Shown here one piece after another: positions 1-64,000 of a stretch of DNA of 64,000 nucleotides. Each line of letters opens with the position of its first letter. Position 1 is the stretch's first letter. The notes under the pieces are model-generated. The model ran no database searches, had not been told where the DNA came from, and saw nothing but the letters and a program-made list of their open reading frames with translations. The stretch spans positions 4,988 through 68,987 of the forward strand of contig CAVUAC010000088.1 in NCBI GenBank assembly GCA_963739335.1. Direction: 5' to 3'. This DNA comes from an uncultured Bacteroidota bacterium. GTDB taxonomy: Bacteria; Bacteroidota; Ignavibacteria; UBA10030. Position numbers and translations under genes: made by a program.

Positions 1-1262
1 TCTGCGTCAGCGGAAGCGCCTGTCCGCTTCACGGTCTTGTTCTCGACCTTCACGGATGAGCCGTTCTCCAGATCGCGGTTAATGGCTTTGAACGATCCAG
101 AGACAACCTCGGCTCCCTCGATATTCTCACCCTTCACCTCGACGTAGGTATCATCGCTCAAGCCGCGCTTGACCGGCACGGTATTCACTTTGCCATCTTT
201 CACAACGAAAATGACTTCTTCAAGTTTTTCTTCTTCCTTCTTCTTCGCCTTGTTGACGTCCAGCCTTGCCTCCCCTTCCGACGGCGCCTCCACCTTCTTC
301 TCTTCTTTTGGCATCCTGACAGTCACCGATTGGATGGGTACTGCCAATACGTTGCGATGCGTTTCAGTCTCAATGTCGGCGGCCATGGACATGCCCGGCC
401 GGAAGTTCACGCCTTCGGGTGTCTTCACAAGGATCCTGACCTGGAAGTTGGTCACCTCATCCTGGGTTCCGAGGCCGCGAGATGTCGCTGTGTTGGCGAT
501 CTGCGTCACGGTCCCGATGAATTTTCGATCCGGATACGAATCCACATCGATTTTGGCTGTGTCGCCCAACGCCACGAGAACGACGTCGTTCTCACCGACA
601 TCGACCCGGGCTTCCATTCGGGAGAGATCTGCGATCGTCATGATTTCCGTCCCTTGTGTGAACGTGCTACCGCTTACCCGCTCACCAAGTTCAGAATTTA
701 GCTGGCTTACGACTCCATCCATGGGAGCGTAAATGGTCGCTTTGGAGAAGGTATCTTTGGCTTGTTTGAGAGAGGCTGCGGCCTGGTCATTTCCAGCTCT
801 CGCACTCTCGTAGTTGGCTTTCGAGAGTTCCAGATCCGCGTCCGAGATGAGCTTCTTCCCATAGAGCTCCTGCGAGCGCTTGTAGTCCGCATCAGCCTTC
901 CGGAGATTTGCCTCGCTCATGTTCATTTGAGCTTGCGCTTGCTCAACTCCGGCCTGGTACGCATCCGGCTTGATCTTCACGAGTAGCTGCCCCTTGCTCA
1001 CCCGCTGACCTTCACGTACCGGCAGACCGATGATCTCTCCAGACACCTCAGCATTGATCTTGACTTTGACCTCCGGCTGGATTTTTCCAGTCGCGGAGAC
1101 TATTTGTGTGATCGTGCGTCGCTGGATCTTCTCCGTTTGAATGGTGAAGACCGTTTCCTTCTTGCTCCCGAGAATAACGAGCAAGACAAGCACGACCAGC
1201 ACAACGCCAATGATGGAGAATATGATGATCTTCTTTTTCGACTTCTTTCCGTTCGTAGCCAT
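1..1262 (-). CDS. Efflux periplasmic adaptor (MacA/HlyD-family membrane fusion protein), partial: runs off window start
   Basis: Not in ORF track because no stop is in the window. My translation from ATG 1262: MATNGKKSKKKIIIFSIIG..VSATGKIQPEVKVKINAEVSGEI..V.KGQLL..TIYAPMDGVV..FRPGMS. This gives an N-terminal TM anchor, lipoyl halves and hairpin; downstream of tolC. Confidence 0.9.
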   Translation of the reverse strand, partial: MATNGKKSKKKIIIFSIIGVVLVVLVLLVILGSKKETVFTIQTEKIQRRTITQIVSATGKIQPEVKVKINAEVSGEIIGLPVREGQRVSKGQLLVKIKPDAYQAGVEQAQAQMNMSEANLRKADADYKRSQELYGKKLISDADLELSKANYESARAGNDQAAASLKQAKDTFSKATIYAPMDGVVSQLNSELGERVSGSTFTQGTEIMTIADLSRMEARVDVGENDVVLVALGDTAKIDVDSYPDRKFIGTVTQIANTATSRGLGTQDEVTNFQVRILVKTPEGVNFRPGMSMAADIETETHRNVLAVPIQSVTVRMPKEEKKVEAPSEGEARLDVNKAKKKEEEKLEEVIFVVKDGKVNTVPVKRGLSDDTYVEVKGENIEGAEVVSGSFKAINRDLENGSSVKVENKTVKRTGASADA

Positions 1263-1313
1263 AAGGAAAAACTCCTCTTAAGAAATTGGAAGTACCCCTC
1301 TCTCTTTTCTCCC

Positions 1314-2672
1314 CTAGTATTTTTTTTCGCCTATCACATAATCGAAGTTCAAACTGGCAGTAATGTAGTTGTAGGTTGCATTGACCTTGCTCACCTGTGC
1401 GTTGACCAGACCAGCGTTCGCTGTGAGGAGGTCGACGAGCGTACCTGAACCCAGATTGTATCGCTCCTCGGCAACCCTCCGATCCTGAGTCGCCGAAACC
1501 ACACCCTTCAAGCTTGCATCATACTGCTTCTTCGCAGCATCAAAATCCAGCATGGCCTTCTTCACATCCACGTTGATACTTCTCTCGGTCTGGAGGACTG
1601 AGAGCTCGGCATTTCTTCGTTGAGCAACCGCAGATTGAATGGCTTGGTTCGTTGCGAAGCCGTCGAAGAGGGTCCACCGAATGCTAAGCCCCCAGCTGAC
1701 CCCTTTGCTGTCTGTCAGCCTTGAGATGTCCGTGTTCGAAAGAGAGTAACCGGCGAAGGCCGAAACGCTTGGGTAATAGCTACTCAACGCAGCAGTCACG
1801 CCAGACTGCGCCGCATTGAAGCTCTCTTTTGCGCTGATATAGTCAGGGCGGGCTGCAAGAGCTCGTTGAGTCATATCCTGAAAACTCTTGACTTTTATAC
1901 TCATCGCATCCATATCGGCCTGCGTAAGTTCAATCGGCACCGTTGGGTCTGCAATCTGATACGCTGCTGAGACATCCAAGCCAATGAGTGACACAAGATC
2001 AGCAACGGACTTGTCGTATGTATTCTGAGCTGAGATCAAACTGACTTCATCTTGCGACACAAGTGATTGCTGGCGATAGACGTCACCGATAGCTAGAGAA
2101 CCGACGCGGTTTGATTCCGTAATCCTCTCAAGCTGTTTTTGATCCCGACCGAGATTCTCCTGGGCGACCTTCACCAACTGTTCGTTCCGTAGGACGGCGA
2201 GGTAAGCGCCCTGGACTTGAAAAACAATCTGCTGAGATGTTCGAAGGGCCATGTTATCGGTGGCAATCGCATTTGATGAAGCCCGGTTGAAGTTGGCCTC
2301 ACGGGAGAAGCCATTGAAGATCGTGTACCCAAGTGAAAGGCTAGTGTTGAAGTTGTTCGTGGTCGAAGAGGACGCCGGAAGCAGGAAGGGCTGTCCCCCA
2401 ATGAGCTGGGTGGTTGCAACCCGATCAGTCTGCTGGCGGGTCCATCCACCGCTCACTGATGCCGAAGGCAGATATGAACCATACGCAGCCAGTACGCCGC
2501 TCTGGGCTGCATTGACATTGTTGTACGCCTGACGAACAGTTACGTTCTGTTCGAGTGCCACGGTGACCGCCTTGTCGAGCGTTAGCACTTTGGCTTGTGG
2601 GGCTGTGACTTGTGCAAGCGCGACGCTTGCGAATGTGACTCCAATGACGAGGAGCAAGGCCAACTTCTTCAT
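1314..2672 (-). CDS. TolC-family outer membrane efflux protein
   Basis: Signal peptide MKKLALLL (GGAGA RBS), LTLDKAV..AL, ARPDY, two OEP repeats, ERYNLGSGTLVDLLTA. Confidence 0.92.
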   Translation of the reverse strand: MKKLALLLVIGVTFASVALAQVTAPQAKVLTLDKAVTVALEQNVTVRQAYNNVNAAQSGVLAAYGSYLPSASVSGGWTRQQTDRVATTQLIGGQPFLLPASSSTTNNFNTSLSLGYTIFNGFSREANFNRASSNAIATDNMALRTSQQIVFQVQGAYLAVLRNEQLVKVAQENLGRDQKQLERITESNRVGSLAIGDVYRQQSLVSQDEVSLISAQNTYDKSVADLVSLIGLDVSAAYQIADPTVPIELTQADMDAMSIKVKSFQDMTQRALAARPDYISAKESFNAAQSGVTAALSSYYPSVSAFAGYSLSNTDISRLTDSKGVSWGLSIRWTLFDGFATNQAIQSAVAQRRNAELSVLQTERSINVDVKKAMLDFDAAKKQYDASLKGVVSATQDRRVAEERYNLGSGTLVDLLTANAGLVNAQVSKVNATYNYITASLNFDYVIGEKKY

Positions 2673-2741
2673 AGACAAATCTCCAGATATGGTGGGAAGA
2701 CTGAAAGTGGCACAGTTGGTTTTTGTGGACACGCTATGTTA

Positions 2742-2768
2742 TAGACGGCAGAACTTGCCCAAAGTTTC
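2742..2768 (-). promoter_or_regulatory. Candidate ECF-sigma promoter (GAAAC-N16-CGTCTA) upstream of tolC-MFP
   Basis: Minus strand reads GAAAC tttgggcaagttctgc CGTCTA about 70 nt upstream of the tolC start. Confidence 0.45.
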
Positions 2769-2895
2769 GAAAATCATTGGCTTTTCGAGAGATTTCGGAT
2801 TTCCTCTACGAAGATAGCGACAAGAAACAAACCTCAAAAAGGTCTCGAAAACTGCAGCGAAAGAGGGGAAAATCCTCCTACAATTGCTGAGGGAC

Positions 2896-4323
2896 CTAGA
2901 ATGAACCTCCCATTACTCGATCTTTGATCTCCAAAAGATATGCCAGTGCGGCATCGTGCTCGTTGGGGATGAGACCATCCAGAATAGCATCTGTAATTGC
3001 GGTTTTCAACTTGCCGACAAGCGGACCGGGTCCCAGACCGCATACCTTCATGATTTCTTCGCCCTTGACCGGAGGCTGCCAGTTGCGAATCCGATCCCTC
3101 TCTTCAACCTCCCCCATCTTCTGAACGACGAGGTCATAGTTCTTCTTCACCTGCTCAACCAACCTTGGATTCTTCGAAGTGATATCTGCCCGACACAGAG
3201 CCATCAGGTCATCGACGTCGTCACCCGCTTCGAACAAAAGCCTGCGGACCGCAGAGTCCGTCACACCCTCGTCCACGAGCGCCATCGGGCGAAGATGCAG
3301 ACGAACAATCTTCTCCACGTATGGTAGAGCGTCGAACGGGAACCGCATCTTTCGAAAGATCGGTTTCACCATCCTCGCTCCGACCTCTTCGTGCCCGTGA
3401 AACGTCCAGCCAGCACCTTCAACGAACGCCTTTGTGCGCGGCTTCGCAATGTCATGCAGCAGCGCGGCGAGACGCAGCCAGACGTTCTGCGAAGCCTCTG
3501 CCACGTTGTCGACAACTCTCAGCGTATGCTGGAAAACATCTTTGTGATGATACTCAAGCCGTTGCTCGACCCCACCCATTTGAGCCACTTCGGGGAAGAC
3601 GACTTTCATCACCCCCGCCTCATGCATCAACTGCAGACCGACGGACGGTTTTTGGCAAGAGAGTATCTTCGTGAATTCATCGGTGATCCTCTCCTGTGAA
3701 ACGATTCTGAGCCGAGGAGCCATCTTCTTCGCGGCTTCCAGGACAGACGGCTCTATTGAAAACCCAAGCTGTGATGCGAAACGAAACGCACGCATAATCC
3801 GAAGTGGGTCATCATCGAACGTCGCCTCAGGATCGAGGGGAGTTCGCAGAATCTTCTCGCGCATTGCACGCCGGCCATCAAAAGGATCCAGGAGACGACC
3901 GAAATCGGCTCGACTCAGCGAGACAGCCATTGCATTGACAGTGAAATCTCGACGCGAAAGATCATCGTCGAGCGTCCCAACTTCCACTTTCGGTTTGCGG
4001 GAGAACTTGCTGTAGCTTTCTTTTCTCGCGCCAACAAACTCGAGCTTACAGTCATCGAGCTGCAGCATCGCCGTGCCGAAATTCTCAAACACAACGAGAT
4101 TCGTCCTGCCGAGCGCCTGTGCGACCTGTTGGCCGAATGTCACACCCTGGCCAACGACAACGATATCGATGTCTTTCACCTGCTTCCCCAGGAGGAGGTC
4201 GCGCACGAATCCTCCGACGACAAACGCGGATATCGAAAGACGGTCAGCGATCTCGCCAATCTGCTTGAGCAGCGGTTCCTGTATGTCCAGATGTTCCGAC
4301 ACGGAGCTACCAGATAAGTTCAT
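2896..4323 (-). CDS. cca: CCA-adding tRNA nucleotidyltransferase / poly(A) polymerase family with HD domain
   Basis: VGGFVRDLLL..DID, RRDFTVNAMA, DDPLRIMRAFRF, ERI..E, LLHDIAKP. Confidence 0.9.
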   Translation of the reverse strand: MNLSGSSVSEHLDIQEPLLKQIGEIADRLSISAFVVGGFVRDLLLGKQVKDIDIVVVGQGVTFGQQVAQALGRTNLVVFENFGTAMLQLDDCKLEFVGARKESYSKFSRKPKVEVGTLDDDLSRRDFTVNAMAVSLSRADFGRLLDPFDGRRAMREKILRTPLDPEATFDDDPLRIMRAFRFASQLGFSIEPSVLEAAKKMAPRLRIVSQERITDEFTKILSCQKPSVGLQLMHEAGVMKVVFPEVAQMGGVEQRLEYHHKDVFQHTLRVVDNVAEASQNVWLRLAALLHDIAKPRTKAFVEGAGWTFHGHEEVGARMVKPIFRKMRFPFDALPYVEKIVRLHLRPMALVDEGVTDSAVRRLLFEAGDDVDDLMALCRADITSKNPRLVEQVKKNYDLVVQKMGEVEERDRIRNWQPPVKGEEIMKVCGLGPGPLVGKLKTAITDAILDGLIPNEHDAALAYLLEIKDRVMGGSF

Positions 4324-5327
4324 CGACTGTTTTTCAACAAGCGCGAGGTGTTCTCCGATATCATTCGCAGAATTTCCTGCGCGACCTCCAGCGCCTGCAA
4401 TCCATCGCGGCCGGTCACAGGAGGCTCTGTTCCCTCTTGGATGGCTCTGACGAAGAGCTCCAATTCATACTTGAGTGCATTCACCTTTTTGACCTCGGGC
4501 TGCTCGTAGACAATCAAGCGCTTCTTCAGGCCTTGATCGATCTTCCCCAGCAGCATCGTCGGTTTGATATTGGGATCACCTTCATCGACCAGACGGAAGA
4601 CCTCCGCGAGCCCCTGCGAGAAATCAATCGAGATGTACGCGTCATTCTGGAAAAGGCGCATTTTTCGCATCTTGTTCTGCGAGATGCGGCTCGCAGTGAC
4701 ATTCGCAACGCAGCCATTTTCAAACTGCAATCGCGCGTTCGCAATATCCTCACTGCCCGAGACTACAGCGACGCCGTTAGCATCAACGCGGACGACGGGT
4801 GACCGAACGAGGCTGAGGATCAGGTCGATATCATGGATCATGAGATCGAGCACCACTGCGACATCGGAACCGCGCGGATTGAACTGGGCCAGCCGGTGCG
4901 ATTCAATGAAGAGCGGCCGAATCTTGTACTGCTCGAGCGCAAGGATTGCCGGATTGAAACGTTCGATATGTCCAACCTGCAGCGCAAGTTTCTTGGAGCC
5001 CGCCGTCGCGACGAGTGACTTCGCCTGTTCGATGGTTTCAGTAATGGGCTTTTCAATGAACGTATGGAGGCCGCGGTCCAACGCTTCAGAAGCAACTTCA
5101 TAGTGCGCTTTCGTCGTGGTCGCAATGCTGACAGCCTGGACTTGGTCGAGAAGCTGGCCAAGATCCCCGAACGCCCGAGTGCCGTATTCCGCCGCAACGT
5201 CCCCAGCCTTGGCCGTGTCCGCGTCATACACGCCGACGAGTTCGACCGTCGGTAATTGAGCAAACATCTTGGTGTGGAGATTGCCGAGATGCCCCGTCCC
5301 AACAACTCCTACTTTCACTTTTCCCAT
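4320..5327 (-). CDS. Gfo/Idh/MocA NAD(P)-dependent oxidoreductase (GnnA-like)
   Basis: GVVGTGHLG, EKP, GHIERFNP, DLMIHDID, TASR motifs. Confidence 0.88.
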   Translation of the reverse strand: MGKVKVGVVGTGHLGNLHTKMFAQLPTVELVGVYDADTAKAGDVAAEYGTRAFGDLGQLLDQVQAVSIATTTKAHYEVASEALDRGLHTFIEKPITETIEQAKSLVATAGSKKLALQVGHIERFNPAILALEQYKIRPLFIESHRLAQFNPRGSDVAVVLDLMIHDIDLILSLVRSPVVRVDANGVAVVSGSEDIANARLQFENGCVANVTASRISQNKMRKMRLFQNDAYISIDFSQGLAEVFRLVDEGDPNIKPTMLLGKIDQGLKKRLIVYEQPEVKKVNALKYELELFVRAIQEGTEPPVTGRDGLQALEVAQEILRMISENTSRLLKNSR

Positions 5328-5352
5328 AGTCCATCCGCTTTCGTTTTCAACG

Positions 5353-6594
5353 CTAGTCTGACGTGGGTTCATTCCCACCACGGCTCAACCGCTGGACAAA
5401 CCCAATAATGCGGTCGAAGCCACCGTAGCGTGTATCGTGATAGTAGACGAAGGCCGAGAAAACACTGACGGTCCGCCAGTCATTCCCTTCCACCGCGATC
5501 CAGTCATTCGGTCCAACGACGTACTGGTAATCATAGACTCCGCGCCGTAGCAAGGTGAGCCAGACATAGCGCTGTGAATCCTCGTCGTAAGTCATCGCGC
5601 AATTGCTCGATGGCACCCACCCGTTGAAATCGCCGACCACGAAAACCGATTCATACTGGCGACTGTCCGAGGCGAATTCGAATCTATATGGAACGTAGTC
5701 TGCATATCGGCTTCCAACGGTCAGCGAAGAGACGCCGTTGTTATCTCCTCTGGGAGGTGCGAGGAAACGGCTCACATCGGCCCCCTGGCGCGCCCGCAAC
5801 TCCTGGCCGGGGGGATAATCGGTCACATTGCGCAAATCGAGTCGCCGATAGTCGTTTCCCGGCAGGACGTTATCGACGACAAATTTCATCTTTGTGGTTC
5901 CGAATCCATCGACAGACGTATTCGGGCCCAGGTTGTCCGTGTCGATGCGCCATGGATCGTGCAGTTGGCGATTCTTGTAGGCATCGACGACTTTGAGATC
6001 AATCGGATAGATTGTCTCCCCCATCACGGCCTCGGCCTTAGGCAGCAAGAAACCGACCTCGACCTTGTTCACCTGATTGTATGGGTTCACTTCTGAAGGG
6101 AGGGAACGATTGCTGATTTTCATTGAAGGAGCGATGATGTTCTCCACGACGAACAACCTGCCCCGGGCAAGTACATTCCTCCAGTCCTCATCAAGAATTT
6201 CAAAAACATAGTTCCCCGACTCCTGGAAACGATCGATCCCGGCGATTCCGGGTATCCGGACCGTATAGTGATACCGATAGAATTGCACGCCAGCAGGTGC
6301 GACTTCATACGACAATGGAGCTTTTGATTTGTTCTGCGTGTCGTCATTGATGAAGAGTGACTGCGTTGCGTTCCAATCACGGTCGCAATGGACAACGCGG
6401 ATGTGAATATCCGGAGGTCCCGACTCGTCGACATCGAATTCAATCGTGATCGGGCACGACTGAAGATTCGCCACTGGGACCCCCGCCTCCGCTGATCCGT
6501 ACACGCGCAACCCTTTGATCCTATCAGTCATAATCTCCTGTGCGGAGAGCATCCGGGCCAGAAGAAGCAATCCCAAAAGCGTCCGTGTGATCAC
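5353..6594 (-). CDS. DUF5103 / T9SS plug-like exported protein
   Basis: Signal peptide, IEFD..HCDRDW, Y.HY, SGNY, GNDYR.LD, VVGDFNGW, G.YDYQY pattern recalled for DUF5103. Confidence 0.7.
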   Translation of the reverse strand: MITRTLLGLLLLARMLSAQEIMTDRIKGLRVYGSAEAGVPVANLQSCPITIEFDVDESGPPDIHIRVVHCDRDWNATQSLFINDDTQNKSKAPLSYEVAPAGVQFYRYHYTVRIPGIAGIDRFQESGNYVFEILDEDWRNVLARGRLFVVENIIAPSMKISNRSLPSEVNPYNQVNKVEVGFLLPKAEAVMGETIYPIDLKVVDAYKNRQLHDPWRIDTDNLGPNTSVDGFGTTKMKFVVDNVLPGNDYRRLDLRNVTDYPPGQELRARQGADVSRFLAPPRGDNNGVSSLTVGSRYADYVPYRFEFASDSRQYESVFVVGDFNGWVPSSNCAMTYDEDSQRYVWLTLLRRGVYDYQYVVGPNDWIAVEGNDWRTVSVFSAFVYYHDTRYGGFDRIIGFVQRLSRGGNEPTSD

Positions 6595-8093
6595 TTCATC
6601 ACCCTGTAAAGTGTGTAGTATGTCAGCTCAGGCTTTGTTAGCCCAAGTCCGGAGAACGTTCGCGTCATCACAGGTTTGAGGTTCTCCGATGTCAATCGCT
6701 CGGGAGTTGGCGAACGGTCGACGATGTAGTCAGGATGAAGCACCTTTTCATATTTCTTCCGTGCCATCGCATCATCATAACTCATCCCTTGAAAGGCTTC
6801 TTTGATCTCGGGGGTCACCAGCCCGCCGGTGTCGTAGATCGTTTTCTCCGACACGTACCCAATGATGCCAATATCGGGCGTCAACACCGTGGCTCCAGCG
6901 GGTGAATTCGATCGCAGCCAGTACGCAATGGGCTTCAGGCACTCATTCATGCCGAGCTCAACGTTCTCCATGTGCGGGAGAACCCATATGTGGTACAGAT
7001 ACTGGTTCTGTGCGAGCGACAAGCCCGCGACAATCAGGAGAATGAAAAAACCACGCCGAGGTGTGATCACCGACGCCACCTCGAGCCGCTTGATACTCCA
7101 GGCCCCATACACGACCACGACTGGCAGTACCAGCAATACGAATCTCGATGCGACCTGGACACTCATCAGCGCCGAGAAAAGAAGGAACGCGAGAAGCCAC
7201 AGAAGCGGGAATCCTTCTTCCTTCACGATCCTCCATCCAAACTTCTTGACTGTAACAATCGTGCCAACAATCAGGCACATGACCGGAAGCAACTGGGTCG
7301 AGCCGATGATCTTGAGGTTTGACAACGTCGTTTCCCAGAACACGGCAAGGGAAAAACCAGCGCCGGTATGGGCTTGGAGAACGTTCGGGATGATCGTCCC
7401 GAACTGCACATATGCGAAAACAAGCCACGACCCAAGCACAAGACCATAGAGAACGACTGAGCCGGCGATTGTCCTCCAAAGAACCGTCCGATGTCGTGCA
7501 TTGAGGATGGCATCGACGAGTCCTGCTACAAAAAGGAGAACACCCTCGGGCCGGACGAGCGTCAAGAGGCCGGCGACCAGCGCAGCAGTGAGGTACTCTT
7601 TCCGGTATGCATACCACAGCGTCAACATCGCGAGAAGAAGGGCCAGGGAAACCTCCATCCCAGAACCCGACCACCGCAGAAAAAAGGCATCGAACGAAAA
7701 CATCCAGGCCGCCACGATCGCATAGAGGCGATCACGGATGACCACAAAAGCAAAGGCAAGTACCGCTATGAGCGACAAGCTCGCGAAAACAATGTCGAGG
7801 GTTTTTGCTACAATGTATGGATCGAGGCTCAGCTTCGTACCGGCCGCAATGAGAAACCCCCAGAGGGGGCCCGTCATGCCGTAACTCGGTGTGCCAGCAT
7901 TGAAGGAGATCCCTTCTCCCCGAGCGATGTTTCTCCCATATTGAAGATAGATATAGGTGTCGTCCGGCGTGTAGTGGAAGTGAAGGCTCGCCGTAACGTA
8001 GAACACGACGACGATCACACCAATGCCATACTGCAACACCAACCTCCACCAAAACAGCCGGCGTTGCAGCTGCCGCTCCTGATCTTCAGTCAA
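6591..8093 (-). CDS. GT-C fold (ArnT/PMT-like) membrane glycosyltransferase
   Basis: DDTYIYLQYGRNIA after first TM, SGME, RPEG, many TM helices. Confidence 0.75.
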   Translation of the reverse strand: MTEDQERQLQRRLFWWRLVLQYGIGVIVVVFYVTASLHFHYTPDDTYIYLQYGRNIARGEGISFNAGTPSYGMTGPLWGFLIAAGTKLSLDPYIVAKTLDIVFASLSLIAVLAFAFVVIRDRLYAIVAAWMFSFDAFFLRWSGSGMEVSLALLLAMLTLWYAYRKEYLTAALVAGLLTLVRPEGVLLFVAGLVDAILNARHRTVLWRTIAGSVVLYGLVLGSWLVFAYVQFGTIIPNVLQAHTGAGFSLAVFWETTLSNLKIIGSTQLLPVMCLIVGTIVTVKKFGWRIVKEEGFPLLWLLAFLLFSALMSVQVASRFVLLVLPVVVVYGAWSIKRLEVASVITPRRGFFILLIVAGLSLAQNQYLYHIWVLPHMENVELGMNECLKPIAYWLRSNSPAGATVLTPDIGIIGYVSEKTIYDTGGLVTPEIKEAFQGMSYDDAMARKKYEKVLHPDYIVDRSPTPERLTSENLKPVMTRTFSGLGLTKPELTYYTLYRVMK

Positions 8094-8748
8094 ACTGCCT
8101 CCTCAACCACACGAAGAATTCATCAACATTATGGAAGACAAAGTCTGTTTTCATCCGGAGGACCTTCTTTTTCGCGTAGGAATCCCACAACACGGCGGCA
8201 ATCCTGATACCCGCTTCGAGCGAGGCCTTTACATCTCCAACCGAGTCCCCAACCATCAGCACTTCGCGTTTTCGCACGGAGAAGTACTTCATGATTTTCA
8301 GAATGCCCTCGGCCGATGGCTTGTAGTTCTCGACGTCATTGCCTGTGACAACAAACTCGAAGTACGGCATCAAGCCAAACGACTGCATGGTAATTGTCGT
8401 GGTGCAAATACCTTTGCCAGTGAAGACTGCAAGATGGATGCCGCGACGCTTCAAATACTTGAGCACACCCAGAATACCGGGGTAGAGTTGGGCCAAGTCC
8501 TTGTGATGGGCACGATAGTATTTGAGATACTCCCGCATGGCACCTTCGAGCTTTTCCTCGCCGACGATCTCGGCCAGAGCCCCCTCTTCCGGCGGGCCGA
8601 ACATCGCGGTGATTTCCTCATCCGTATAGGATCTTCCCTCGTACTTCGCCGCGATGTGATTGAATGAATCAAAGATCAGCTGGTTCGTCTTCGTAAGGGT
8701 GCCATCCATGTCGAAGATGATGCACTTCAACTTGCTCTTTTTCGCCAT
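8086..8748 (-). CDS. HAD-superfamily phosphatase (PpaX/Gph-like)
   Basis: IFDMDGTL, FTGK, KP, MVGDS..D. Confidence 0.88.
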   Translation of the reverse strand: MAKKSKLKCIIFDMDGTLTKTNQLIFDSFNHIAAKYEGRSYTDEEITAMFGPPEEGALAEIVGEEKLEGAMREYLKYYRAHHKDLAQLYPGILGVLKYLKRRGIHLAVFTGKGICTTTITMQSFGLMPYFEFVVTGNDVENYKPSAEGILKIMKYFSVRKREVLMVGDSVGDVKASLEAGIRIAAVLWDSYAKKKVLRMKTDFVFHNVDEFFVWLRRQFD

Positions 8749-8939
8749 TCCTACTTCCCTACGGCATGAGAGTGGAAATGAGATTGCGCTGGCTGAAGAA
8801 CCCGGCCGAAGAACTATGAAAATGCGAAAGGCGCCAAGCACGACTCCGTATGAATTCCCAACGGAGGGATTGACGCCTCGCGATTTCGGTCCAGCGTGAT
8901 GCCTTCACTCCCGTGAAGAAACCTGGCGAGAAGAACCCG

Positions 8940-9989
8940 TCAAGCGATCGTCACGTCCTTGGAGAGATAGACATCCTGTATCGCGTTCAGGATCTGCACT
9001 CCGTCGTGCATGGGCTTCTGGAAGGCCTTGCGACCGCTGATGAGCCCCATGCCCCCCGCACGCTTGTTGATCACCGCAGTCTTCACCGCCTCTGCGATGT
9101 CATTTGCACCTGATGGACCTCCGGAGTTGATCAAGCCAATCCTGCCCATGTAGCAATTCGCAACCTGATAACGTATCAGATCAATCGGATGATCGCTCGT
9201 CAGCTGTTCGTACACCTTCTTGTGCGTCTTTCCGAAATTCAGGGCGGTGTATCCGCCATTGTTTTCAGGCATCTTCTGTTTGATGATGTCCGCCTCGATC
9301 GTCACCCCCAGGTGGTTCGCCTGGCCGGTGAGATCGGCAGAAACGTGATAGTCTTTCTCCTTGGTCTTGAACGCCGCGTTGCGAGTGTAGCACCACAGGA
9401 TCGTTGCCAAGCCGAGCTCATGAGCCTGTTGAAATGCCTGACTGACCTCCCAGATCTGGCGGCGGGATTCCGGGGAACCGAAGTACACGGTCGCCCCAAC
9501 GGCCGTCGCCCCCATATCGAACGCCTGCTTGACGCTGGCAAACATCGATTGATCGTACGTGTTCGGATACGAGAGAAACTCATTGTGATTGAACTTCAGG
9601 ATGAACGGTATTCTGTGCGCATATTTTCTTGCGACGGAACCGAGCACACCGAGCGTCGATGCCACTGCATTGCAGCCCCCTTCGAGGGCCAGCTTCACAA
9701 TGTTCTCGGGATCGAAATACTCAGGATTTGGAGCGAACGACGCTCCAGCAGAGTGTTCTATTCCCTGGTCGACCGGCAAGATTGACACGTAGCCGGTTCC
9801 TGCGAGACGACCATGATTGAACAGCGCCTGCATGCTTCGAAGAACCTGCGGTGTCCGGTCAGACTGCACAAACGTGCGATCGACGAAGTCCGGACCAGGC
9901 AGGTGCAGCGACTCCTTCGGAATCGTCTTGCACCGATGTTCGAGCAGACTCTTCGCTTCGTTTCCAAGCAACTCTTGTATAATGATCAC
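8940..9989 (-). CDS. fbaB: Class I fructose-bisphosphate aldolase
   Basis: [38 protein letters not shown]; GTG start inferred from GGGAG RBS. Confidence 0.95.
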
Positions 9990-10035
9990 CCGACGCTCCC
10001 ATTTATTTCTGCGATGCACTCACTACTTCGCCTTC

Positions 10036-10064
10036 AATATACCAAACCTTTGAGTGTCTTGCAA
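10036..10064 (-). promoter_or_regulatory. Sigma70-type promoter for fbaB operon
   Basis: TTGCAA-N17-TATATT on minus strand. Confidence 0.55.
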
Positions 10065-10143
10065 TAACGACGACAGCGAGCAGATCGCACGTAGATCTGG
10101 TTCTGCACTGAATGGATGCCGATGCGGACCACTGAGGAGCGAA

Positions 10144-10172
10144 TTGCTTCTCGCTCCAATTCTCTCTACTTT
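10144..10172 (+). promoter_or_regulatory. Sigma70-type promoter for rlmI-like gene
   Basis: TTGCTT-N17-TACTTT, ending 6 nt before GTG 10179. Confidence 0.45.
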
Positions 10173-10178
10173 GCTGAC

Positions 10179-11348
10179 GTGAAAAAGCAAATCATCCTGC
10201 GGAAAAATGAAGAACATCGGATCCTTGCCGGACACCAGTGGGTTTTCAGCAACGAAATCAAAGCCATTCATGGAAGCCCGGAGGGGGGCGATGTCATTGA
10301 ACTTCTCCGTCACGATGAGAAGCTGCTGGGAGTTGGGTTCTACAATCCCCACTCATTGATTGCGTTCCGCCTCCTCAGTCGTGAGCTGGAAACCGTCACC
10401 TTTGAGTTTTTTGAACGCCGCATCGCGCAAGCACTCCGGCTTCGTCAGCGCCTCTACCGGGGGGCTGAGACATTCCGACTCGTTCACGGAGAGGCCGATT
10501 TTCTCCCTGGACTGATCATCGACAAGTATAACGAATTTCTATCGATCCAAACTCTCGCGGTTGGGATGGACCGCCGACTCACACTCATCTGTGACGTCCT
10601 GGAATCGATCTTCCACCCGAAGGCCATCATCGAGCGAAATGAGTCTCCACTTCGATCGCTGGAACAGCTTCCGCTGAAGAAAGGGGTGCTTCGTGGCACG
10701 CTCGGACAAACCATCATCTCGGAATTCGGCGTGAAGTTCAAGGTCGCTCTGCTCGAGGGACAGAAAACCGGTTTCTTCCTCGATCAGCGTGAAAACCGGC
10801 TCGCCGTGCAACGGTATGTCAACAAGGCATCTGTACTGGATTGTTTCTGCAACGAGGGTGGCTTCGCTATCTACGCCGCGCGTGCCGGTGCTGCGCGGGT
10901 GCACGGCATCGACATCTCTGAGGTCGCCCTTGCCAATGCCAAGGTGAACGCCTTGATCAATGAAGTCCCCGATATCACGTTTGAAGTGGGTGATGTATTC
11001 GAGAAGCTTCCCGCTCTGTACCAGGCCGGCCAGCGGTTTGACGTCGTGATTCTGGATCCTCCCTCCTTCAGCAGGAACAAAAAGACGGTCGCAACTGCTT
11101 TGAAGGGATACAAGGAGATCAATGCCGGAGCGGCGCGGTTGATCCAGACGGGGGGTATCCTCGTGACCGCCTCGTGCTCGCATCACGTCACGGCGGAGTC
11201 ATTCCTCGGGGCAATCGAAGGGGGCGCGCGGGCAGCCCATCGATCCTTACAGTTGCTGGAATGGCGAGGAGCTGCGGCGGATCATCCCACACTTCCGGCA
11301 ATGCCGGAAACGGCATACTTGAAGTTCGGCATCTTCGTCGTCCAATGA
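10179..11348 (+). CDS. rlmI: RlmI-like 23S rRNA m5C methyltransferase (PUA + SAM domains)
   Basis: GH.WVFSNEI, GQKTGFFLDQRENR, ILDPPSF, SCS, DHP..PET.YLK. Confidence 0.85.
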   Translation: MKKQIILRKNEEHRILAGHQWVFSNEIKAIHGSPEGGDVIELLRHDEKLLGVGFYNPHSLIAFRLLSRELETVTFEFFERRIAQALRLRQRLYRGAETFRLVHGEADFLPGLIIDKYNEFLSIQTLAVGMDRRLTLICDVLESIFHPKAIIERNESPLRSLEQLPLKKGVLRGTLGQTIISEFGVKFKVALLEGQKTGFFLDQRENRLAVQRYVNKASVLDCFCNEGGFAIYAARAGAARVHGIDISEVALANAKVNALINEVPDITFEVGDVFEKLPALYQAGQRFDVVILDPPSFSRNKKTVATALKGYKEINAGAARLIQTGGILVTASCSHHVTAESFLGAIEGGARAAHRSLQLLEWRGAAADHPTLPAMPETAYLKFGIFVVQ

Positions 11349-11353
11349 GGGAC

Positions 11354-11382
11354 TTGCGGTTTTCACGGGGTGGAACTATATT
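11354..11382 (+). promoter_or_regulatory. Sigma70-type promoter
   Basis: TTGCGG-N17-TATATT. Confidence 0.5.
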
Positions 11383-11425
11383 ATTGTGAGGGTGGTTCTG
11401 ACTAATGAGGATGGGAGATGAGATT

Positions 11426-12172
11426 ATGAAACGGTCACTTTGTTTCCTCGCGGCCTTGATGGTCTTGGCAATCGTGCCGACCTTCTCTCCGGCCCAGGAG
11501 TTCCCCCGACGGGATTCGGCAATGGTCTTCACGCCGTCGAATCCGAACCTGATTCAGAAGACAAACTATGAACCGTTCCGAAACGCGTGGGGCGTCGACA
11601 TCATGGTCTCGAACAACGGTTTCGGCGCCGGTGTGTTCCTGCGGCATGAGTTTTCCGACGTGTTATCCGGATTCCTTCAGCTCGCGATCTCGGACGTGAA
11701 GGACGACAGCGAAGTCGAGTACTTCAACCAATACACGGGAGAATCATACACTCCCGGAAAAATCAACCGCCTCTTGCTTATACCGGTGACAGTCGGGATG
11801 CAGTATCGACTCTTCAAGGACGACATCGTGGACAATTTTCGTCCTTACGTCAGCGCGGGTTTAGGGCCATCGCTGATTTTCGTGGCGCCTTATGCAAATG
11901 TGAACACCATTTCCGACCCAACCTTCGGCACGCTCACCACATATGACCAGATCGATTTCTTCAAGAGTTTAGGAAAGGGCCAGTTGAAGTACACACTCGG
12001 CGGCTACATTGGGGCAGGAGCCTACTTTGGCGTTGACAAAGGAACGCTCACGGGTATCAGCATACGTTACTACTACATTCCCTATCAACCGGGCGTGCAG
12101 AGTCTCCAGGGAGTACCGATCAAACGCTTTGGAGGATTCTTCATCACGCTCAATTTTGGATCGCTCTACTAG
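11426..12172 (+). CDS. Hypothetical outer-membrane beta-barrel protein
   Basis: Signal peptide, amphipathic strands (RPYVSAGLG, GGFFITLNFG). Confidence 0.7.
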   Translation: MKRSLCFLAALMVLAIVPTFSPAQEFPRRDSAMVFTPSNPNLIQKTNYEPFRNAWGVDIMVSNNGFGAGVFLRHEFSDVLSGFLQLAISDVKDDSEVEYFNQYTGESYTPGKINRLLLIPVTVGMQYRLFKDDIVDNFRPYVSAGLGPSLIFVAPYANVNTISDPTFGTLTTYDQIDFFKSLGKGQLKYTLGGYIGAGAYFGVDKGTLTGISIRYYYIPYQPGVQSLQGVPIKRFGGFFITLNFGSLY

Positions 12173-12193
12173 CTCGCACAATTGAAGAACATC

Positions 12194-12227
12194 AAAAGCG
12201 CACTCATCGTGCGCTTTTTGTTTTTTT
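12194..12227 (+). terminator. Rho-independent terminator
   Basis: AAAAGCGCAC-tcatc-GTGCGCTTTT followed by T-rich tail. Confidence 0.8.
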
Positions 12228-12263
12228 GGCCAGTCGCCACCGCAGGCCTTCAGCCAAAAAGCA

Positions 12264-12325
12264 CTGAAGCACTCTGACATCCATAGAGCCTCCCCTTTGC
12301 TCTATGGACCTTCAGAGTGCTTCAG
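12264..12325. repeat. Long inverted repeat (14-bp + 10-bp stems)
   Basis: CTGAAGCACTCTGA..TCCATAGAGC..GCTCTATGGA..TCAGAGTGCTTCAG. Confidence 0.8.
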
Positions 12326-12517
12326 AATGTTATTTTAATGTACCATGCTCGCTAAAATTGATCTGTGACAGGAGTCACCTCTTTCTGCAACCGCTCGACG
12401 TGTAAACCCAGGAGCTGAAAGCTCCTGAGCGTTTCATCTTACAAGAACTTCTTGTTGTCACTGTAGCGTTTCGATACTTTCAAGCATCATACTTTGTAAG
12501 CAGGCAGCCGCTCATCT

Positions 12518-13045
12518 ATGCACGAAGAATCCGTCTGGATTACCAAAGCCAAAAAGGGTGACCAACGTGCGTTCCGGGCGCTCTACACCGCGAACGTGAC
12601 CTTGTTGTTCCGATTCTTGAAACAGTTCTCCTCTCGTACCGAAGAGGTTGAGGAATGGGTTCAACGAGCGTTCATCAAAGCATTCGAGCACCTTGGTTCA
12701 TTTGACGGCCGATCACGGTTTTCCTCCTGGCTTTTCACAGTGGCCCTGAATGAAATGAGGATGGACTGGCGGCGAGCTCAAACAATTTCTTTCGTCCAGA
12801 CAGATGAGCAACACGAGAGCTTCGAATCGGCAACCGAACACATCGATTGGGATGATGCCATGAAAGCGTGGCTGCGGGATCTCGACGAGACGAAACGAGC
12901 AGTGTTTATACTGTACGAGGTGGAGGGGTACTCACACGCAGAGATCGCATCGATGCTCGGGATGGCAGAGAGCTCATCGAGAACGATGCTGAGCCGCGCG
13001 AAGCGCTTCCTCCAGGAACGATGGAACAAGGAGACAGCCTCATGA
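12518..13045 (+). CDS. ECF RNA polymerase sigma factor
   Basis: GD.RAF..LY, F.G.S.FSSWL, R.VF.LYEVEGYSHAEIA..LG..SRT.LSRA. Confidence 0.92.
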   Translation: MHEESVWITKAKKGDQRAFRALYTANVTLLFRFLKQFSSRTEEVEEWVQRAFIKAFEHLGSFDGRSRFSSWLFTVALNEMRMDWRRAQTISFVQTDEQHESFESATEHIDWDDAMKAWLRDLDETKRAVFILYEVEGYSHAEIASMLGMAESSSRTMLSRAKRFLQERWNKETAS

Positions 13046-13552
13046 TGAGACCGGAAGATTTCTATTCTTCAGATGACATGCCCAGCGGCCGAAGTCAACG
13101 CACGATGTGGGATGCCATTCAACAGCAAGCGCTGCTGCTCCGATCAGATCGATGGCTGATCCGAGATGCCAGAAGTTTCCTCTATGGCATGGCGGCAACC
13201 ATCGTGCTGGGTTTGGCGCTTGTCGGGGCCTGGACGATTGCCCGGCAGTCGTTCGAGAACGCTCAGCCTCAACCGCTGCGGCTCGAGCAGGCGTATGTCT
13301 CTGCCATCCATGAATTCGAACGCGTCATGCCCAGTGCCATCGTGAGCAAGTCCCAGTTATCCCAGGCCTCAGGGCAACTCACGCAACGTAAGGAGCAGAT
13401 CAAGCTCGTCGACGCTGCCATCGTAGAATCTGCGTAAGCAAACCAACGGCACGGACCTCTCGCCGCTGAAGCGCGAGCGGCTTCGCCAGTTGTACAGCAT
13501 GAAACTTCAAATCCTTCAGCAGATGATTGAAGAGGGGGAGATCGAATTATGA
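13042..13552 (+). CDS. Putative single-TM anti-sigma factor; frameshift near 13424
   Basis: ATGA overlap with sigma; one TM. After a 1-nt shift it continues NLRKQTNGTDLSPLKRERLRQLYSMKLQILQQMIEEGEIEL*, whose TGA overlaps the next ATG. Confidence 0.65.
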
Positions 13553-14958
13553 AAACCATCATTCTCGCGGCTCTTGCAACAACGATGATGTCCTTCGAAA
13601 ACCCCGAGCGGCAACGCGACATCGAGCAGCATTTCTCAACCCAAGCTGCAGAACGCATTGAACTGCGCGGATTCAACAGCTCGGACATCAAGATCCGGTC
13701 TTGGGACAAAAACGAAGTCTCCGTGAAGCTCAGCATTTCGTTCTCGTCATCCGACCAGAAGGATGAACAGCGGTATCTCGACGCGATCACCCTGAAGCAC
13801 GAGGAGTCCAGGGAACTCCTGCGCATAACGCTTCAGGAACCCGATATGACTTCAAAGAATCGCGGCTCCTTCTGGTCCTGGATCAAGAAGTTCTTCACAG
13901 GCTCATTCATCAGCAAGCGGGTCGAGGGGGAGATTTACGTTCCACAATCCAATCCACTTCTGGCGGAGGTGCGGTATGGCTCAATATCGCTGGACGGTAT
14001 GAAGGGCCCTCTCGAGCTGCCCGGGACGGGAAACACGGTCGTTCTTCGCAACTGCTCGGACATCCGGGAAGTCGCCAACGATTACGGGAAAACGACCATC
14101 GAGCGCAGCGGCGGAGCTCTTCAGCTCTCATGCAAGAGCGGGTCAATCAGCATCGATCAGTTCGACGGCAAAGCGGATATCGAAGCCGATTATTCAAATA
14201 TCACCGTGCGTGACATATCACGATCCCTCACGATCCATTCATCAAGCGGCACGACCAAAGTGGAGCATGTGGGCAGCAACGCCACCATTTGGTCCGACTA
14301 TTCCACGATCACCGCAAACAACATCGCGGGGATGCTGGATATTCAGGACAAAAGCGGGAAAGTGAGAGCAAAGGGTGTGGACGGAGTCAGGATCAGCGGG
14401 GACTATTCCACGATCGAAGTCAGTGACGTCTCCGGCAAATCAGCAAAAGAGATCCAGATCGATGGACAATCCGGCCTGATCTCAGTCAGCGATGCGGTCG
14501 GGAACGTCAAGATCGACAACCCCTACGGCAACGTTGAGTTGAGAAACATCCGGGGCAACGTCGATGTGGTATCAAAGAGCTCACGTATAACCGGTAGCAA
14601 GATGACAGGCGACTGGCGTTCAGAGACAGAGTACTGTTCTCTCTCGATATCCGAGACGAGCGCCAGGCAGATCGTCATGACGAACACCGGCGGCAAAATC
14701 GAACTTTCGGTTACAACGCCTCCCACATCGGTTGACATTAAGAATGAGTATGCCGACGTGAATGTCGACTTACCACCAGGATTCAGCGGGGAGGTCGATA
14801 TCAACGTCACCTACGGCCACATAGAGACGAATCTGCCTCTTCCCAGAATCAAATCATTCGACGCTGGAGGCGGCTACGCTCTGGGCAAGATCGGGAATGG
14901 CAGTGGAAAGCTTTCTGTCGAAACGAAGTCCGGCAATGTGAAGGTCATCCAGCGGTAG
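13549..14958 (+). CDS. DUF4097-like beta-strand repeat exported protein
   Basis: Repeating S.SG.I / YG.I beta units, C-terminal GNG.GKLSVETKSGNVKV; typical ECF/anti-sigma context. Confidence 0.75.
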   Translation: MKTIILAALATTMMSFENPERQRDIEQHFSTQAAERIELRGFNSSDIKIRSWDKNEVSVKLSISFSSSDQKDEQRYLDAITLKHEESRELLRITLQEPDMTSKNRGSFWSWIKKFFTGSFISKRVEGEIYVPQSNPLLAEVRYGSISLDGMKGPLELPGTGNTVVLRNCSDIREVANDYGKTTIERSGGALQLSCKSGSISIDQFDGKADIEADYSNITVRDISRSLTIHSSSGTTKVEHVGSNATIWSDYSTITANNIAGMLDIQDKSGKVRAKGVDGVRISGDYSTIEVSDVSGKSAKEIQIDGQSGLISVSDAVGNVKIDNPYGNVELRNIRGNVDVVSKSSRITGSKMTGDWRSETEYCSLSISETSARQIVMTNTGGKIELSVTTPPTSVDIKNEYADVNVDLPPGFSGEVDINVTYGHIETNLPLPRIKSFDAGGGYALGKIGNGSGKLSVETKSGNVKVIQR

Positions 14959-15002
14959 TGATGAGCCACGCCCCTTGGGGGTGCGCTGTTCATCCACTCG
15001 AG

Positions 15003-15470
15003 TCAAGGATGGAAGCGGAACGCCAGCGACAGCTGAACACCCATCCCGGTGACGGGCGTGAGCATAAGCGACGGCCCGACGTCGAGAGCTATGTCGAACG
15101 GGTAGTCCCGCACAAAATAATCGACGCCGAACACTCCGCGAACACCGAGGGCAAACCTGTTGTGCGCGTAGTCCGGTCCCCAAAAGCCGGCATCACCGAT
15201 GAAGAGACCGGCACCATAGTAGAACGGCGCGTATGATTTTCTGAACACATTCTCGTGCACGAGATAATCCGCACCGACCATCAGTCCCCCCTTGAACATA
15301 CCCCCAATCGCGAACTGGTACGCGATGCGCTGGTTCTCCCAGTATTTGACGCTCAACCCAGTCGGCGCTCCAAGCACGACACCAAGGCCAACCCTTCCCC
15401 TGCTCTCTGCTGAGATTGCTGGCGATAAGACCAACAGAACAGCCGCAATGAGAAGACTCATTGTCTTCAT
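15003..15470 (-). CDS. Small outer-membrane beta-barrel protein (DUF3996-like)
   Basis: Signal peptide, GLGVVLGAPTGLSVKYW, PFYYGAG, LGVRGVFG. Confidence 0.7.
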   Translation of the reverse strand: MKTMSLLIAAVLLVLSPAISAESRGRVGLGVVLGAPTGLSVKYWENQRIAYQFAIGGMFKGGLMVGADYLVHENVFRKSYAPFYYGAGLFIGDAGFWGPDYAHNRFALGVRGVFGVDYFVRDYPFDIALDVGPSLMLTPVTGMGVQLSLAFRFHP

Positions 15471-15506
15471 ATGTTTCCTCCTCTCTTCTGGGGAATTGCG
15501 GGAGAA

Positions 15507-18369
15507 TCACAAATACTGTTTCAGGAATTTCCCCGTGTACGAAGAACAGACTTTTGCCACCTCCTCGGGAGTTCCAGTCGCCACGACGTGACCACCTCCT
15601 TCCCCCCCTTCAGGGCCAAGGTCGATCACGAAGTCCGCGCATTTGACGACGTGCATATTGTGCTCAATCACGACGAGCGAATGGCCCGCTTCTACAAGAG
15701 CACTGAAGCATTTGAGAAGCTTGGCAATGTCATCGAAATGCAGTCCGGTCGTAGGCTCGTCGAAAATGAACAGCGCACGCCCCTCCGATTGAGACGCTGA
15801 GAGATGGTTCGCCAACTTGATCCGTTGAGCTTCACCCCCTGAGAGCGTCGTGGCAGGCTGACCAAGCCGTACATATCCCAACCCAACATCGTCCAAAATT
15901 CTGAGTCGTTGGGCAACCCTTCTCCCATCAGGATGCGCGGAGAAGAAGCCGAGCGCTTCGGTGACCGTCATTTTCAGAATATCATCGACGTTCTTTCCGT
16001 GGTACCGAACCTCCAACACCTCTAGTTTGAACCGTTTGCCCTTGCACGCCTCGCAGGTGAGATACAAATCGGCAAGGAACTGCATCTCGATCTTCTGCAA
16101 TCCATCTCCCTCGCAGACATCACAACGCCCGCCTGGCACATTGAACGAGAAATGGCCCGGCATGAACCCGCGGATCCTCGCAGCCTGCGTGTGAGCCAGC
16201 AAATCCCTGATCAGATCGAACACCTTAATATAGGTCACTGGATTCGATCGAGGCGAACGACCAATGGGTGATTGATCAACGAGTTCAATACGCTCGATCT
16301 GTTCAGCTCCCTGAATGGCACCGAACCTCCCAACACTCCCTTCAAATCCGCCTTTCATCTTTTGAATCCCTGCGTACAGGGTTTCGTGCACAAGCGTGCT
16401 CTTTCCGGAGCCGCTGACTCCCGTGACGCAGACAAACATGCCCAGGGGAATACGAACGTCAATGTTCTTCAGGTTGTGCTCCGCAGCCCCCTTTATGAAA
16501 ATGGATTGCTCTATATCGCGTCGGCGTTTTCGGGGCGTCGGAATATTTAGCCTACCGTTGAGATATTGCGCGGTGAGCGACCGGGGATGCTCCAGCAGCG
16601 CCTGAACGCTTCCGCAGTAAACCACCTCTCCGCCGTTCTCACCTGCACGAGGTCCCATGTCAACGACAACATCGGCAGAGCGGATCATTTCTTCATCGTG
16701 CTCCACGACGAGCACGCTATTGCCTACATCGCGCAGAGACTTCAGGATAGTGATGAGTTTCTGATTGTCCCTTGGATGCAGGCCGATGCTCGGCTCATCC
16801 AGAACATACAGAGATCCAACCAATGAAGAACCGAGAGACGTCGCCAGATTGATGCGCTGGGACTCACCTCCGGAAAGCGTCATCGTCAACCGGTCGAGAG
16901 AGAGATATCCAATGCCCACATCATAGAGAAACTTCAGGCGCTTGCGGATCTCCTCAAGGACCCTCCTGGCGACCTCCAGCTCGAACTTCGTCAGTTTGAT
17001 GTGCTGGAAGAACTCGTTCGCCTCCTCGATGGTCATCCGAACCACATCGTGGATGCTCTTTCCGGCAACCCGTATGTTCGAGCGCGTCGCCTCGGAGCCT
17101 CGCACCGTGACACTCGTCGCAGGTCGTGTATCCCCGATAGCGACTCAGGAATACGCGATAATGGATCTTGTACGATTTGCGCTCGATGAACTTGAAGAAT
17201 TTGTGGATTCCGTCAAATCCATTGTAGCCGTTGAGAATGACATCGAGCTGCTTCGACGTCAGTTGTTTGAAAGGGACATCGACCGGGACACCGGCTTCGC
17301 CTGCAATGCCAAGCAGATCGCGCAGGTTCACGCGCCACTTCGGGGAATTCCATGGATGGATCGCCCCCTGCCGGATTGTCTTATTGGGATCAGGGACGAC
17401 GAGATCCATATCGATTCCCATGGATCGCCCAAAACCCTGGCACTTCGGGCACGCACCGACGGGATTGTTGAACGAGAACATCCTGGGATCGGGATCCTCG
17501 TAGCGAATTCCATCGTTGCGGCATTCATAATGCTGAGCAAATCGGAGAATTTGTCTTGAGTCGAGCAGGAACACGTGGGCATAGCCGTCGCCTTCCAGAA
17601 ACGCAGTTTCAATCGAGTCTGCGAGGCGCTTCTCGCTTTCCTTGTCGTTTTTCCGGAGGACAAGGCGATCGACGAGGACTGCGATTCCTTTTTTGGACTC
17701 GGCCTTGAACTCTTTTTCATTCAGATCGACGATCGCGCCCTCTACAGCAATGCGGAAGAACCCGCGCTTCTTGAGCGCGTCGAGCTCTTCCTTCAGCGTG
17801 TGCCCGGGGTGATCGTGAAGAGGAAACGTAACATGGATCTTTGTGCCATCAGGCTCCAGCTGGAGGCCGTCCACCGCAGAAGAAACCGTGTCCCGCTTCA
17901 CCAGCTCTCCGCACACCCGGCAATATGTCTGACCGATGCGCCCGAACAGCAACCGAAGGTAATCATAGATTTCCGTCGTGGTAGCGACTGTCGAGCGAGG
18001 ATTGCGTGTCGCGGTTTTCTGCTCGATCGCGATGGAAGGACTGATGCCCTGGATGAAATCGACATCCGGCTTGTCCATTCGTTCCAGGAACTGACGGGCA
18101 TAGGACGACAGGCTTTCGACGTACCTGCGCTGTCCTTCCGCATAGATGGTATCGAATGCCAGGCTCGACTTGCCGGAGCCGCTCACACCCGTCATGACAA
18201 CGAGCTTGTTCCGTGGGAGCTCGATGTTGACATTCTTGAGGTTATGGACCCTCGCGCCGCGGACAACGATCGTCGTCAGCTTTCTCACGGGCTCGCCACC
18301 GTCCGGCCCGGCGACTTCACGACCAGCGGGAACTCCTAGATCCGGTATGCTCTTCCTCTTACGTTTCAC
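15507..18369 (-). CDS. uvrA: Excinuclease ABC subunit A; split by a 1-nt frameshift near 17079
   Basis: Two GVSGSGKS Walker A motifs, LSGGE signatures, CxxC zinc fingers; removing one base restores ..[13 protein letters not shown].. Confidence 0.95.
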
Positions 18370-18408
18370 TTTTCACGTCTTGCGATGGTGCACTCTGATG
18401 GGTTTAGT

Positions 18409-18437
18409 AACGTACTCCTCCAGAACGGTAAAATCAA
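18409..18437 (-). promoter_or_regulatory. Candidate uvrA promoter
   Basis: TTGATT-N17-TACGTT on minus strand. Confidence 0.4.
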
Positions 18438-18518
18438 TTCTAAAATTCCACGTGAGCCTCCAGTCCATGAACGCTCAGTAGTCTTTTGATGTGCAATAAA
18501 GGCGAAGGATACTCCTCC

Positions 18519-18572
18519 GGTGACGTGTCGCCACGTCACCATCTTGCCTTTCTTGGTTGTGATGTCTACATT
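18519..18572 (+). promoter_or_regulatory. 9-bp perfect inverted repeat followed by sigma70-type promoter
   Basis: GGTGACGTG-tcgc-CACGTCACC then TTGCCT-N17-TACATT. Confidence 0.5.
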
Positions 18573-18598
18573 GATTCAAACCTGACCGAGTCTGCCGT

Positions 18599-19462
18599 AT
18601 GCGATATACAATCCTCTCTGTTCTCCTTTGTGTACTGACGCTGTGCATCGCCGCTCACGCGCAGCAAGACTCGACGCAGGCAGCGACTGTCTACAAGCTC
18701 ACGCTCAAAGACGGATCCGAGATCATCGGGACGATTCAGAGAGAGGATTCCATACTGGTCGAGTTTCGGTCAATCTCCAAGGTTTCGATGCGCGTGTTGC
18801 GAGAGCAAATTAGATCACTCGTGCGTCTCCCGGGCAATGTCCTTGGCGGCGAGTTTCTGAGATCAGATCCCAACTACACTCGTCTCTTCTTTGCCCCAAC
18901 GGGCCGCGCACTGAAGAACGGCCAGGGCTATTTCTCAACATATGAGATATTCTTTCCCTTTGTGGCAGTCGGTATTGGAGACATCGTCACGCTCGCGGGC
19001 GGAATGTCACTTATCCCGGCAGCAGACAATCAGATCTTCTACCTTGCACCGAAGATCACCCCCATTCACTTCAAGGATCTCGACATCTCTGCCGGCGTGT
19101 TGTATATCAACGTAACGAGCGCCGACTTTTCCGGCCTGGGAATTCTCTATGGCGTGGGCACGTACGGCTCGAGCAACGGGGCTCTGACGGTGGGACTCGG
19201 CTGGGGCTTCTCCCAGGGAGAGCTCGCAAACAAGCCCATACTTCTCCTCGGAGGCGAACTCAGGGTCTCGAACAGCGTCAAGTTCATCACGGAGAATTGG
19301 ATCCCGCTGGGTACGGATCTGATAATCTATTCCTTTGGCGTCCGTTTCTTCGGCGATAATCTGGCAGCCGATCTGGGCTTCATCCGCCCATCAAGATTCG
19401 GATCAAGCGGGTTTCCATTCGTGCCGTGGATTGGATTCGCGTACAATTTCGGTGCCAGGTAA
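18599..19462 (+). CDS. Hypothetical exported/outer membrane protein
   Basis: Signal peptide, LKDGSEIIG domain, PNYTRLFFAPTG, C-terminal aromatic strand WIGFAYNF. Confidence 0.75.
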   Translation: MRYTILSVLLCVLTLCIAAHAQQDSTQAATVYKLTLKDGSEIIGTIQREDSILVEFRSISKVSMRVLREQIRSLVRLPGNVLGGEFLRSDPNYTRLFFAPTGRALKNGQGYFSTYEIFFPFVAVGIGDIVTLAGGMSLIPAADNQIFYLAPKITPIHFKDLDISAGVLYINVTSADFSGLGILYGVGTYGSSNGALTVGLGWGFSQGELANKPILLLGGELRVSNSVKFITENWIPLGTDLIIYSFGVRFFGDNLAADLGFIRPSRFGSSGFPFVPWIGFAYNFGAR

Positions 19463-19506
19463 CTCATCGTGCTCGCCGCAATTATCTCACGCTCGTCGTT
19501 CCCATT

Positions 19507-20418
19507 ATGCCTGAACTCCCCGACCTGACGATCTATCTCGAGAGCATTCAGGCCAGGATCGGCGGCCACCGGCTCGAGAACATCCGCCTGGGCAATCCCT
19601 TCATTCTTCGAACTGTTAATCCTCCTTTGAGTGCCGCGGCGGGAAAGAGTGTGCTTGGCATTGCGCGGATCGGGAAACGCATGGTCATTGAGCTTGAAGG
19701 AGATTTGTTTATCGTCATCCATTTGATGATCGCTGGACGGTTCCACTGGAAGAAGCCCAAAACCAAGTTGCCAGGGAAGGTGGCACACGCAGCGTTCGAT
19801 TTCACCCATGGGACCCTGCTGTTGACCGAGGCGAGCACCAAAAAGCGCGCGTCCATGCACATCGTGCGAGGCAGACAGTCGCTCGCACAGTTCGATCGCG
19901 GGGGGCTGGAGGTCCTGGATTCCACGGGAGATTCGTTCAGAGCGGCGCTGTTGCGCGAAAACCGAACTCTCAAACGTGCCCTCACCGATCCGCGACTCTT
20001 TAGCGCCATTGGCAACGCATACTCCGACGAGATCCTCCACTGCGCCCACCTCTCGCCACTGAAGCTCACACGTCAATTGACGAGCTCAGAGATTACGCGT
20101 CTGCATCAGGCAACGCTGACAACGATGGGAGAATGGATCGAGCGGCTTCGGGATGAAGTGGGACAAGGGTTCCCGGAGAAGGTCACCGCTTTTCATGCGG
20201 AAATGGCCGTGCACGGACAATTTGGGAAGCCGTGCCATGTCTGTCGCGCGAAGGTTCAGCGGATTGTCTATGCAGAGAATGAGTGCAATTACTGCCCTCG
20301 CTGCCAGACCGGCGGTAAGATGCTCTCCGATCGCTCTCTTGCCCGGTTGCTCAAGGATGACTGGCCAAAGACGATCGAAGAGCTCGAGCTCAATGAGGTT
20401 AGGATTTCATCCTCCTGA
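19507..20418 (+). CDS. Fpg/Nei family DNA glycosylase/AP lyase
   Basis: N-terminal MPELPD, R.GK, HLM..G, IGNAYSDEIL (H2TH), CHVC..CPRC zinc finger. Confidence 0.9.
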   Translation: MPELPDLTIYLESIQARIGGHRLENIRLGNPFILRTVNPPLSAAAGKSVLGIARIGKRMVIELEGDLFIVIHLMIAGRFHWKKPKTKLPGKVAHAAFDFTHGTLLLTEASTKKRASMHIVRGRQSLAQFDRGGLEVLDSTGDSFRAALLRENRTLKRALTDPRLFSAIGNAYSDEILHCAHLSPLKLTRQLTSSEITRLHQATLTTMGEWIERLRDEVGQGFPEKVTAFHAEMAVHGQFGKPCHVCRAKVQRIVYAENECNYCPRCQTGGKMLSDRSLARLLKDDWPKTIEELELNEVRISSS

Positions 20419-20453
20419 GCTCGCACTGCTTAGCACACGCTGAAGGTTTGCTT

Positions 20454-21392
20454 TCAGAAACGTATCATGATTTTCGCGGTTGGTACAAATTCGACGAAGT
20501 CCGCAGAGCGAACGGTGGGTTGGAGATGAGCCTCGATTTTCAGATTGTTGTTGAACTGCGCAGCGCTCCACGCCGCATCGAGTGCCGAGAGAAGATGGTT
20601 AGCCACCAGCAGAATCGCCCCTGTCGTCGCGACGTTATAGAAGTCATTCGCTTTCCCACGCATCTTTGAGTAATCCAGGAACCGCTGCGAAACATCGCTA
20701 TTGACAATCCTCTGCGGCGTCATCACACCGGCGTCATCCCACCCTGCAGCAAACTGCGGGTACTTGCCGATGAGTTCGTAGTACTGCTGTTCCGGTCGAT
20801 GCGGCAGTTGATGAGTGAAACCATTGCCGGCGACCTGTGCAATCAGATTCTCAACCGCGTTCAACTTGGTCCAATCGACCTGTTGCCACGGAGGGAGGTT
20901 CCCCGTCCCTGGAATGAGGTAGTCCGTGAAGCTTGCCACAGGGTTTAGCTTTGGCGCGTTGTCCTGGATCCACGTCGCATAGCGCACGACCGACCAGTGC
21001 TGGTCGGCAAAATCCTGGAACAGGTTTGTCTGATTGTTCCCCTTTTTGGTGTACGAGGCGTAGAAGACCCACAGAGCAGCTTCAGCGATCACGAAACCGC
21101 CTGCCCGCCAGTAGCTCTTGGTATAGTACTCACCAGCTCCGGGAATTGCGAGCGATAGCGCACCTGCCAACAGCGCGGATTTCTTGTTCAGCTCGTAGTC
21201 GCTCATCCGGGAGGGGACGGAATCCCTCAACGCCACCGAGCCGAGGTTCGACAGCAAGTCGAGTCGGGCATTTCCCGTCATCAAAACATGATCCGATGCG
21301 CTTCGATCCTTCGGCCCTTCCGGCTGACCGACGGCAGCATGTGCGACGAGGAGAATTCCCCCCAGCACGATCAAGGCTCGGCGACTTTCCAT
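20454..21392 (-). CDS. Hypothetical membrane/OM protein (DUF5683-like)
   Basis: KSALLAGALSLAIPGAGEYY, NHLLSALDA. Confidence 0.65.
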   Translation of the reverse strand: MESRRALIVLGGILLVAHAAVGQPEGPKDRSASDHVLMTGNARLDLLSNLGSVALRDSVPSRMSDYELNKKSALLAGALSLAIPGAGEYYTKSYWRAGGFVIAEAALWVFYASYTKKGNNQTNLFQDFADQHWSVVRYATWIQDNAPKLNPVASFTDYLIPGTGNLPPWQQVDWTKLNAVENLIAQVAGNGFTHQLPHRPEQQYYELIGKYPQFAAGWDDAGVMTPQRIVNSDVSQRFLDYSKMRGKANDFYNVATTGAILLVANHLLSALDAAWSAAQFNNNLKIEAHLQPTVRSADFVEFVPTAKIMIRF

Positions 21393-21396
21393 CCCT

Positions 21397-24300
21397 CTAC
21401 CTCGCTCTGTATGTGAGATGTTGAAACGTTTGGCTTATCGGGTTGAGCTCAAAATCGAAAAGGACACCCAGATAGAATCTCCATTCTTTTCCGTACATCA
21501 CATCCTGAGACCTGAACGTTCGAGTGAATCGGTCGAACCCGTATGCGCCCGAGAAGAAAATTCGCGTCGGGTATTGATAGAACGAGAACGCCTCGAGGCG
21601 CAGTTCGAATCCTGCATCCCGCTTCCAATCGCTGACGGACGGCGCGGGTCCAGTCCACGAATCCCCCATATCCGCAAACACCGATCCGTACAGCTTTGTG
21701 AAGTAGAACTGCAGGAATCGGAAATTGAGCGTCGTCCAAAGAGGAAAACGATAGGTCGCTCCAACGACGCCAATGTCGTTTCCCCCGAGGCCGTAGAATT
21801 GATATCCACGCATACCGGTGAACCCGCCGGCATAGGAGTCGAAGAAATCATCGACGCGCTTGCCGAGCGTGCTCGCCCCGTGCACGGAGAACGTCAAAGT
21901 GTGCTTCGGCATTGGAAGCGCCAGATGCTCGTTCCACGAGACCTCAACGCGATGGAAGCTGGGACGAAGGTAGATTGGCACCCGCATTCCATTCTTGTAC
22001 TCCGCTGAGTCAGTGGGGTTGTACTTGTCAAATTCATAGTTGTATCTCAGGGTAATCGTCCTTCCCACTGGACTAATGTCACGATCAACCGAAGGAACGA
22101 TACCATTATACGTCACCTGTGCCGAGAGCATGTTGCCAATGAGATAGAGGTAACCGGAAGCAGGAACGACATATCCATGCAGAGAATCCGTATTCACAAC
22201 GAAACTACCAAGATCCGCGTTGTACCGACTCAAAGAGTAACCAATCTTGAGCTGAGTGTAGTCATTCAGAATGTTCTGGCGAAGACTGGCATCAAACTCA
22301 AAAAGACTATAGGTAACCTCCGTCGCATACTGGCGCTCACGATCGGTAACCAAGGAGAACGACACGTCAGTCTTGCGCGAGATATTGTAGAGTTCAAGCG
22401 AAAGTGTGGGTGAAAGACCAAACTGATAGAAAATGGGAATCGGACCGCGGTATTCGAAAATCCCAAAAATGTCTCTCTCCAGTTGCCGGTTGATCACGGC
22501 CCCACCGAACAGAGAGAATCTGTCCAGCACTTCGTTCGACGAAAAGTAGAATCCCGGACGAACAATGTCAATGCCCTTGTTCCGTGGATTGTAGTTGTCG
22601 ACACGCACGACAGGGACGAGCGACAGACTCGTATATGTGTTCCGGTACGGCTTCGGGTCCGATAGATTTTGGCCACTGGCCGGTGTGTTCAAAGATGCGG
22701 CGGTCGTTGCTTCCGTCGCAGGAGTCGTCACGGATACAATGCTGCCGTTGACGCGGTCAAGTTTCTTCGTAATCCATTCGGGCGTCTCCAATTTCTCCAT
22801 GAGGGCCAAGGCTTTCGGCCCCTTCAAGTAGGCGATCTTGTATCCCGTCGAGGCGTACAACACGAACGCGAGATCTCCTTGCTCACTCACAGCCGGAAGA
22901 AAAGCGCCGCCAAGCACATTGGTGAGTTGATCCTTCGTCCCGGTCTGGAGATTCAAAGTGAAAATGTTGAAGATGCCCCCTTCAGCCGCTGTATAAATCA
23001 GAGAACCTCCGTCGGGTGAGAACACGGGATTCCTTGCATCGACCCCCCGGACGACCACCTTGAAATCAGTGCCGTCCTCATTGACAATTGCTACAGACTG
23101 TTTGTCGTCCGCTGAGTAGCCGAAGGCGATCCGCTTGCCGTCGGGAGACCATTGAGGCGTATAGACCTGCTCGCCATTCGTGAATTTCGTCACCTGACGG
23201 ACGTTCTTGCCATCTGCGTCACAGATACCGATGTTGACGGTGCCGTCACTTCCATAAGCAAAGACGAGCTTCGTCCCGTCAGACGAGAGCTTGGGATTCC
23301 ATCCGCGCAGCCCGTGCGTGAGCCGCTCTTCTCTTTCGTTCGCCACATCGTATCGATACAGGTCGTAGAGCTTTGCCCAGAATCCATTTTTGCGGCTGAT
23401 TTTCGAGTAGTAAAGATATTTCCCGTCCGGCGAGAACGAGAGGGTCGATCGCACGCGCACATCGAGCTTTGATGCAGTCTTTGTTTGAAGATCATAGAGG
23501 TACACGGAGCTCTGGCCGAAATAGTCCTGGCCTTTGTTCGACACGTACGCGATTTTCTTGCCATCCGGTGAAAACGTCGGATAGAAATTGCCGAATCCCT
23601 CCTTCTCGATAAGTTCTCCCTCAGTCCTTTGTGCGGCGATTGCGGCCCCTACTCTTTGATACTGTTCTTTCTTCGCCTCCTTCCACTGCTGGTACAATGC
23701 TTCTCCCGAGATGCCCAGGATAGCCGAAATTGCACCATCGATTGTCACGCGCGGCACGTTGCTGAGTGCTCGCGAAATCTCTTTTAGCTTCTCTGCCCCG
23801 TACTTCTCCGCGATATAGGATACGATGGAGAATCCGGCATTGTAGGAGGACTCATTCCCGAGGCTTGTTTTCCCGAAGACCGCCATCTCCTCCCAGGAGA
23901 GCGGATTTCCTTCGAGCATGTACATCCGCAAGATCATGTCCCGATGAGAATCCCAGTAGTCGTAGGTGAACGTCGGATGATTGTATTGCGCGACGCCTTC
24001 CGCGAACCAAGTTGGCACGACAAACGCCGAGAGAGGATACGAGACGATGACATTGGGATAACCGTAGAGCACGTCAGTCCGGCGCTCAGCTTCGTACCCC
24101 AACCACTGGAGATACACAGCTGGGAATGTCCGGCCTAATTTCATCGCGGTCTGAATCTGCACGATATGCGTGAATTCATGAGACACGACGTCCTTCAGCC
24201 AGGGATGCGTTCCGCGGAGCTCGAAGTCAAGCGCGGGAGCCCAGAGCTCGATTTTGTTATCATAGAAATATGCGGCCCCGTTCGAGTAGTCATCGTGGTC

Positions 24301-24549
24301 GCGGATCACCAAGCTCACCTTTCCATCAGGCTCGTGCTGATACAATTGGGTGATGGGACCATAGATTTCCTCAGCAATTGTGGCAATCTCACGCGCAGTA
24401 CGGCTCTCTCCAGTATGGAAATGGACCAGGAAATGAGGTGTCTCAATCGTTTGCCATGAGAGGTCCGGACGCGGGAAATCGTCATCCTGCCCAAGGAGAA
24501 GACCAGTGCCAAGAACAGCGAGGAATATGACCCGAGAAAGGATTCTCAC
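21397..24549 (-). CDS. Multidomain OM protein: HEXXH peptidase-like domain + PD40/TolB beta-propeller + BamA-like barrel
   Basis: WQTIETPHF, HEFTH..WFAEGVA, repeated P.FSPDGK, C-terminal MRGY and D.G barrel motifs. Confidence 0.8.
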   Translation of the reverse strand: MRILSRVIFLAVLGTGLLLGQDDDFPRPDLSWQTIETPHFLVHFHTGESRTAREIATIAEEIYGPITQLYQHEPDGKVSLVIRDHDDYSNGAAYFYDNKIELWAPALDFELRGTHPWLKDVVSHEFTHIVQIQTAMKLGRTFPAVYLQWLGYEAERRTDVLYGYPNVIVSYPLSAFVVPTWFAEGVAQYNHPTFTYDYWDSHRDMILRMYMLEGNPLSWEEMAVFGKTSLGNESSYNAGFSIVSYIAEKYGAEKLKEISRALSNVPRVTIDGAISAILGISGEALYQQWKEAKKEQYQRVGAAIAAQRTEGELIEKEGFGNFYPTFSPDGKKIAYVSNKGQDYFGQSSVYLYDLQTKTASKLDVRVRSTLSFSPDGKYLYYSKISRKNGFWAKLYDLYRYDVANEREERLTHGLRGWNPKLSSDGTKLVFAYGSDGTVNIGICDADGKNVRQVTKFTNGEQVYTPQWSPDGKRIAFGYSADDKQSVAIVNEDGTDFKVVVRGVDARNPVFSPDGGSLIYTAAEGGIFNIFTLNLQTGTKDQLTNVLGGAFLPAVSEQGDLAFVLYASTGYKIAYLKGPKALALMEKLETPEWITKKLDRVNGSIVSVTTPATEATTAASLNTPASGQNLSDPKPYRNTYTSLSLVPVVRVDNYNPRNKGIDIVRPGFYFSSNEVLDRFSLFGGAVINRQLERDIFGIFEYRGPIPIFYQFGLSPTLSLELYNISRKTDVSFSLVTDRERQYATEVTYSLFEFDASLRQNILNDYTQLKIGYSLSRYNADLGSFVVNTDSLHGYVVPASGYLYLIGNMLSAQVTYNGIVPSVDRDISPVGRTITLRYNYEFDKYNPTDSAEYKNGMRVPIYLRPSFHRVEVSWNEHLALPMPKHTLTFSVHGASTLGKRVDDFFDSYAGGFTGMRGYQFYGLGGNDIGVVGATYRFPLWTTLNFRFLQFYFTKLYGSVFADMGDSWTGPAPSVSDWKRDAGFELRLEAFSFYQYPTRIFFSGAYGFDRFTRTFRSQDVMYGKEWRFYLGVLFDFELNPISQTFQHLTYRAR

Positions 24550-24558
24550 CGTCGACCT

Positions 24559-25227
24559 TCAAATCCTGAAGTCAAATCGTGTAACCTGATCCTTGATTAG
24601 AGTCATTGCCGCTGAACGGTGGACGTCCAGATACAGTTCCAGGACAACAAATGACGAGACAACATAGTTGCCGAGGAACGTCGTACCCTCATCATCATAC
24701 AGAGGGACGGGAGAGAAACCGATGGGCAAAAGCTCGTTGGGAATGCTATAGTGTCCGAGGGAATCCGTGCTGGTCGTCACCACTCCGTTTACCACGACCA
24801 GGTACGAACCTTTCGATACGCCCGCTACGCTGAAGTCAACTGTATAGATGCCCGTCGGGACCGGTTTGCCGAGGGAATCTCTTTTGTCCCAATTCAACTG
24901 AAGGTGTCCGAACCATCTACGGGCGTCGAACAGAATGCGTAGCGTTCTCTTGCTTTGGTCGAGCACCTGAACGCGAACGGGCTTCGTCGAATCATCAACG
25001 AAGAACTCCCGGGGCGGAGCCGGACTCATGTCGATGTAGTCAAACTCGTACCACAGTGCGATGGGAATACCCTTGAGCGGAATTCCAAGGCGGTCCGTAA
25101 TGTACCCCTCGAGGCGGTACCCGCTTATCGGCTCATCGGGAGGCGTGGAGTACGGCAGATCTCGTTCACACCCCACTCCAGTGCCAAGAACTGCAATGAA
25201 CACAAACCACAGGGGGAGCGTCTTCAA
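24559..25227 (-). CDS. Lipoprotein with FlgD-like Ig segment
   Basis: Lipobox GVGC, WDKRDSLGKPVPTGIY. Confidence 0.65.
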   Translation of the reverse strand: MKTLPLWFVFIAVLGTGVGCERDLPYSTPPDEPISGYRLEGYITDRLGIPLKGIPIALWYEFDYIDMSPAPPREFFVDDSTKPVRVQVLDQSKRTLRILFDARRWFGHLQLNWDKRDSLGKPVPTGIYTVDFSVAGVSKGSYLVVVNGVVTTSTDSLGHYSIPNELLPIGFSPVPLYDDEGTTFLGNYVVSSFVVLELYLDVHRSAAMTLIKDQVTRFDFRI

Positions 25228-25238
25228 GAATCATTTCC

Positions 25239-28200
25239 TTACTTGACAACTGCGATCTTGACAATGGCAACTTCACTCCGGCTGCTGCCGGCGGCCTCGA
25301 TGCGCGCCAGGTAGACACCACTCTGGACAGACGACACGTCCCATGTCACTTCACCGTCGAGCCCTCCTTTCGACATCGTCTTGAGCTCAGCGATCTTCGT
25401 GCCAGCGAGGTCGAAAATCTTGATTGAAATCGAAGCATCCTCCGGTGTGTAGTACCGGATCTGCGTGCTTGAACCGTACACCGGGTTGGGCCAGTTGTAA
25501 ACCCGGGATTGCGGCAAGAACTCGGTTGGCGGTGGAGAGGCAGGACCCGCTGTCGCGTCGAAATTCGAGTGACGAGCATCCTTCAAGTACTGGGACCACA
25601 CAACGCTTTGCGTGCTATAAGGCTTGTTGATCTCCACAGCCTGCAATGATCCCGTGCTCGTTACGCCGACAATGCCAACGTACCCTCCCGAGCTCTGAAA
25701 CATCGCGAGCGATGCTCCACCGCTCGATGCAACCTGCACCGGGAATCCATCAATGAGGTGCGTATCCCTGTCGTACGCCGCGACCTCACCAGAGACAAGG
25801 CTGAGGATCAGCTCGGGAACACCATCGCCATTGACGTCGCCGATTAACGGACCGCCAACGAATCCGTCGCCATTAGGCGCGGAAAGCGGGTACCCTGCTA
25901 TCATCGCACCTGCCCGATTCATCGCATAGACACGATCTCCAGTGATAACGACGACATCTTTTTCACCATCTCCATCGAGATCAACGATCGCAATCGAAGC
26001 AATAGCACCCTGGTTAACGGAAACATCGAAGAGCTTTTGGCTCAGATCGCGAGTGAACGCTGCAACCCGCTGACCGCCGAGCTGAGCAGCGGCGACGTAG
26101 TTGCCCGACCTGCTCACCGCACCGGCGATGATCCATGGAAAAGACGAATCACCAAGGGCAACCGAACTCTGTTCACCATAGAGTCGACCCCCGCAGGCGA
26201 AGAACATCTCAGCTGGCTTCGAAAGCGAGGGCAGTGGCAGCTGTGTCAGTGAAGACACCGGGCTCGAAGAGACAACGCGTTTTGGCTGGGGCACCCCCGT
26301 GTAGGAGAATGACCACACGGTACCGTGTCCGCTGCCGACAACGATGGAAGGGCTGATCCCGAGATCCGCAAACATGGCCGGGGTTGTGACACGATCTCCA
26401 AGCGGGATCGTGATGCTCTGAACGCTGTCGACGACCCCGTCGGCATTCTTGTCGGTGGTAGTCAGGACAAATACAGAACTATCCTGCCCACCCGCGATGA
26501 GAAGGCCCGTGCCAAAGTTTGTCGCCGCCAGGGCGAAAGCCCCACCTTTGGGTGCAAGCAAACCCGAAGGATCCTGCGTATTGCTGCTGCCATCGGGCCT
26601 CCATGCGTATACCTTGCCGTCAATCCCAAGCAAAACACCTCCAGCAAAAGCGCTCGGCGTCGTCGCAGCGGTTTTCACGGATATCGACCGCTCGAATCCC
26701 TGTAGCCGGCGAATCTGGGCACTACCAATTTCGACCGTAGCTGTCATGCGCGGAGATCGCCTGGCAAACCCGCGGATCGTCACAAGACTCAAGGCTCCGG
26801 TGTAGCTCCGGCTGTTCGGATGCGAATCTTTGTCAAAAACATTCTTGTAGAAATTGATCGTATCCTTGTCGACGATGTAGTTCACTGTGTTTCCATCGAA
26901 CCAGAAATCAAGCGGCCAGCCGAATTCAGTGCCTGCCCCGGGATCGGTGTAGGGGTTATACGATCGGCCGATGTCTTGCGAACCGTCTGCCTCTTCGAGG
27001 GATACGCCTCGATGTGACGGATCTGCATTCACGGAGTTGTCGACCAGTCCTCGAGTTATTACGTCTTCGTCGATGTGCCAAACCAATATCCCACCTCCGA
27101 CGTATGCATCCGGCCCTCCGGTGAAGCCTGGAAGAGCCCAATCAAAATCCTCGACATCGATAACAGAGCCGACAATGGAGGATACATCATCACTGCTGAA
27201 TCCGGTTGTATCTCCCTGGAAGTAACGCGTGATGATCGATTTGCCCTGGCGTATGGTCAGGCGTTGTCCGTTCCGGTAAGGGTCGCGACTTCGGTTTTCG
27301 ATGAGGAAATACTCACGATCGCTGATAGGAATCTTGTACACGGTGTCCCTTCCGGTCTTCAAACCGACCGCTGGAAGGGATATTGTCGAAGTCCCCGGCC
27401 CGATCGTTATCGGTGTTACCCAGCCCAAGTAGACCTTTTCCCATGCCGAAGGTTCGGGAGGGAAAAGACCCCTGTAGAAATTGATGCTTCCCGCGACATC
27501 CATCAAGCCAAAGTCACCGATTCCCGACGTGCCCGTCTTCGTATTGAACAAGTCGGGCAACCCAAGATAACTGCCAAACGAGTTAGCCAGCAATCCATTG
27601 ATGCTCCCCTGCAGCGTGTCGATAGCAGTGCCAGATTGCAGTGGTCGCGTTTCGGTCTCTGGCAGCAGCATCGTGTTGGTGATACGGAATGCACCTTTGC
27701 TGACCGGGATCCCGGCATAGGACGGGTCGCTCAAGTAATTGCGAAACGTCTGAAGGTTGAATGTCAGGGATGGAATATCGAACGGTGTTGGATCATAGCC
27801 AAGCAATGATACGAGATCGATGTCTCGCCCAACCCCGGCATGGAAAATCATGAACGCGTCGGTACTGACTGAATTGAAGAGAGGGGTAGAGCGAGTCCGC
27901 CTTGCGCCAGCTTTCCACGATGAGGTTGGCAAGTGGCCGGTTGTTGCTTCCGTCCTTAGCAGGAGAGTACAGATGCATCGGGTCCGAGAGCGTGATCACC
28001 CGCCCAAAAACTTCCCCTTTGATGTTGAGTTGGCCGTTCGAGACCTTGCGGAAGTAGTTCGAAAGGAAGAGCAGCTTGTCGGCGAAGTACGCGGAATCGT
28101 GCGGCGGCGGATCAATGACGTTCTGCGAAGCCATCGGATCGATCTGGAAGCGTCCGTTGCCTGTCGTCTGGCCGTTGGTGTTCGTTTGAAAATCGATCAT

Positions 28201-28392
28201 CAGCGCCAGCACCCTTACGGTGTCCCGGCTTCCAAGCTGCGCGACCTGCGTCTTTGAATGCGAATGGTCGAGTCCAGCCCGCTCCAGAGCCAGCGGCACG
28301 CTTGCCGCTTTCAGAGGCTGCGTTGGGCGGACCTGTGCGGTTGCTGCTGTGGTACAAACGACGAGCCAAACAGCGAGGCTGCGCGCTGACAT
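25239..28392 (-). CDS. T9SS cargo: M6 (immune inhibitor A)-like domain + FG-GAP repeats + type A CTD; frameshift near 27861
   Basis: VLALMIDF, IFHAG, LGLPDL, FGLMD, AWEKVYLGW, EYFLIENR, GILVWHIDE, DLDGDG/DVNGDG, C-terminal PNP..SGVYLA. Confidence 0.8.
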
Positions 28393-28463
28393 AGATCTCC
28401 AGGTTGCTCGATGAGAAAGTACACAATAATCAGGCCCGACGCGTCGGGCGCCAATGTGCATCC

Positions 28464-29571
28464 TTACGATATACCTCCCCATGAAATGAGCAACGTGAAC
28501 CGCAGCGTATCGCCAAGAGGATGTTGTGCTTCGGAGGTGCTAATGTAGCTGAAATCGAATCCAAAGATGTTGTAGCGGAGCCCCGCACCGAACGTCATGA
28601 ACTTGCGATTCCCGTACTCAGGATCTTCGTAGAAAAAGCCCGCGCGGAGCGCGACCCAATCGCCGTACCAGGTACTCAATGCCGAAGCTCGAGTCAAACT
28701 CGCGCAGCTCTTCACGAAAAGGCTTGTCCGTCCACGACGTAAAGAGGGCTTTGTAGAACGGATCGCTTTTGCCGTCGGGGAATTTCCGGACGAGAAGTTT
28801 GGTGACATCAACGATCGCGGTCAGTTTGTTGTATTCGTCATTGAGGATCTTATAGCCGATGCCAAGCCGGAGATCGGTGGGCAGAGGATCCGCCTGGGCT
28901 CTGTCGATATAGCTGATCGCAGGGCCCAGATTCGAGAGGTTGAAACCCGCGGTGAAATGTCCGCCGATGTCGAGACCTGTGAGCGGTATGACCAGCGTCT
29001 TGGGCTTGTAGAGCATACCGACATCAAAAGAAAACCCGGACGCAATCCCCCGTCCCTGCTCTTCGGCGGTGCCGAAGGGTGCTAGTCGGCTATGGATGAA
29101 CCGACCGTTGACGCCCAGACCGAGCTCTTCGGAGATCTTGGTCGAGTATCCAGCCGTGATGCCGAATTCGTATGCGTTGAACGTCTCTAACGGTGTTGGA
29201 TCATTCTCTGTGCGCGTGAAGGACCCGAGATTCAAAAATGTGATGCTCGCTGCGACCGTGCCGTCGAGCTCCGGCATGCTTCGCCGGTAGACGAGGTAAT
29301 CGATGAACAGGTCGGAGAGATTGAACGCCGGTAACCAGTTCGCATGGGAAATGCTGATTTCTTGTCCCTGCTGAAATGCCAGCCCGCCCGGATTCCAGTA
29401 GAGCGCCGAAGCATCATCAGCGAGCGCGGCTCCAGCTTCACCCATGGCACCGGCGCGCGAATTCGGCGCGATCAGCAGAAAGGGGACTGCTGACGTTGAG
29501 ACTTGGGCATTCATCATCTGGGTGCCTGCAACCACGAGCACGACCGCTAACCCAAAGAGTTTCTTCACCAT
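28464..29571 (-). CDS. porV: T9SS outer membrane shuttle PorV; frameshift near 28671
   Basis: AVPFLLIAPNSRAGAMGE, WNPGGLAF, NLGP.ISY..ADPLPT.LRLG, EY|WY..ALRAGFFYE, HPLGDTLRFTL. Confidence 0.9.
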
Positions 29572-29625
29572 GACTCACATCCTCCTAAAAATGGAATCTT
29601 CTCACACACAAGACCCTGAATGGTT

Positions 29626-29654
29626 AAATTAGTCGATTTTCGAATTACTTTCAA
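29626..29654 (-). promoter_or_regulatory. Internal promoter for porV and downstream genes
   Basis: TTGAAA-N17-TAATTT on minus strand; AGGAGG RBS before porV. Confidence 0.5.
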
Positions 29655-29682
29655 CTATGTCAAAACCCATAATTCCGTCTCA

Positions 29683-32600
29683 CTAACGCACCACTGCAAG
29701 TTTTCCCAGGGCCTCGCTTGTTGATGTTTTGTCGAGCGATTTCGCAATAACACGATACAGATAGACCCCGTTCGCAATCTCGTTACCATCACGATCCCGA
29801 CCGTCCCATGGAATCTGGACGAACCGGTCAACCACGGACGATGTTTCGATCACCTGAATCAACCTTCCCGCCACCGTGTACACTTTGACTTCGACATCAA
29901 TGGGATCCGTCGTGCTGCGCTGGAATGTAAACGTTGTTGCGCGGACAAAAGGATTCGGGACGTTGAACACGTTGTAGATCGCGAGCTGTGACGTCGAACG
30001 CACCTCGAAGTATGTCTGCGCGGTGGAAGCGTTATTGTAGATGTCCCACGTTTTGACAGCAATCGTGTGCCGGCCCTCCGCGAGACCGCTGAACTGATAC
30101 TGCACCTGTCCACTTTGGTATGTGTCCAGGTTGCCGCGATAGAAATTCGTCAGATCAATCGCGCGCGGTGACGAATCAAGCGTCGCTTCAAGCTTATGGC
30201 CGATCCCTGCTGTCGACGTGTTGATGCCACTGCTGTCGGCAAGATCAACAATCAGTGTAGCATCCGGACCGACAATATCGCCAGGGCGGAACGACTGATC
30301 TTCGAAATAGACGTGGATACTGGGTCCAACAGTGTCGACGGCCGCCACACTCGTGCCTTTGATAGCAATGTTCTCGGTGTACCCTGTCGCATCCGTTGAG
30401 TCACTCCACGCGTAGAAATCGATTCTCGAGCGATTATCGCCGTACGAGACGTCTTTGGGGATAGGAAAAATCCCTTGCACGCCGCCATTGCGCATGGACA
30501 CCTCGCCTCTATAAATGAGGCTCCCGTTCACCTCGAAGGAGTAGTCGCCCCATTCCGGCACCAGCACTTTTCTTTTCGCATCGAATACTTCCAACAACGC
30601 CTTTCCTTGAAGCGTGCTCTGCGTCTTTCCATCCGGCCTGACGACGCTGCCATTCACCTTCACGCGGCTGAGAGCGCCGATTGTGACCAGCGTTGAGACA
30701 GCCTGTCCATTTACGCTGTCGATGGAAACACGTGCGCGCGGAAACGCCAGACGCAACGTCGGGTCGCCAAGGAGATGGTGCTTCATGTCATTGATGCTGT
30801 TCAACTCCTGCTTCGTCTGCCACATTGCATCGCCCAATCGAACGGGCTTCCCCTGGGCATCTGTGCGCATCAAGTACGTGTAAAGAGTGTTGTTCAGTAT
30901 TGCGTTGTCACCAGAATAGACGATACGGTCGGCCGTTACTTCAGCGATCGCCCCGCGCTCCGGCATCAGAATGAGCTGCTCGCCGGCACTTATCTCCAAC
31001 GGGTAGTCGTAGCGTGCAAAGTCGCAGGTTGCAGCAACGCAAAAGAAAAGTCTCCCTTTGTTGTTGATCAACTGAAAATCCTGGTCTACGGCGAAGACTT
31101 TTTCATGGGCCCACTGTATGGTGTTTCCGTGACCCGTGTAGTTGAGAATGACCGTACCATGGTTGATCGCTTCCACGATTGCCTGGTTCACCGTTGGCTT
31201 TGTACGGCCTGTCGATGTGTTCACCGTCGGGTACATCACAATGAAGATCTTGTCTTTTGTAAAGCTGTCCGGGGTATGCTGCTGCGCCAGTGTTTCAGAT
31301 TGGTCCGTGTGAATCGACCCGTCATCGCCGCTGGTCGTGAGACCGTCATCAGCAACGAATGTGATACGATTGCGCCACGAATCATAGGGCGCAGTTGTTT
31401 CGTATGCAACAATCTTGTCAACAACCGCCTGTGCCTGCTGCAGCGAGCGCACCGGCAGGCGGCCGATGGCCATCGATATGCGCTGCGCACTTGAGTCCAG
31501 GAAGACGAAATAGTCGTCGCTGGCAAGCGTTTCAACTTGCATATTCGATTCAAGACTCTCGTAGGGCGGCACCCAATTCTTTTCCGTTGTTTTGATATTC
31601 TTGTAGTCGAAATTCCCGGCTCCAAACAAGAGAACGTACTGCGGCTTGATCGTCCATCTCGTTTGAGCGAATTTCAGAAAATCGCGAATCGCGACAGGGT
31701 CGGGCATCCCGGATGAGAATTCGTTGAACACCTGATCGAGATTGACCACCGTTGTGGACAATTGATCATGGCTCTGCCGATGGGCCTGGAGTCGCTGCGC
31801 TTCGCTCAGAAAATCCGGCGGAGAGATAATCACAAAGTTAGCTCCACCCATGGTGCCATGAAGATTTGAATTCGAAATCTTTTTGACGTTCGAGGGAGTT
31901 TTGAATCCATTCGGACCAACAGCCGCAAATGATCGCACTGAGCCACCCGTTTGCGCCACTTGAAACCGCACCATCGAGGCATCCACCTGATCAAACGCGA
32001 GGTCGGTAATCTGCTTGACACTCGTGTCCTGACTCACTTCGAATGCATAGACGTCATGCGAGGAGAATTTCGAGACAGCATATTCGATGGTTGCCGTAGT
32101 ATCCGGAGATGTGAACAATAGTGAGTCATTGCTGACTTCAAACCGTCTGGAATAAAGTATCTCAAACCAGTCAAGCCATCCCTGGGCTGCGTCATTATTG
32201 GTCACGAATTGCAGTCGAAGAACACTCCGATCGCTCGGCAACGCTCCCACTCGGCTGTACTGAACTACGGGGGACTGGTAGGCCTTCTCAAACTCGATCG
32301 AAGAAACATCGATGTAGTTCATGGGAACCGGGTCACCGAGAAGCTGGCCGTTTTCCTGCACTTTAAACGAATCGATTGTCGCTGAACTAGTCAAGAACGT
32401 AAACCGGTACACCACCGGCTTGGTCGACACAACGCCAAGCAAAGTGTTGGTGAAGACATTCACGTTGCGCGTCATGTCAAACGACTCCCCCACCCACTGA
32501 CGTCCTGAGTTCACCAGATTGTACAGCTTCATGCTCAACGAATATCTTTTCCTGAAAATGCGTTGGTTTGTACGCGTTGGCGATGCTTGTCGACTGCAAC

Positions 32601-33662
32601 GCCGCCATATCCTTGCCACGACCGGTGCTGCCGTAGGTCATGAAATAGACGCTGGCCTCGGTGTAGTGGTTGATGTAGTGATGAAACGTGCCTTCCGATG
32701 GCGAGTACATTCCACCCCCGCGTTGACTTCCCGTAAAACAGGATAAAATCATCAGAATCAAGGACCCCGTTTCCGTTCTTGTCCACCACGAGACGCGGGA
32801 TTTCTTGCAGCCCGTCGGGCCTCGGGGCGTTCAAATCTTCCGGTAGCTCCGTTCCGCCGTTCCCAAAGATCCTGATGGAGTTGATGTTCCCAATTGCGCT
32901 GAGCGAAATACCAGCCTTCGTCAAGAGATCCTGATCGATCTTGTAAATGCCTGTCCCCGTGATTTCCATGCGATACCAGTCACCCTGTCCAAGAGGAGAA
33001 TCGCCCGCAAGACCCTGCACCTGAGGCACTTCTCCCTGGAAGAGGTCGGAGGGAAACTGACTTTTCAGGAAGGCCGACACGGACGGAAGTCCGGCACGCG
33101 CAGGAGCGAAGTCGATTCTCACGACGACGCGGCGATAGACACGGACCTCGTTCTTTCCCAGCGATACCTGAACAGGATAGATCTTCAGCGTCCCCAGCAA
33201 CAGGCCCCTCGACCAGCCAACATCGACGAGTTGTGCAATCGGTTGTGCGAGGAGCTGGCTCCTCAGGAATTTCGGATTCGGAGAAGAATACACCGGACTG
33301 TAGCCAAATCCCTTGTCCTTCCGCCATGACGGAACCGTTGCCGCATTCGCGTTCGCGATATCGTCATAGTCCTGAGCAATGACCTGCACGGAATACTGCC
33401 TCGAAGGGAGGTTAACGAGCACCGGGCGATACGGGGTCAATGGAGAACCTGGCTCTCCCTTCGCGAAAGCAGCGCCTTCAAATTCGTACCGTGTGTATTT
33501 CCTGCCGTCGCTGCCACTTACCACGCGATTCGCATACTGCGGCAGGAACTCGATGATGATCGAATTCGAATTCTCACTGACCACGCGGAGGTCAGAAGCG
33601 GGTTGGGCTCGAGCGCCAACCGCCAGCAGCATGGAGATCGATACGATGAGTCTAGGTCTCAT
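29683..33662 (-). CDS. porU: T9SS sortase PorU (C25 gingipain-like); two frameshifts near 32707 and 32527
   Basis: SPL..GDWY..TGIYKI, IFGNGG..LPE, NEFSSG.PDP.AIRDF, IGRLPV, NYTGHG, ATCDFARYD, LLGDP, C-terminal CTD; adjacent to porV. Confidence 0.92.
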
Positions 33663-33859
33663 AGAAATGAAAAAGCCGAACGAGATAGAATCAAGCCATC
33701 TCATCCGGCCAAACTTCCTCAGAGGACACCGAATTTGAAAAAGGCTTGTCTTACCTCAAAACCCCAGCTTCTGACGGGCAATTGCTGCCAAGCCTGCTGA
33801 GGAACTAACCTTTAACAAATCCGCTATAGTGCTCTCCTTCTCCCTATTTGTGACACCTC

Positions 33860-33888
33860 AATATAGAAACCCGACGGTCGAGAGTCAA
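33860..33888 (-). promoter_or_regulatory. Sigma70-type promoter for porU
   Basis: TTGACT-N17-TATATT on minus strand. Confidence 0.6.
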
Positions 33889-34130
33889 GTCCTTTTTGAT
33901 CGTGCGTGTCGCAAGTCAAACAGATTCGGGGATCTTTGTCATCATCAACATGGCGCGAACCCTCGCCGACCACATGGGTGATGGTGCAGTCGATGATTCA
34001 CGACGATGCGGCGTAGTCATTGTATGCGAGATTGAGTTGATGGCATCATCAAGGAAAATGACGTAGTGGGATGATGAAAATGCAGAAATGGCTCAAGCGA
34101 CGGCGCGCGCGAGGTATGTCGTTTTTTTGA

Positions 34131-34159
34131 TTGCGTCTCTGGTAAAACTTGGGTAAATT
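34131..34159 (+). promoter_or_regulatory. Sigma70-type promoter for glgA operon
   Basis: TTGCGT-N17-TAAATT. Confidence 0.45.
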
Positions 34160-34196
34160 TACTTGGTTTTTATCTATTTTCTTGAATTGGAGCTCA

Positions 34197-35678
34197 ATGT
34201 CTAAACCGCTCAACGTCTTGTTTTTGTCGAGTGAGGTTGACCCCTTTGCAAAAACCGGAGGCTTAGCCGACGTTTCGAGCGCGCTTCCCCAGGCCATCAA
34301 AGAGCTGGGGCATGAGATTCGCATCATGATGCCCCGCTATCGGTTCATCAGCGAGCGGCGATTCAAGCTCCATGACATTATCCGGCTCAAGGAAATCCCC
34401 ATCCCCGTCGGCAAGCTGACCGAGCTCGGCAACGTCAAATCATCGTTCATCAGCAACCTCAAAGAGAAAGTCCAAGTCTACTTTCTTGATAATGCCAATT
34501 ACTTCGGTCGGGATGGGATCTATCAGAGCCCGGTCGGGAGAAAAGACTACAAGGACAACGACGAGCGATTCATCTTCTTCTGTCGCGGTGTTCTTGAAAC
34601 ATTGAAACGCCTGGGGTGGCAACCGGATATCATCCACTGCAATGATTGGCAAACAGGCCTCGTCCCGGCGTACTTGAAAACGGTCTATAGCCATGACCCT
34701 TTCTTGAAGCCGATCAAGACGGTCTTCACCATCCACAATATGGCGTACCAGGGAGCATTTCCCCCTGATGCGTTTCCGAAGTCAGGCCTGCCCAAAGAGC
34801 TTTACCAGGTAGACGGCGTTGAAGCATACGACAAGTTCAATTTCCTCAAAACCGGCCTTCACTTTGCGGATGTCATCACAACGGTGAGCCAGCGGTATGC
34901 CGAGGAAATCTCGACATCGGAAGAATATGGCGCAGGATTGACCGGATTGCTCGCAAAGCGTAGGAAAGATCTCCATGGCATTCTCAATGGTATTGACTTC
35001 AACGTATGGAACCCTGCGGCTGACGATTTGATCTACCGCAAGTATGATGCAAAGTCGCTGGATGCGAAACCCGACAACAAGCGCGCTCTTGTCGGCAGGT
35101 TCAAGCTGCCGTTCAAGGAGTCGACCCCCGTGGTGGGTGCCATCTCCCGCCTGGTCGAACAAAAGGGCTTCGATCTGGTGCTAGAGATCATGGAAGAACT
35201 GCTGAAGTCGAACGTGCAGTTCATCCTACTCGGCGATGGCGAAAAGAGCACAGAGAAACACTTCGAGGTGCTTCAGAAGAAGTATCCTCAACAGATTGGT
35301 GTATTCTTCGGATTCGACAAGGAGTTGGCGCATTTGATTGAGGCGGGAAGTGACATGTTCATCATGCCGTCGAAATACGAGCCGTGCGGATTGAACCAGA
35401 TGTACAGTATGCGTTACGGGACAATCCCGGTGGTTCGCGCGACCGGCGGGCTTGATGACACCGTCGAAGACTATGCCGGCAATGGCAAAGGGACAGGCTT
35501 CAAATTCGAAAAATACGAAGCCAAGGAACTGCTCAAAGCAATCCAGCGTGCCCTCAAAGTGTTTCAGCAACCCGAGGAGTGGAAGAAGGTGATGCGGAAT
35601 GGGATGGCGAAGGATTTCTCGTGGGAGCACTCCGCGAAACAATACGTGAACCTCTACAAAGAACTTCTCAAGCAATAA
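34197..35678 (+). CDS. glgA: Glycogen synthase
   Basis: KTGGLADV, HCNDWQ, FTIHN, SRLVEQKG, PSKYEPCGLNQ, TGGL. Confidence 0.95.
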   Translation: MSKPLNVLFLSSEVDPFAKTGGLADVSSALPQAIKELGHEIRIMMPRYRFISERRFKLHDIIRLKEIPIPVGKLTELGNVKSSFISNLKEKVQVYFLDNANYFGRDGIYQSPVGRKDYKDNDERFIFFCRGVLETLKRLGWQPDIIHCNDWQTGLVPAYLKTVYSHDPFLKPIKTVFTIHNMAYQGAFPPDAFPKSGLPKELYQVDGVEAYDKFNFLKTGLHFADVITTVSQRYAEEISTSEEYGAGLTGLLAKRRKDLHGILNGIDFNVWNPAADDLIYRKYDAKSLDAKPDNKRALVGRFKLPFKESTPVVGAISRLVEQKGFDLVLEIMEELLKSNVQFILLGDGEKSTEKHFEVLQKKYPQQIGVFFGFDKELAHLIEAGSDMFIMPSKYEPCGLNQMYSMRYGTIPVVRATGGLDDTVEDYAGNGKGTGFKFEKYEAKELLKAIQRALKVFQQPEEWKKVMRNGMAKDFSWEHSAKQYVNLYKELLKQ

Positions 35679-35682
35679 GCGC

Positions 35683-36000
35683 GTGAAGGTAGACCAGGTT
35701 GGACTTTTCTTCGACCGCACTGCATACTCTGAACATCGAGGTGGATTTCCTTACCCGTCCTGAAGAGCTTCAACTCATCCCGAACATCACCCATGTCATG
35801 CGAGAGGCGAACGAACTCGGAGGTAAAATCGTTGGAATAACGAACAACTCCGGAATTGCCCCCGTGGTTCTTGCGGAGACGGATCTCGCGGCCATTCATA
35901 CACGTCTAATCCATTGGCCGTTGCAACACCAGAGGGAACAAGCGTGAGCACTCACTGTAATGACGACGTTGTTTCCAGTGGCTCCGAAGCCTGGCTTCCG
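35683..36000 (+). pseudogene. Degenerate GmhB/HisB-like HAD phosphatase remnant
   Basis: GLFFDR(TA/shift)TLNIEVDFLTRPEELQLIP..REANELG..ITNNSGIA..DLAAIH resembles GmhB FLDRDGTLN..TNQSGIA; motifs mutated, frameshifted and truncated. Confidence 0.65.
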
Positions 36001-36057
36001 ACCCAGAACACCCTTTTGCAGCGCAGTTCCTCGCGCGTGCGACATTGAACATTAAGT

Positions 36058-37237
36058 GTGGAGTCGAAGTGTCGAGATACTCAGATAGTTGTTATGCTCT
36101 TTTGCGTCATCCTTGCCGTGTTGCCGGGCGGATGTGCGGAGGAGCCAAATCCCGTCGGCGCCAGACTTCTCCCCGCGGGCGATTTGATACACCTCGACAC
36201 AACTGTCGTGTGGGGGATTCGTAGCTACAATCAGATCACGATTCCGAAGGCATCGACGGGAGCCAGAATCCTCATCGGACACGTGAACAACATCGAATGC
36301 TGGGGTCTTCTGAGGTTTAGTTATCTGCCGGATTCCACGCGGTATTATCCTATCGTCAGCGCTGAGTTGCAGTTGAGAACAAACTACCACTTCGGCGATT
36401 CTCTCGCGCCGTTTTCACTGTCCATCTATCAGATCCTCCAGAATTGGGTCACCGATTCACTGACCATCGACTCGGTGAAAGCTCCGGGATTCTACAGTCC
36501 AGTTGTCAGTGGTTCTGCAAACTACAGTTCCGTCGGCGACACGTCGACGTTGACGATACCGCTCGATACGACAATGATACGGGCGTGGGGCACGCTCAGC
36601 GATACCCTCATCACCAATTTCGGAGTGCTGCTTCGCCCGACGAATTCCGCAGTGGTGAAGGGCTTTGGTTCCTTCCTGGCTGCCGATGCGTCTCTGTACC
36701 CCGTGCTCTTGCTCAGATTTCGGGACATCGCCGGCAACATTGATACGCTGATAGAGAATCTGGGACAGCACCACTATGTGACAACCGGACTCGATCCCAC
36801 GTGGGCATCAGATAGCACGCATCTGTACGTGATGAACGGCGGCGCGTACCCGAGGCTTCGTCGAGTTCAATGTCGACTCGCTTCCTGCTCATGGGGCCGT
36901 CCACAAAGCGACACTGGAGCTGACCCTCGATGCACAGCGTTCGCAGTTCAACATGTACACATCCGACTCGACGTATGCGTTCTTCATTGCCAATGATAGT
37001 ACCGTCGCCACCTATGTCTATGCCGTCGGCGGCCCGATGCAGAATGGGAATACGCGCATCTATCAATTCCCCATCGGATCCTTCGTTCAGCGATGGCTGC
37101 GCGGGGCAACACAGCATCGCCTGGCGATCGCCGGATACACGGAGCCAAATACGCTGGATCTCTTCTCGTTCTACGGCGCCACTGCAGCCCCCGCACGCCG
37201 ACCGAAGCTGACGATTATTCATTCGCTTATTCAGTAA
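36058..37237 (+). CDS. DUF4270-like lipoprotein; frameshift near 36850
   Basis: Lipobox PGGC then EEPNPVGARLLP, C-terminal RRPKLTIIHS; glgA context; removing one C gives GGAYRGFVEFNV. Confidence 0.7.
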
Positions 37238-37246
37238 GGCACACCC

Positions 37247-38491
37247 ATGAAGAACATCTCAACTCAGTTGAGGCTGCTTCTTTCCACCCTCGTGGTCACG
37301 ATTGGTTGTGTGCTACCCGTTGTGGCGGGTGGTTCCATTTACTCGCGGTTCGGAGTGGGCGATCTCATACGCTATGGCGGAAGCCGACTAGACGCCATGG
37401 GGGGTGCGGGCATCGCTCTGATAGGCGACGGTTTTCTCAACCGCTTGAATCCCGCCGGCATCGCCAAGATTCAGTATACCCGTTTCTCGGGCAGCTTCGA
37501 GTACACAAACTATAGTTCCACCGACGCGTTCGGAGAGGGCAGATACGCCCGGGGATCATTCAAAGGACTCGGACTCGGGATCCCGATAGACAGAGAATAC
37601 GGGATCGCCATGCTTTTCGAGGCTTCTCCCTACTCCAATGTCAACTACGCGACACAATCCAAGGATTCTCTTCTCACCCAGGACTTTTACGGCACAGGCG
37701 GCTTGTCGCTTCTTTCTTTTGGCGGGAGCGTCTCACCGTTCAAAGAGCTTAGCCTCGGTGCAAAGCTTAACTACATTCACGGCCGCATTCGCCAGGCCGG
37801 GAATTTCACGTTTTCGGATCCGACATTCACCAACAGCGAAATTCAGCGCTCCGACTTCTATTCGGGATTCAATTTCACATTCGGCGGCATCTATGAGGGT
37901 CTCGGGAACCTGCTGAACGTGCCGGCACTGTCTCCCCTCGCCATCGGATTTGTGCTCTCGACGCCGACGACGCTCGACGTAAACCGCGAGAGCGTGCTCA
38001 CGACCAGCGAATCGACCGACACAACTGCCGCAGGCCTGGGCAATGTCGATGTGCCTCTTTCGTTCGGCGTTGGGCTGTCCTATCTCATCGGAAACAAGTA
38101 CTATGTCACGGGAGACGTCTATTACCAGCCATGGTCGAAAGCGACATTTTTCGGAAGCACACTGCCCCAAATGCGAAACACGACCCGCATCGGCATCGGC
38201 TTCGAGGCGCTTCCCGGTCGCGAAACCGAGGCGTTCCTGAAAAGAGTCATCTATCGCGCCGGCTTCTATTACAATGCGACATCCTACATATTCAACGGAA
38301 CGCCGATCAACGAGGTGTTTGTGACGGGCGGTGTCGGTATCCCCATTGGTCCAGATGCCCGACTCAACGTCGGACTGCAACTTGGCACGCGTGGAACGAC
38401 GTCAAACAACTTGCAGCGAGATACGGTATTCCGCCTTTCGCTTTCCTTAAGTGCAAGCGAAGTATGGTTCCTCAGGATCGAAGAAGAATAA
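37247..38491 (+). CDS. OmpP1/FadL-like outer membrane beta-barrel protein
   Basis: SIYSRFGVGD, AMGGAG..NPA, PYS.V.Y, YRAGF, C-terminal E.WF. Confidence 0.8.
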   Translation: MKNISTQLRLLLSTLVVTIGCVLPVVAGGSIYSRFGVGDLIRYGGSRLDAMGGAGIALIGDGFLNRLNPAGIAKIQYTRFSGSFEYTNYSSTDAFGEGRYARGSFKGLGLGIPIDREYGIAMLFEASPYSNVNYATQSKDSLLTQDFYGTGGLSLLSFGGSVSPFKELSLGAKLNYIHGRIRQAGNFTFSDPTFTNSEIQRSDFYSGFNFTFGGIYEGLGNLLNVPALSPLAIGFVLSTPTTLDVNRESVLTTSESTDTTAAGLGNVDVPLSFGVGLSYLIGNKYYVTGDVYYQPWSKATFFGSTLPQMRNTTRIGIGFEALPGRETEAFLKRVIYRAGFYYNATSYIFNGTPINEVFVTGGVGIPIGPDARLNVGLQLGTRGTTSNNLQRDTVFRLSLSLSASEVWFLRIEEE

Positions 38492-38517
38492 CCTACACCT
38501 TCTGGTGAGCACATGCC

Positions 38518-38956
38518 ATGATCGCCCTCGCGAGTGACCACGCCGGCTACAGTTACAAGGAAGACATCAAGAAACTATTGGACCAGCTGAATCTGCCGTA
38601 CAAGGATTTCGGCCCGCCGTCAGATCAACCAACGGACTATCCCGATTGGGGTCACAAGGCTTCCCAAGCAGTCTCCAATGGCGAGTGCGACCGCGGAATC
38701 CTCGTGTGCGGTACCGGGATCGGCATGTGCATCGTGGCAAACAAGCATTCGGGTGTGCGCGTCTGCCTCATGCGACTCTGTCACAGTTGCCCGCCTGGCG
38801 CGGCAGCACAACAATGCTAACATTCTGACGCTTGGCGAACGAGTCACGGGCTGGGAAGCGGTGGTGGATATTGTGAAGACGTTTCTCACGACTTCATTTG
38901 AAGGAGGACGTCACGCGCAACGAGTTGAGAAGATTCACTCACTCACAAAACTCTAA
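38518..38956 (+). CDS. rpiB: Ribose-5-phosphate isomerase B; frameshift near 38762
   Basis: ASDHAG, DYPD, CGTGIG, ANK..GVR, HNNANIL, FEGGRH..RV. Confidence 0.93.
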
Positions 38957-39080
38957 GAAGAGCTCGCCTCCAACGTTGAGAAGCGCCGAGCGCACTGCAC
39001 GACGCGTGGCGATCTCTTCTCAGATTACTTCCTCTGTTGTTCAATCATCACTTTCACACTTTCTATCGCGAGCGTAACCC

Positions 39081-40385
39081 ATGAGACATCTTGAATCGAC
39101 TGACATCGAAATATTCAATGCCGTCCAGAGCGAAATCAACCGACAGCACTCCAAACTCGAACTGATTGCCTCGGAGAACTTCGTCAGTCTCGCCGTTCTC
39201 GAAGCCCTGGGATCGGTTCTGACGAACAAATATGCCGAGGGGTATCCCGGAAAGCGCTACTACGGAGGATGCGAGTTTGTCGACATTGCTGAAAACGTGG
39301 CGCGAGACAGGGCCAAGAAGCTGTTTGGCGCCGAGTATGCAAACGTCCAGCCTCATTCCGGTTCTCAGGCAAACATGGCGGTCTACTTCGCCTTTCTCAA
39401 GCCCGGCGACAGGGTCCTCGGCATGAATCTGTCTCATGGCGGGCATCTGACACACGGCTCGCCCGTCAACTTCTCCGGGCAGTTGTACAACTTCGTGGCC
39501 TATGGCGTATCGAAGGAGACCGGCCATATTGACTACGACGAAGTCGAGTCTATCGCCAGGAAAGAACGGCCAAAGATGATTACCGTCGGTGCAAGCGCAT
39601 ACTCTCGCAATATCGACTACAAGACATTTCGCACTATCGCCGATCAGGTCGGGGCTTTCCTCTTTGCGGACATCGCTCATCCTGCGGGACTGATTGCCTG
39701 CAAACTGCTCAACGATCCACTCCCCTATTGTCACGTTGTGACCTCGACAACGCACAAAACCCTTCGGGGGCCGCGTGGCGGTCTCATCCTCATGGGAAAA
39801 GACTATGAGAATCCATTCGGCCAGGTAGCTCCGAAATCAGGCCGAAAGAAGATGATGTCCGAACTCATTGATTCGATGGTCATTCCCGGCATTCAGGGCG
39901 GGCCACTGATGCATGTCATTGCAGCAAAGGCTGTCGGATTCTATGAAAACCTGCAGCCTCCATTTGTTGACTATTCAAAACAGGTAATTCGCAATGCGCA
40001 GGCACTTGCTGCTGCGCTGGTGAAACGAGGATTCAACATCATCTCCGGTGGAACCGACAATCATCTCATGCTCGTCGACCTGCGCAATAAGAATGTGACC
40101 GGAAAAGACGCCCAGGAAGCGCTCGACCTGGCCGGAATCACAGTCAACAAGAATGCAGTTCCGTTCGACGACAAATCCCCGATGATCACCAGCGGCATCC
40201 GGATTGGCACACCGGCGTTGACGACCCGCGGCATGAAGGAACCCGAGATGGAGATTGTCGCCGAGGTCATCGACCGCGTTGTCTCCAACATGGGGAATGA
40301 GGCCGAGTACGGGCGTGTCCGAAAGGACATTGAGCAGCTCTGCACATCGTTCCCACTGTATCGAGAACTAGCACTGACTCGTTAG
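39081..40385 (+). CDS. glyA: Serine hydroxymethyltransferase
   Basis: [40 protein letters not shown]. Confidence 0.97.
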
Positions 40386-40395
40386 GTCGTTCACG

Positions 40396-41235
40396 GTGAT
40401 CCGAGAATTGATGCTCAGAATATTGCGCGGCAAGGCCGCAAAGGATTTCGAGTTCGATCAGAAGGAAATGTCCTTTCTTGATCACCTCGAGGAGCTGCGA
40501 TGGCACGTCATCAAGGCTCTCGTAGGTCTCGCCCTCGCGATGATCCTCTGCGGCGTCTTCGTGGAATTCATCGTCCAGAAAGTGCTCCTCTCGCCATTGC
40601 TCGCCGTTGGATTGCGGGCTCAGGTGCTGGCCCCGTACGGAATCGTTATGCTCTACATTCAGGCGGTGCTCGTGTCCGGACTCATCCTCAGCATGCCGAA
40701 CACGCTCTACTGGCTCTGGAAATTCGTCGCACCGGGACTCATGCCCGAAGAGCGTCGCTACGTTTCAGGTATCGTTGGATCCACATCCTTTCTTTTCTTC
40801 GCCGGATGCGCGTTTGGATACTTCGTCCTCATACCGGCTGCGTTGACGTTCTTTGCCGGATTCGGAACGCAAAACATCTCCCTCAACATTGCCATTGATC
40901 GCTATATCACCTTCCTTCTGGCGTTGGTCCTCGGCACCGGCCTCGTTTTTGAACTCCCCATGGTGACATACTTTCTTGCCAAGTTGGGGATCGTGTCGCC
41001 CGAATTCATGCGCAAGTACAGAAAACACTCCTATGTCGTTATCCTCCTGATTGCCGGCATTGTGACCCCGACGCCGGACATGGTCACGCAGCTGCTGATG
41101 GCATCACCCATGTTCGTGCTGTATGAACTGAGCATCTTCATCGCCAAGTTTGTCTACAAGAAGAGGGAGAAGAAGGAAGAAGCAGAGGAAAAAGCCACAC
41201 ACGAAGACACGGCTGAATCTGACGAAGGCCTATGA
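40396..41235 (+). CDS. tatC: Twin-arginine translocase subunit TatC
   Basis: MSFLDHLEELR, FVAPGL..ER, FELP, TPTPD, LYE. Confidence 0.95.
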   Translation: MIRELMLRILRGKAAKDFEFDQKEMSFLDHLEELRWHVIKALVGLALAMILCGVFVEFIVQKVLLSPLLAVGLRAQVLAPYGIVMLYIQAVLVSGLILSMPNTLYWLWKFVAPGLMPEERRYVSGIVGSTSFLFFAGCAFGYFVLIPAALTFFAGFGTQNISLNIAIDRYITFLLALVLGTGLVFELPMVTYFLAKLGIVSPEFMRKYRKHSYVVILLIAGIVTPTPDMVTQLLMASPMFVLYELSIFIAKFVYKKREKKEEAEEKATHEDTAESDEGL

Positions 41236-42230
41236 TGAGTCTGAACCGTCATACCCGTGCGACCCTTGATGCTATCAAGCGACCGATCGAGGCTGAGCTG
41301 AAGGAATTCAGCGGCTTCTTTCGCGACGCGATGCGGTCGCAGGTCGGTCTGATCGATTTGATAGCCCGCTACATCGTCCGTCAGAAGGGAAAGCGTGTCC
41401 GGCCGATTCTCGTCTTCCTCAGCGCAAAAGCGTGCGGCGAGGTGAACAAGAGCACCTTTCGTGCCGCCACCCTTGTGGAGATCCTACACACCGCCACTCT
41501 CATCCACGACGACGTCGTTGATGACGCCGATACGCGCCGCGGCCTGGCATCTATTAATGCTGTATGGAAGAACAAGGTCGCTGTGCTGATGGGCGATTAC
41601 CTGTTGTCTCGAGGTTTGTTGCTCTCGTTGGAAAGCAACGACTACTACTTCCTCCGATGCACATCGAATGCTGTCAAGCGGATGAGCGAAGGGGAGCTAC
41701 TCCAGATACAGAAAAGTCGGCAGCTTAATATCGACGAAGAGACCTATCTCAAAATCATCAGCGACAAGACCGCGTCGCTCCTCTCAACCTGCACGGAGAT
41801 TGGTGCCGCGAGCACGTCCGAAGATCCGGAGCGCCGGCGGCAGATGCGCGATTTCGGGGAGCATATCGGCATTGCCTTTCAGATCCGCGACGATCTTCTT
41901 GATTATCTGGGGCGCAGAAGTGTCATTGGCAAGCCGACGGGCATCGACCTCAAGGAGAAAAAGTTGACGCTACCCTTGATTTACGCTCTCAGTAAAGGTC
42001 AACGAAGCGATGCAAAACAGGCTCTTCGCATCATCAAGAACGGTGCGAAGCAAAAAGAAGTGCAGTGGGTTGTAGATTTCGTGAAAAGCATGGGTGGCAT
42101 TGATTACGCCATACAACGTGCCAGCGGTTTTTCCGAACGAGCCCGAGCTGACCTTTCCAGCATACCCGATTCACCTTCTAAAGAGGCATTGCTCGGATTT
42201 GTGGACTTCGTGACGGAACGGGAGAGTTGA
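41232..42230 (+). CDS. Polyprenyl (octaprenyl-type) diphosphate synthase
   Basis: GKRVRP, LIHDDVVD..RRG, KT, FQIRDDLLD. Confidence 0.93.
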   Translation: MMSLNRHTRATLDAIKRPIEAELKEFSGFFRDAMRSQVGLIDLIARYIVRQKGKRVRPILVFLSAKACGEVNKSTFRAATLVEILHTATLIHDDVVDDADTRRGLASINAVWKNKVAVLMGDYLLSRGLLLSLESNDYYFLRCTSNAVKRMSEGELLQIQKSRQLNIDEETYLKIISDKTASLLSTCTEIGAASTSEDPERRRQMRDFGEHIGIAFQIRDDLLDYLGRRSVIGKPTGIDLKEKKLTLPLIYALSKGQRSDAKQALRIIKNGAKQKEVQWVVDFVKSMGGIDYAIQRASGFSERARADLSSIPDSPSKEALLGFVDFVTERES

Positions 42231-42276
42231 ACGAGGTAGTGGAATTGTGGGCCAGGCATCAGCCCGAGGGAAAAAC

Positions 42277-42312
42277 AAAACCCGTCCCGACAATGTCGAG
42301 GCGGGTTTTTTT
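42277..42312. terminator. Likely bidirectional intrinsic terminator
   Basis: AAAACCCGTC-CCGAC-aat-GTCGA-GGCGGGTTTTTTT. Confidence 0.8.
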
Positions 42313-42341
42313 GCACACCACCTCTCTTCATTTTTCCCGAA

Positions 42342-42392
42342 TCACAGCTTCACAAACTCCTTCTCCGCCATGCGGACCACCAGGACCGTACA
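42342..42392 (-). pseudogene. Orphan 3' fragment of a universal stress protein gene
   Basis: Translates CTVLVVRMAEKEFVKL*, versus CPVLVVRLAEKEFVRT* for usp at 46943-46993 (12/16 identical, same stop position). Confidence 0.8.
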
Positions 42393-42421
42393 CCAGGGTC
42401 AAACGATTCTGTCTCTGAACA

Positions 42422-44626
42422 TCAACGAGAAGGACCAAGGAGCGTCTTCAAGATTCCATGCTTCCTGAACTTTTCGTTGAAAGTCAGGTTGTCGTGAGGA
42501 TTCTCCATCCCAGGCCGAGTGACAAATGATATCCCTGCTGAGGTACCGTCGAAATGCCCATCTGAGCTGAGAACCACCCAGTGCTCCGAGCCGAACTGTA
42601 CAAGTTGCGCCAGTGCTTTTCCACGACGGATGTCCCAGCAATAAATCCGGCCGTCTGTCCCCGCCGAAAACAGTTTCTGACTTCGAGGGCTGAAACACAA
42701 TCGACTCACTGCACCTGTGTGTGCTTCAAGAGATGCCTCCATCTTGCTTTCTCTGACATTCCACACGGCAATATCCCCTTGTGTATCACCTCTCAAGAGG
42801 AACTTCCCATCGGGGGAGAAAACGATTGACGTGGTTGGATGTTGAAGACCGGTCAGGGTCCGGACTTCAGTTCCAGTCTCAACATCCCAGAGTTTCACGT
42901 CCGGTTTCTCCTGAATGCCCTCCGCCAGAGTCTTTCCGTCTGGCGCAAACGCGAGAACGCCGACAGGACCGACCGACTTGGATATCTCGATTCTTAGTTT
43001 TGAAGTCTGTACATCCCAGATCACGATCCTCTTGTCGTAGCTGCCGGTTGCAAGGAGCTTATTGTCGGAGCTGAACGCGACGGCCGTTGCAAACCGCTTG
43101 TGTGCCTCAAGTGCGGCGAGTGATTTACCGGTATAAGGATCCCACACTTTGACGAAGCCATTATCCATTGCGGCAGCGAGCATCTTGCCGTCTGGGCTGA
43201 ATGTAAGGAGTTCCGCATGCTGTGGTGAGTTCCCTCTTCCAAGGCCGGAGAGAGCCCGAATTCTTTTCTTCAGCAAAACATCCCAAACGACCACTTCCCA
43301 GCGGCCGCTTCGGACAGCAATCGTCTTTCCGTCGCTCGAGAGCGATACGTTTTGGATATCCCCCTGCAGACTATCAGAGAACGTAGATAGTTTCTCGCGG
43401 CTCATGTCCAGGATTGCCACCTTCTTGTCGGCTCGTGCAATCGCCAGGAGACTTCCATCAGGGCTTACGGAGAGTGAGTTAATTCCCTCAACCATCCGCG
43501 GAATCGAAAGCACTTCGCCTGGTTCGAAAATGCCTGTAGTATCTCCCGAACCGGACTTGGATCTCAGTATTTCTATGGAACTCAGTGTGCTCGCAACCAC
43601 GGACTTTCCATCCGGACTGGCAACGGCACCAGTTATCGCGGCGCCCAGCGCAAGCTTCTGTGTTACCTTCCCACGTGCCCAATCAACGACATAGAATACG
43701 CCCCTGTCACCTCCGCAGAGCAAGGACTTGCCATCTGCGCTCATGGACAAAGACTTGATGATATCAGCGGACTGCATGTACTTCACGAAGTCATTCAGTT
43801 CAAAGACATCTTTTCCTGCAGTATCTTTCTTCGTAGGAATATCGGCGGGTGGTCGTCCCAACGTCAACATGATAATCCCTTTCCCATTGACAGCATCCCA
43901 CACTCTCACCTGCCCCTTTTCATCTGCAGTAGCTGCGATCACTTCTCGGCCATTGCACCTGACGGCCCAATTGAGCGATTCGTATCGCAAGGGATGTGTG
44001 TCGTCAACAACCATCCTGGATTTGATGCCCGATATCTTGATTGTCGCGTAGCCGCCGACCTTGTTGACCACAGAGTCCAGCGGATTCAAGGCCACGCTGG
44101 GGAGATCACTCGCCTGGACTTTGAACGATCGAAGAATTTGATAATCCGACAGACGCCACGTTGTCGCATCTCCGGTAGTGCTCCAACCGGTCAGCAACTC
44201 ACCATCTGGACTGAAAAAGACAGATTGGATGAAGTAACCCTTGAGACGCTGCACCAACTTCCTTTCTTGCACGTTCCAGACCTGAACACCGGACCATCCG
44301 CCTGCCGCCAGGAGCTCACCGTTCGGACTGAAGGCGACGCAATACACCGATCCTGGCTGACTTCCGAGGAAATCAGATTGCCTCCCGGTCGCCAAATCCC
44401 AGAGCAAGACAGTCCTGTCTTCACCAGCGCTCGCTATTGTTGAAGCGTCGGGGCTCATGGCAACCGCATTGATACGATCGGTATGACCGATCCACAGATC
44501 CGCCTTCGTGAAGTCAGGATTTCGCTGGGAAAAGGAGATGCTCAACGCGGCGAGGAGAGAAAGGCAGACGTGAGATGTTCGAAGATGTACAGAGGACAAA
44601 CAGACGAGAGAATCGCTACGTCGCAT
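42422..44626 (-). CDS. Exported WD40-repeat protein
   Basis: Signal-like N-terminus, many GH..V..VAFSPDG..WD repeats. Confidence 0.9.
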
Positions 44627-44735
44627 GGGATTCCTCCGGGCAATATGTCAATTGTCCACTCTCGAAGACCCTCGTTTAACCAATATGCCGATGCGTGGTG
44701 GGGCCATACGTAGGTTCAGTTCGCCAGTGGTTCGT

Positions 44736-46668
44736 CTACCGGGCTTTCTTTTGAAGTGACCGGAATATTCCTTCCCCGAGCGTCCCAGCCAGAATCCGTC
44801 CATTCGCGATCCTCATCAAAACTGTGGTATGCTCAGAAGGCAGGCCTGAATTCGTACGGCGCCATGCGCGACCTTCGTCTCTGGAGCTGAAGAATCTCGC
44901 CGGTATATGTCGTGGCGTAGATCGTGCCATGCGTGTCATCCATAAATGACGTCACTGTCAGTGAGGGGAAATCCACCTTTTGCCAATAAAGGCCGTTGCC
45001 TGACAGCAGATAGATACCATCTCCGTTGGTTCCTACAAGAAGCTTGCCCCGCTTTTGCTCGAAGATGGCGATCACCGGGATGTCTCGGTTGTAGATCAAT
45101 TCCCACATCTTGCCTTGATTGGAGGAGCGAAAAACTCCGCGCCTCGTGGACGCATAGACAAATCCTGTCCTCGATGGAACGATGGCAGTTATTCTTTTTT
45201 CATACAAACCACCATTTCTCTCCTGCCATGTCTCTCCACGGCTGTCTGAGATGTATATCCCCGACCCGTTGCTTCCGAGAAAAAGACAGCCCCTGTGATC
45301 TATCGCCATGGTTGAAAGTGAAACACCCTTTGGCAATCCAGATTGGAATACCGTCCAGGTTTTCCCTTTGTCATCAGATCGATAAAATTGTTGTCGACCA
45401 TATTCATCGACAATAGCATACATGAATCCCTTGGAATCCAGTTTGACGGAAAGGATATTTCCTGACTCGGGCGAAGCATGGGTCCAGCTTGTTCCATTGT
45501 TGCTGGAACAATAGATTCCACCTCCCTGTGTCCCCGCGAGAATAAGGTTCGCATTCCATTCGAGAGAAATGACGTATGGGAAAACCAGTCCGGTATTCGA
45601 CAGTCTCCAGTATTGCGCTCCGTCCGTCGAGCGATAGATGCCAAGAGAGTGAACTCCCATCAACAAGACTCCCTCCCGCGTGGCCAGAAGCGACGTAGGT
45701 TCGATGTTGCCGAGATTCCCTGCTGAAATATCGATCCAATGCCTCCCGTCGTCATCAGAGCGAATGAATTGTCCACCACCGAGGAATGCATAAACGAAAT
45801 GCTGGGACACTGCAAGCACACGAACCGGTCTGTTCCCTCCTCTCCTCAAAGCTGAAAACCAAGCGTTGCCGCCATCTGTTGAATGGAACATGTGACCGGT
45901 GTTGGTCAATGCCAAGAGGCCATTCCTTGACCCAATGGTGAGCGACTTGATCTTCAGATCACTCAACCCTTTTGCCGCTCCCATCCAGGTATCACCATTA
46001 TCGATGGATCGAAAGACTCCCTTCTCGGATGTCCCGGCGAAAAGAATCCCTGCAGAGTCAATGGCAAGTGAAGTCGGATGGAGTCCTTTGATTCCTTCAT
46101 CGAGCGTCTCCCAGCTGTGGCCGGAGTCCGTCGAACGCAGAATACAGGTGTCATCGGCACAGATGAAGACATGACCGATCCGATTGGTCACAACAGACGA
46201 AATACGCCCCCCATAAAGCGCGACAAGAGCAGGGCTCCAGGATGAGCCGTTTCTCATCACACAGAACAAGGCGCCACGGTCAGTTCCCGCGAAAATCTTT
46301 CCATCCTCCCCCACGGCAACCGAGATGATATTCTCGGCCTCCCTCGTTCTCCAATGATCGTTTGGATCCACAAGCTTCACGCTCTCCCAGGTATTTCCTT
46401 GATCATTAGACCAGAAGAAGTCTCCCCTGCTCGCCCCTGCGAATATCTCCCCTGTGGCGCTCTGTGCCAGACAGTAGATCGAGCGACCTTCGAGGCCCTT
46501 GCTACATTTCTCCCAAGCTCCAGATCGCATCTGTGCGAAACCCATTGTTGAGGATTGGATGAGACAGATCACACCAAGAATGAAGATTGCGCTACGAGTA
46601 GCCACCGATGAGCACGCAGCCATGCTCAGCCTTGGCGAAATGGAAATGAGATGCCTCGGATTCTTCAT
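44736..46668 (-). CDS. BNR/Asp-box (sortilin/YCF48-like) repeat beta-propeller protein; frameshift near 44893
   Basis: Repeated S.D.G.TW motifs; last repeat FSSRDEGRAW..GIFRS lies in the shifted frame ending at 44736; start uncertain. Confidence 0.8.
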
Positions 46669-46942
46669 TTCAACAAGTCTCGAAAGTGTATTGGCGAGCC
46701 TGAGAGGGAGAGCCGTCGGCTGCCTAGGAAGATACAAACTGCAATTTGGCTTTTTGTGCAATTCAAAGATCGGAAGCGTCTGGAGCTCAACAAATCACAG
46801 AGTGTCGTGGCGTTTCCAAAACCGTCGGGGAATCCATCCTACGAGTACGGATCAACCGCAGTTGACATGTCGCTGCGCTTGTGCATCCCAGACTCGGTCA
46901 CTTGGTGGAAGCTTCACTTTACACTCGGATCAGGCTGGTAAT

Positions 46943-47482
46943 CTATGTTCTGACAAATTCCTTCTCGGCAAGCCTAACCACGAGAACCGGGCACGGCGCA
47001 TGGCGAACCACCTTCTCAGCAGTGCTGCCAAACAGGACATGTTCCATCCCCGAGTGCCCATGCGTCGCTATGATAATCATATCGATCGATTCCTCTCCGG
47101 CGTACTGATCGATTTCGTAGAATGCCTTGCCGGTGCGCACAGCGCTCCGGGCCGGCACGCGAGTCCCAATTTCATTCCGTATGAGTACCTGCAGTTCCTC
47201 TCCCCCACGCTGTCTCAGTTCATCTTCAACAGACGGAAATCCAACCTGTCCAAAACTGAAGTCGGCCGGATAGATCGCGGGTTCGACAACATACAAAAGG
47301 TCAACAGAAGCTTTGAACTGCTCGGCGAAAGGGATGGCGTATTGGAGAGCTTTCTTGGAGTGCTCCGAAAAGTCGATCGGAACAAGTATCCGGCGCAATT
47401 CGATCCGGGAATGCTCGCGCGAGCTAGAGCGTGCCTGGCGTTTCGCGGACCGGACCGGTTGATGTCGTTTCATCTTTGCCAT
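46943..47482 (-). CDS. Universal stress protein
   Basis: ILVPIDFSE.S, IIIATHGHSG..FGSTAEKVVRHAPCPVLVVR. Confidence 0.93.
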   Translation of the reverse strand: MAKMKRHQPVRSAKRQARSSSREHSRIELRRILVPIDFSEHSKKALQYAIPFAEQFKASVDLLYVVEPAIYPADFSFGQVGFPSVEDELRQRGGEELQVLIRNEIGTRVPARSAVRTGKAFYEIDQYAGEESIDMIIIATHGHSGMEHVLFGSTAEKVVRHAPCPVLVVRLAEKEFVRT

Positions 47483-48056
47483 CGAGATCCTCCGGTGAAA
47501 TCGGTTCTCCCGTTTTCGTGTGGGAGGTGATGCGATCCAGCTGGCCCCGGATTTTCGAGAGCTCCTTGTCGGTTTTCCGAAGCCGGACAGCGAGGATTTC
47601 AGCGAGCTTCAGGACAATCTTGACGCCGAGATCGGTTTTCTGTTCGATCAATTCAAAGAGATCGGTTCTGAAGAAACCAATCAGCAGACAGTCGGTCTTG
47701 CAGATGGCCGTCGCCGAACGCGGCGATTCATCGAGCAATGCCAGTTCGCCAAAAAAGTCTCCGTCAGCGAGCACCGCAAGCTCCTTGTCTTCCCCCTCCC
47801 GTTCGGCGATACGGATGGAGACCTCTCCTTCCTGGATAACATACATCCCGAGGCCCGGGTCTCCCTGATAGAACACCGGGTCACCGGCTTTGTACTCGCG
47901 CTTGTGGACAATGGCCGCAACCCCACGCAATTCACGCGCAGAGAGGTTGTTGAATGCGGGGACTTTACTCAGGACAGCTTCGACGGTTCCATCCTGGATG
48001 CTCTTTCCGGAGAAAAGATTCCGCCAGAGAGCGCTTTCGTTCGATGAGGTTGACAC
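47424..48056 (-). CDS. Cyclic nucleotide-binding domain protein (no HTH seen)
   Basis: VFYQGDPG.GMYVI.EG.V, GDFFGELALLDESPRSATA. Confidence 0.88.
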   Translation of the reverse strand: MSTSSNESALWRNLFSGKSIQDGTVEAVLSKVPAFNNLSARELRGVAAIVHKREYKAGDPVFYQGDPGLGMYVIQEGEVSIRIAEREGEDKELAVLADGDFFGELALLDESPRSATAICKTDCLLIGFFRTDLFELIEQKTDLGVKIVLKLAEILAVRLRKTDKELSKIRGQLDRITSHTKTGEPISPEDLDGKDETTSTGPVRETPGTL

Positions 48057-48074
48057 GACTGACCTCCGTTCGAC

Positions 48075-48993
48075 TCAAACAAAATCTAACCAGTGATACT
48101 TGTCGTTCGCGTTCCGCACGACATCGAAGAACGCTTCCTGCAAACGTTTCGTGATCGGTCCAGGCTTTCCATCACCAACCGGAATCCTATCAACGGACCG
48201 TACCGGGGTTATCTCCGCTGCAGTTCCAGTGAAGAAAATCTCGTCGGCGACATAGAGCATTTCACGGGGAATGGATCCTTCGACAAGACGGAAACCAGCG
48301 TCCTCAGCCAGCTTCATGACAGAAACACGAGTGATTCCCGGTAGAATCGCTGCAATCAATGGCGGAGTGTAGATCATGTTCTCACGCACGACGAAGATGT
48401 TCTCTCCACTCCCTTCGCTAACATAGCCCTTGACATCGAGTGCTATACCTTCAGCATATCCGGCGAGTAACGCCTCCATCTTGATGAGCTGCGAACTCAG
48501 GTAATTCCCCGCGGCTTTCGACATGGTGGGGAGAGTATTCGGAGCCGGACGATTCCAAGAGGACACACCGACATCGATTCCTTGTTTGAGCGCCTCGTCC
48601 CCAAGGGTACGATCCCCATTCCCACACCGCGATCATGACATCGACGGGACTGCCGAACGGATTGACCCCCGGTTCGCCATAGCCGCGATAAGCAAGGGGC
48701 CGGATGTAACATGCCTTCAATTTGTTCGCGCGAATTGTTTCCTTAACGGCATCTGCCAGCTGCTTCTGCGTGTATGGGAGCTCTGTCCGGTACATCTTGC
48801 AGGAATCAGAGAGACGTCGCAAGTGCGCATCCAGGCGGAAAACCGCCGACCCGCGCGACGTATCATAACAACGGATTCCTTCGAACCAGCTTGATCCGTA
48901 GTGCATGGCGTGAGTCAGAACATGGACCTTGGCGTCATCCCAGTTCACCAGTTTCCCGTTCATCCAGATCTTTTCGACTTTGTTGATCGGCAT
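48075..48993 (-). CDS. ilvE: Branched-chain amino acid aminotransferase; frameshift near 48605
   Basis: [43 protein letters not shown]. Confidence 0.95.
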
Positions 48994-49037
48994 ACAATGT
49001 CCCTAAATTCTAGTTTGCTCTATGAGGAAAGTCGAGA

Positions 49038-50159
49038 CTATTTGATCGGCTTCTCATAAATACGATAACGCTTGGTGATCTTTCCATTCATAGCTTCGGC
49101 GGCTTTGACCATTCTCAGGTTGTCTTCGAGCACCCAGCTCGCTTCACCATATTGATACCCGAGTTCCCGTGCGCGGACAGCGGTTTCATAAAAGAGAACT
49201 CCCGCGGCGCCCGTGTTGACGTACTCAGGCAGGACGCCAAGCACAATGATGCGCACAAAATTAATCTCTTTCTTGCGCAAAAACAACTGCAACAGTCCCG
49301 GCAGGAGCCGACCTTTCTTGTTATACCAGAGCGGAATGTTGATATCCGGCAGTGACAGTGCAAACCCAACCGTCTTCCCGTTGCTTTCGGCGAACAGAAC
49401 CAGCCCCGGAACAATGACAGGCTTCAAGTCTTTGGCCAGTGCATCAACTTCTGCTTCCGTCATTGGCACGGCCCCCCAGTTCTTTGCCCATGCTGCATTG
49501 TAGATTGTCTTGATGATTCCCACCTCGTGCACGAATTTCTTCATGTCGACTGTTCGAATCGTGAGGTTACTCCTTGCCTTCACCAGGTTATTCGCCCGCT
49601 CAAGACGCTCGGAATAGACTGTGTCCTGGGAGAGAAGATACGCATAGAGATCCTTTGCCTTCACAAATCCGTAGTTTTCGATCAGCTTTACATAGTACGC
49701 TGGATTGTACGGCATCATGATCGTCGGGCGCTCCTCAAAACCACGGACAAGCAAGCCGGTACTCATCATTCACCGAGGGATTTGCCGGACCACGGAGAGC
49801 TGTTGCACCCCTCGCTTTGACATAATCTCGCGCTGTATCAAAGAGCACGTTCGCCACACTCTGGTCGTCGATGCATTCGAAAAATCCAAAGAACCCGATG
49901 TTCTCCTGATGCTCCTTGTTGTGATTATGGTTGATGATCGCGGCAATGCGGCCGACAATTTCTCCGCCGCGCTTTGCGACGTAGAACTCGGCATCCGCAT
50001 GCTGATAGAACGGATTCTTCTTCTTGTCCATGAGTTTCCTGCGATCCATGAGGAGGGGGGGACCCAATAGATATTCCCTTCATAAATCGTCCATAGAAAC
50101 TTAATGAACTGATCACGCTGACCATCGCTCACAACAGGTTCAATGAGGATACTACTCAT
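49038..50159 (-). CDS. GNAT-fold YghO-like acyltransferase, candidate bacterial ceramide synthase (bCerS); frameshifts near 50055 and 49758
   Basis: WVPPL, NPF, VGRIAA, GFFGFFECIDD, RGP, PYNP.YY, SWVLEDN; directly downstream of spt-like gene. Confidence 0.75.
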
Positions 50160-50208
50160 AGGTGTGCCCTTGCACGAAGAGAAATATTAGCAGGAATGGT
50201 GTCAGCAC

Positions 50209-50242
50209 AAAAAAAGCCGCCGCGCATGGCGCAGCGGCTTTT
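50209..50242 (-). terminator. Intrinsic terminator-like hairpin between spt and bcerS
   Basis: Minus strand AAAAGCCGCTGCGC-cat-GCGCGGCGGCTTTTTTT. Confidence 0.7.
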
Positions 50243-50281
50243 GAAGAACTCGTATGCATTCCGAAGGATCATCAGGCCGAC

Positions 50282-51497
50282 TCAGTTGATGGCGCCAAAC
50301 TTCTTGCCAACATCAGAGAAGACATTCAAGATCTTATCGAGATGCTCATCCTCATGTGTCGCCATGTAGCTCGTGCGGAGCATTTCCAGTCCCGGCGGCA
50401 CCCCCGGACGGATAAACGCATTGACGAACACGCCTCCCTCAAAGAGTGATTTCCACATCATCAGCACCTTTTCTGTATCGCCGATGATCACAGGGACGAC
50501 AGCCGAGTCGTGCTCTCCGATCTTGTATCCCATGCCCTTCAGCCCCTGGCGCATCTTTCGTGCGTTGCGCATAAGCTTATCAATGCGCCACGGCTCGCTC
50601 TCGAGGACGTCGAGCGCTGCCAACGCCGATGCCACGGAGGCCGGGGTCGGGCTTGCACTGAAAATCAGCGCCGGCGCATGATGCTTCAGATAGTTTATGA
50701 CGGATCGATCAGAGACGACGAATCCACCAAGAGAAGCAAAAGTCTTGCTGAACGTCCCCATTGTCATGTCCACTTGATCCTCAAGGCCGTAATGGCTCGC
50801 CGTACCCCGACCTCCCTTTCCGATGACGCCAATCGCATGGGCATCGTCGACCATGATCCGGGCGTTATACTTCTTTGCCACCTTCACCATACCCGGGAGA
50901 TCAAGGATTTCCCCGGAAGTGCTGAAGACCCCATCCGAGACAATCAGCTTCGGCGCTTCCGGCGGGAGACCGGAGATCACCGTCTCCAGGTGTTTCATAT
51001 CATTGTGCTTGTATCGGACCACCGTTTGCACATTCTTGTCGACAAGAACCCCTGCGCCGTTGGCGATGAGATTCCCCGCGACAATACAAGCATGGTTGTC
51101 CTTGTCCGAAACTACGAATTCACCAGGCTGCACGAGGGTCGGAATAATCCCCTGAGCCGTCTGGAACCCCGTGCTGAAGAGAAGGCAATCTTCCTTTCCC
51201 ATGAACTTTGCCAGGCGACGCTCGAGCTCGACGTGGAGATCCAGCGTACCCGTAAGAAAGCGTGAACCGGAACAGCCTGTGCCGTACTTCTGCACTGCTT
51301 TGATGGCCGCTTCTTTCACTTTGGGATGGGCGGTAAGGCCAAGATAGTTGTTCGATCCCGCCATGATAATCTTCCGCCCTTCGATCTGAACAACGGGCCC
51401 TTCACTTTCTTGAATCGCATGGAAGTACGGATAACACCCTGTTGCTTTCGTTTCGTCTGCAGCGCGTAAAACTCCGGCATTTATCAAAGAGATCCAA
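50282..51497 (-). CDS. spt: Alpha-oxoamine synthase, probable serine palmitoyltransferase; frameshift near 51461
   Basis: Corrected N-terminus [25 protein letters not shown]; [27 protein letters not shown]. Confidence 0.78.
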
Positions 51498-51546
51498 TGG
51501 TGCCTCAATCAGTGTGAAAAAGAAAAGGTGAAGAAAGGGTTAGATT

Positions 51547-51596
51547 TTGCTAATCAAAACTTTTTTGAATATAATTTAATAAGCAACGAAAGTCAA
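51547..51596. promoter_or_regulatory. Overlapping divergent sigma70 promoters (spt and cerR-like gene)
   Basis: Plus strand: TTGCTA-N17-TATAAT (51547-51575). Minus strand: TTGACT-N17-TATATT (51596-51568). Confidence 0.7.
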
Positions 51597-51627
51597 CGAA
51601 CTGTACGGAATTCCAAAGGAGGGATTC

Positions 51628-52611
51628 ATGGCCACCGCTCTCGTTACTGGCGGCACGGGCTTCGTCGGGAGCCACACCGTCGAGCTTCTGTTAAAGCGTG
51701 GCTTCCACGTGCAATGTCTCGTGCGCCGCAGCCGCCCAAACCTTGGGTGGGTTGAAGGCTTACCCATTGAGGTCATTCGGGCAAGTTACTATGACCTTGA
51801 CTCCCTTCGCGAAGCGGTTCAACGTGCCGACTACATTCTTCACGTCGCCGGGGTCACAAAGGCACGCAAGCAACGCGAATACAACGATGGGAATGTGCTC
51901 GCAACAAAGAATATGCTGGAAGCCGCTGCCGGGAGTCCCCGCCTCAAGAAATTCTGCTTCGTCAGCAGCTTCACCGCCGCCGGGCCCAGCCCGGACGGTT
52001 CTCCGCTGAATGAAGAATCTCCCTGCAACCCCATCACGACGTACGGCGTTACGAAACTCGAGGCAGAGACCATTTGTCAGCTTCACTCGAAAAACATCCC
52101 AATCGTTATCCTGCGTCCTCCTGCAGTCTATGGACCGAGGGACAGGGACGTCTTTGAACTATTCCGATGGGCGAGCCGTGGGATCCTCCCCCATCTCGGT
52201 ACCAAGCACAAAAGACTGAGCCTCATCTATGGCCCGGAGTTGGCACGTGCAATCGTGGACGCGACAATATCGGAGAAAACAACCGGCGAGACTTACTTCG
52301 TCGCCGATCCGGAGATCTACAATTTCGCGGATGTGATGAGCACAGCCGCGCGCATCCTTGGTAAACGAGCCCGGTCAGTGGTCATTCCAGCCGCTCTTCT
52401 TTACACCGTGGCAGGTGCGGCGGAGCTGTTCACTGCTTTCCAGTCGAAACCCGCTCTCCTCAATGTCGAGAAAGCCCGCGATCTGCTGCAAACCTCTTGG
52501 GTCTGCAGCTCCAAAAAGATCGAAGAACACATCGGCTTCCGGACTCAGGTCTCCATCGAGGATGGATTACGTCGCACGCTCGAATGGTACAGAGAGTATG
52601 GCTGGTTGTAG
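51628..52611 (+). CDS. NAD-dependent epimerase/dehydratase (extended SDR), candidate ceramide reductase CerR
   Basis: TGGTGFVG, HVAG, YGVTK (YxxxK), RPPAVYGPRD; divergent from spt. Confidence 0.8.
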   Translation: MATALVTGGTGFVGSHTVELLLKRGFHVQCLVRRSRPNLGWVEGLPIEVIRASYYDLDSLREAVQRADYILHVAGVTKARKQREYNDGNVLATKNMLEAAAGSPRLKKFCFVSSFTAAGPSPDGSPLNEESPCNPITTYGVTKLEAETICQLHSKNIPIVILRPPAVYGPRDRDVFELFRWASRGILPHLGTKHKRLSLIYGPELARAIVDATISEKTTGETYFVADPEIYNFADVMSTAARILGKRARSVVIPAALLYTVAGAAELFTAFQSKPALLNVEKARDLLQTSWVCSSKKIEEHIGFRTQVSIEDGLRRTLEWYREYGWL

Positions 52612-52772
52612 TGTCGGTCTCGCGCGAGCAGGAGTGACCTCAGCTGGAGGAGTCTATGCAGAATTGCGTTTTAGCGTTCGTTGGACGGGTTGCGGCAGTA
52701 TGGTGACAATCGAAAAGGCTGAGGTGAGACGTTATACAGCGGGGAAGAAGACGGAGTAACTGAAAGGAGGAA

Positions 52773-53102
52773 TCAACCTACGTCGAAAGAAAACGTGTCA
52801 TTGCACGACACCAGTTCATCTCCGTGAGAACCGTAGATTCGGTACTCCACGCGATCTCCCGCCTGGAAGGATCCCATGTTCATCACCCAGTAGGAATTGT
52901 TGCGCTGCTCGCTGTTTGAATGCCATTGAGCTGGCATCTTGCAGAAGAGCTCTCTCCCGTCGGAGGTGTACAGGGTAATCTCAAGCCACACAGACTGTCC
53001 GCCTTCAACCGGATACGTTCCTATCCACAACTCCACCTCCTGACCCGCTGAAACGTATTCTGGAATGCGGGAAGCGTCAACCGTGTTGTGCCAGATGACC
53101 AT
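52773..53102 (-). CDS. Small stand-alone Ig-like / carbohydrate-binding-like domain protein
   Basis: Strong RBS GGAGGAGG; WH.T.DA.R.P..IGTYP.E.GQSVW..NSYW..G.F..GDRV.Y. Confidence 0.65.
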   Translation of the reverse strand: MVIWHNTVDASRIPEYVSAGQEVELWIGTYPVEGGQSVWLEITLYTSDGRELFCKMPAQWHSNSEQRNNSYWVMNMGSFQAGDRVEYRIYGSHGDELVSCNDTFSFDVG

Positions 53103-53551
53103 TCTCCACCTCCTCCGTTGGCGCTCACGTGTGCACGGAAGTCCACAGCGGTGGATTGCCCGCTCAGTTCAAATCCCGTTTCGACGTCAACCTCGTAGGA
53201 AGACCACATTGTCAAACCGGGAAGGATGGTCTGTTCGCGTGCTGAGCCATCAGTTCTAGCTCGGCACGAGTGACCACCCTGGCAGTCCCTCTACAAACAA
53301 AGCAATTCGCGCGGAGAAAAGCAATACGCTGTGCAACTTAGCCCGAGCTGTCTCTTCCTACTAATAAGAAGCAATAGCCAACCAATGACAGAAGCATCGA
53401 AAGCGGCCGCCTCACAAATGGGGAACGGACGATGGTCTTGACTTCAGACCTTTCGTTTTGTTTCTTGAACGCCGGGTCGTTCCCCCCGGCTCCATGCGGT
53501 GTCACCGCGCGCTCTTGGCCGAAACGACCCATAGATCAAAAGCAGATACTA

Positions 53552-56068
53552 ATGAGAACCAGCCCTCTCCTCGCTCTTCTGCTGTCTACTGCAGCACAGC
53601 TTCTTGCGCAGCAGTACAAAGGAGATGTTTCGGGATCCGTCATCGACGGCAGGACCACAGAACCCCTCCCCTCTGCCAACCTTCAGGTCGTTGAGCTTCC
53701 GAACTTCGGGACCACCAGCGATACAGCAGGTCACTTCATCATCAAAGGTCTGCCTGTCGGAACCTACAGAGTGAGAGCGACCATGATTGGCTACGAAGAA
53801 GCGATCCTGACAAACGTCGTCGTTTCAACCGGGCGCAGCACGAAGGTTTCTTTCAAGTTGTATGAACGAGCCGTTGAGCTCAGCGGTGTGACCGTGCAGG
53901 CAAACTACTTCGGTCGCAGCAACGAAGTCAGTCCGCTGAGCATGAACAGCTATGACCGCGCCGAAGTCAAGCGCCAGCCAGGCTCAGCGATGGACGTGCA
54001 ACGCGTGATTCAGAATCTCCCCGGCGTCGCAAGCTCAACGGACAACATGAACGAGCTCATCGTCCGCGGCGGCGCGCCCTATGAAAACCTGACTGTCATG
54101 GAGGACATGGAAATTCCCTCCATCAACCATTATCCCAATCAGTTCAACTCCGCCGGCCCGATAAACATGGTGAACATCGACCTTGTGGAAGATGTGCAGT
54201 TTTCATCCGGGGGATTTCCAGCACAGTACGGTGACAAGATGTCGTCAGTGATGGATATTACGATTCGTGAAGGCGACCAGAACAAGGCATTTGCCTCGAA
54301 CTCGGGATTCAACATCGCAGGGATCGGCACGCTCATGGAAGGAAGGATTGCAGGCGGCCGAGGATCGTGGATCCTCTCGGCGCGACAGAGCCTGCTCGAA
54401 GTTGTCGACAAACTTGTGGGCATGTCCGCTCTTTCGCTCACCGTGATCCCAAAATACTGGGATACTCAGACAAAGATCGTCTATGATTTGACACCAGCGC
54501 ACAAGCTCACGTTTAACAGCTTGTTCGGGGACAGTCGAATTTTTATCGAGGGTGATCCGAAGAAAACGGATGTCGTGCGGGCAGGCAAGATCGATTCCTC
54601 AGCCGTTGAGGATATCAATGCGCACAGTCGGCAGTACGCGATGGGGTTGAACCTGAAAAGCCTTTGGGGAAAAGAAGGCTACTCCGTGGTCTCGCTGTAT
54701 GCGGCGGGCAATATGTACAATCAGACCATGCTCGAGAATTTCACCCGGCGAGTTCACGGGAGCTCAGGTGAGGTGCTCGATTATGTCAGGCTCAGCACAA
54801 GCGAGCGATTGAATAACAATTCCAATGAGGAATATGTCGCCGCGCGCTTTGATGCGTTCTACCAGATTCATCCACAGCACGGCATCTCATTTGGGGCACA
54901 AATTCAGACTTCCAGTCGCTGGAAGGATGAAGCGCGCGTGTACGCTGATACAACGCGGTACTATGTTCCCCAGATGCGCGCGTGGACAGCACCGGTGACG
55001 CTCGGCAACGGCACCCTTGGGACCGATCAGGGATTTGGGGATGCCAGCAAGCTGTACGCATATATGTCTGACAATTACCGCATCCTCTCAAGGTTGAACC
55101 TCACACTTGGATTGCGATACGACTATTTCACATACTCAGCACAGGGACAAGTCAGCCCCCGCGGAAGTCTTACGTACGAACTCCTTCCCCCAACGACGAC
55201 GATCTCGCTCGCAGCCGGCGAGTACTGGCAAACGCAGCCTTTTCCCTTCTATGGAGATCGCCACAACATCGGGTACAACAAGAACCTGCCGGATTCAAAG
55301 GCTACCCATGCGGTTCTGAGCCTTCAGCATATCCTCGACGATGGTATCAAGCTGAGCCTCGAGGCATACTACAAGCGGTTCCGAAACGCTGTGGTGGGGG
55401 AACAGTTCATCTATTCCTCCATCGACACATTCCGCTCTGACCGCAACCTTGGGATCGGCCAGCGAAGATCGTACGGAGTCGAGCTCTTCATCCAGAAGAA
55501 ACAGGTGACAAGCTACTACGGCACGCTGAGCATATCGCTATCGAAAACTGAGGAGTTCGATCCGCGCATTCCCAAGCAGGTTGAAACGTATCCATCGCAA
55601 TACGATTATCCTGTCATCATCAATGCAGTCTCCGGTCTCGTGGTGAAGGAGGCCCGCTCGTGGCTCAATTCAACGCCGTTCTTCATCAAGTACCCTTTGT
55701 ATATTCTCCCGATTTCCGATGAGATGGAGATCAGCTTCCGCTATCGGTATCAGACTGGCGGACCGTACACGCCACGCGACTTTACACCGTACATTCAGAA
55801 ACGAGAAGGCGGCGTGCGATGGTCCGCAGGCGCCTGGGAAACATCTCAACGGATTAACTCCGAGCGATTCCCGGACTACAGCCGCCTCGACCTTCAGTGG
55901 ATCAGCCGCTTCTACCTGCAGGCCTGGAACATCAACGTCTACATCGCGCTGCAAAACGTTTTCAATAGGAAGAACGTGTTTTACTATGTCTATCGGAGTG
56001 ATGGGACGCGGGAGACTGTTTACCAGTTCAGTTTCTTTCCTGTCGGAGGAATTGAGATTGAGTTTTGA
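53552..56068 (+). CDS. TonB-dependent receptor with N-terminal carboxypeptidase-regulatory-like domain
   Basis: G.V.D..T.EPLP, GTY.VRA..IGY, LPGV, IVRGG, GGFPAQYG, GLRYD, NVFN, C-terminal F. Confidence 0.92.
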   Translation: MRTSPLLALLLSTAAQLLAQQYKGDVSGSVIDGRTTEPLPSANLQVVELPNFGTTSDTAGHFIIKGLPVGTYRVRATMIGYEEAILTNVVVSTGRSTKVSFKLYERAVELSGVTVQANYFGRSNEVSPLSMNSYDRAEVKRQPGSAMDVQRVIQNLPGVASSTDNMNELIVRGGAPYENLTVMEDMEIPSINHYPNQFNSAGPINMVNIDLVEDVQFSSGGFPAQYGDKMSSVMDITIREGDQNKAFASNSGFNIAGIGTLMEGRIAGGRGSWILSARQSLLEVVDKLVGMSALSLTVIPKYWDTQTKIVYDLTPAHKLTFNSLFGDSRIFIEGDPKKTDVVRAGKIDSSAVEDINAHSRQYAMGLNLKSLWGKEGYSVVSLYAAGNMYNQTMLENFTRRVHGSSGEVLDYVRLSTSERLNNNSNEEYVAARFDAFYQIHPQHGISFGAQIQTSSRWKDEARVYADTTRYYVPQMRAWTAPVTLGNGTLGTDQGFGDASKLYAYMSDNYRILSRLNLTLGLRYDYFTYSAQGQVSPRGSLTYELLPPTTTISLAAGEYWQTQPFPFYGDRHNIGYNKNLPDSKATHAVLSLQHILDDGIKLSLEAYYKRFRNAVVGEQFIYSSIDTFRSDRNLGIGQRRSYGVELFIQKKQVTSYYGTLSISLSKTEEFDPRIPKQVETYPSQYDYPVIINAVSGLVVKEARSWLNSTPFFIKYPLYILPISDEMEISFRYRYQTGGPYTPRDFTPYIQKREGGVRWSAGAWETSQRINSERFPDYSRLDLQWISRFYLQAWNINVYIALQNVFNRKNVFYYVYRSDGTRETVYQFSFFPVGGIEIEF

Positions 56069-56150
56069 TGTGAAGTCTTCCCTGGCCTCACCTGGTTCAC
56101 GGAAGCTCGAGGATCGGATCAACTGTAACTCATGACCACAGAAAGAGGCA

Positions 56151-56456
56151 ATGGCAATGACGAAAGACGAACGCTACAGCAGGAAGATATCATCCGAAGA
56201 GGCCAAGAAAGGATATATCTTTGTTCTCAGAGACAAGCTCTCATTTTTCCCTCCCCGTGGCAAGCCGTTCGACCTTTGCATGGACGATGTGGAGAAAAGG
56301 GTCGCAGTGGAATCATACGATTGCACATGTCGTGGTCCGGACTTGCCGCATGAGCACTATTTCATACGATGGGAACGACTGAGATTCGGTGACAAGATCT
56401 CAATCAAGAAGGATGAAAAGGCAGCACAAAGGTACCACTTGTCCATACATCGGTAA
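56151..56456 (+). CDS. Small hypothetical protein with CxC..HxH motif
   Basis: GAGG RBS; DCTCRGPDLPHEHYF. Confidence 0.7.
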   Translation: MAMTKDERYSRKISSEEAKKGYIFVLRDKLSFFPPRGKPFDLCMDDVEKRVAVESYDCTCRGPDLPHEHYFIRWERLRFGDKISIKKDEKAAQRYHLSIHR

Positions 56457-56579
56457 GCAATCGTTGCGGTTGGGAAGACCTTCAGCAGCTTCAACATCGA
56501 AAACAGATGCTGATCTATGTATGAAGATCACGATCGTCTGAAAAGCCCATGTCGAATAGAATGAAGAGAGAGGAAACGA

Positions 56580-56943
56580 ATGGCAACGCACATTCTGCGA
56601 CCAACAAAAGTTGAAGCCGCTGGAACTCCGCCAAAATCGATCGAAGAATTCATCGGCAGGGTGAACACGCGAACCGAAGTTCTCAGCATCGCCAGGATGA
56701 TCAGCCCTTCGGGTTGGAAGGAGCCCGGGCAGACTCCGGAGTTCGATGAGTCCACAGTGGTGCTCAAAGGAACACTGCACGTTCAGCTTCGTGATCGGGA
56801 AATCGATGTCGCCGCCGGCCAGGCTGTCGTTGTCCAGGCTGGTGAATGGGTGCAGGTACAGCACGCCTTCTGCAGAGGGAGCTGAATACATCGCCGTATG
56901 TCACCCGGCCTTCTCACCTTCCATTGTGCACCGAGAAACGTAG
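56580..56943 (+). CDS. Cupin domain protein; frameshift near 56855
   Basis: PPK.IEEFIGRVN, SPSGW.EPGQTPEFDE, GEWV|YSTP..GAEYIAVC.PAFSP. Confidence 0.85.
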
Positions 56944-57043
56944 AGCATGAGAGCATTGACAGCTGTGTCAGTCAATGAAACGACGCGGCACTTAATTTCT
57001 GAACCATAGAATTGCCATCACCAACGATGGAGCGTGGATTGAA

Positions 57044-57712
57044 ATGAATTCCTATAAATTTACCGAGCAGGATATTCTTGCTCTTGCAAAGAAAGCCTAC
57101 GAGCAGGGAGATGCCGCTTTTGAGATCACCGCAGACAAGTGTGCTTTGCTGGTGATTGATATGCAGGACGAATTCGTGAAACCTGGCTGGACAGCATTCT
57201 GGGTGCCGGAAGCGACATGGCAGATTCCACGCGTCAAGTCATTGATAGAGTTCTGCAGGGAGAAGAAGATTCCGGTTATATTCACAGCATTTGCTCACAC
57301 CCATCGCTACCTTGATCGTCCGAGGACAGGGCCGTTCATGCCGAATCGATATGCGGAACTGCCCATGGAAGATGCCGGCTGGTTTCAGGAAGGAAGGATC
57401 TGGCACGAAATCACTCCGCTGAAGAACGAAATCGTCATTCACAAACCATCGTACGGCGCCTTCTACGATACCCCGCTGGAATCGATCCTCAAGAACCTTG
57501 ATAAGGATACGGTGATAATTTGTGGCACGCTGACAAACTTCTGTTGCGGAACAACCGCGCGGCAAGCATATGAGCGAGGATTCAAAGTGATCTTCGGAAG
57601 CGATGTCACGTCGACAGATGATCCGGCTATGCAGGAACCAGAACTCAAAGTACTAAGAAAAGGATTCGCGAAAGTCTTGTCTCTCGCGGAAATCCTTGAG
57701 GCTGTGCGATGA
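57044..57712 (+). CDS. Isochorismatase-family cysteine hydrolase
   Basis: LLVIDMQ, K..YGAF, GTLTNFCC..TAR (D-K-C triad). Confidence 0.9.
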   Translation: MNSYKFTEQDILALAKKAYEQGDAAFEITADKCALLVIDMQDEFVKPGWTAFWVPEATWQIPRVKSLIEFCREKKIPVIFTAFAHTHRYLDRPRTGPFMPNRYAELPMEDAGWFQEGRIWHEITPLKNEIVIHKPSYGAFYDTPLESILKNLDKDTVIICGTLTNFCCGTTARQAYERGFKVIFGSDVTSTDDPAMQEPELKVLRKGFAKVLSLAEILEAVR

Positions 57713-57881
57713 GAACGTTGCCATTTCTGCCACAACTTCCTCGTCGCTGTCGGGTCTGCGCTCCTGACATACGACCAAAAAGGTTGTGGAAAGAGAAACT
57801 CTCGACAAGGCGGAACCGTAACTAAGGGTGGTCATTTCTACAAAGGCTGTCGATACTGCAAAAACAAACACGGGAGCTGTT

Positions 57882-58562
57882 ATGAAACGTCAATTCTTGC
57901 AGCATTTCGGGGTCATTGCCGCCCTCCTCTTGGGTGTGCTCGCCTCGGGCTGCCACGATCAGCTTACAAATCCCGAACAGATCGTCGGGTCGGGCATCCT
58001 TGTGTTGCAGCCTAGGAGTGTCGCGGCGTTCTCGGGCATCCAGGTGAAAGGGATCGCGAAGGTGGTTATCAAACAGGACACGGTTCAATCATTGCGCATC
58101 GAGGCGGATGACAACATCGTGGACCTCGTCATGACAACGGTCGCTAACGGCCTGCTCGTCGTCGGTCTGCAGCCGGGTTCCTACAGCAATGTGACGATCA
58201 ATGTGTACGCCTCAATGAAGAACATCGATCGGCTCGAGTCGATGGGTACCGCAGAATTTCTCACGACTGGCCCAATACATACTGACGCCATCACCTGCAG
58301 GATCACGGGCGTCGGGAAAATTACTCTTGCAGGCACTGCGACGAATCAGACGATTGAGGTAACCGGCACCGGCGACGTGCACAATTTCGATTTCGTCTCG
58401 ACGCGATGCTGGGCACTCATCTCGGGCGTGGGTACGCTTGAAGTTCATGCAACCCAGCAACTGGATGCAGTTGTTTCGGGAGCCGGCACCATCGTGTTTG
58501 CGGGAAATCCACCTGTTGTTCATCAAACCGTCAGCGGCATTGGCAGCATAAAACCCAGGTGA
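57882..58562 (+). CDS. GIN (DUF2807-like) domain lipoprotein
   Basis: Lipobox ASGC, GSG, repeated SG.G.I, GNP. Confidence 0.85.
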   Translation: MKRQFLQHFGVIAALLLGVLASGCHDQLTNPEQIVGSGILVLQPRSVAAFSGIQVKGIAKVVIKQDTVQSLRIEADDNIVDLVMTTVANGLLVVGLQPGSYSNVTINVYASMKNIDRLESMGTAEFLTTGPIHTDAITCRITGVGKITLAGTATNQTIEVTGTGDVHNFDFVSTRCWALISGVGTLEVHATQQLDAVVSGAGTIVFAGNPPVVHQTVSGIGSIKPR

Positions 58563-58644
58563 AGTAAAGCGCCGACGCACGACGACATTGAATGGCCGAT
58601 AGCCGACAACCAACAATTCTATTAACCACAGAACCGGCGAAGTC

Positions 58645-59202
58645 ATGAGCGAGAGAGTTTGTCCATGGTGGTTGGGGTATCTTCTGGCGACTCCCATCAG
58701 GAAGTTCGCGCAAGATCCCGAGAAGATACTCTCACCATACATCAAAGATGGAGACTTGGCTCTCGATGTTGGCAGTGCGATGGGATTTTTCAGTCTACCA
58801 ATGGCCCGGTTGGTTGGTGACAGCGGCCACGTGATTTGCGTCGACCTTCAGGAGAAGATGATCCGTGGACTCAGGAATCGAGCGCGCAGAGCCGGGCTGA
58901 CGAACAGGATGGAAATGCGCGTCTGCACCCCTACCTCCCTCTGCATCGACGACCTGGGTGGGAGAGTCGATTTCGCGTTGGCGTTTGCAGTGGTCCACGA
59001 AGTCCCGGACGCCAAGAGGTTTCTTTCTGAGATTCGCGCGGCATTGAAACAAGACGGCATCCTTCTGTTCTCAGAGCCCACAGACCATGTGGCCAGGGAG
59101 GCGTTCAACGAGACCCTCTCCGTTGCTCGAGACATAGGATTTCGTGCTGAGGACACACCGGCGATACGAATGAGTCACACTGCCTTGTTGATAAAGGAGT
59201 AG
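58645..59202 (+). CDS. Class I SAM-dependent methyltransferase
   Basis: VCPWW, LDVGSAMGFF, VDLQ, VVHEVPD. Confidence 0.88.
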   Translation: MSERVCPWWLGYLLATPIRKFAQDPEKILSPYIKDGDLALDVGSAMGFFSLPMARLVGDSGHVICVDLQEKMIRGLRNRARRAGLTNRMEMRVCTPTSLCIDDLGGRVDFALAFAVVHEVPDAKRFLSEIRAALKQDGILLFSEPTDHVAREAFNETLSVARDIGFRAEDTPAIRMSHTALLIKE

Positions 59203-59314
59203 GATTGCGGGCGGAGAAGTTTCCCGTTTGATAGCCAACGTGATGCGATGCTCAGATGTCGAAGATAATGACCTGAGCGAGGCAACCGATTGCCCAACAC
59301 AGGCAGGCCCAACC

Positions 59315-59950
59315 TCATTTCAGCAGCAGCATCCGTTTGTGCGCAACCTGCTTCACGCCGTGCTCGTCCGTGGCAATCAGCTGATAGACATAAACGCCGC
59401 TCGCACACCGCGTCGCATCCCACACTTCTTGATGATAGCCTGCGAGCCGATCTCCATCTACTACCGAAGCCACCTCTTGACCTAGCAAATTGAATATCTT
59501 CAAGCTCACCTGGCTGTTGGCTGTCAACTGATAGCTGATCGTCGTCGCAGGATTGAACGGGTTAGGATAGTTCTGATACACCTCAAACTTCTCCGGTGCA
59601 GCAACGGCAACCGTGATCTCTTTCGAGCAGGACTCGCCTGTAGCGCCGGAGATGACAAACTTCAGCGTCTGGCTCTTCTTCACCGGAGCCGTCTTATCGA
59701 CCGAGAACGTGAACGTCGCAGGCTGCTCTTGCTGTGACTTGATCAGCGCAATGCGTTGCTCTGTCACAGCAAACTTCAGCCACGAGGGCAGGTTGGTCAC
59801 TTCCACCTTAACGCTTGCTATCGGGATTGTTGCCGTGTTTGCCACCGCAAGCTCGATCGTGTTGCCCGACGATGCAAACGGAAGCTGATAAACTGTTTGC
59901 CCCACGGCGACCGCGGCGCTTATCATCATCAATGCAACGAGTGTTCTCAT
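59315..59950 (-). CDS. Small T9SS cargo: signal peptide + one Ig-like domain + type A CTD
   Basis: QNYPNPFNPATTI.Y.L..LKIFNLLGQEV..SGVYVY..KRMLLLK; GGGAG RBS before ATG 59950. Confidence 0.88.
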   Translation of the reverse strand: MRTLVALMMISAAVAVGQTVYQLPFASSGNTIELAVANTATIPIASVKVEVTNLPSWLKFAVTEQRIALIKSQQEQPATFTFSVDKTAPVKKSQTLKFVISGATGESCSKEITVAVAAPEKFEVYQNYPNPFNPATTISYQLTANSQVSLKIFNLLGQEVASVVDGDRLAGYHQEVWDATRCASGVYVYQLIATDEHGVKQVAHKRMLLLK

Positions 59951-59962
59951 TGCGCGACTCCC

Positions 59963-60305
59963 TTCATGATTCGAAATTCCTTGTTCAATATTGGACATTC
60001 ACACCTGACGGATAAACTCCTCGCACCAAAAAGAGAGCAAGACACCCTGAGCGCCTGCCCGCCTTAGTAGTTCTTCCAACGCAGGCGGGGAACTCCAGCG
60101 CTCCCTTTGCGCGCAGTCGAAGGGTGCTATGAGCCCTCTCGGCTGGCTAAGTTCCGTCTCCGCCTCCGCCTTTTGTCTGCAAGCTGCAATCTGCAATCTG
60201 CCCCCTGTGTTCCTCTCCCCGTCTTCCATCTACCGTCTTACGTTTTTCTTCTCCCCTCTTCCATTTCCCATCTTCCATCTACCGTCTTCCGTCTCACGTC
60301 TAACT
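59963..60305. repeat. Intergenic cluster of degenerate heptamer tandem repeats and nested palindromic elements
   Basis: TTC-N4-type units 59963-60000, CTGCAA(G/T) x3 60177-60197, TCT-N4-type x8 60250-60305, CACCCT..AGGGTG 60043-60126. Confidence 0.8.
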
Positions 60306-60309
60306 CTCT

Positions 60310-62781
60310 TTACTGCACACTGAACTCCACCAGCGCATTCGTGCCAATGTTCTGCACCTTATCCTGCTGCGTCGTGCCCAGGTTCATCCTAAACGTCATA
60401 TTCGCCGGCAGCAGCTCCTTCGTCACCTCACCATTCGTCGTTGTGCCGATCTGTCGCCACGACGAGAAATAGTAGCTTATCAGTGCACCATCAACCGGCT
60501 GGCTCTGCGAGTTTCTCACCCTCACTGTGCACAACACCGTTGTGAAATCAACCGTGCTGTTCGTCGAGATATCCTGCACCTTATCGTTCGTGACGGTCTC
60601 GTAGCTCATCCTGAATGTGTAACTACCCGGCAACAGTTCTATCGCCGCAACCCCGTTTGTCGTTGCTCCAAGACTCTTCCAGGAGCTAAAGTAATACTGC
60701 ACCGTTCCCTGGTCGATGAATGCTCCCAAGCTGTTCTTCAACTGCACAATTGCATTCACCGTGTTAAACACAACGGTGGGATTCGTGCCAACGTTTTGCT
60801 GCTTATCCTTAGTGGCAGATGCGTATGACATCCTGAATGTGTAGTTGGCAGGGAGCAGCTCTTTTGTCGCCACACCGTTCGTGGTCGTTCCAAAGTTCTG
60901 CCATGAGCTAAAGTAGTACTGCACCGTCCCAGTGTCTATCAATGCACCCTGACTGTTCTGGAGCTGGACCGCAGCATTGACGGTCTGGAAGGCCACAGTT
61001 GGATTGCTGCCTATGTTCTGCTGCTTGTCATTGGTTGCAGAAGCATATGCCATTCTGAACGTATAGTTGCCCGGCAGCAGCTCTTTCGTTGCCACGCCAT
61101 TCGTGGTTGTTCCAAGGCTTTGCCAGGAGCTGAAGTAGTACTGGACAGTTCCCTGGTCAATGAACTCACCCAAGCTGTTCTTCAACTGCACCGTTGCATT
61201 CACCGTTGTAAACACAACCGTTGGATTTGTGCCTATGTTCTGCTGCTTATCGTTTGTTGCAGAAGCATACGTCATCCTAAATGTGTAATTGCCCGGCAGC
61301 AGCTCTTTCGACGCTACGCCGTTTGAGGTTGTCCCGAGATTCTGCCAGGAACTGAAGTAATACTGGACGCTCCCTTGATCGATGAAATCCCCCTGACTGT
61401 TCTTCAACTGCACGGCGGCATTCACTGTCGTGAACACAACCGTGGGATCTACACCTATGTCCTGCTGCTTATCATTTGTGGCAGCTGCGTATATCATTCT
61501 GAAAGTATAGTTCCCAGGCAACAGTTCTTTTGTGGCAACGCCGTTTGTTGTGGCTCCAAAGTCTTTCCACGCGCTGAAGTAGTATTGCACGGTCCCTATG
61601 TCTACGGGGCTACCCGCACTGTTTTGCAGCTTCACCAGTGTGTTGATTGTTTGAAACACTACCGGCTCCGTTCCGACGGTCACATTTGATTTCGTCTGTG
61701 AGCCCCCTTCGTATGTCATTCGCAGGCTCAACGTCTGGAGGCTGGTCGCGATGCTGAACGTGCCGTCGTTGTTGTTCACGGCGTCCTTCCAGCTACTATC
61801 ATAGTATTGCAGCGCGCCGCCGGTGAGGTTGATCCCAGCGCTGTTGATGAGCTTGACAACTAGACCGGGCGGTGGCGCAACCGGCAATTGTCCTAACAAA
61901 TACTCCGTGTTGTAGCGGATGAGGGCATAGGCTTCAGTTGTCAGATTGCTTGTGCTGTCGACATTGACATCTTGCAGGACCGTCTGGAGTGTGGCTCGTG
62001 CACCCGCAGTATTGTTCACTTGTAGTTGTGACTTCGCTGATGCGAAGTAGCCGATATACTTGTTTGCAACAACCTGCATTGTGATCCAAGCCTGCGAACC
62101 GGATTCGGTAACGTACAACAGCAAGCTGTCAAGCCAATCGGAAGCATTAAAACTCATCGGCGGTGCTGCTGGGCCAACGGTCCAGCCAGAGAATTTCACA
62201 GCATTTTGAATTGAATCGGTATTGGGTATATCATCCTCGTTCGGGAATCGTTCTTCCGAGAACAGGCTGTCAAAATCAAAAAATGGCGACACAACGCAGC
62301 GCCGGATTGCAGGTAGACCCTTGCTCATCATTTCATATACTTTTGAACTTTTCCCCGGATGAATCGCGTCATCACCTACTCCGCCAAAACAAGCTGTCAG
62401 ATCATATGAAAGATCCGCTGTCCATGTTCGGCCAGGTGTCTTCAAGAAGCCCACAGGCACAATTCTTCCTTTCAGTTGCGGAAAAGTCCGTCTGAAGCTT
62501 GCTTCCGTATAGCCATTATTGATGAACCTCAAACCAACTGTATCGATGTCAAGACTTGCCGACTGTTTTGATATATCTATTGCTAATTCGGCTATGCTGC
62601 CTGTATTTGCAGCATCATTTGTTAACGTGTAAGTATAGTAGAACATCTTCTCATCGGTATTGTACATGATACTCGAATGGATTCGAACGGCAAGTAGGCT
62701 TGGGTATTGCAGGTTTTGCGCGAAGGCAAATGCTATCAATACCAGATCCAAAAGCACAGCAACAACGACTTTTTTCTTCAT
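60310..62781 (-). CDS. Secreted protein: N-terminal beta domain, helical (FIMAH-like) segment, 7 tandem ~74-aa repeats
   Basis: Signal peptide MKKKVVVAV..AFA; helical W.T..LTTEAYALIRYNTEYLL segment; repeats QYYFSSW..ELLPGNYTFRM.Y. Confidence 0.85.
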   Translation of the reverse strand: MKKKVVVAVLLDLVLIAFAFAQNLQYPSLLAVRIHSSIMYNTDEKMFYYTYTLTNDAANTGSIAELAIDISKQSASLDIDTVGLRFINNGYTEASFRRTFPQLKGRIVPVGFLKTPGRTWTADLSYDLTACFGGVGDDAIHPGKSSKVYEMMSKGLPAIRRCVVSPFFDFDSLFSEERFPNEDDIPNTDSIQNAVKFSGWTVGPAAPPMSFNASDWLDSLLLYVTESGSQAWITMQVVANKYIGYFASAKSQLQVNNTAGARATLQTVLQDVNVDSTSNLTTEAYALIRYNTEYLLGQLPVAPPPGLVVKLINSAGINLTGGALQYYDSSWKDAVNNNDGTFSIATSLQTLSLRMTYEGGSQTKSNVTVGTEPVVFQTINTLVKLQNSAGSPVDIGTVQYYFSAWKDFGATTNGVATKELLPGNYTFRMIYAAATNDKQQDIGVDPTVVFTTVNAAVQLKNSQGDFIDQGSVQYYFSSWQNLGTTSNGVASKELLPGNYTFRMTYASATNDKQQNIGTNPTVVFTTVNATVQLKNSLGEFIDQGTVQYYFSSWQSLGTTTNGVATKELLPGNYTFRMAYASATNDKQQNIGSNPTVAFQTVNAAVQLQNSQGALIDTGTVQYYFSSWQNFGTTTNGVATKELLPANYTFRMSYASATKDKQQNVGTNPTVVFNTVNAIVQLKNSLGAFIDQGTVQYYFSSWKSLGATTNGVAAIELLPGSYTFRMSYETVTNDKVQDISTNSTVDFTTVLCTVRVRNSQSQPVDGALISYYFSSWRQIGTTTNGEVTKELLPANMTFRMNLGTTQQDKVQNIGTNALVEFSVQ
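60313..61863 (-). repeat. Intragenic tandem repeat, 7 units of about 222 bp (74 aa)
   Basis: TVN..VQL.NS.G..ID.G.VQYYFSSW...G.T.NGVA.KELLP..YTFRM.Y...T.DK.Q.IG.NPTV.F; first unit divergent. Confidence 0.92.
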
Positions 62782-62791
62782 GTTGGTTGCC

Positions 62792-64000
62792 TCAACGAAA
62801 TTCATAATGAATTTGTGGACGTTCAGAGTCTCGTCCGCCGTTATGTCTACCCACATAATAGGTCAGCTTAGCCAGTTTCTCTTTATCCATCATGCCGTGA
62901 TTGATGTCGACACTAGTTCCTACTCGATGCAACTTGTGCTCTGGACTTGAACTGTCGAAATCCCAATTTGCTCTAGTGTCAAAATACCCACCGAATTCCA
63001 GACTCATGTCGTTGATACTTGTCTTTATCGTACTAGCCCCTCCATCTTCGGACCTTGTCCATTCATAAAAATCCAGAATAACAAGGTACAGGCTATTCCC
63101 CGTCTCAGCAGTGCACCAGTCATTGTCAGGATGGCGAGACTTTCCGTCTTGACTCTGGACCAATGTGTCTGGCACATCCTGAAGGAAAATGAGATATTTG
63201 AAGTTGACAAGGCCGGGCACCTTCACTTCCATATTCACTGTATCCTTGACCGTGGTGTCGGCCACCAACGATGCTGTCACCAAATATTTGCCCGAAACTT
63301 GAGAAGCGACAAGTGAATCAACAACTGCCATTCCATTTTGGTCGGTCGTAAGCAAGAGAGGATTTCCCTTTGGCTTGCCTTGTCCATAGAAATACCCCTG
63401 TTTCGGTTGAGGAAGTGAAACAGTCCCTAGATCGTGTTGGTGTCCGCCGCTGCGATCTTCAAATGACGTCATGACCCGAACCTGTTCGTCTTTCACAGGC
63501 TGGTTCGACGCATCCAACACCTGGATTCTGAAGCTTCTTTTGGGGTTGTATCCAGGCCTATCCGCGCCTCTGCGCGGTGGCACATATGGCCATGTTGTCC
63601 ACGGAGCATGATCAAGTATCTTGACCACTTTCTTCTTCACCTTCAGCCGCGCAAGACCATAGTGTATGCCACCACTGGGCACACCACCGCCCAGTATCTT
63701 GGCTCGCGGTTGTTTCTGAGCAACGGAACTCACGTTCAATTGCAGTGCTTTCGCTCTCGGTCGCTGTTGCACAGTTGTCTTGTTTCGAGCATCCAGCGAT
63801 CTGATGCTCATCGGCAACTCAAGTGGTTCTTCCGACACGAGTTGAATCAACACCTCGATGGAATCCGGCTCCGTTTCAGGATGGGCATAGTAATTCAAAG
63901 CTGCAAACCACCCATCGATGGACTTATCGACTTGAGTGCTGTCGAGCGTATATAGAAACCCAAAGGTGTCTGACTGCACTATCTCACATTTTCCCCACCA
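62792..64000 (-). CDS. Large protein, partial (frame open to window end): Ig-like (Big-1-like) domain + C-terminal MepA-like zinc peptidase domain
   Basis: Frame open upstream (WWGKCEIVQSD..); SGGHQH, TTDQNG, SG.Y.VTA; NDMSL..GG.FD..HKLHRVGTSVD..QIH. Confidence 0.75.
   Translation of the reverse strand, partial: WWGKCEIVQSDTFGFLYTLDSTQVDKSIDGWFAALNYYAHPETEPDSIEVLIQLVSEEPLELPMSIRSLDARNKTTVQQRPRAKALQLNVSSVAQKQPRAKILGGGVPSGGIHYGLARLKVKKKVVKILDHAPWTTWPYVPPRRGADRPGYNPKRSFRIQVLDASNQPVKDEQVRVMTSFEDRSGGHQHDLGTVSLPQPKQGYFYGQGKPKGNPLLLTTDQNGMAVVDSLVASQVSGKYLVTASLVADTTVKDTVNMEVKVPGLVNFKYLIFLQDVPDTLVQSQDGKSRHPDNDWCTAETGNSLYLVILDFYEWTRSEDGGASTIKTSINDMSLEFGGYFDTRANWDFDSSSPEHKLHRVGTSVDINHGMMDKEKLAKLTYYVGRHNGGRDSERPQIHYEFR

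Follow-up and report, generated by a model that had tools for sequence, protein, structure and literature searches.

The three genes at positions 59315-64000 of the window (the whole 64,000-nucleotide stretch of DNA that was analysed) are best explained as one locus of a bacteriocin-like or polymorphic-toxin-like system of Ignavibacteria. In the reading favoured here, held with somewhat better than even confidence, this system pairs an exported, polymorphic peptidoglycan hydrolase with a cognate partner for self-protection. Gene 1 would encode a Sec-exported modular protein whose conserved front carries an exchangeable C-terminal peptidoglycan-hydrolase module, represented in this locus by an Ig-like domain with the SGGHxH motif and what appears to be a distantly MepA-type (M74/LAS) zinc peptidase domain. 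Gene 2 would be translated from the same message, with its start 10 nt downstream, and likewise exported; its variable N-terminal domain is expected to bind the peptidase domain and most likely shields the cell wall of the producer (immunity) during the enzyme's stay in the periplasm. Gene 3 would be the conserved third member of the system. From the observations described below, we infer zinc ligation, peptidoglycan cleavage, and toxicity to other bacteria, as well as the immunity function of gene 2 and a route of export across the outer membrane.

An earlier note on this DNA had described a triad of co-directional genes, and all three were found to be real open frames, located on the minus strand. 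The computational checks suggested there that were run all supported its interpretation. The note had referred to gene 1 as large, an apt description that was nevertheless incomplete, as the N terminus of the protein lies beyond the window. Extending the contig upstream, as the note had asked, yielded the complete gene on contig C88, with a product of 743 aa whose N terminus, starting with MSTLPNRLL, is signal-peptide-like. The features of the locus are as follows.

62792..64000, minus strand: 3' two-thirds of gene 1, cut by the window end
C88:67779-70010 (L003:4280-6511): full gene 1, 743 aa, reaching window-equivalent position 65023
63218..63661, minus strand: gene 1 aa 455-602, first half of the C-terminal module
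62795..63217, minus strand: gene 1 aa 603-743, predicted LAS/M74-like metallopeptidase domain at the extreme C terminus
62782..62791, minus strand: 10-nt spacer (ggcaaccaac) separating the stop of gene 1 from the ATG of gene 2
60310-62781, minus strand: whole gene 2, 823 aa
62092..62781, minus strand: start of gene 2, comprising the signal peptide (aa 1-21) and the N-terminal domain (aa 22-~230)
61879..62091, minus strand: helical segment of gene 2 (aa ~231-301), a homologue of Pfam FIMAH
60310..61878, minus strand: seven tandem 74-aa repeats of gene 2 (aa 302-823) and the stop codon
59951..60309, minus strand: gene 2-gene 3 intergenic region with a 14-nt tandem repeat and a hairpin
59315..59950, minus strand: gene 3 (211 aa), with a signal peptide, an Ig-like domain, and a C-terminal sorting domain (CTD) of T9SS type A

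The TGA stop codon of gene 1 (62794-62792) and the ATG of gene 2 (at 62781) are separated by exactly 10 nt, the distance given in the earlier note. The region between genes 2 and 3 contains a purine-rich 14-nt tandem repeat at 60250-60301 and a terminator-like hairpin, and is partly kept (74% identity) in a paralogous locus on contig C51 of the same genome. Scanning the locus together with its 5' region against Rfam returned zero matches at E≤0.1, and a scan of the locus with sigma-70 and terminator patterns found no useful excess over shuffled sequences. Among the public runs, no RNA run carrying this genome is listed, and its shares in the DNA runs are only 0.06-0.11.

The segment boundaries of gene 1 were derived from a blastn comparison with its C51 paralogue. 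They delineate, in this order, the signal peptide, a QVKIKEKVEI motif, a variable N-region (aa 38-225), a conserved central region (aa ~194-468) that ends with the junction motif HYGLARLKVKK, and a variable C-terminal module. The QVKIKEKVEI motif is family-specific and occurs in the genome twice, once in each paralogue. The first half of the C-terminal module (aa 455-602), which holds the ILDHAPW...RGADRPGYNPKR stretch and gives weak Big_1 matches, is an Ig-like beta-sandwich bearing the invariant SGGHxH motif (H528 and H530); the corresponding positions G72, G73, H74, and H76 are invariant in all 30 rows of alignment A1. Among 164 collected proteins, this Ig-like half was present in 65, all of which also carried the LAS-like half, and the two-domain SGGHxH plus LAS-like module is found in 204 cluster representatives at E≤1e-3. 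The gene 1 family comprises 20 proteins, none of which has a precomputed Pfam domain. Pfam and NCBIfam scans detected no trafficking domain (T5SS, T6SS, T7SS, TANFOR, and the like) in gene 1, which speaks against the toxin reading.

Profile comparisons support the view that the C terminus of gene 1 is distantly related to MepA (Peptidase M74, LAS). The three motifs that the earlier note had pointed out, DMSLEFGGYF, HKLHRVGTSVD, and QIH, were located at aa 672, 696, and 737, respectively, the last of them as part of QIHYEFR (aa 737-743). The first zinc motif, H-x(3-6)-D, is present as H699-x6-D706 within HKLHRVGTSVD, which aligns to the SxHxxGxAxD-like stretch of MepA, and the counterparts of these two residues in alignment A1, H245 and D252, are invariant; so are the positions of D672, H696, and H631. 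The second motif, HxH, is absent: gene 1 has Q737-I738-H739, retaining the second His only, whose counterpart H285 is nearly invariant in the same alignment. Judging by the LAS motif, H699, D706, and H739 are the candidate zinc ligands. In LAS enzymes, the first His of the HxH motif is not known to be a zinc ligand. Most rows of alignment A1 also have a Glu residue 4-5 positions before H739, resembling the ExxH of the M15 family. The caution of the earlier note about QxH in place of HxH was justified but is softened by the conservation pattern, as the single-His xIH tail is kept across the whole large subfamily, while the sister subfamily ends with H(Y/F)H.

In hhalign comparisons, alignment A1 matched E. 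coli MepA over NDMSLEFGGYFD...HKLHRVGTSVDIN with a probability of 33% and an E value of 4.6e-4. A 145-sequence alignment of the domain matched ~40 MepA sequences with a probability of 90.8% (E 1.2e-6), the MepA profile being a shallow one that listed only close enterobacterial sequences (at least 72% identity). The alignment to MepA spans the first LAS motif only, and a run with a low MAC threshold produced no meaningful alignment towards the second motif. The Pfam Peptidase_M74 model (PF03411, gathering cut-off of 25 bits) matched 16 of 97 homologues at E≤0.05, with the best score of 25.7 bits for P0118. Among ten sister effectors from syntenic loci, five matched this model and three reached the cut-off (L037:549-1418 with 27.5 bits, L041 and L040 with 25.3 bits each), which supports the relation to MepA proposed in the note. 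Against the LAS assignment, gene 1 itself falls below every Pfam, NCBIfam, and PDB-sequence threshold: it does not match PF03411, its C terminus is assigned to no family in Pfam and NCBIfam scans, and PDB sequence searches with the last 196 aa and with profiles A1 and A3 gave chance-level matches only. A six-frame search of the genome with the M74 model likewise found nothing at E≤0.01. The Atlas feature match for the module was 'Peptidase M15A C-terminal domain-containing' (0.90). A tblastn search of a phage collection with the module returned no match and hence no sign of a relation to phage endolysins.

The predicted peptidase domain shares with MepA the first catalytic motif (D-x-S/G-x-x-x-GG-x-F ... 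H-x-x-H-x-x-G-x-x-V-D-I) and the signal peptide of the protein; the sister proteins in the same gene arrangement that reach the M74 cut-off also have the terminal H(Y/F)H. Unlike MepA, this domain comprises just ~140 aa at the extreme C terminus of a 743-aa modular protein, lacks the ~85-aa insert that MepA has between the two motifs, has QIH as the second motif, is always preceded by the Ig-like domain with the invariant SGGHxH, appears to have a dedicated binding partner, and, in gene 1 itself, scores nothing against the M74 model.

The C-terminal modules of the family are exchangeable. Eight of the 20 proteins have LAS-like C termini, 11 have SLT-like ones, and one has an HExxH domain, all of them following the same HYGLARLxxKK junction. 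The SLT assignment comes from Pfam SLT matches in 4 of the 11 members (best E value of 0.0049) and Atlas matches of 0.92-0.94. In the paralogous C51 locus, the C terminus of gene 1 and the N terminus of gene 2 have been replaced together (1556 versus 2430 nt), whereas the flanking parts are conserved between C88 and C51: the upstream region with the signal peptide shows 86% identity, the center of gene 1, 78%, the helix and repeats of gene 2, 89%, and gene 3, 90%. The survey for swapped C-terminal domains that had been suggested in the note thus revealed swapping both within the family and within a single genome. Against the favoured reading, the C51 paralogues show frame breaks, so at least one locus may be decaying or misassembled. 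The regions downstream of full loci (L030, positions 9393-11168, and L037) contain short effector modules that have no signal peptide and are each accompanied by a partner. In such orphan module-partner pairs, the gene 1 front part is missing.

The organization of gene 2 agrees with its earlier description: a signal-peptide-like start, an N-terminal domain that belongs to no Pfam or NCBIfam family, a helical segment, and seven repeats. These repeats are spaced exactly 74 aa apart (aa 302-823) and are seen by TRF as a 222-nt period. They are optional in the partner family, whose members in related genomes range from 265 to 935 aa. The helical segment of gene 2 itself has no Pfam match; its homology to FIMAH is supported by alignment A2, and FIMAH is recognised by Pfam in shorter homologues (P0168, E 6.1e-11; P0187, E 9.9e-10). 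A literature search for FIMAH or PF22888 did not find a description of this domain.

The two exchangeable parts are predicted to contact each other. Complex prediction for the C terminus of gene 1 and the N terminus of gene 2 gave a median ipSAE of 0.78 (0.71, 0.84, and 0.78 in individual runs) versus 0.01 for the best of three controls, with a partner pLDDT of at least 86 and at least 75% of contacts agreeing between runs. Of 157 solved complexes, 116 attained that mark, as did 2 of 215 mismatched pairs; these counts are approximate here because custom alignments were used. The predicted interface, which the earlier note had proposed to look for, falls wholly inside the two swapped parts. Further, all nine effectors with the xIH tail are paired with partners that match the N-terminal domain of gene 2 at E≤4e-26, whereas among the seven HxH-tailed effectors, five have partners matching it at E≥3e-5 and two have partners that do not match it at all. 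The overall co-variation of effectors and partners is strong (Mantel r of 0.78, a value reached in 0 of 5000 permutations). The downstream gene therefore co-varies with the C-terminal domain and is predicted to bind it, which supports the favoured reading.

The order of genes in the triad is conserved, as the note had expected. Across 17 loci found in relatives, 18 of the 19 LAS-module genes are directly followed by a FIMAH-containing partner, and in the 19th case the partner is truncated at the contig end; a full-length homologue of gene 3 is found downstream in 9 of the 11 loci whose DNA extends far enough. The distribution of the system is patchy: it is seen in 21 of 61 relatives and 21 of 301 genomes of the phylum. 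In the one case examined, the congeneric genome G007 (95% complete) encodes a stand-alone partner with the LAS module absent at E≤0.01. Orphan cassettes, this stand-alone partner, and the patchy distribution are hallmarks of conflict systems, and the first two provide indirect hints of immunity. Against immunity, an 823-aa immunity protein with seven repeats would be unusual, and LAS-type and SLT-type modules apparently have partners of one shared fold, which would be atypical for immunity families.

These features could also be accommodated if gene 2 were an adaptor or scaffold that grips the helical back of the hydrolase as part of a surface or export complex, an alternative that is considered somewhat unlikely. 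FIMAH and the repeats would then tie the enzyme to the cell surface or to the gene 3 cargo, and the complex would be displayed or exported, attacking other cells or cell-wall debris. The predicted interface involves two helices of the module (residues 189-207 and 260-281) and leaves out the candidate catalytic residues. Judging by the LAS fold, this side of the module may lie opposite the zinc site, which would suit an adaptor more than a plug of the active site. Whatever the cassette type, gene 2 also keeps its FIMAH segment and GWTVGPxAPP region, the syntenic gene 3 has a triad-specific Ig-like part, the genome encodes a T9SS translocon, and neither of the two large proteins has a CTD. A pure adaptor, however, would hardly explain the G007 partner without an effector or the orphan module-partner pairs without the front part of gene 1, and to our knowledge piggy-back export by the T9SS is not an established phenomenon.

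Gene 3 can be classified as a T9SS type A cargo. The earlier note described it as a small protein with a signal peptide, an Ig domain, and a T9SS CTD. Its CTD (at about 59357-59569) scores above both cut-offs (Por_Secre_tail, 32.4 bits versus 27; TIGR04183, 34.2 versus 23), its Ig-like matches are weak (He_PIG, E 4.3e-4), and its signal peptide was recognised by visual inspection of MRTLVALMMISAAVAVGQ. The T9SS of the genome is represented by SprA_N (176.7 bits, contig C44) and 64 CTD matches, among which only two are full-length homologues of gene 3, one per triad locus. Pfam and NCBIfam scans of genes 1 and 2 returned no T9SS CTD, as the note had stated. Gene 3 might serve as a dedicated carrier that binds a conserved part of the CTD-less effector-partner complex and moves this complex, folded, through the translocon, a suggestion that is rather unlikely. 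In such a scheme, the Ig-like domain of gene 3 might be strand-complemented by QVKIKEKVEI, the amphipathic N-terminal strand of gene 1, or else contact the FIMAH domain or repeats of gene 2. If true, this would be the first time that polymorphic antibacterial peptidoglycan hydrolases are found to be exported piggy-back (trans-CTD).

It is quite improbable that gene 1 is a housekeeping or nutritional murein endopeptidase, involved in remodelling of the cell's own wall or in feeding on necromass peptidoglycan, with gene 2 as its regulator or inhibitor and no antagonism at all. Such a role would be in line with the kinship to MepA, which in E. coli is a housekeeping murein endopeptidase, with the Sec signals on the products of both genes, and with the description of Ignavibacteria as degraders of cell debris. 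However, the system is patchy even within the genus (three of nine congeners match any part and just one matches strongly) and multiplied in some genomes (three copies in G060; five matches in G162, two of them covering the whole module), and the swapping of LAS, SLT, and HExxH modules, the orphan cassettes, and the strong co-variation are marks of conflict systems rather than of core wall metabolism. Finally, a module that had lost catalysis with its QIH and serves as a peptidoglycan-binding or adhesin tip, as the missing first His in the subfamily and the score of gene 1 below the M74 threshold could suggest, is very improbable given the (near) invariance of D672, H696, H699, D706, H739, and SGGHxH in 30 diverse members, the presumed dispensability of that His for zinc ligation, the M15-like Glu, and a tightly co-evolving partner that suggests an activity in need of control.

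The favoured combination of a peptidoglycan hydrolase with a self-protection partner has parallels in several known systems. Peptidoglycan-hydrolase effectors of the T6SS are paired with periplasmic immunity proteins (Tae/Tai, Tge/Tgi), and so are peptidoglycan-acting bacteriocins (pesticin/Pim, colicin M/Cmi). These systems similarly combine a cell-wall enzyme with an adjacently encoded, exported, specifically binding protector and a delivery part with a killing domain. Unlike them, gene 1 has its own Sec signal, a T6SS- or colicin-type translocation domain was not found in it, and the immunity role of gene 2 is putative. Bdellovibrio has a secreted DD-endopeptidase and, for self-protection, the ankyrin protein Bd3460, again a secreted peptidoglycan endopeptidase adjoining the gene for a binding, producer-protecting protein; in that case, the enzyme is of the PBP4 type, the protector has a different fold, and the system is not polymorphic.

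The TANFOR proteins are polymorphic toxins from the same phylum, the Bacteroidetes (Jana, Salomon, Bosis 2020, PMC7073777). Their N-terminal part is conserved, their C-terminal toxin domains, including peptidoglycan hydrolases, are exchangeable, and a cognate gene lies directly downstream (PMC7073777). They also have no CTD, and the enrichment of their neighbourhoods in T9SS-CTD proteins led the authors to hypothesise export by the T9SS (PMC7073777). Unlike TANFOR toxins as presented there, gene 1 is much smaller and has no TANFOR domain detectable in Pfam and NCBIfam scans, the partner in the triad is itself large, modular, and exported and contains FIMAH and repeats, and one specific small CTD protein is the fixed third gene. 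Literature searches combining Ignavibacteria, type IX secretion, and peptidoglycan, or polymorphic toxins, MepA, LAS, and immunity, did not find a description of the triad.

Several components of the triad are unnamed in current libraries, including the SGGHxH plus LAS-like module, the partner domain, and the junction motif HYGLARLxxKK, which marks the point of cassette exchange. With one terminal His of its own and an additional, invariant HxH in the neighbouring domain, this LAS variant could represent a new build of the catalytic site. How polymorphic toxins without a CTD exit the cell in Bacteroidota is a puzzle that was also raised for TANFOR (PMC7073777). As a small CTD protein is a fixed neighbour in this locus, the hypothesis of a carrier acting in trans can be directly tested here. 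If the favoured reading holds, the triad would be a new effector-partner system for the little-studied Ignavibacteria, which are common in sediments, peat, and bioreactors.

The three genes of the triad (positions 59315-64000 of the window, itself C88:4988-68987) are co-directional on the minus strand in the ORF listing and are designated here gene 1 (effector), gene 2 (partner), and gene 3 (small T9SS-CTD protein).

Upstream of gene 1, locus L003 6512-7268, past the window end: ~750 nt of non-coding DNA.
Gene 1, minus strand, truncated at the window end, 743 aa at full length on the contig: signal-peptide-like N terminus MSTLPNRLLTGAIALSILVPSLSVSQ; motifs DMSLEFGG (aa 672), HKLHRVG (aa 696), and QIHYEFR (aa 737-743).
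Gene 2, minus strand, 823 aa, its ATG 10 nt past the TGA stop of gene 1: signal-peptide-like start, N-terminal domain, helical stretch, and seven repeats at an exact spacing of 74 aa.
Gene 2-gene 3 spacer, 59951-60309: purine-rich 14-nt tandem repeat at 60250-60301 (3.7 copies of GGAAGACGG-like units on the coding strand), followed by a terminator-like hairpin; 74% identity to the matching spacer of the paralogous triad on contig C51.
Gene 3, minus strand, 211 aa: T9SS sorting domain over both curated cut-offs; weak Ig-like matches.

No CTD model matched gene 1 or gene 2, and the N-terminal domain of gene 2 matched no family in Pfam or NCBIfam. The ORF listing, motif positions, 10-nt gap, and domain scans thus agree with the earlier note, in which a murein endopeptidase, a partner, and a T9SS cargo were proposed from three co-directional genes with these motifs, gap, repeats, and Ig-plus-CTD protein; every observed detail has been borne out.

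The C terminus of gene 1 yielded nothing in Pfam and NCBIfam scans and, either as a single sequence or as a profile, no match among PDB sequences; the M74 model retrieved nothing from this genome at E ≤ 0.01. A full HMMER pass through 1.84 billion representatives with aa 603-743 as the query returned 204 proteins at E ≤ 1e-3, of which 77 reached E ≤ 1e-10, and in local re-scoring 154 of 157 rows had the domain ending no more than 51 residues from the protein end. The 148 aa in front of the domain, with ILDHAPW...RGADRPGYNPKR and an Ig-like, SGGHxH-containing part, are present alongside it in most of the longer homologues, so that the unit is a two-domain module of ~290 aa, found in a single copy in this genome. 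In a 30-row alignment of this module, G72, G73, H74, H76, H177, W201, N217, D218, G224, G225, F227, H242, H245, R246, S250, and D252 are invariant, and I284, H285, and F288 are nearly so; in protein numbering, the conserved residues include H528, H530, H631, D672, H696, H699, D706, and H739.

When this alignment was compared with E. coli MepA by hhalign, the first LAS motif was aligned with a probability of 33% (E = 4.6e-4); a deeper local alignment, of 145 domain sequences against ~40 enterobacterial MepA sequences, reached 90.8% (E = 1.2e-6) over 33 columns. Pfam Peptidase_M74 was matched at E ≤ 0.05 by 16 of 97 homologues, among them P0118 (25.7 bits, with a cut-off of 25) and P0129 (24.0 bits), and VanY by one protein of the 97 (E = 0.032); within the 30-row alignment, M74, VanY, and Peptidase_M15_4 had one match each (E = 0.06 to 0.14). 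Among the sister effectors from syntenic loci of relatives, M74 was matched in 5 of 10 and its cut-off reached in 3 of 10 (27.5, 25.3, and 25.3 bits). Sister effectors end in the canonical H(Y/F)H (DHYHIRVR, RHYHVTVP, NHYHIKMN, GHYHTTFR, and THFHLTFR), whereas the gene 1 subfamily has an xIH(Y/F)(G/E)F tail. On the strength of the hhalign match, the sub-threshold to threshold M74 hits in relatives, and the H(Y/F)H of the sisters, the gene 1 domain is read as a divergent M74 relative within the LAS group of zinc peptidases. By Pfam's own criterion it falls outside the M74 family, and its second motif is altered. It lacks the long insert that separates the two motifs of MepA, and the M74 matches span at most profile positions ~30-130.

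With full-length gene 1 as the query, a family of 20 proteins was retrieved; every one comes from a metagenome or MAG, and no precomputed Pfam domain is recorded for any of them. They have a common front, consisting of a signal peptide, Q-V-x-I-K-E-K-V-E-I immediately past the probable cleavage point, a central region, and an HYGLARLxxKK junction, past which they carry different C termini: LAS-like in 8 of the 20, a second type (motifs E-S, YRYEP, and AQTR.ASYGLLQ) in 11, and HEGFH in one. For the second type a lytic transglycosylase is likely, given its SLT matches in Pfam (4 of 11 members, best E = 0.0049) and in the Atlas, where the nearest clusters were all SLT (0.92-0.94); its profile had no match among PDB sequences. 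The third type, in the 883-aa protein P0017, has HEGFH as a zincin-like motif and had no Pfam match.

Within this genome, the N-terminal motif of gene 1 is found only in two paralogues, the second of which belongs to a paralogous triad outside the window (C51:21147-28154, loci L005-L010). In blastn comparisons of the two triads, the upstream DNA with the signal peptide (86%), the centre of gene 1 (78%), the helix and repeats of gene 2 (89% over 1,760 nt), and gene 3 (90%) are conserved, whereas gene 1 aa 38-225 are unrelated, and so, as one block (1,556 versus 2,430 nt), are the C terminus of gene 1 and the N terminus of gene 2. The C51 copy has an SLT-like module in gene 1 and a different, longer N-terminal region in gene 2. 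The 86% identity covers the proximal ~320 nt upstream of gene 1 and indicates that the locus carries its promoter or leader along with it; the upstream region had no Rfam match. Both large C51 genes are split over two reading frames (near C51:26925-27133 in gene 1′ and 23063-23217 in gene 2′), owing either to pseudogene decay or to a MAG assembly error. Two ORFs directly downstream of this triad (C51:18739-20904) look by eye like an endonuclease/exonuclease/phosphatase-type and a patatin-like protein.

Gene 1 was matched in 21 of 61 relatives, mostly via the C-terminal module on different fronts. When the ORFs of 17 fetched loci were scored with parts of all three proteins, a partner gene directly followed the LAS-module gene in 19 of 19 cases, with FIMAH in 18 partners and the remaining one truncated at a contig end; partner lengths of 265-935 aa show the repeats to be optional. 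Eleven loci extend far enough downstream to be assessed for gene 3, and nine of them have a full-length homologue after the pair (E = 4e-39 to 4e-72); none was found in the other two, L036 and L039; in this genome, full-length gene 3 occurs only at the two triad loci, among 64 CTD matches. Across the phylum the system occurs in patches: of 301 genomes sampled, 21 matched, 11 from the same order (this genome included), 5 from the class but outside that order, and 5 from other classes.

The family of the gene 2 N-terminal part comprises 61 proteins (181-578 aa searched), some with sources named as Ignavibacteriales or Bacteroidota MAGs; most have ~300 aa, with a signal peptide, the N-domain, and a FIMAH helix. 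The subfamily of the effector corresponds to that of its partner: each of the nine xIH-tailed effectors is paired with a partner that matches the N-domain of gene 2 (E ≤ 4e-26), whereas the partners of HxH-tailed effectors match it at E ≥ 3e-5 in 5 of 7 cases and not at all in 2. Domain identities of effectors and partners in 17 pairs are correlated (Mantel r = 0.78, with none of 5,000 permutations as high), although linkage and shared descent could yield much of this correlation. The predicted complex of module and partner had ipSAE values of 0.71, 0.84, and 0.78 (median, 0.78; best of three controls, 0.01), partner pLDDT of at least 86, and at least 75% of contacts agreeing between runs; among solved complexes 116 of 157 attain this mark, and among mismatched pairs 2 of 215, benchmark counts that apply here only approximately, since custom alignments were used. 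The named contacts join two helices of the module (residues 189-207 and 260-281, with the invariant W201/W655) to partner residues 43-167 from Q22. Both surfaces fall within the swapped cassette, and the candidate catalytic residues do not figure in the named contacts.

Some complete loci are followed downstream by short modules that lack a signal peptide and are each paired with a partner of their own (L030, 9393-10268 with 10284-11168, and L037). In the relative G026 (L034, G026:C3:178000-193000), two partner genes lie in tandem behind a single effector (6664-9115). The first of these partners ends in ...YLLAHFGFNGGR (…HFGFNGGR), as effectors typically do, and thus resembles a scar left by recombination. 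P0179 ends likewise, and such tails suggest recombination at the junction of effector end and partner start. The genome G007, from the same genus and 95% complete, has no LAS module at E ≤ 0.01 and encodes a stand-alone 312-aa partner homologue (L046 on G007:C5, 4603-5541, minus strand; 58% identical over the N-domain), flanked by genes for a putative membrane protein and a putative TonB-type receptor; this lone gene could be an immunity gene left as an orphan. The orphan pairs, tandem partners, lone G007 partner, and patchy distribution are signs of a conflict system.

In the proposed mechanism, Sec would export both proteins to the periplasm, the site of the producer's own wall; the partner would bind the emerging hydrolase module and keep it harmless, and the enzyme, once released, would act on the peptidoglycan of other cells. 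Genes 1 and 2 are 10 nt apart in this locus and overlap in others, and such close packing suggests that they are co-translated in a fixed proportion. The genome encodes a T9SS translocon, to which the triad may be linked, given its constant small CTD neighbour. The inhibitor role is the main doubt, as the partner could also be a carrier or scaffold: its predicted contact surface, the large repeat region of gene 2, and a partner fold apparently common to different enzyme types are all compatible with such a function.

Open-access and bioRxiv literature on FIMAH/PF22888, on T9SS and peptidoglycan in Ignavibacteria, and on polymorphic toxins with MepA/LAS yielded no account of the triad. Among described systems, the closest found are the TANFOR polymorphic toxins of Bacteroidetes (PMC7073777), which are similarly CTD-less yet encoded among T9SS cargo genes; unlike them, the triad has no TANFOR domain. 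The triad is rated a variant of the polymorphic effector and cognate partner systems, already a known kind. There is an outside chance that gene 3 is a secretion carrier, which would make the triad more unusual than an effector with its partner.
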